NCBI GenBank assembly: GCA_023140595.1
Contig: JAGLLI010000078.1
Location: 1 to 29,951, forward strand
Source of the DNA: Candidatus Parcubacteria bacterium
Lineage (GTDB): Bacteria > Patescibacteriota > Patescibacteriia > Patescibacteriales > UBA12075
Direction: 5' to 3'
DNA: 29,951 nt
Shown here: positions 1 through 29,951 of the stretch, piece by piece
Layout: every line of letters begins with the position of its first letter
Position numbering within the stretch: the first letter of the stretch is position 1
Position numbers and translations under genes: made by a program
The notes under the pieces: model-generated
Told to the model about the DNA's origin: nothing
What the model saw: only the letters and a program-made list of their open reading frames with translations
Database searches by the model: none

Positions 1-3
1 ATA

Positions 4-1710
4 ATGCATCCGCGCAGTTTTCGCTCGGATTACGGCAGTTTAAAGCCGGTTAGTTTTTTGGGAATAATATTGGTTTATGGAAAAATCGCTTCAATTTTCG
101 GATATAAAGTTATTCCGTATTTAACGCCTTTTTTCGCATCGCTCGGCATTATTTATTTTTATTTGTTAATTAAAAGAATTTTTAATAAAAGCAATGCTTG
201 GTTTTCGGCTTCAATGCTGGCGGTTTTTCCGCCTTTTATTTATTTCGCGGCCAGAAGCATGTTTCATAATGTCTTGTTTGTTGTTTTTTTGATTATTAGC
301 CTGTATTACAGCCTGCTTTTTACTCGCGGACGGCTTAAATATTTAAAAAATAAATCAAAAAACAAAATTAAACTGGCAAAAAGAATAAAATTTTTTTTTA
401 AGAATAATAAACCCCGTGGAAAGGTATCGCTTGTCGGTGGCATTAAACCACAGACTGCGATAAAATATCACACCTCCGACTTCGTCAGAAGCTTTTCTTT
501 ACGGGGTAAAAAAAATAAAAATTATTATTTGGATTTTTTATTCGCTGGATTAGCAGGCGCTTTTATGGGATTAACAATAATAGTCCGCTCTTCCGAGTTG
601 TTATGGCTTTTGCCTATGCTTGTTTTTTTATGGATTTTTAATATTAAAAAAATAGGGTTTAGCCGCTTGATTGTTTATTTTGCTTTTTTGCTAATTGCTA
701 TTTTGCCTGCGTTGCATTTTAATAAAGCGCTTTATGGTTCGTATTATTTGGGCGGATATTCTGAAATGAACCAGTCAATCATGGCGATTGCCAAAGCAAG
801 CTCCGATTTAGCCGGCTCAACCGTTAACGGCGACTTTTCTTTGTACGGGGAATTATTAAATAAAGTTAAAAATTTTGTTTTCTATTTCGGACTGCATCCC
901 CGCCAAAGCGCGAATATGGCAGTTATTTATTTCGCGCAAATGTTTTCCTGGCTTTTTTGGGCGGCTCTTATTGGCGCGATTATATTTTTGATAAATTTCC
1001 GCAAATACAAAAAAAGGCATTGGCTGTTCGTTTTTTCTTTATTAATAATTTCCGGAATATTGATTATATATTACGGCAGCTGGGAATTTTATGATAATCC
1101 GGATAAGAGCAGGCGCACAATCGGCAATTCTTACACCCGCTATTGGCTGCCGATTTATTTGGGAGCAATGCCTTTTGCCAGCTTGTTTGTGATGCGTTTT
1201 ACTCGCGCGATTATTTCGCTTTGCAATAAATTCTATCAAGAAAAAAGAAAAAATTTAAATTTGTTTTCATATAAAATAAATAAGAAGTTTTATTATATCA
1301 GTTTAAGAATAATTTTTTTAATAATATTTTTTTACGGATCATTATCGTTTGTTTTGCACGGCTCGGAAGAGGGCTTGATATTTTTAGCTCAGCGCCAAAA
1401 AGAAAGCCGGACGGAATACAATCAAGTTTTAAAATTAACTGAAAATAATTCAGCGATCATAACTTTTTATCATGATAAACTGTTTTTTCCGGAGCGCAAG
1501 GTAATTGTCGGATTGTTTGATGATAAAAGAATGGTTGCGAAGTATGCCAATCTCGTTGAACTGCTGCCTGTGTATTATTATAATTTTACTTTGCCGCAAA
1601 AAGATATTGATTATTTAAACAGCAAGCGTTTGGCTGAAGCTGGGCTTGGAATAGAAAAGGTAAGGCAAATAACAAGCGATTTCACTTTGTATCGGTTGGT
1701 TGAAAAGTGA
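4..1710 (+). CDS. Polytopic membrane glycosyltransferase-like protein (GT-C fold, ArnT/PMT-like); 5' end lies outside the window
   Basis: The ORF runs in from the window edge with no start codon. It has many hydrophobic helices (FASLGIIYFYLLI, FVVFLIISLYYSLLF, LWLLPMLVFLWIF, GAIIFLINF...) and a soluble C-terminal ~150 aa. This topology is typical of ArnT/PMT-type lipid-linked sugar transferases. The family call is an inference from topology and composition only. Confidence 0.4.
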   Translation: MHPRSFRSDYGSLKPVSFLGIILVYGKIASIFGYKVIPYLTPFFASLGIIYFYLLIKRIFNKSNAWFSASMLAVFPPFIYFAARSMFHNVLFVVFLIISLYYSLLFTRGRLKYLKNKSKNKIKLAKRIKFFFKNNKPRGKVSLVGGIKPQTAIKYHTSDFVRSFSLRGKKNKNYYLDFLFAGLAGAFMGLTIIVRSSELLWLLPMLVFLWIFNIKKIGFSRLIVYFAFLLIAILPALHFNKALYGSYYLGGYSEMNQSIMAIAKASSDLAGSTVNGDFSLYGELLNKVKNFVFYFGLHPRQSANMAVIYFAQMFSWLFWAALIGAIIFLINFRKYKKRHWLFVFSLLIISGILIIYYGSWEFYDNPDKSRRTIGNSYTRYWLPIYLGAMPFASLFVMRFTRAIISLCNKFYQEKRKNLNLFSYKINKKFYYISLRIIFLIIFFYGSLSFVLHGSEEGLIFLAQRQKESRTEYNQVLKLTENNSAIITFYHDKLFFPERKVIVGLFDDKRMVAKYANLVELLPVYYYNFTLPQKDIDYLNSKRLAEAGLGIEKVRQITSDFTLYRLVEK

Positions 1711-1937
1711 AGATCATCCAAAACTTTATGTGGATTTCATAAAAAATTCATAATTATTTTATTTATTTACAACAAAAATTAATGTTTGTCAAGTTTTTGA
1801 TTTTTTTTTAATTTTAGGTATTTTTCGGCTGTTTTTTTCTTGACATTATTTTTTTTCTTTGCTATTTTTATAAATATAAAATAAATATTATTTTTTTAAG
1901 TTTTCTTTTTTTTATGAAGACAGACGAAATAAATATT

Positions 1938-1967
1938 TTTACAGGTTTAAATAAATTCATATATAAT
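1938..1967 (+). promoter_or_regulatory. Putative sigma70-type promoter for the giant adhesin gene (TTTACA-18-TATAAT)
   Basis: TTTACA at 1938-1943, an 18-nt spacer, then TATAAT at 1962-1967. It lies in a 350-bp AT-rich non-coding region about 95 nt upstream of the 2061 start. Confidence 0.35.
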
Positions 1968-1970
1968 TGA

Positions 1971-2012
1971 ATTTCGAGCTTTTTTTTGCTCGGAATTTTT
2001 TGTTTTTGTTAA
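1971..2012 (+). terminator. Hairpin plus U-tract in the adhesin 5' leader (terminator/attenuator-like)
   Basis: AATTTCGAGC-(T)8-GCTCGGAATT forms a 10-bp stem with one G-U pair and an 8-U loop. It is followed by TTTTTGTTTTTGTT. Confidence 0.35.
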
Positions 2013-2060
2013 TTAATTTTTTTTAATTCTTCTATTTTTATTCATCGGTTTTTTTGGAGG

Positions 2061-5000
2061 ATGCCTGTGTGTAAAAGCAAAAAATTTATGGGAAACTTTA
2101 TTAAAAAACAAATCAAGGGGCGCGCGATGAAATTGCCTATGGCGGTTTTGGTGTGCGCTTTGTTGGTTGTAGGCGCAGGGGTTGCTTATGAGGCTGTGGC
2201 CGTTGACCCTCTTGTTGTTACGCCTACTACAGGAGGTGAAGCTGTGTCTATTGACACTACTTCAGATGGAGGTTTTGGTGTATGGACTAGTTTAAGTAAT
2301 CCAATAATTACAGAAAGCAGTGTTGGGGATATTAGTGTGGGAATGCACACAATGACGTTACCTGAAGGCTGGGAATTTAACACTTCTCAAAGTGTTCATA
2401 TTGGTTTAACTTCTGGCGGAGTAGCTGGGCTAGATTTACATACATATATTGTAACTCCAACAGCTAATACCATAACTTATGTGGTTACAGCCGCCTCTGT
2501 AAACGAAGCAGAAACTTTAACATTTAATTACATTCAAGTTAGACCGACTAATCAGAATGTTGAGAGCGGAAATATTACAGCAACAGCGGGTATAATAGTT
2601 GGTGTAGATGAAAATACTAATTTTGGAACTTTGACTACTGTTGCCGGTCTTGTCACCCAAGTTGCTTTTGCAACGCAGCCGGGATCCACAGTGTATGGCT
2701 CGGATTTAGATCCGCAGCCGGTTGTAAAAACTCAAGATCAGTTTGGCAATCATTCAATAGTTGGGCTTGCCAGCAGTAAAGATGTTACGCTTGCTTTAAC
2801 TGGGACAGGAGCATTAACAGGAACACAAACACTTGATATTGGAACTGGTGCTGGAAATGGAACGGTGGCATTTAGTGGTTTAGCAGTTGATACTGCTGGA
2901 ATTGGAAATGTATTGACTGCTAGCGCGGATGGGTTGGTTGGTAATGATAGTGAATTGTTTGATGTTGCGCCAAAAACAGTTAATGTTACCGCTCAAACAG
3001 ATACAAAAACATACGATGGCGATGTTGATTCAGATGTTTCTCCTGTAGGTGATATTCTTGAAAGCGGCGATACTTGGAATAGTCAAGGCTCTCAAATATT
3101 CAGCCAATCAAATGTTGGCGCTGATTTAACTTTAACAACCAGCGGAGCATCAATTAATGATGGAAATGGCGGAGCTAACTATACTATTATTTATGTAACT
3201 GATGAAACTGGTGTGATTAATGAAAAGGAACTTACAGTAACTGGCGCAACAGTCACACCTAAAACATATGATGGAAATACAGACGCTGTTATCACAGGTG
3301 CTACTTTAGACGAAGTAGTTTCGCCTGATATTGTTACTCTCGCAAATAACACATCTGGTACTTTTGATAACAAAAATGTTGGAGCAGACAAAACAGTTAC
3401 TACTGCAATGACAATTACTGGTACTGACGCAGGTAACTATATTTTGACTCAACCAACATTAACGGGTGATATTACAAAAAGAGCAATCACGGTAACCGCT
3501 ACTACAGATAGTAAGACATATAATGGTTCAATTATTTCCATAGTGGCTCCAGTAGTAGATGATCTTGCATCTGTGGACAGCATAGATACACCGCCAACTC
3601 AAACTTTTGATACTAGAGATGTGGGTATTGGAAAAACTTTAACCGCAAGTGGACTAGAAATTACTGGAGGCAACAGTAATTATATTGTTACTTATATAAC
3701 TGATACAACTGGTATAATCAATACTAAATTAATTAATGTTACCGCTCAAACTGATACCAAAGTTTATGATGGACTAGTTGACTCCGATGAAAATCCAATA
3801 GTTGATTCTCTTGAACCAGGAGATACTATAACTACAAACCCAATTCAAACATTTGACGATAAAAATGTAGACATCGGAAAAACTTTAACAGCAAGCGGGC
3901 TTGTAATAGCTGATGGCAATGGCGGAGATAACTATGGTATTAATTATGTAGATGATGTTACTGGTGTGATTAGTATAAAATCTATCACTGTAACCGCCAA
4001 TCCTCAAACTAAAGTTTATGGAGAGCTTGATGTTTTACACTTTACTTATACACCCAACCCTGCTTTAATCGGCTATGATGAATTTACCGGAGCTTTAAGC
4101 CGTATTTCCGGAGAAGCTATCGGCACTTATGAAATTCAACAAGGAGGTTTAACGGCAGGAAGTAACTATAATATCACTTATATTTTAGATTATTTAACAA
4201 TAACTGACGCTACATCCCCAGAAACAACAGATAATGTTCCAGCAGGTTGGCAAACTTTTGATGTAACAGTAATTTTTGATTGCAATGATTCAGTCGGTGG
4301 AAATTCAGGTTGCTCAAAAGTATACTATACAACGAATGGAAGTAATCCAACAACTTTATCTAACTTTGTAGATATTGCGAATGATTGGCAATTCACAATG
4401 TCAACAGACGGAGAATATACAATAAAATATAGAGGCGAGGATATTTCTGGAAATTTAGAAGATGTTAAAACGGCTGATAATCTTTTGCAATTAGATAAAA
4501 TAGCTCCTGAAATAATCAACGAAACTCCGGCAGACGGCGACATTACCTCAGACACAACTCCGTTAATAAGCGTTGATTTTGTTGAAAATGGTTCTGGTAT
4601 TGATTTGAACAGCGCAAAAATTGTAGTTAACCATACAGATGTTACAACTTTTGCAATCATAACTGAAGATGGTGTAGAATATACGCCAATAAGCCAATTA
4701 TGGAATGGGATACATGATATAGTTGTTGATGTTGATGATTTAGCCGGTAATTCAGCAGTGCAATATTCATGGCAATTCGGTATTGACCAAACGCAAACAA
4801 CAATTTTAACAACTTCCGATAAATATAGCGCGCATGCCGATGGAGTAAGTGAAATTAAAATAACTGCTCAAATATTAGAAGAAGGAAATCCCGTAACAAG
4901 CGGAGATGTTAATTTTGTTTCTGTAATTGGAACTTTGACAAATATTACCTCATTAGATGAAAACGGAAACGCAACAGCAATATTAACTTCAACTGAAACA

Positions 5001-6284
5001 GGATCAACAATCGTGACAGCTTCTTACGATTCTCCGAACGGAGTAATCACTTCGCAAGTTTATCTTAATTTTAATGAAACCCCAAAAACAATTTCAGTAA
5101 CAGCTAGTCCTGCTAGTGTTCCAGCCGATGGCGTAACAGAGTCTATTATTACCGCAACTATATCAAATAATGGCGATCCTATAGTGGGCGGAACTGTTAA
5201 TTTTATCTCTAATGATATGAGTGTTTTAAGCGAAAGCAGTGCAGTTTCTGATGATGAAGGAAAAGCAACAGTAACCTTAACTTCAGCAAATGTTACTTGG
5301 GGAGCGCAAGTAGAAGCTAGCTATATGGGAAGTGAGACAATATATGATTATACCTATGTTGAATTTACGGAATACACAGCGCCTGATACTACAGCTCCAA
5401 CCGCAACACAATATCCGGCAGATGGTTCAAAAAATGTTGCCGTAACCGTTAATCCCTACATTGATTTTTCAGAAGCGATGAATGAGGAGACTTTAGTTAG
5501 CGGCAAAATTGAATTAAGGGAATACGACAATGATTTTGTTAGTTCTGTTTATAATATAACAACTAATAGCGACGGAACAACAAGATTAACCTTTATTCCT
5601 AATTCTACATTAGATTATGAAGAGCAATATTATTTCTTTATCGGCACCGGAGTTGAGGATTTATCAGGAAATAAATTTGCGTCAGACAGTTGGTATTTTG
5701 GACAAAAAGCAGACCACGAATTTACAGTCATAGCGGAAGATGTTCCTGTTACAAGTTATGATATTCCGTTAAACGCCGGCTGGAATTTAATTTCATTACC
5801 GTTAATTCCAAACAGTGCTGTAATTGTGGATGTGTTGGCTGATGAAAATTTTCTTTCAACTACCAATGACAATGTGAATATAGTAAAATACTATAATTCA
5901 ACAGAAGCAACGCCATGGTCAAGCTATGACCCTGTGCACGGCGGAAGCTTAGGAACAATGGAAGACGGAAAAGGATATTGGATATTTATGAATATTGCAG
6001 ATACTTTAACTGTAAACGGAACTGAAACAGCGGAAGGCGGGGATACGCCAACTAGCTATGAGTTAGTTGAAGGCGATTGGAATCTTGTTGGGCTTAAGTC
6101 TACAACAGAAATGATAGCAGGCGATTATATTAGAGATTATACTGATAAAACATTAAATGAAAAGTCTATTTTATGGGATTACAAAGATAGGGATGGTGAT
6201 GGGGATAGAGAATATTCAGAAAATCCATTTTATGAAAATGGTAATATGGAACCAGGATATGGATATTGGTTACTTATACAATAA
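2061..6284 (+). CDS. Giant secreted surface adhesin: signal peptide, 5 tandem YDG/MBG-type repeats, chitobiase/hexosaminidase-C-like domain, SbsA-type and Big-type Ig-like domains
   Basis: 1407-aa ORF. The signal-peptide-like segment is MKLPMAVLVCALLVVGAGVAYEAVA. GGAGG abuts the first ATG, so the true start is more likely GTG 2067 or ATG 2127 (preceded by AAGGGG). There are five ~85-aa repeats, each beginning (V/I)TVTA-x-TD-(T/S)K(T/V)YDG and ending NY-x-I-x-Y (about nt 2970-4210). These match the YDG/MBG adhesin repeat. A FDCNDSVGGNSGCSKVYYTTNGSNPTT segment resembles a chitobiase/beta-hexosaminidase C-terminal domain. Two P-A-D-G-...-V-x-F-S-E segments are SbsA-type Ig-like. A 'Big'-type (bacterial Ig-like) invasin/intimin-like segment follows. 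Confidence 0.8.
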   Translation: MPVCKSKKFMGNFIKKQIKGRAMKLPMAVLVCALLVVGAGVAYEAVAVDPLVVTPTTGGEAVSIDTTSDGGFGVWTSLSNPIITESSVGDISVGMHTMTLPEGWEFNTSQSVHIGLTSGGVAGLDLHTYIVTPTANTITYVVTAASVNEAETLTFNYIQVRPTNQNVESGNITATAGIIVGVDENTNFGTLTTVAGLVTQVAFATQPGSTVYGSDLDPQPVVKTQDQFGNHSIVGLASSKDVTLALTGTGALTGTQTLDIGTGAGNGTVAFSGLAVDTAGIGNVLTASADGLVGNDSELFDVAPKTVNVTAQTDTKTYDGDVDSDVSPVGDILESGDTWNSQGSQIFSQSNVGADLTLTTSGASINDGNGGANYTIIYVTDETGVINEKELTVTGATVTPKTYDGNTDAVITGATLDEVVSPDIVTLANNTSGTFDNKNVGADKTVTTAMTITGTDAGNYILTQPTLTGDITKRAITVTATTDSKTYNGSIISIVAPVVDDLASVDSIDTPPTQTFDTRDVGIGKTLTASGLEITGGNSNYIVTYITDTTGIINTKLINVTAQTDTKVYDGLVDSDENPIVDSLEPGDTITTNPIQTFDDKNVDIGKTLTASGLVIADGNGGDNYGINYVDDVTGVISIKSITVTANPQTKVYGELDVLHFTYTPNPALIGYDEFTGALSRISGEAIGTYEIQQGGLTAGSNYNITYILDYLTITDATSPETTDNVPAGWQTFDVTVIFDCNDSVGGNSGCSKVYYTTNGSNPTTLSNFVDIANDWQFTMSTDGEYTIKYRGEDISGNLEDVKTADNLLQLDKIAPEIINETPADGDITSDTTPLISVDFVENGSGIDLNSAKIVVNHTDVTTFAIITEDGVEYTPISQLWNGIHDIVVDVDDLAGNSAVQYSWQFGIDQTQTTILTTSDKYSAHADGVSEIKITAQILEEGNPVTSGDVNFVSVIGTLTNITSLDENGNATAILTSTETGSTIVTASYDSPNGVITSQVYLNFNETPKTISVTASPASVPADGVTESIITATISNNGDPIVGGTVNFISNDMSVLSESSAVSDDEGKATVTLTSANVTWGAQVEASYMGSETIYDYTYVEFTEYTAPDTTAPTATQYPADGSKNVAVTVNPYIDFSEAMNEETLVSGKIELREYDNDFVSSVYNITTNSDGTTRLTFIPNSTLDYEEQYYFFIGTGVEDLSGNKFASDSWYFGQKADHEFTVIAEDVPVTSYDIPLNAGWNLISLPLIPNSAVIVDVLADENFLSTTNDNVNIVKYYNSTEATPWSSYDPVHGGSLGTMEDGKGYWIFMNIADTLTVNGTETAEGGDTPTSYELVEGDWNLVGLKSTTEMIAGDYIRDYTDKTLNEKSILWDYKDRDGDGDREYSENPFYENGNMEPGYGYWLLIQ

Positions 6285-6296
6285 TCTATTATAAAA

Positions 6297-6335
6297 TAAG
6301 AGGGAGAAAATTTTTCTCCCTCTTTGGTAATTTTT
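6297..6335 (+). terminator. Rho-independent terminator after the adhesin gene
   Basis: AAGAGGGAGAAAA/TTTTCTCCCTCTT is a near-perfect 12-13 bp inverted repeat. It sits directly after the stop codon and is followed by a T-rich tract. Confidence 0.7.
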
Positions 6336-6363
6336 ACTCTGTTTGTCAGTAAAAAAATAAACT

Positions 6364-7728
6364 ATGAAAAAAATAAAACAATTAGCAATTATTACGGTGA
6401 TATTTGCTTTGGTTTTGCCAACAGCAATTTTGGCAGATATACCGGAATCATTTTCAGTTCGCGGCAATATAACAATAGACGGAGAAGACGCGCCAGTTGG
6501 CGTAATTATTTCAGTGGAAAAAGACAATCAAAATATAGCTAATACCATCGTTACTTTTGAGGGAAAATATCTTGTTGCAATTTCCGCGGAAAATATCGGA
6601 GAAACATTGGCTTACAAGATAGATGGATTTTCTTCTATCTCAGAAGACGCAAATCCGGAAGGCAACCCATCAAGCCAAACTATTGATTTAGCATTTGCCA
6701 CTGTTCAAGATAATGATGATGACGAAGATCAACAAGAGCAAAATAATAATTCAAGTTCATCATCCAGTAGTGGCACCGACAGAACACCCCCAAGCAACAC
6801 CTCAATTTTAATCAACAACAACGACCAAACGACAAATTCCGCGGAAGTTGTTTTAAGCCTGTTGGCAAGCGGAGCAAGCAAAATGATGATTGCGAATGAC
6901 AGCGATTTTACAGGAGCGGAATGGGAAAATTACGCAACAACAAAAAATTGGGTTTTAACGGAAGAGGATGAAGAAAAAACAGTTTACGCGAAATTCAAAG
7001 ACACATCAGGCAATACTTCAAGCCCTGTTCAGGATTTAATTATTTTATCAACCGACACGAATCAAGCGGGAATCCTGGCAATCCCGGCAATCCCTCAAGT
7101 TGTCGTGCTTGGCGTTCAATCAGACTACCGAACAATTCAAGTTAACAAAATATTAAGCGAAGCAGGATATATTTTTGGAGGAGATGCCGATTCAGTCGCG
7201 CAAAACAGAAAAAAACAAAGAAATGAGGGCGAGGAAACAGAAATACATAACAGATATGTGGTGCGGCTTACAAAAGGAATAAACGGATTAACGGAGTCAA
7301 ATATCAGAGCTTTTACAAACTTTATTCTTTACAGCACCGAAACAACCGATATTTTAGGAGCTGGAGAACGGGCAGGAGTGATTAATTCCTATAAATCAGC
7401 TTATGGTAAACTGCCGACAACTGAAGCGGAATGGAACGATTTGATTTTAATCGCCAACGGCAGATGGCCGAGTGAAAAAAGAGAAACAGCGGAAACAAAC
7501 GGGAAAAAAGAATTTAAGAAAGTGTATAAAAGAGATGCCAATATGGAAAACGCAAACGATAACGCGGCTGTTACCATAATCGCTTACGGACTTCGCTCAG
7601 ACTCAAGAAATTTAGACAGCGAAAAAGCCGGAATTAAAAGTTTTAAGCACATCTACAAATATAATCCAACATCAGCAATTGACTGGGATATTGTCAGAGC
7701 GATTGCTTATTCAGGGGCGGTTAGATAG
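6364..7728 (+). CDS. Secreted hypothetical protein with N-terminal CarboxypepD_reg/Cna-B-like beta-sandwich domain and acidic/Ser-rich linker
   Basis: The signal peptide is MKKIKQLAIITVIFALVLPTAILA. The N-domain reads RGNITIDGEDAPVGVIISVEKDNQNIANTIVTFEGKYLVAISAEN. This G-x-V-x-D-x-x-PxxGxxV...TdxxGxYxI pattern is typical of carboxypeptidase-regulatory-like domains. A low-complexity tract (DNDDDEDQQEQNNNSSSSSSSGT) follows. Confidence 0.7.
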   Translation: MKKIKQLAIITVIFALVLPTAILADIPESFSVRGNITIDGEDAPVGVIISVEKDNQNIANTIVTFEGKYLVAISAENIGETLAYKIDGFSSISEDANPEGNPSSQTIDLAFATVQDNDDDEDQQEQNNNSSSSSSSGTDRTPPSNTSILINNNDQTTNSAEVVLSLLASGASKMMIANDSDFTGAEWENYATTKNWVLTEEDEEKTVYAKFKDTSGNTSSPVQDLIILSTDTNQAGILAIPAIPQVVVLGVQSDYRTIQVNKILSEAGYIFGGDADSVAQNRKKQRNEGEETEIHNRYVVRLTKGINGLTESNIRAFTNFILYSTETTDILGAGERAGVINSYKSAYGKLPTTEAEWNDLILIANGRWPSEKRETAETNGKKEFKKVYKRDANMENANDNAAVTIIAYGLRSDSRNLDSEKAGIKSFKHIYKYNPTSAIDWDIVRAIAYSGAVR

Positions 7729-7739
7729 ATTTTATAAAA

Positions 7740-8561
7740 ATGAAAAATATAAAAAGAAAAATATTTTTGATATTTATTTTTTTATTTCTTATTCCTGCAA
7801 CAGTTTCAGCCAGCCAAATATTACCTCCGGAAATTCCTGTTTTATTTTACGGCAGGGCGGAAATAAATGATAAGCCGGCTGATGTTAATACAGTCGTCTC
7901 AGTAAAAATAAAAGCGGATAATATTGAAATCGCAAGCAGCACCGTTAAAATCGCAGGCGAATATTTTATTGAAATTCCATGCGAAAACTATGTTGATAAA
8001 AACATGGTTTTTAGTTTGGGTGATTTGGCGGGCGGACAGCATGAATGCCATGATGTTCAAATAACTCCTAGCGTAAAGTTTGATCTAACGGTTTTTTCGA
8101 AAAAGGAGAAGGAAGGTGAAAAAGAAGAGGATGAATCGCCTAAAATAAATTCTTCAGGCAATAGCCTTGTTTGGCTGATTAATCAAAAAAATAAAGAAGA
8201 AAAAAATAAAGAAATTATTGCGCTTGGCATAAGCGCTTATGCCGACGGTTCATTGCTAAGAGGCAAAGATGGTAGAATATATTTAATAGACAGAGGATTT
8301 AAAATATATATTTCAACTTTAAAAAAATTACTGGAATTTGAGGGACAAGCCATTTATAATGTTGACAATGAAGAATTGGCAAAGTATAAAAATAAAAAAT
8401 ATTTCATTAACGATTTAATCCGCGAACAAAGCAAAACAAAAATTTTTGTTATAACAAATAGCGGATTAAGGCATATTTTAAGCTTGCAGGAATTGCGCTT
8501 AAAGCATTTTAGGCAGGAAATATTTAATGTTAGCAGAAAAGAGATGGTTTTGTATGAGTAG
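7740..8561 (+). CDS. Secreted hypothetical protein; paralogous N-domain to the upstream gene plus one copy of a ~45-aa module shared with ORF 20522..22072
   Basis: The signal peptide is MKNIKRKIFLIFIFLFLIPATVSA. The N-domain (YGRAEINDKPADVNTVVSVKIKADNIEIASSTVKIAGEYFIEIPCEN) aligns with the N-domain of 6364..7728. The C-terminal segment GRIYLIDRGFKIYISTLKKLLEFEGQAIYNVDNEELAKY resembles the repeats in the 20522 protein. Confidence 0.7.
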   Translation: MKNIKRKIFLIFIFLFLIPATVSASQILPPEIPVLFYGRAEINDKPADVNTVVSVKIKADNIEIASSTVKIAGEYFIEIPCENYVDKNMVFSLGDLAGGQHECHDVQITPSVKFDLTVFSKKEKEGEKEEDESPKINSSGNSLVWLINQKNKEEKNKEIIALGISAYADGSLLRGKDGRIYLIDRGFKIYISTLKKLLEFEGQAIYNVDNEELAKYKNKKYFINDLIREQSKTKIFVITNSGLRHILSLQELRLKHFRQEIFNVSRKEMVLYE

Positions 8562-8591
8562 GTTTTATTGTATTTAAATTATTTATAAAAA

Positions 8592-8620
8592 TTGAATTTC
8601 GCAGTTAAAAATGATATAAT
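8592..8620 (+). promoter_or_regulatory. Promoter for pilT (TTGAAT-17-TATAAT with extended -10 TG)
   Basis: TTGAAT at 8592-8597, a 17-nt spacer, then TGATATAAT at 8612-8620. The pilT ATG follows 31 nt downstream. Confidence 0.55.
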
Positions 8621-8650
8621 ATTTATATAAATATTATTTATAAATAAAAG

Positions 8651-9694
8651 ATGGAACTAGAACCTTATTTTAAAACAGCCATTGAAAATAACGCGTCTGA
8701 TTTGCATTTGGTTGAAGGCAGCGTGCCGGCATTGCGAGTATCAGGCGATTTAATCAGCTTTAAAGAAAAAGCCATTCCTTACGGAGAATTAAAGCACGCG
8801 CTTTACCTTTATTTGGATAAATATACCAAAGACAGATTTGAAAGAAAAAGAGATGTGGATATGTCAATGGAATTTTTTGATAACAGATTCCGGGTTAATC
8901 TCCATTTTCAAGGAGGTAAAATAGGCTTAACCGCCCGTTTGGTTCCCAAAAAAATTCCAACACCCAAAGAGATTGGATTAAATGAAGTAATTTATTCTTT
9001 AACCCATCTAAAAGACGGATTAATACTTGTAACGGGACCATCAGGAACAGGCAAATCAACCACTTTGGCTGTGATGCTTGATATAATCAACGCGGAAAGG
9101 CGTTCGCATATCATTACTATTGAAGATCCGATTGAGTATGATTTTACTGACAAGCAAAGCATTGTTGAGCAAAGGCAGCTTGGAAGGGATACCAACGGTT
9201 TTGCGGATGCTTTAAAATACGCTTTAAGGCAAGACCCAAATGTTATTATGGTTGGTGAAATGCGCGATCTTGAAACTATTTCCGCGGCTCTAACAGCCGC
9301 AAAAACCGGTCATTTGGTTCTTTCCACCCTGCATACGACAACAGCCCCGGAAACAGTGGAAAGAATAGTGGACTTTTTTCCTTTACAAAATCAAAATTCA
9401 ATTACCGGCCAGCTTGCCTCGGTGCTAAGAGCGGTTATTTCTCAGCAATTATTACCGAAAAAGACAGGAGGATTGACGGCGGCCAGAGAAATAATGATTA
9501 ATAACCGAGCGATAGCAAGTTTAATTCGCGATAATAAAACAGAGCAAATTTATTCCACTATTCAAATGGGAACGAAAGACGGTATGATAACAATGAATAA
9601 ATCAATAGATAATTTGTTAAAAAACGGAGTAATCAGCGAAGATGTCGCGCGCAACAGGAAAAGAGATTTGGAAACACAAGCGGTTTATTATTAA
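8651..9694 (+). CDS. pilT: Type IV pilus retraction (twitching motility) ATPase PilT
   Basis: 347 aa. Walker A is GPSGTGKST. The Asp box and Walker B region reads IITIEDPIEYDF...VIMVGEMRDLETI. The His box is GHLVLSTLHT. The PilT-specific AIASLIRDNKTEQIYSTIQMG matches the AIRNLIRE motif. The length fits PilT (~345 aa) rather than PilB/GspE. Confidence 0.9.
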   Translation: MELEPYFKTAIENNASDLHLVEGSVPALRVSGDLISFKEKAIPYGELKHALYLYLDKYTKDRFERKRDVDMSMEFFDNRFRVNLHFQGGKIGLTARLVPKKIPTPKEIGLNEVIYSLTHLKDGLILVTGPSGTGKSTTLAVMLDIINAERRSHIITIEDPIEYDFTDKQSIVEQRQLGRDTNGFADALKYALRQDPNVIMVGEMRDLETISAALTAAKTGHLVLSTLHTTTAPETVERIVDFFPLQNQNSITGQLASVLRAVISQQLLPKKTGGLTAAREIMINNRAIASLIRDNKTEQIYSTIQMGTKDGMITMNKSIDNLLKNGVISEDVARNRKRDLETQAVYY

Positions 9695-9718
9695 TTATTA
9701 ATTATTAATTATAAATAT

Positions 9719-10048
9719 ATGCTGCCTGAAAAATGGGAAAATGTTGTTGGAAACATTAAAGACAATTTTACAATCAATGATGAAGGCAAACTTCATATTG
9801 ACGAAGAAGGAGGGGCGGACATTGAATTTATAGAATTTGAGGGTCCGTTGGGTTTGATGAGGCTTGAATTTATTTCAAGACCTGTCGTTCTTGATAAAAA
9901 AACGATTTATTCAAGACGGATAGGCTCTGACACAAAGGTTGATTATGTTTACAGTGAAACAGAAAAAAGCCATAAATTAATTATTTACAAATGGGATGGC
10001 AATGAAAATGACTGGCTGGAAGTTGACGATAAAAATCTTGAATTTTAA
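9719..10048 (+). CDS. Hypothetical acidic 109-aa protein
   Basis: The ORF sits directly downstream of pilT in the same orientation. I recognise no motif. Confidence 0.45.
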   Translation: MLPEKWENVVGNIKDNFTINDEGKLHIDEEGGADIEFIEFEGPLGLMRLEFISRPVVLDKKTIYSRRIGSDTKVDYVYSETEKSHKLIIYKWDGNENDWLEVDDKNLEF

Positions 10049-10061
10049 TTTAATTAATCTT

Positions 10062-10823
10062 ATGCGCTTTAATCGCTATTTGCCGCTGGCAACTCCGTTT
10101 TTATCTTTAATATTTTTAGAATTTTACAGTTTTAACGCGAACGTAATTTATATTATGCTGGCATTTTTGTTTTTGCTGTTTTTTTTTACAATCAGGCAGT
10201 TTATCGTTGAAAGCAAAAAAAATGAAAACGTTTGGAATTATTGTTTATTGCCTTTTTTATTTTTATCAAGCGGAGTAATGTTCAGCACTTTAATGCCTTA
10301 TGGGTATTTGGTTCAGATTTTGATAATAATAATTTTTTTATTTTTAAATTTTTATTTTCGTTCCGTATATGAATTTTTATTAAAGCCAAGTTATTACAAA
10401 AAAAACGCGCTGGAAAATTTTTCTTCTTATGGAAATTTTTTAACGTTATATTTTTTCGCGTCAGCTATTTACGGTTTTCAGTCCTTTCTGGGAATTGACG
10501 TTTGGAGCATAATGCTTTTTTTACTTTTGATTATAACTTTAATTGTTTATCAGGTTTTTTGGGCAAATAAAATTTTGACTAAGGCAAGTTTATTGTATAT
10601 AATAATTTTACCCTTAGTATATATTGAATTGGCTTGGTCAATTTCTTTTTTAAGTTTAAGTTTCTATATTTTAGGTTTGATTTTAGCTGTCGCGTATTAC
10701 ATCGGAATAGGCATAGTAAGGTTTTATTTAATTGGAAAATTAGACGCTCAAATTATTAAAATGTATTTGATTTTTGGGTTTTTAAGCATATTCGCGGTAA
10801 TTTTTACCGCCAGGTGGATATAA
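10062..10823 (+). CDS. Polytopic integral membrane protein (about 8 TM), function unknown
   Basis: The track ORF 9996..10823 overlaps the preceding gene. ATG 10062 (MRFNRYL...) follows its stop and is the more likely start. The sequence is almost entirely hydrophobic, Phe/Leu/Ile-rich helices. Confidence 0.55.
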   Translation: MRFNRYLPLATPFLSLIFLEFYSFNANVIYIMLAFLFLLFFFTIRQFIVESKKNENVWNYCLLPFLFLSSGVMFSTLMPYGYLVQILIIIIFLFLNFYFRSVYEFLLKPSYYKKNALENFSSYGNFLTLYFFASAIYGFQSFLGIDVWSIMLFLLLIITLIVYQVFWANKILTKASLLYIIILPLVYIELAWSISFLSLSFYILGLILAVAYYIGIGIVRFYLIGKLDAQIIKMYLIFGFLSIFAVIFTARWI

Positions 10824-10827
10824 ATTT

Positions 10828-11997
10828 ATGGAAAAAACTAATAATAAAATAATTTTAATTGTTGTATTGGCAACAATATTCGGAATGTTAAGCGGTCTTG
10901 TGGGGACGGTTGTTGCTCGTGTTTATGTTTTGGAAAAAGCGTTTAATGTCCCGCTTATGGGTGAGATAAATTTGTCAGGCAATTATTTCGGACAGCAAGG
11001 ATTGGTTATAAGAGGAGCAAAAAAAGTTATTGTTGAACAAAATACCAAGGTGCTGGAAACAATAAATTCCGCTGATAACAGTATTGTGGCTATTTTTGAA
11101 AAAAAGCAAAGTATAGACGAAAAACAAGACAATAACATAAAAAATATTATTGAATCGGCTTATAATTTAAAAGATGAAGCCGGGCAAGGCCTGGTTATTA
11201 CCAGCGATGGCTGGATTATTTCAAGTTATGCCCCGAAAGCATATAGCAACGACATTGCCACAAAAACAAAAGAGAGCATAATTTCAGATTACGTAATTAT
11301 TGATAATAATAAAGAAATATATTCAATAGAAAAAATTATACTGGACACGGTTACCGGTCATTCTTTTTGGAAGATACAAGCCAATGATCTGCCTGTTAAA
11401 GTTTTTGTTGAAGCGAAAAATATTCATAACGGTCAGATGGTTTTGGCGGTTAATTGGAATGGAAGTTCTTTTTTATCAATAATTGTTGAAAAAAATAAGG
11501 ATGATAAGAAATTATACAAGACAAGCGATAATTTTTTTAATAAAATTAAACTTGCGGATGATTTTGGCAGAGATTTTTACGGTTCTTTTGTTTTTAATCT
11601 TAATAGCGATTTAATAGCTTTAATCGGAAGCAAAGGCGAAATTAAATTAATAAGCGATTTCGCGCCTTGCATAGATTGTTTATTGGGCGATGAAAAAATA
11701 AAATATCCGGAATTGGGAATAAATTATCTTGATTTATCGGATTTTGTATTTAGCGACGGCGATATTGATAAAGGAGTCTTGATTTATGCCGATGAAACCG
11801 GAACGGCTGTTAAGAAAGGAAGTTTGGCGGAAAAGGCGGGACTTGAAACTGGCGATATAATTTTATCAATTAACAATATTTTACTTGATGAAACAAATAA
11901 ATTGGAGAATATTTTTAAAAGTTTTTCAGTAAAAGACGAAATATTAATTAAATATTTGCGAGACAATAAAGAGTTTGAGATAGAAATTATTTTATAG
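10828..11997 (+). CDS. Membrane-anchored HtrA/DegP-like trypsin-fold protein with C-terminal PDZ domain; catalytic residues replaced (predicted pseudo-protease)
   Basis: It has an N-terminal TM helix (IILIVVLATIFGMLSGLVGTVV). GQGLVITSDGWIISSY aligns with HtrA GSGVII..GYVVTNNHVV, with the catalytic His absent. KLADDFGRDFYGSFVFNLNSDLIALIG aligns with [25 protein letters not shown], with the catalytic Ser replaced by Tyr. The C-terminal segment GVLIYADETGTAVKKGSLAEKAGLETGDIILSINN is a canonical PDZ. Confidence 0.6.
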   Translation: MEKTNNKIILIVVLATIFGMLSGLVGTVVARVYVLEKAFNVPLMGEINLSGNYFGQQGLVIRGAKKVIVEQNTKVLETINSADNSIVAIFEKKQSIDEKQDNNIKNIIESAYNLKDEAGQGLVITSDGWIISSYAPKAYSNDIATKTKESIISDYVIIDNNKEIYSIEKIILDTVTGHSFWKIQANDLPVKVFVEAKNIHNGQMVLAVNWNGSSFLSIIVEKNKDDKKLYKTSDNFFNKIKLADDFGRDFYGSFVFNLNSDLIALIGSKGEIKLISDFAPCIDCLLGDEKIKYPELGINYLDLSDFVFSDGDIDKGVLIYADETGTAVKKGSLAEKAGLETGDIILSINNILLDETNKLENIFKSFSVKDEILIKYLRDNKEFEIEIIL

Positions 11998-12003
11998 AAT
12001 TTT

Positions 12004-13824
12004 ATGAAGAATATTAGAAATTTTTGCATAATCGCGCATATTGATCATGGCAAATCAACCTTGGCCGACAGGATGCTTGAATTAACCGGCACGGTTGATA
12101 AAAGAAAAATGAAAAACCAGATTTTAGATCAAATGGACTTGGAAAGGGAAAGGGGGATTACAATTAAATTGCAGCCGGTTACCATGAAGTACGGCGATTA
12201 TACACTGAATTTAATTGATACGCCCGGACATGTTGATTTTAATTATGAAGTTTCACGGAGTTTGGCGGCTGTTGAAGGCGCGATTCTTTTGGTTGACGCT
12301 ACGCAGGGAATACAAGCGCAAACTTTGGCAAATTTATATTTGGCAATAGAGCAGGATTTAATCATAATTCCGGTTGCAAATAAAATTGATTTACCGGCCG
12401 CCAACAAAGATAAAACCGAGCGGGAAATTGTTGAACTTTTGGGATGTGAAAAGCGCGAAATTATTTATTCTTCCGGCAAAACAGGAGAAGGGGTTAAAAA
12501 TATATTAGACGCGGTTATTAAATATGTTCCATGCCCAAAAACGCAAAGCGATAAAAATTGCGTACGCGCGTTGATTTTTGATTCAAATTACGATGAATAT
12601 AAAGGCGTGGTGGCTTATGTGAGGATGGTTGACGGCTGTATTAAAAAACACGACAAAATAAAATTATTGGCTACCAACGCGGAAAACGAAGCTTTGGATG
12701 TTGGAATATTTAAGCCGAATTATCACGCGACCGGCGAGCTAAAAGCCGGGGAGATCGGTTATGTTGTTACCGGCTTCAAGAATGTCAGTGAATGCCGTGT
12801 CGGCGATACAATTACTTTGTTAAAAAGAACAGGGCAGTGCCCTGTTCCTACGAATAATAAAAATTTTTCCGAAATTAATCCGTTAAAGGGCTATGCCGAG
12901 GTTAAGCCAATGGTTTTTGCAGGAATTTTTCCAAAAGAGGGTAATGAATACAATGAACTGCGAGAGGCGGTTGATCGTTTAAAATTAAATGACGCAGCTC
13001 TGGTTTATGAGCCTGAACATTCGCACGCGTTGGGTTTTGGTTTTAGATGCGGTTTTCTTGGAATACTTCATTTGGAAATTTTTCAGGAAAGATTAAGGCG
13101 GGAATTTAATTTGGAATTAATAGTAACTCTGCCAAGCGTTGCTTATCAAGTATATTTAAAAAACGGCGAAGAATTTACTATGCGTACTCCGCAGCAGTTT
13201 CCCGAGCGCGAAAAGATTGAAAAAATTGAAGAGCCTTGGGTGTCTTTGGATGTTATTACTCCGAAAGAATATGTAGGCAATATTATGAGCTTGGCTCAGG
13301 AAAAGCGCGGTATTTACAAAAACACAGAGTATATTGACGGAACTCGCGCGATTCTGCATTACAGTATTCCCATGAGCGCGATTTTAACTGATTTTTACGA
13401 TAAAATTAAAAGCGTTAGCTCCGGGTATGCGTCAATAAATTATGAATTTTTAGATTACAGGGAAGCAAAAGTTATTAAAATGGATATTCTGGTGGCTGAA
13501 GAAAATGTTGAGGCACTATCTACGATTGTTTATGAGGATGACGCGTTCCGACGCGGAAAAGAAATTGTAAATATTTTAAAGAAAAGCATGCCCAAGCAGA
13601 TGTTTGTTTTAAAATTGCAGGCGGCAATAGGCGGAAAAGTAATAGCAGGCGAGAGAATTTCAGCTATGCGCAAAGACGTAACAGCAAAATTATACGGCGG
13701 AGATGTCAGCCGAAAAAGAAAATTATTGGAAAAGCAAAAAAAAGGCAAGAAAAAAATGATGGCAGCCGGCAAGGGAAGCGTTGATATTCCGAGTGAGACT
13801 TTTGTTAAATTGTTAAAGAAATAA
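12004..13824 (+). CDS. lepA: Translation elongation factor 4 (LepA)
   Basis: The N-terminus IRNFCIIAHIDHGKSTLADRMLELTG is the LepA/EF4 signature. G-domain motifs DTPGH and NKID are present. The 606-aa length matches LepA, including its unique C-terminal domain. Confidence 0.95.
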   Translation: MKNIRNFCIIAHIDHGKSTLADRMLELTGTVDKRKMKNQILDQMDLERERGITIKLQPVTMKYGDYTLNLIDTPGHVDFNYEVSRSLAAVEGAILLVDATQGIQAQTLANLYLAIEQDLIIIPVANKIDLPAANKDKTEREIVELLGCEKREIIYSSGKTGEGVKNILDAVIKYVPCPKTQSDKNCVRALIFDSNYDEYKGVVAYVRMVDGCIKKHDKIKLLATNAENEALDVGIFKPNYHATGELKAGEIGYVVTGFKNVSECRVGDTITLLKRTGQCPVPTNNKNFSEINPLKGYAEVKPMVFAGIFPKEGNEYNELREAVDRLKLNDAALVYEPEHSHALGFGFRCGFLGILHLEIFQERLRREFNLELIVTLPSVAYQVYLKNGEEFTMRTPQQFPEREKIEKIEEPWVSLDVITPKEYVGNIMSLAQEKRGIYKNTEYIDGTRAILHYSIPMSAILTDFYDKIKSVSSGYASINYEFLDYREAKVIKMDILVAEENVEALSTIVYEDDAFRRGKEIVNILKKSMPKQMFVLKLQAAIGGKVIAGERISAMRKDVTAKLYGGDVSRKRKLLEKQKKGKKKMMAAGKGSVDIPSETFVKLLKK

Positions 13825-13994
13825 ATAATATGAAGAAAAAAACAATCACAAAAATAGTTTGGACGATTCTTAGCGTGATGATAATTTTCACTATGGTTAT
13901 GTGGACAATCGGCGTGGCTTTTATGTAATGTCTTTAACCATGATTATTTTTTAATAATCATAATATATTAGGTAATCGTCTTAATCATACGTTC

Positions 13995-14032
13995 AAAATA
14001 AAAAAATAGGATGCCAGTTTTATTTGACATCC
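13995..14032 (-). terminator. Rho-independent terminator for minus-strand gene 14041..14259
   Basis: On the minus strand the sequence reads GGATGTCAAATAAAACTGGCATCC followed by TATTTTTTTATTTT. The hairpin is followed by a long U-tract. It lies in the convergent gap between lepA and the small membrane gene. Confidence 0.55.
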
Positions 14033-14040
14033 TAAAGTGG

Positions 14041-14259
14041 TTATGCTGGTAAGTCTAATTTTGGACTTGCGTTGCATACTATTCCGATCACAAGAATTAA
14101 TATTATTATTCCAATCGGAATAATCACATATGGTAGCGCTAGTTCAAAAAAAATACCAAGTATACTTGCGATCGCGCACGCCACAAGGAGCGTGCCAAAA
14201 ATAAGATTTTTAAAAAATTCAAAATTTTCTAATTCAAAATTTTCTAATTTTTTTGTCAT
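14041..14259 (-). CDS. Small (72 aa) membrane protein with strong SD; contains an in-frame 15-nt tandem duplication (LENFE-LENFE)
   Basis: GGAGGT lies 7 nt upstream of the ATG on the minus strand (+ strand 14264-14275). The protein is MTKKLENFELENFEFFKNLIFGTLLVACAIASILGIFFELALPYVIIPIGIIILILVIGIV, with two hydrophobic helices. It has its own terminator downstream. Confidence 0.6.
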   Translation of the reverse strand: MTKKLENFELENFEFFKNLIFGTLLVACAIASILGIFFELALPYVIIPIGIIILILVIGIVCNASPKLDLPA

Positions 14260-14343
14260 TTTGCACCTCCTTGTTTGTCATTTAATTATTTTTTAAGAAT
14301 AACGAGTTGTTTATAATAATATTGATAGCATAGTAAATAGGAT

Positions 14344-16107
14344 ATGTCAAGCAAACAAAAAAAATGGCAAATTTTGCCTAATATTAAAGAAGAAATAATT
14401 AACGAATATCCAGAATATTTGCCTTTGGTTTTGCAATTATTGCATAACCGCGGCATAACAGAAAAAGAGGAAATAAAAAACTTTTTAGAAGGGGATTATG
14501 AAAAAAATTCGCATGATCCTTTTTTATTTCAGGATATGAAGAAAGCGGTTGAGTTGACTATTAATCATATTAAAAAAAGAAATAAAATAACCGTTTACGG
14601 CGATTATGACGCTGATGGAGTAACCTCTTCCGCGATTTTGGTTGAGCTTTTTAAGCTTTTTAAAGCAGAAGTTGATGTCTATATTCCGCATCGCGTAAAA
14701 GAGGGCTATGGCGTAAACAGGCAGGCGGTTGATTTGATTGCAAAAAATAACACAAAATTAATTATTACAGTGGATACCGGTATAAGAAGCAAAAAAGAAA
14801 TCGCGGACGCGCGAGAGCTGGGAATTGATGTTATTGTGACAGATCACCATGTTCCGCCAAAGGAATTAAATGAATATCCTGAATGTTTAATTATTAATTC
14901 CGCCATTACCGCGGACAAATATCCTGATAATTTTTTGGCCGGTGTTGGCGTGGCGTTTAAATTTGCCAAGGCGCTTATTGACAGCTCAAAACTTTCAAAA
15001 AAAGATAAACAAGATTTAAGTTATCGGTTCCTAGATTTAGTTGCAATCGGCACGGTTGCTGATTGCGTGAAATTAACCGGAGAAAATAGAATTTTGGTTA
15101 AAAAAGGCTTGGAAGTTTTAAGTAATACAAAAAGAATCGGATTAAGTTCTCTTTATGAAATAGCAAAAATAAACAATAACAATAAAATTGACACTTGGAA
15201 TATCGGTTTTCAAATCGGCCCAAGGCTAAACGCGGCCGGACGGCTTGACCATGCTAATACGGCTTATCAGTTGTTAATTACCAAAGATTCAGACGAGGCA
15301 AAAAAATTAGCGCAAGAATTAAATAATAGCAATCAAGAAAGACAACAAATTACCGAAGAAATATTTTTGGAAGTGGAAGAACAAATTAATGTTAAAGATG
15401 ATAATATTTTAATCGGAGTTTATAATTTAGAGAATAATAAATCAGAAAAAGAAACAGCATGGAATGAGGGCGTAGTCGGTTTGGTTGCGGGGAAAATAGT
15501 TAATAAATATTTTCGCCCGTCTTTGGTTATTACCAAAACAAAAAACGGATACAAAGGTTCCGGCAGAAGCATTCCATGTTTTAATTTAATTAAAGCGATT
15601 GAGCAATGCGCCGATTTTTTAGATAAATACGGCGGACATCCCCAGGCTTGCGGTTTTAGTTTTTCTGAAGAAAATTTAGATAATTTTGTAAATAAAATTA
15701 AAGACATTGCCAAAAAAGAAATTATACAGGATATGATGCGGCCGATAATTAAGATTGACGCGATTTTGAATTTTGAAGAAATAAACGAAGATTTATATGA
15801 AAAAATAAGCGCGCTCGCGCCTTACGGACAAGGCAATGAACGCCCGGTTTTTTTAAGCGAGAGTATAAAAATATTTGATATTACAACAATGGGAATGGAA
15901 GGACAGCATATCAAATTTAAGTTAAAAAATGACAAGTCCGGTTTTATAAACGCAATCAGCTTTGGAGGCTCTGAAATATGGAAAGATTTCGCGATTGGTG
16001 ATATTATTAATATTGTGTATAATTTGGATTTGAATGTTTTTAATGGTCGCAGCGAGGTTCAGTTGAAGATGGTTGATATTAAGAAAGAAAAAAGGGAATA
16101 CTCGTGA
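14344..16107 (+). CDS. recJ: Single-stranded-DNA-specific exonuclease RecJ
   Basis: The DHH motifs are VYGDYDADGVTSSAIL, TVDTG and VTDHH. The DHHA1 motif is GGHPQACGFS. The 587-aa length fits. Confidence 0.92.
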   Translation: MSSKQKKWQILPNIKEEIINEYPEYLPLVLQLLHNRGITEKEEIKNFLEGDYEKNSHDPFLFQDMKKAVELTINHIKKRNKITVYGDYDADGVTSSAILVELFKLFKAEVDVYIPHRVKEGYGVNRQAVDLIAKNNTKLIITVDTGIRSKKEIADARELGIDVIVTDHHVPPKELNEYPECLIINSAITADKYPDNFLAGVGVAFKFAKALIDSSKLSKKDKQDLSYRFLDLVAIGTVADCVKLTGENRILVKKGLEVLSNTKRIGLSSLYEIAKINNNNKIDTWNIGFQIGPRLNAAGRLDHANTAYQLLITKDSDEAKKLAQELNNSNQERQQITEEIFLEVEEQINVKDDNILIGVYNLENNKSEKETAWNEGVVGLVAGKIVNKYFRPSLVITKTKNGYKGSGRSIPCFNLIKAIEQCADFLDKYGGHPQACGFSFSEENLDNFVNKIKDIAKKEIIQDMMRPIIKIDAILNFEEINEDLYEKISALAPYGQGNERPVFLSESIKIFDITTMGMEGQHIKFKLKNDKSGFINAISFGGSEIWKDFAIGDIINIVYNLDLNVFNGRSEVQLKMVDIKKEKREYS

Positions 16108-16135
16108 GTACTCCCTTAAAAATTAATTTTATTTA
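16090..16135 (+). terminator. Putative terminator overlapping the recJ stop codon
   Basis: GGGAATACTC-GTGA-GTACTCCC is an 8-10 bp stem with one mismatch. The stop codon lies in its loop. An A/T-rich tail (TTAAAAATTAATTTTATTT) follows. The U-tract is imperfect. Confidence 0.4.
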
Positions 16136-16146
16136 GATTTTGAATG

Positions 16147-16317
16147 TTAAAAAACACTCCAAATAAATGCTCCCGTAGCCATTAATACAATTCTGCTTAC
16201 GATTTCAGGAACAAATTTTCCATCTAAGTTGTAAATAGCATCGCCTAAAAAATCAGCAACGCTAACAATGGTTGCTAAACAAATAATAATCAGCCAAGAT
16301 GTTAAACTTTTATCCAT
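16147..16317 (-). CDS. Unlisted small ORF: 56-aa two-helix hydrophobic peptide with strong SD
   Basis: The ORF is not in the supplied track. My hand translation of the minus strand is MDKSLTSWLIIICLATIVSVADFLGDAIYNLDGKFVPEIVSRIVLMATGAFIWSVF*. AAAGGAGGG lies 5 nt upstream of the ATG. The ORF sits between the recJ terminator and rnhA. Confidence 0.5.
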   Translation of the reverse strand: MDKSLTSWLIIICLATIVSVADFLGDAIYNLDGKFVPEIVSRIVLMATGAFIWSVF

Positions 16318-16374
16318 TTTAACCCTCCTTTTGCAATGTTTTTATGTATATAAAACTTAGCATAAATTAAAATA

Positions 16375-16806
16375 ATGTCAAGTAAAACGATAAAGCATCA
16401 AAAAATTAAAATTTATACTGACGGGGGAGCGCGGGGTAATCCCGGACCGGCTGGGGTTGGGGTGGTTGTTTATGACGTGAATGATAATATTATTGATACC
16501 AAATCAGAGTATATTGGCGAAGCAACCAATAATCAGGCGGAGTACAAGGCGGTTGTCGTTGCCATGGAGTTGATTGGCAAATATGAAATTGATGAAATTA
16601 ATTTTTTTCTTGACAGTGAATTGGTTGTAAAACAATTAAACCGAGAGTATAAAGTAAAAAACAAAGGCTTGGCGCCTTTGTTTGTGAAAGTGTATAATAA
16701 TATACTTAAATATAAAAAAGTTACTTTTACGCATGTGCGCCGGGAGTTTAATAAAGAGGCGGACAAATTGGCAAATATTGCCATGGATAACGGACAAATT
16801 TTATGA
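16375..16806 (+). CDS. rnhA: Ribonuclease HI
   Basis: The N-terminus IKIYTDGGARGNPGPAGVGVVV matches the RNase H catalytic motif, with the rest of the fold following. The stop overlaps the dedA start as ATGA. Confidence 0.88.
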   Translation: MSSKTIKHQKIKIYTDGGARGNPGPAGVGVVVYDVNDNIIDTKSEYIGEATNNQAEYKAVVVAMELIGKYEIDEINFFLDSELVVKQLNREYKVKNKGLAPLFVKVYNNILKYKKVTFTHVRREFNKEADKLANIAMDNGQIL

Positions 16807-17447
16807 TGGAGCTTGTAAATTTATTACTTGAATTCAGCCAAACAATCGGCTATTTTGGCATTATTTTTTTAATGGCGATTGAAAGTTCGTTTATTCCTTT
16901 TCCATCGGAAGTGGTAATACCGCCTGCGGCTTTTTTGGCGGCGCAAGGCGAATTTAATATTTATTTAGTTGTGTTATTCGGAATTCTAGGAAGCTTGATC
17001 GGCGCGCTAGTTAATTATTATTTGGCTTTGACTTTAGGCAGAAAAGTTGTTTTTTCTTTGGCGGAAACAAAGACGGCAAAGTTATTTTTGGTTACTCCGG
17101 AAAAAATTGAGCGCGCGGAAAAATATTTTTTGCGCTATGGAAATATTTCCACATTTGTTTGCCGCTTGGTTCCCGCGGTCAGGCAATTAATTTCAATTCC
17201 TGCCGGTTTTTCAAAAATGAAAATTAGAAATTTTTTATTCTTCACGTTTTTAGGCTCATCCACATGGATAATCATTCTGGCAATCCTCGGTTATGTTTTC
17301 GGCGCCAACGAAGAGCTTATGCATTATTTTTATAAAAACATAAAAATAATTTGTATTTCTTTGTTTGTTTTAATTGTTTTGTATATTTTAATTAAAAAGA
17401 TTTTGTATAAAAAATTAATTAATAATAAATGTTACAAAAAAATATGA
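16803..17447 (+). CDS. DedA/SNARE-associated (VTT-domain) family membrane protein
   Basis: YFGIIFLMAIESSFIPFPSEVVIPPAAFLA is the DedA signature. The topology is about 4-5 TM. Confidence 0.8.
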   Translation: MMELVNLLLEFSQTIGYFGIIFLMAIESSFIPFPSEVVIPPAAFLAAQGEFNIYLVVLFGILGSLIGALVNYYLALTLGRKVVFSLAETKTAKLFLVTPEKIERAEKYFLRYGNISTFVCRLVPAVRQLISIPAGFSKMKIRNFLFFTFLGSSTWIIILAILGYVFGANEELMHYFYKNIKIICISLFVLIVLYILIKKILYKKLINNKCYKKI

Positions 17448-17770
17448 ACATAGAAAAAAATTTTAACAATTCTCCTCTAAAATTCGCTGATATTTTAGAT
17501 GATAATGAAAAAGTTAAAAAAAGTCTGGAAAATATTGACGGTCTTTACGAGTTGCTTAGCAAGACAGTTTATGAAGTTGTGCACGGAAAACTTCTTGAGG
17601 AAGAATCATCATCGCGTATTAAAAAAATAGCAAGAGACATGGTCAATGATAAAGAGGTTAAAGAAGCGGTAATGGCCTTTTTAAGCGAGGGTGGTAAAGG
17701 TTATCGTCTTTATGAGAAGGGCGCGGTTATAATCAAAAAAGACTTAGAAAAAGAGCTTAAAAACATTTAA
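17444..17770 (+). CDS. Hypothetical 108-aa charged protein (translationally coupled to dedA via ATGA)
   Basis: The track ORF starts at 17429. ATG 17444 overlaps the dedA stop as ATGA and is the likelier start. No motif recognised. Confidence 0.45.
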   Translation: MNIEKNFNNSPLKFADILDDNEKVKKSLENIDGLYELLSKTVYEVVHGKLLEEESSSRIKKIARDMVNDKEVKEAVMAFLSEGGKGYRLYEKGAVIIKKDLEKELKNI

Positions 17771-17798
17771 AGGAAAAAATAAATTGCCAAAATTGTAA

Positions 17799-18278
17799 TT
17801 AATCGCGTAATTTCTGTGTTTTAATATTCTTTGCTTTTTCAATAAATAAAATTCCATCCAAGTGGTCAATTTCATGCTGAAAGACTCTTGCCATTAAGCC
17901 TTTTGGGCTTATTCTTATTTCTTTTCCGTTCCTGTCGGTATAAATACAAGTTATTTTTGAATGTCTTTTTACTTTGCCAAAAACATTAGGCACTGACAAA
18001 CAGCCTTCTTCTCCCCATTCTTTTGACCATGATTTTTTAATTATTCGCGGATTAATTATATAAAGCGATTCTTGTTTGGAATTTATTACTGACAAGCAAA
18101 TATTTTTGCCGATTTGCGGCGCGGCCAAACCAATTCCGTCTTTTTTTATCATGGTTTCAAACATATCATCGCATAAAGTTTGAAATTCTTTTGATTTGAT
18201 AACTTCTTGTGAAATTTTTTGCGATTTTTTTTTCAAAATATCGTTTGGATGGGTTATTATTTTAAGTAATTTTGGCAT
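17799..18278 (-). CDS. def: Peptide deformylase
   Basis: The three deformylase motifs are GIGLAAPQIG, EGCLSVP and HEIDHLDG. Length is 159 aa. Confidence 0.93.
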   Translation of the reverse strand: MPKLLKIITHPNDILKKKSQKISQEVIKSKEFQTLCDDMFETMIKKDGIGLAAPQIGKNICLSVINSKQESLYIINPRIIKKSWSKEWGEEGCLSVPNVFGKVKRHSKITCIYTDRNGKEIRISPKGLMARVFQHEIDHLDGILFIEKAKNIKTQKLRD

Positions 18279-18412
18279 ATAAATTTTAATTGATTTACAA
18301 GTATATTTTACAGTTTATTGCGTCTTTAGTCAATTTAAAAAAATTTATTTAAAAACTCTTTTTAAAACTGCGTATTACTGGTATAATATAATTATATTAT
18401 TCAATATAAAAA

Positions 18413-25549: not shown

Positions 25550-28183
25550 TTACTTAACCCTAACCAAAACCTCATCCTTAATTCCCAAATCAATTGATAT
25601 TTTGTTTCCTTCTTTTATTTTGCCTTCAATAATTTCCAATGCCAATTCGTCAAGGATTGAATTTTGAATGATTCTTTTTAGCGGACGCGCCCCGAAAGTT
25701 ATATCATAACCTTTGTCGGCCAGCATTTTTTTAACTTTTACCGCAATTTTTATTTTAATATTTTTATCAAGCAGCCTTTTTTCAAGTTTATTTAACTCAA
25801 GATCCACTATTTCAGCCAATACTCTTTTACTAAGGCTTTTAAATATTACGATTTCGTCAATTCTGTTTAAAAATTCCAGTTTAAAATTTTCTTTAAGAAT
25901 TATATCAATTTTTTCTTTCATTTCGCTATCCCGAATTTTAACCGCTTCTTCTTTATCGCTGTCATCGGAAAATCCGATTGAATATTGTTTGATAACCTCG
26001 TTTCCAAGATTGGATGTCATAATAATAATTGAATGCTTAAAATTAACCACCCGTCCCTTGGCATCAGTCAAGCGGCCATCGTCTAAAATTTGCAAAAGAA
26101 TATTAAATACTTCAGGGTGGGCTTTTTCAATTTCATCAAATAAAATTACGCTATAAGGGCGGCGGCGTATTTTTTCAGTTAATTGCCCGCCTTCTTCATG
26201 CCCTATATAACCCGGAGGGGAGCCGATCATGCGCGCAACACTGTGTTTTTCCATAAATTCGCTCATGTCCAGCCTAATTAAAGCATTCTCGTCGTTAAAC
26301 ATAAAGTTCGCCAAGGCTTTGCCTAGTTCTGTTTTTCCAACTCCGGTCGGTCCGACAAACAAAAATGATCCGATTGGTTTTTGTTCTTCTGATATTCCGG
26401 CTCTTGAACGGCGAATCGCGTTGGCAACGGATTTAATAGCGTCGTCCTGTCCGCGAACGCGCTTAGCCAATTCAATTTCGGCTTTTGCCAATTTTTTAAT
26501 TTCAGATTCAAGCATTTTTGAAACAGGAATTCCCGTCCATCGGGCAACGACTTTTGCAATATCCTCACTGTCAATTTCTTCTTTTAATATTCTTTGCCCT
26601 TTTTTTTGAATATTTAATAATTCAGTTTCCAATTTTTTTACGTCTTTTTCCAGCGCTGGAATTTTCGCGTATCTGATTTCAGCTACCTTGGTTAAATCCT
26701 CGCCCTGCCTTTCAATAATTTCGGCCTTTGCTTTTAGGCTGTCAATTTCTTTCTTTTTTCCGCTTATTTTTGATATGATATTTTTTTCGTTATTCCAGTG
26801 CAGTTCAATTTGATCGGCCTTTTCTTTAAGTTCTTCAATATGTTTGTTTAAATGTTTGATTTTTACATTGCTTTTTTTCTCTTGTTCCAAACCGGCTTTT
26901 TCAATTTTTAATCTTTTGATTTCTCTTTTTAATTTATCCAAATCTTCCGGCATTGAATCAATTTCCATTCTTAGCGCGCTTGTGGCTTCGTCAATTAAAT
27001 CTACCGCCTTGTCAGGCAAAAAACGGTCGGTTATATATCGTGAGGAAAGTTTAACAGAGGCCATTATGGCGTCATCGGTAATTCTTACTCCATGATGGAC
27101 TTCATATTTTTCTTTAATGCCTCTTAAAATCGCGACTGTGTCTTCAACGCTTGACTCGGAAACATAAATCGGCTGAAAGCGCCTTTCCAAAGCCGCGTCT
27201 TTTTCAATGTATTTTTGATATTCTTTAATGGTTGTGGCGCCGATTGTTTTTAATTCGCCGCGCGCCAAAGCGGGCTTAAGCATATTTGAAGCGTCCATTG
27301 CGCCTTCAGACGCGCCAATTCCAACGATTGTGTGCAATTCGTCAATAAACAAAATAATTTTACCTTCCTGCGATTTAATCTCTTTTAAAACCGCTTTTAA
27401 GCGATCTTCAAATTCACCTCTAAACTTCGCTCCGGCGACCATTGCGCCCAAATCAAGACTGATTAATTCTTTGTTTTTTAAAGTTTCCGGAACATCACCG
27501 TCAACAATTCTTTGCGCCAGCCCTTCAACAATCGCGGTTTTTCCAGTTCCTGCTTCTCCGATAACAACCGGATTGTTTTTTGTGCGGCGCGATAAAATTT
27601 GCATTATTCTGCGAATTTCCTCGTCTCTGCCGATTACAGGATCCAGTTTTTTTTGTTTTGCCATTTCAGTTAAATTAATCGCGTATTTTTCCAAAACTTT
27701 GTACTTGGTTTCAGGATTGGGGCTGTCAACTTTTTGCGAACCGCGAAGTTCGGCTAAAATTTTTAAAACATTTTCATAGTCAACCCCAAGGCGCAAAAGA
27801 ATTTCTTGCGATTCTGTTTTGATTCCGATTAAAGCCAATAAAATATGTTCGGTGGAAATATATTCATCACCCATTTGATCAGCTTCTTTTTTCGCTCTTT
27901 CCAAAATCATTGCCACTTCAGCTGTGCCTTGAACGGCCCCCACGTTTTCACGCATCGGAGCAGAGGACTTGGGTCTTTGTTCAATTTTTTTAAAAATCAT
28001 ATCTTCCACTTCTATTGGTGAAATTTTTAATTTTTCCAAAACAGGCTTAATCAAACTTTCGCTTTGAGTTAAAAGCGCCGCAAAAATATGCAGGCTTTCA
28101 ATTTGAGACTGCCCGTAATCCTGCGCTATAATCTGCGCGTTAATAATCGCTTCCTGTGATTTGTTTGTAAATTTATTAAACAT
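25550..28183 (-). CDS. clpB: ATP-dependent chaperone/disaggregase ClpB
   Basis: The Clp_N repeats appear after [17 protein letters not shown]. There are two AAA+ modules, [16 protein letters not shown] and [16 protein letters not shown] long coiled-coil middle domain is diagnostic of ClpB rather than ClpA/C. The true start is probably M15 (ATG 28183) of the track ORF. Confidence 0.95.
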
Positions 28184-28212
28184 ATTTGTTAGATTTAAAA
28201 TTATTTTATAAA

Positions 28213-28239
28213 TTAGCACTCTCACTCTATGAGTGCTAA
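28213..28239 (-). promoter_or_regulatory. CIRCE operator (HrcA binding site), consensus-perfect TTAGCACTC-N9-GAGTGCTAA
   Basis: TTAGCACTC at 28213-28221, the 9-nt spacer TCACTCTAT, then GAGTGCTAA at 28231-28239. It lies between the clpB -10 and the clpB start codon. Confidence 0.85.
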
Positions 28240-28243
28240 TTTC

Positions 28244-28272
28244 ATAATAGTATTTATGGGATATGTTGTCAA
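28244..28272 (-). promoter_or_regulatory. clpB promoter TTGACA-17-TATTAT (minus strand)
   Basis: On the minus strand TTGACA (+28267-28272), the spacer acatatcccataaatac, then TATTAT (+28244-28249). CIRCE sits immediately downstream. Confidence 0.65.
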
Positions 28273-28288
28273 GTGAAAAAAATTTGAA

Positions 28289-28316
28289 TTGACTTAAATT
28301 TGTTATTTGTTATACT
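28289..28316 (+). promoter_or_regulatory. Divergent promoter for the toxin-antitoxin operon (TTGACT-16-TATACT)
   Basis: TTGACT at 28289-28294, a 16-nt spacer, then TATACT at 28311-28316. It is back-to-back with the clpB promoter. Confidence 0.5.
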
Positions 28317-28350
28317 GAAAATACGATTTATTAAAATAACAATTAATTTT

Positions 28351-28755
28351 ATGTCTAAAGAACTAAGTAAAATTTCTTCAGCAAAACTTGCTAAAGTAAA
28401 ATTAATCCCTTGGTCAAAGGCAATATCTGGATCGTCAATTAAGTTATCTAAAAATTCTCAAGCAGGAGTTATAGTTGACCAGCAAGGCGCGCCGCAAATG
28501 TTTGTTTTTGACACTTTTGCTTTTCTTGATATTTTATCTGAAATTGATAGCAGATTGGCTGACAAATTGTCGCATAAAGAATACCATTCCAAGAGCGCTA
28601 ATCCCGCCGGTTGTCTGATTGATGAAATTGAGGCTAAGCTTCCAGCCAACTCTAATTTTATCAAATCTTTAAAAAACGCCATTAAAGAATCTGATAAAAA
28701 GGGCTGGGTGCCGTTTTCTAAAATACAAGCGGAATTTGGATTATCATCGTCATAA
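28351..28755 (+). CDS. Putative antitoxin (Phd/YefM-like core with C-terminal extension)
   Basis: The start is probably ATG 28351 (MSKELSK...), since the track ORF begins inside the promoter. GVIVDQQGAPQMFVFDTFAFLDIL resembles the Phd/YefM (vITrrGkPvAVlvsledYesL) core. It lies 25 nt upstream of a RelE/ParE toxin gene. At 134 aa it is longer than typical antitoxins. Confidence 0.4.
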   Translation: MSKELSKISSAKLAKVKLIPWSKAISGSSIKLSKNSQAGVIVDQQGAPQMFVFDTFAFLDILSEIDSRLADKLSHKEYHSKSANPAGCLIDEIEAKLPANSNFIKSLKNAIKESDKKGWVPFSKIQAEFGLSSS

Positions 28756-28779
28756 TTATTTACTTGTTTTGCGTAATTT

Positions 28780-29040
28780 ATGTTCAATATCAATTTTGCC
28801 AAACAAGCGCAAAAAGATTTTAATAAATTGGCTTATGATATTCAACATTTTATCAATGACAAATTAAAATTTTACGCCAGCCAAGATAATCCCTTAAAAT
28901 CAGCCAAACCGCTTATTAATATTCCTCCAGCCACGCATCGTTTTCGTGTTAGTAAATATAGGATTTATTTTTATATTTCAAAAAATATTATTTTTGTTGA
29001 AAGAATTAAATTGCGCGGGCAGGCGTATAAAAAACATTAA
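28780..29040 (+). CDS. RelE/ParE-family type II toxin
   Basis: MFNINFAKQAQKDFNKL...HRFRVSKYRIYFYISKNIIFVERIKLRGQAYK matches the RelE/ParE fold consensus. That consensus has KkdlkKL at the N-terminus and RiRvGdYRiiYrvd..vvil.ighRkdvY at the C-terminus. Confidence 0.7.
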   Translation: MFNINFAKQAQKDFNKLAYDIQHFINDKLKFYASQDNPLKSAKPLINIPPATHRFRVSKYRIYFYISKNIIFVERIKLRGQAYKKH

Positions 29041-29157
29041 AGGAAATTAAAATATAATATTATAGTATGCTGGAAAAATGGCCGCAACTTATAAAAGTTA
29101 CAGTCATTTTTTATTATAATTCATAAAATTAATTTGTAAGTAAGATTTTACTAACTA

Positions 29158-29185
29158 TTGCAATATTAAGTAGCTTTGTTATAAT
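29158..29185 (+). promoter_or_regulatory. Putative promoter TTGCAA-16-TATAAT for the efflux adaptor gene
   Basis: TTGCAA at 29158-29163 and TATAAT at 29180-29185, about 27 nt upstream of ATG 29212. Confidence 0.4.
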
Positions 29186-29211
29186 TAAAATATGAAAATT
29201 AAACTATTATT

Positions 29212-29951
29212 ATGACTATTAAAAAAGCAATAATTATTTTAGTTATTTTGGGGTCTCTTGGCGGTCTTGTTGCTTTTGCCATGCTTGGCAATAAGCCTAA
29301 AATTACATATACTGCCGTAAGCATAGAAAAAAAAGATATTATTCAAACAGTCAGTGAAACAGGCACGATAAAATCAGCTAATGAAATTAAACTGAGTTTT
29401 TTAAATTCAGGAAAAATTGAGAAAATAAATTTTAATGTTGGTGATAAAATTTTAAAAGATCAGATTATTGCAGGGCTTGATTGTTCTGATTTATATATTA
29501 GAAAAGAAGAAGCAAAAGCGAATGTTGATGTTGTTAGGGCAAACCATAACAAATTGCTGTCTGGAGCGACAAAAGAAGATATTAACATATATAAAGCAGG
29601 CTTGCAGCAGGCAAAAACAGCTTATGAGGCGTCGGAAAAAGAATTGGAAAAAAATAAATTATCCGTTAATGAAAATATCGCGCAAACAGCAAAAAATTTA
29701 GCGGATTTAAAATCATCAGCGCCAAGCACCGTAACTGCGGCTGAACAAGCGATTATCAACGCTGAAATCGCGCTTAAAAATACCAAATCAACATATCAAT
29801 CAGCAATTGATAATTATACTGAAAACGGCTTAATTGCTGTTGAAAGCAAACTGTCAATTGCCAACAACGCTCTTGACGAGATTGATCGGACAATTAATGA
29901 TGAAGATTTAAAAAATTATTTAAGCGTAAGAAACATAAGTTATTTACATAG
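29212..29951 (+). CDS. HlyD/MacA-family periplasmic adaptor (membrane fusion protein), 3' end outside the window
   Basis: The ORF is not in the track because it has no stop in the window. Frame 1 stays open from ATG 29212 to the window end. The hand translation is MTIKKAIIILVILGSLGGLVAFAMLGNKPKITYTAVSIEKKDIIQTVSETGTIKSANEIKLSFLNSGKIEKINFNVGDKILKDQIIAGLD... It shows a TM anchor, a beta-strand lipoyl-like motif and a coiled-coil hairpin. The track ORF 29468..29701 is in another frame. Confidence 0.75.
   Translation, partial: MTIKKAIIILVILGSLGGLVAFAMLGNKPKITYTAVSIEKKDIIQTVSETGTIKSANEIKLSFLNSGKIEKINFNVGDKILKDQIIAGLDCSDLYIRKEEAKANVDVVRANHNKLLSGATKEDINIYKAGLQQAKTAYEASEKELEKNKLSVNENIAQTAKNLADLKSSAPSTVTAAEQAIINAEIALKNTKSTYQSAIDNYTENGLIAVESKLSIANNALDEIDRTINDEDLKNYLSVRNISYLH

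Follow-up and report, generated by a model that had tools for sequence, protein, structure and literature searches.

[quoted passage not shown] HrcA is reportedly inactivated in B. subtilis through titration of GroEL, and the HrcA of C. jejuni is said to be intrinsically thermolabile. To our knowledge, the clpB-type genes of B. subtilis stand outside the HrcA regulon, the Clp genes being controlled by CtsR. The operator that we describe here, found in a 29,951-nt stretch of DNA from Candidatus Parcubacteria bacterium (hereafter, the window), has the identical consensus, TTAGCACTC-N9-GAGTGCTAA, and the arrangement of CIRCE, promoter, and hrcA in the clade of this bacterium is alike. Unlike in B. 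subtilis, however, clpB is a regular member of the set of genes carrying CIRCE in the window's clade; groES accounts for a single match in a metagenome scan for CIRCE.

The presence of CIRCE on clpB is in itself already known from the Mollicutes, genome-reduced bacteria in which the element lies on both the clpB promoter and the dnaK operon and in which copies with as many as 2 mismatches still function (PMC5138195; PMC7737663). HrcA/CIRCE control of clpB, lon, and the dnaK operon is known there from Mycoplasma gallisepticum, Spiroplasma melliferum, and, for lon, M. pneumoniae. The window's clade shares with the Mollicutes the same palindrome on clpB and a dnaK operon that also carries CIRCE, yet it belongs to a different phylum (Patescibacteria/CPR), carries a single CIRCE on clpB versus two in S. 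melliferum, and is distinguished by an HrcA of about 228 aa and by a very uniform spacing, with the -10 box ending 4 to 5 nt before CIRCE. Short HrcA proteins have been described in Epsilonproteobacteria, where HrcA works with HspR (PMC7464140). The model for these proteins in Helicobacter and Campylobacter (NF003033, 264 positions) is, like the CPR proteins, shorter than the canonical model of 338 positions. Nevertheless, the CPR HrcA proteins match NF003033 over their N-terminal 95 to 110 residues at 66 to 83 bits, against a cutoff of 248, and are thus not members of this subfamily. Our literature search found no paper joining HrcA with Patescibacteria or the candidate phyla radiation, and the arrangement across CPR bacteria appears to be unreported.

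Comparative sequence evidence indicates that a palindrome upstream of clpB is very probably a functional HrcA operator acting on a sigma-70-type promoter in Candidatus Parcubacteria bacterium. The palindrome, at 28213..28239 of the window, matches the CIRCE consensus TTAGCACTCTCACTCTATGAGTGCTAA at 18 of 18 positions, its two 9-nt arms, TTAGCACTC and GAGTGCTAA, being separated by the 9-nt spacer TCACTCTAT. The inverted repeat extends beyond the consensus and is perfect out to 12-nt arms (28210-28221 and 28231-28242, 100% complementary), so that the full palindrome occupies 28210..28242. It is the sole match in the window, even with up to 3 mismatches allowed, and 100 dinucleotide-preserving shuffles of the window yielded no match at all, not even one reaching 15 of the 18 positions. 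The preliminary description of this DNA had recognized an exact CIRCE consensus between the clpB -10 box and the start codon, and all of its coordinates agree with ours. It had also named the random occurrence of CIRCE-like palindromes as an observation that would count against its reading; in the shuffled sequences, such occurrence was nil.

The gene that follows the operator (25550..28183, minus strand, with its ATG at 28183) encodes an 877-aa protein beginning with MFNKF, which can be assigned to ClpB with confidence. Its best model is TIGR03346, at 1198.9 bits, slightly below the cutoff of 1232.1 and above the ClpV, ClpA, ClpK, and ClpG models, and all Pfam domains expected of the disaggregase are present (Clp_N, AAA, AAA_lid_9, AAA_2, and ClpB_D2-small). 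The protein is 57% to 81% identical to 80 Patescibacteria ClpB proteins, which begin at the same residues. Its closest counterparts in species-representative genomes all derive from Patescibacteria/CPR metagenome-assembled genomes (MAGs), including those of Parcubacteria, Falkowbacteria, Uhrbacteria, Magasanikbacteria, and Doudnabacteria. We note that many of the Patescibacteria MAGs in the genome collection are filed under incorrect organism names, such as "uncultured Gammaproteobacteria bacterium," "Candidatus Pacearchaeota archaeon," "Bacillota bacterium," and "Candidatus Udaeobacter sp."; the ClpB proteins from these mislabeled MAGs are 60% to 81% identical to the Parcubacteria query.

Read along the minus strand, the clpB control region consists of the -35 box TTGACA (28272..28267), 17 nt, the -10 box TATTAT (28249..28244), 4 nt, CIRCE (28239..28213), 29 nt, and the start codon. 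With a score of 11/12, this promoter is the top-scoring one in the interval 25000-29951. The -35 box is conserved at the same register in a CIRCE-anchored alignment of 61 loci, and the distance of 4 nt between the -10 box and CIRCE corresponds to the modal geometry among the relatives. Because the operator begins 4 nt past the -10 box, it covers the expected transcription start, which is the classical site for steric repression.

To assess the conservation of the operator, 80 related clpB loci amounting to approximately 1.35 Mb were scanned for CIRCE with up to 3 mismatches. Four of them, in which the 5′ end was truncated or the upstream sequence too short, were left out, and 60 of the 76 informative species-level Patescibacteria loci carry CIRCE upstream of clpB, with no mismatch in 17 cases, 1 in 31, 2 in 11, and 3 in a single case. 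The elements lie within about 210 nt 5′ of the clpB start and usually end 12 to 46 nt before the start codon; elsewhere in the 1.35 Mb, there is just one further CIRCE, which precedes hrcA at locus L074. Across the 60 loci, the arms hold 1.77 bits of information per column and the spacer 0.31, and in the nearest relatives (ClpB 76% to 81% identical), the site is kept although the spacer has diverged completely. Conserved arms combined with a free spacer represent the pattern that a protein-binding site predicts, unlike a chance or purely structural element. A TTGACA-16/18-TATAAT promoter stands directly upstream of CIRCE in 50 of the 60 loci, and for these 50 loci with a recognizable promoter, the gap between the -10 box and CIRCE is 4 nt in 32 and 5 nt in 7.

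The association between CIRCE and clpB is not universal, given that 16 informative loci have no CIRCE on clpB. A search of these 16 loci for diverged operators, allowing spacers of 7 to 11 nt and up to 5 mismatches, found none. In about 9 of them (8 loci, L074 included, and probably L079), htrA, encoding a trypsin-PDZ protease, is located just upstream of clpB, which suggests that these loci have an htrA-clpB operon under some other control. Variation was also observed within the operator itself. At 9 loci of a Magasanikbacteria-like subclade, both half-sites are changed in mirror fashion, yielding the symmetric variant TTATCACTC-N9-GAGTGATAA, and at other loci, the half-site variant GACTGCTAA/TTAGCAGTC occurs in one arm, or, in one case (L029), in both. 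Such symmetric drift of the half-sites suggests co-evolution of repressor and operator.

The cognate repressor would be encoded elsewhere in the genome. Neither the window nor the 2 kb past its end, a region covered by a near-identical contig, contains hrcA, and a regular-expression search for HrcA motifs across the 80 clpB loci returned nothing. A tblastn search of the same loci with a B. subtilis HrcA sequence identified hrcA at L074 only, where clpB closes a heat-shock cluster in the order CIRCE-like site, hrcA, grpE, hsp20, dnaK, dnaJ, htrA, and clpB. The HrcA encoded there (L074:3112-3789) has 225 aa and contains PF01628 and a winged helix-turn-helix domain. Its homologues form 2125 protein clusters, and those of a Falkowbacteria HrcA at least 7948, nearly all of them with lengths of 224 to 252 aa; the L074 protein and 3 further examples fall in the range of about 225 to 240 aa. 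On TIGR00331, the short proteins score 172 to 180 bits against a cutoff of 197.2, a shortfall that arises because approximately 110 central residues of the canonical HrcA (about 340 aa) are missing and that explains why thousands of clusters lack the HrcA name, the annotations often reading "hypothetical" or "DeoR family." The N-terminal winged helix aligns to residues 17-92 of Thermotoga maritima HrcA (1STZ) with an E-value of 1e-17, and the absent segment presumably corresponds to the inserted dimerizing domain of 1STZ.

The hrcA genes of the clade are themselves preceded by CIRCE. In each of 5 distinct operons inspected, representing six genomic contexts, a perfect CIRCE lies before hrcA, and the gene order is hrcA-(nudix)-grpE-hsp20-dnaK(-dnaJ), with hrcA at the head. 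Here, the promoter and operator are combined in a second way: the -35 box TTGACA is embedded in the 9-nt spacer of CIRCE, and the -10 box follows the right arm (L084-L105, e.g., L086:1020-1046). The same design, TTAGCACTC-TTGACANNN-GAGTGCTAA, is also found at dnaK (L114-L193) and at a few clpB genes (4 loci). A scan of metagenomes for this string recovered 71 loci with a readable downstream open reading frame (ORF), which was hrcA in 33, dnaK in 22, clpB in 3, groES, hsp20, and dnaJ in 1 each, and another gene in 10; the motif is thus all but confined to heat-shock genes. In several Falkowbacteria-like operons (L084-L093 and L098-L103), a NUDIX hydrolase domain is fused to GrpE or comes before it, the product measuring 286 to 313 aa (PF00293 and PF01025).

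In the mechanism that we propose, an HrcA dimer bound to the operator over the clpB start would block RNA polymerase at normal temperature. Heat or unfolded protein would inactivate HrcA, and clpB would then be derepressed together with the hrcA-grpE-hsp20-dnaK-dnaJ operon. The preliminary description had likewise proposed that HrcA represses clpB, and the conservation of the operator at 60 of 76 loci, together with clade hrcA genes bearing a CIRCE of their own, argues for such putative control. From these patterns, we infer the binding of HrcA, repression, and heat induction, and also that the source genome has an hrcA gene; HrcA is the likely repressor on the strength of genomic evidence from the clade, with the short form assumed to be active. 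By contrast, the idea that CIRCE on clpB is unusual and may reflect a reduced heat-shock regulon is overstated, considering that the dnaK operon of the clade keeps CIRCE and that clpB has CIRCE in the Mollicutes. The data point to an HrcA regulon of which clpB is one member, not to one reduced to clpB.

More broadly, and with less assurance than for the operator itself, we consider it reasonably likely that these observations reflect an undescribed, clade-wide minimal regulon of Patescibacteria/CPR, comprising hrcA-grpE-hsp20-dnaK-dnaJ and clpB, placed under a truncated HrcA (about 228 aa) and employing two stereotyped promoter-operator designs. The pair would be one of the few that can be confidently assigned as transcription factor and operator in uncultured CPR/Patescibacteria, in which regulation is almost unknown, and the analysis flags as HrcA thousands of short proteins that now go under other labels. 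Our results suggest that, as in the Mollicutes, heat-shock control by a repressor has been retained in the reduced CPR genomes and extends to the ClpB disaggregase. The understanding of the HrcA/CIRCE mechanism as such is unchanged; rather, a known design is extended to CPR bacteria.

Several other explanations of the palindrome were weighed against control by HrcA. It might be a relic or a chance palindrome that matches CIRCE and is unused, for instance, following the loss of hrcA in the lineage, in keeping with the failure to see hrcA in the window or its immediate flank and with the 16 relatives that manage without CIRCE on clpB. We regard this as highly unlikely, because a perfect 18/18 match with 12-nt arms would decay fast without selection, the shuffles did not reproduce even a 15/18 match, the nearest relatives keep the site in spite of the complete divergence of its spacer, and HrcA is widespread in the clade. 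Equally improbable, in our judgment, is that the inverted repeat is less a DNA operator than an RNA hairpin within the 5′ leader of clpB that influences mRNA stability, translation, or attenuation. A 12-bp stem could form if the repeat were fully transcribed, and CIRCE of B. subtilis is known to lower mRNA stability as well. However, with the -10 box ending 4 nt upstream of CIRCE, transcription is predicted to start inside the first arm, so that the full hairpin would be absent from the transcript. In addition, the sequence of the arms is conserved across 60 loci, whereas in an RNA stem, the paired positions should covary freely; at hrcA promoters with the -35 box in the spacer, the element lies upstream of the transcript; and there is no T-run at the site and no Rfam match, a scan of the whole window with Rfam having found no structured RNAs. 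The window contains no tRNAs either. Finally, the CIRCE motif of CPR bacteria might by now be bound by a regulator other than HrcA, as could be suspected from the HrcA of the clade, which falls about 110 aa short of the canonical length and scores below the curated HrcA cutoff. Yet its winged-helix domain aligns strongly with that of T. maritima HrcA, the motif is unchanged from canonical CIRCE, and, as in classical hrcA operons, the gene for the short HrcA directly follows a perfect CIRCE and precedes grpE-dnaK, all of which makes such a replacement extremely unlikely.

A further possibility arises from the divergent neighborhood of clpB, where a toxin-antitoxin (TA)-like cassette is transcribed from a promoter of its own. 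This plus-strand promoter, TTGACT (28289..28294)-16-TATACT (28311..28316), scores 10/12, is TG-extended, and begins 49 nt from the end of CIRCE and 40 nt from the clpB -10 box, in agreement with the preliminary description, which had reported it at 40 nt. A single HrcA-bound operator could conceivably govern both divergent promoters and thereby couple the TA cassette to heat shock, given that just 16 nt separate the two -35 boxes and that the -35 box of the cassette is 49 nt from the operator. We consider this quite improbable. The clpB promoter stands between CIRCE and the TA promoter, which CIRCE does not overlap, and the cassette is absent from the clpB loci of all 80 relatives examined. 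Moreover, a homologous unit encoding proteins of 132 aa and 86 aa is found in another Patescibacterium next to RNase H and recJ, where neither clpB nor CIRCE is close by, and has a nearly identical promoter (L107 and L113), the homology starting near position 28275 of the window, right beside the clpB -35 box, as an insertion predicts. Given that cassette and promoter recur elsewhere, the cassette arrived with a promoter of its own and inserted just 5′ of the clpB promoter. The claim that chaperone and TA control are physically interlocked is therefore to be replaced by mere juxtaposition of a strain-specific cassette, and HrcA control of the clpB promoter remains the preferred reading of the operator.

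The cassette itself resembles type II TA systems of the ParDE/RelBE kind, being made up of two genes with a small ParE_toxin-like gene in the downstream position, having its own promoter, and showing a patchy, strain-specific distribution in TA-rich islands. Unlike in those systems, the first gene product, a protein of 134 aa from an uncharacterized family (28351..28755, plus strand), has no known antitoxin family or fold and is presumed to be the antitoxin by position only. It is identical to NCBI protein KAJ61_03020. None of its 31 homologues has a Pfam domain, its AF2 model (pLDDT 79.5) gave no fold match, and comparisons with known antitoxin families and folds, Phd/YefM included, found no match. 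The second product, an 86-aa toxin-like protein of the ParE/RelE superfamily (28780..29040, plus strand), matches PF05016 (ParE_toxin) over profile positions 1-89 of 89 at 23.2 bits, just at the threshold of 23, and has no sequence match in NCBIfam or PDB. Thus, in the pair previously described as Phd/YefM-like plus RelE/ParE, the toxin is marginally ParE-like, and the Phd/YefM assignment has no signal behind it. The pairing is nonetheless conserved, the homologues of the 134-aa protein in other genomes being followed by the 86-aa gene. The island around the cassette copy in the other Patescibacterium (L106-L113, e.g., L107:2712-8399) also contains a second ParE pair, a DUF433/DUF5615 pair, and a HicA/UPF0150 pair. 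The window, too, carries RNase H and recJ, at 14344-16806.

The 3′ side of clpB has been altered in a comparable manner. The clpB stop codon (25552..25550) is followed, after 1 nt, by the ATG (25548) of an ORF of 110 aa (25216..25548, minus strand), which belongs to a small conserved family and is absent from all 80 relatives. The preliminary description had called this ORF translationally fused to clpB across a 1-nt gap; the gap is indeed there, and the genes are adjacent rather than fused. The 40 members of this family in the protein library share the core GGI.F.I...A.S.N....IiT.G....eLd.NIKDAIfTaF.vP, and neither the ORF product nor 38 homologues have a meaningful Pfam match. Searched against PDB, the family profile hit the HicB-type chains 6hpb_B, 6u0i_A, and 1wv8_A at nonsignificant E-values of 1 to 1.5. 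The single-sequence AF2 model (pLDDT 49.8) was too poor for its ferredoxin-like Foldseek matches to be meaningful, and no hicA-like gene adjoins the ORF; that the protein is HicB-like is a reasonable guess.

Further downstream, at 22223-24841 on the minus strand, lies a gene for an 872-aa protein with a match to MVP_shoulder (PF11978, 74 bits) as its sole annotation, also absent from 80 of 80 relatives. The relatives have the orthologue of the gene at 20522..22072, which encodes a 516-aa protein, directly after clpB, so that the 110-aa ORF and the 872-aa gene constitute a strain-specific insertion of approximately 3.4 kb. Accordingly, both the TA-like cassette and the small ORF are insertions particular to the strain and have no regulatory connection with the operator. 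The 516-aa protein (minus strand) has no Pfam or NCBIfam match; it is the conserved downstream neighbor of clpB in most relatives, where its orthologues display 31% to 59% identity, are usually located within 100 to 200 nt of clpB or less, and might be co-transcribed with it. As a last observation, the promoter of the TA-like cassette contains repeats of its own: a perfect 9-nt inverted repeat, TTGTTATTT/AAATAACAA (28300-28308 and 28334-28342), brackets the -10 box and the leader, and a tandem TTTGTTA-TTTGTTA (28297-28310) lies between the -35 and -10 boxes. These repeats could be sites of autoregulation, or they could have arisen by chance in AT-rich DNA.
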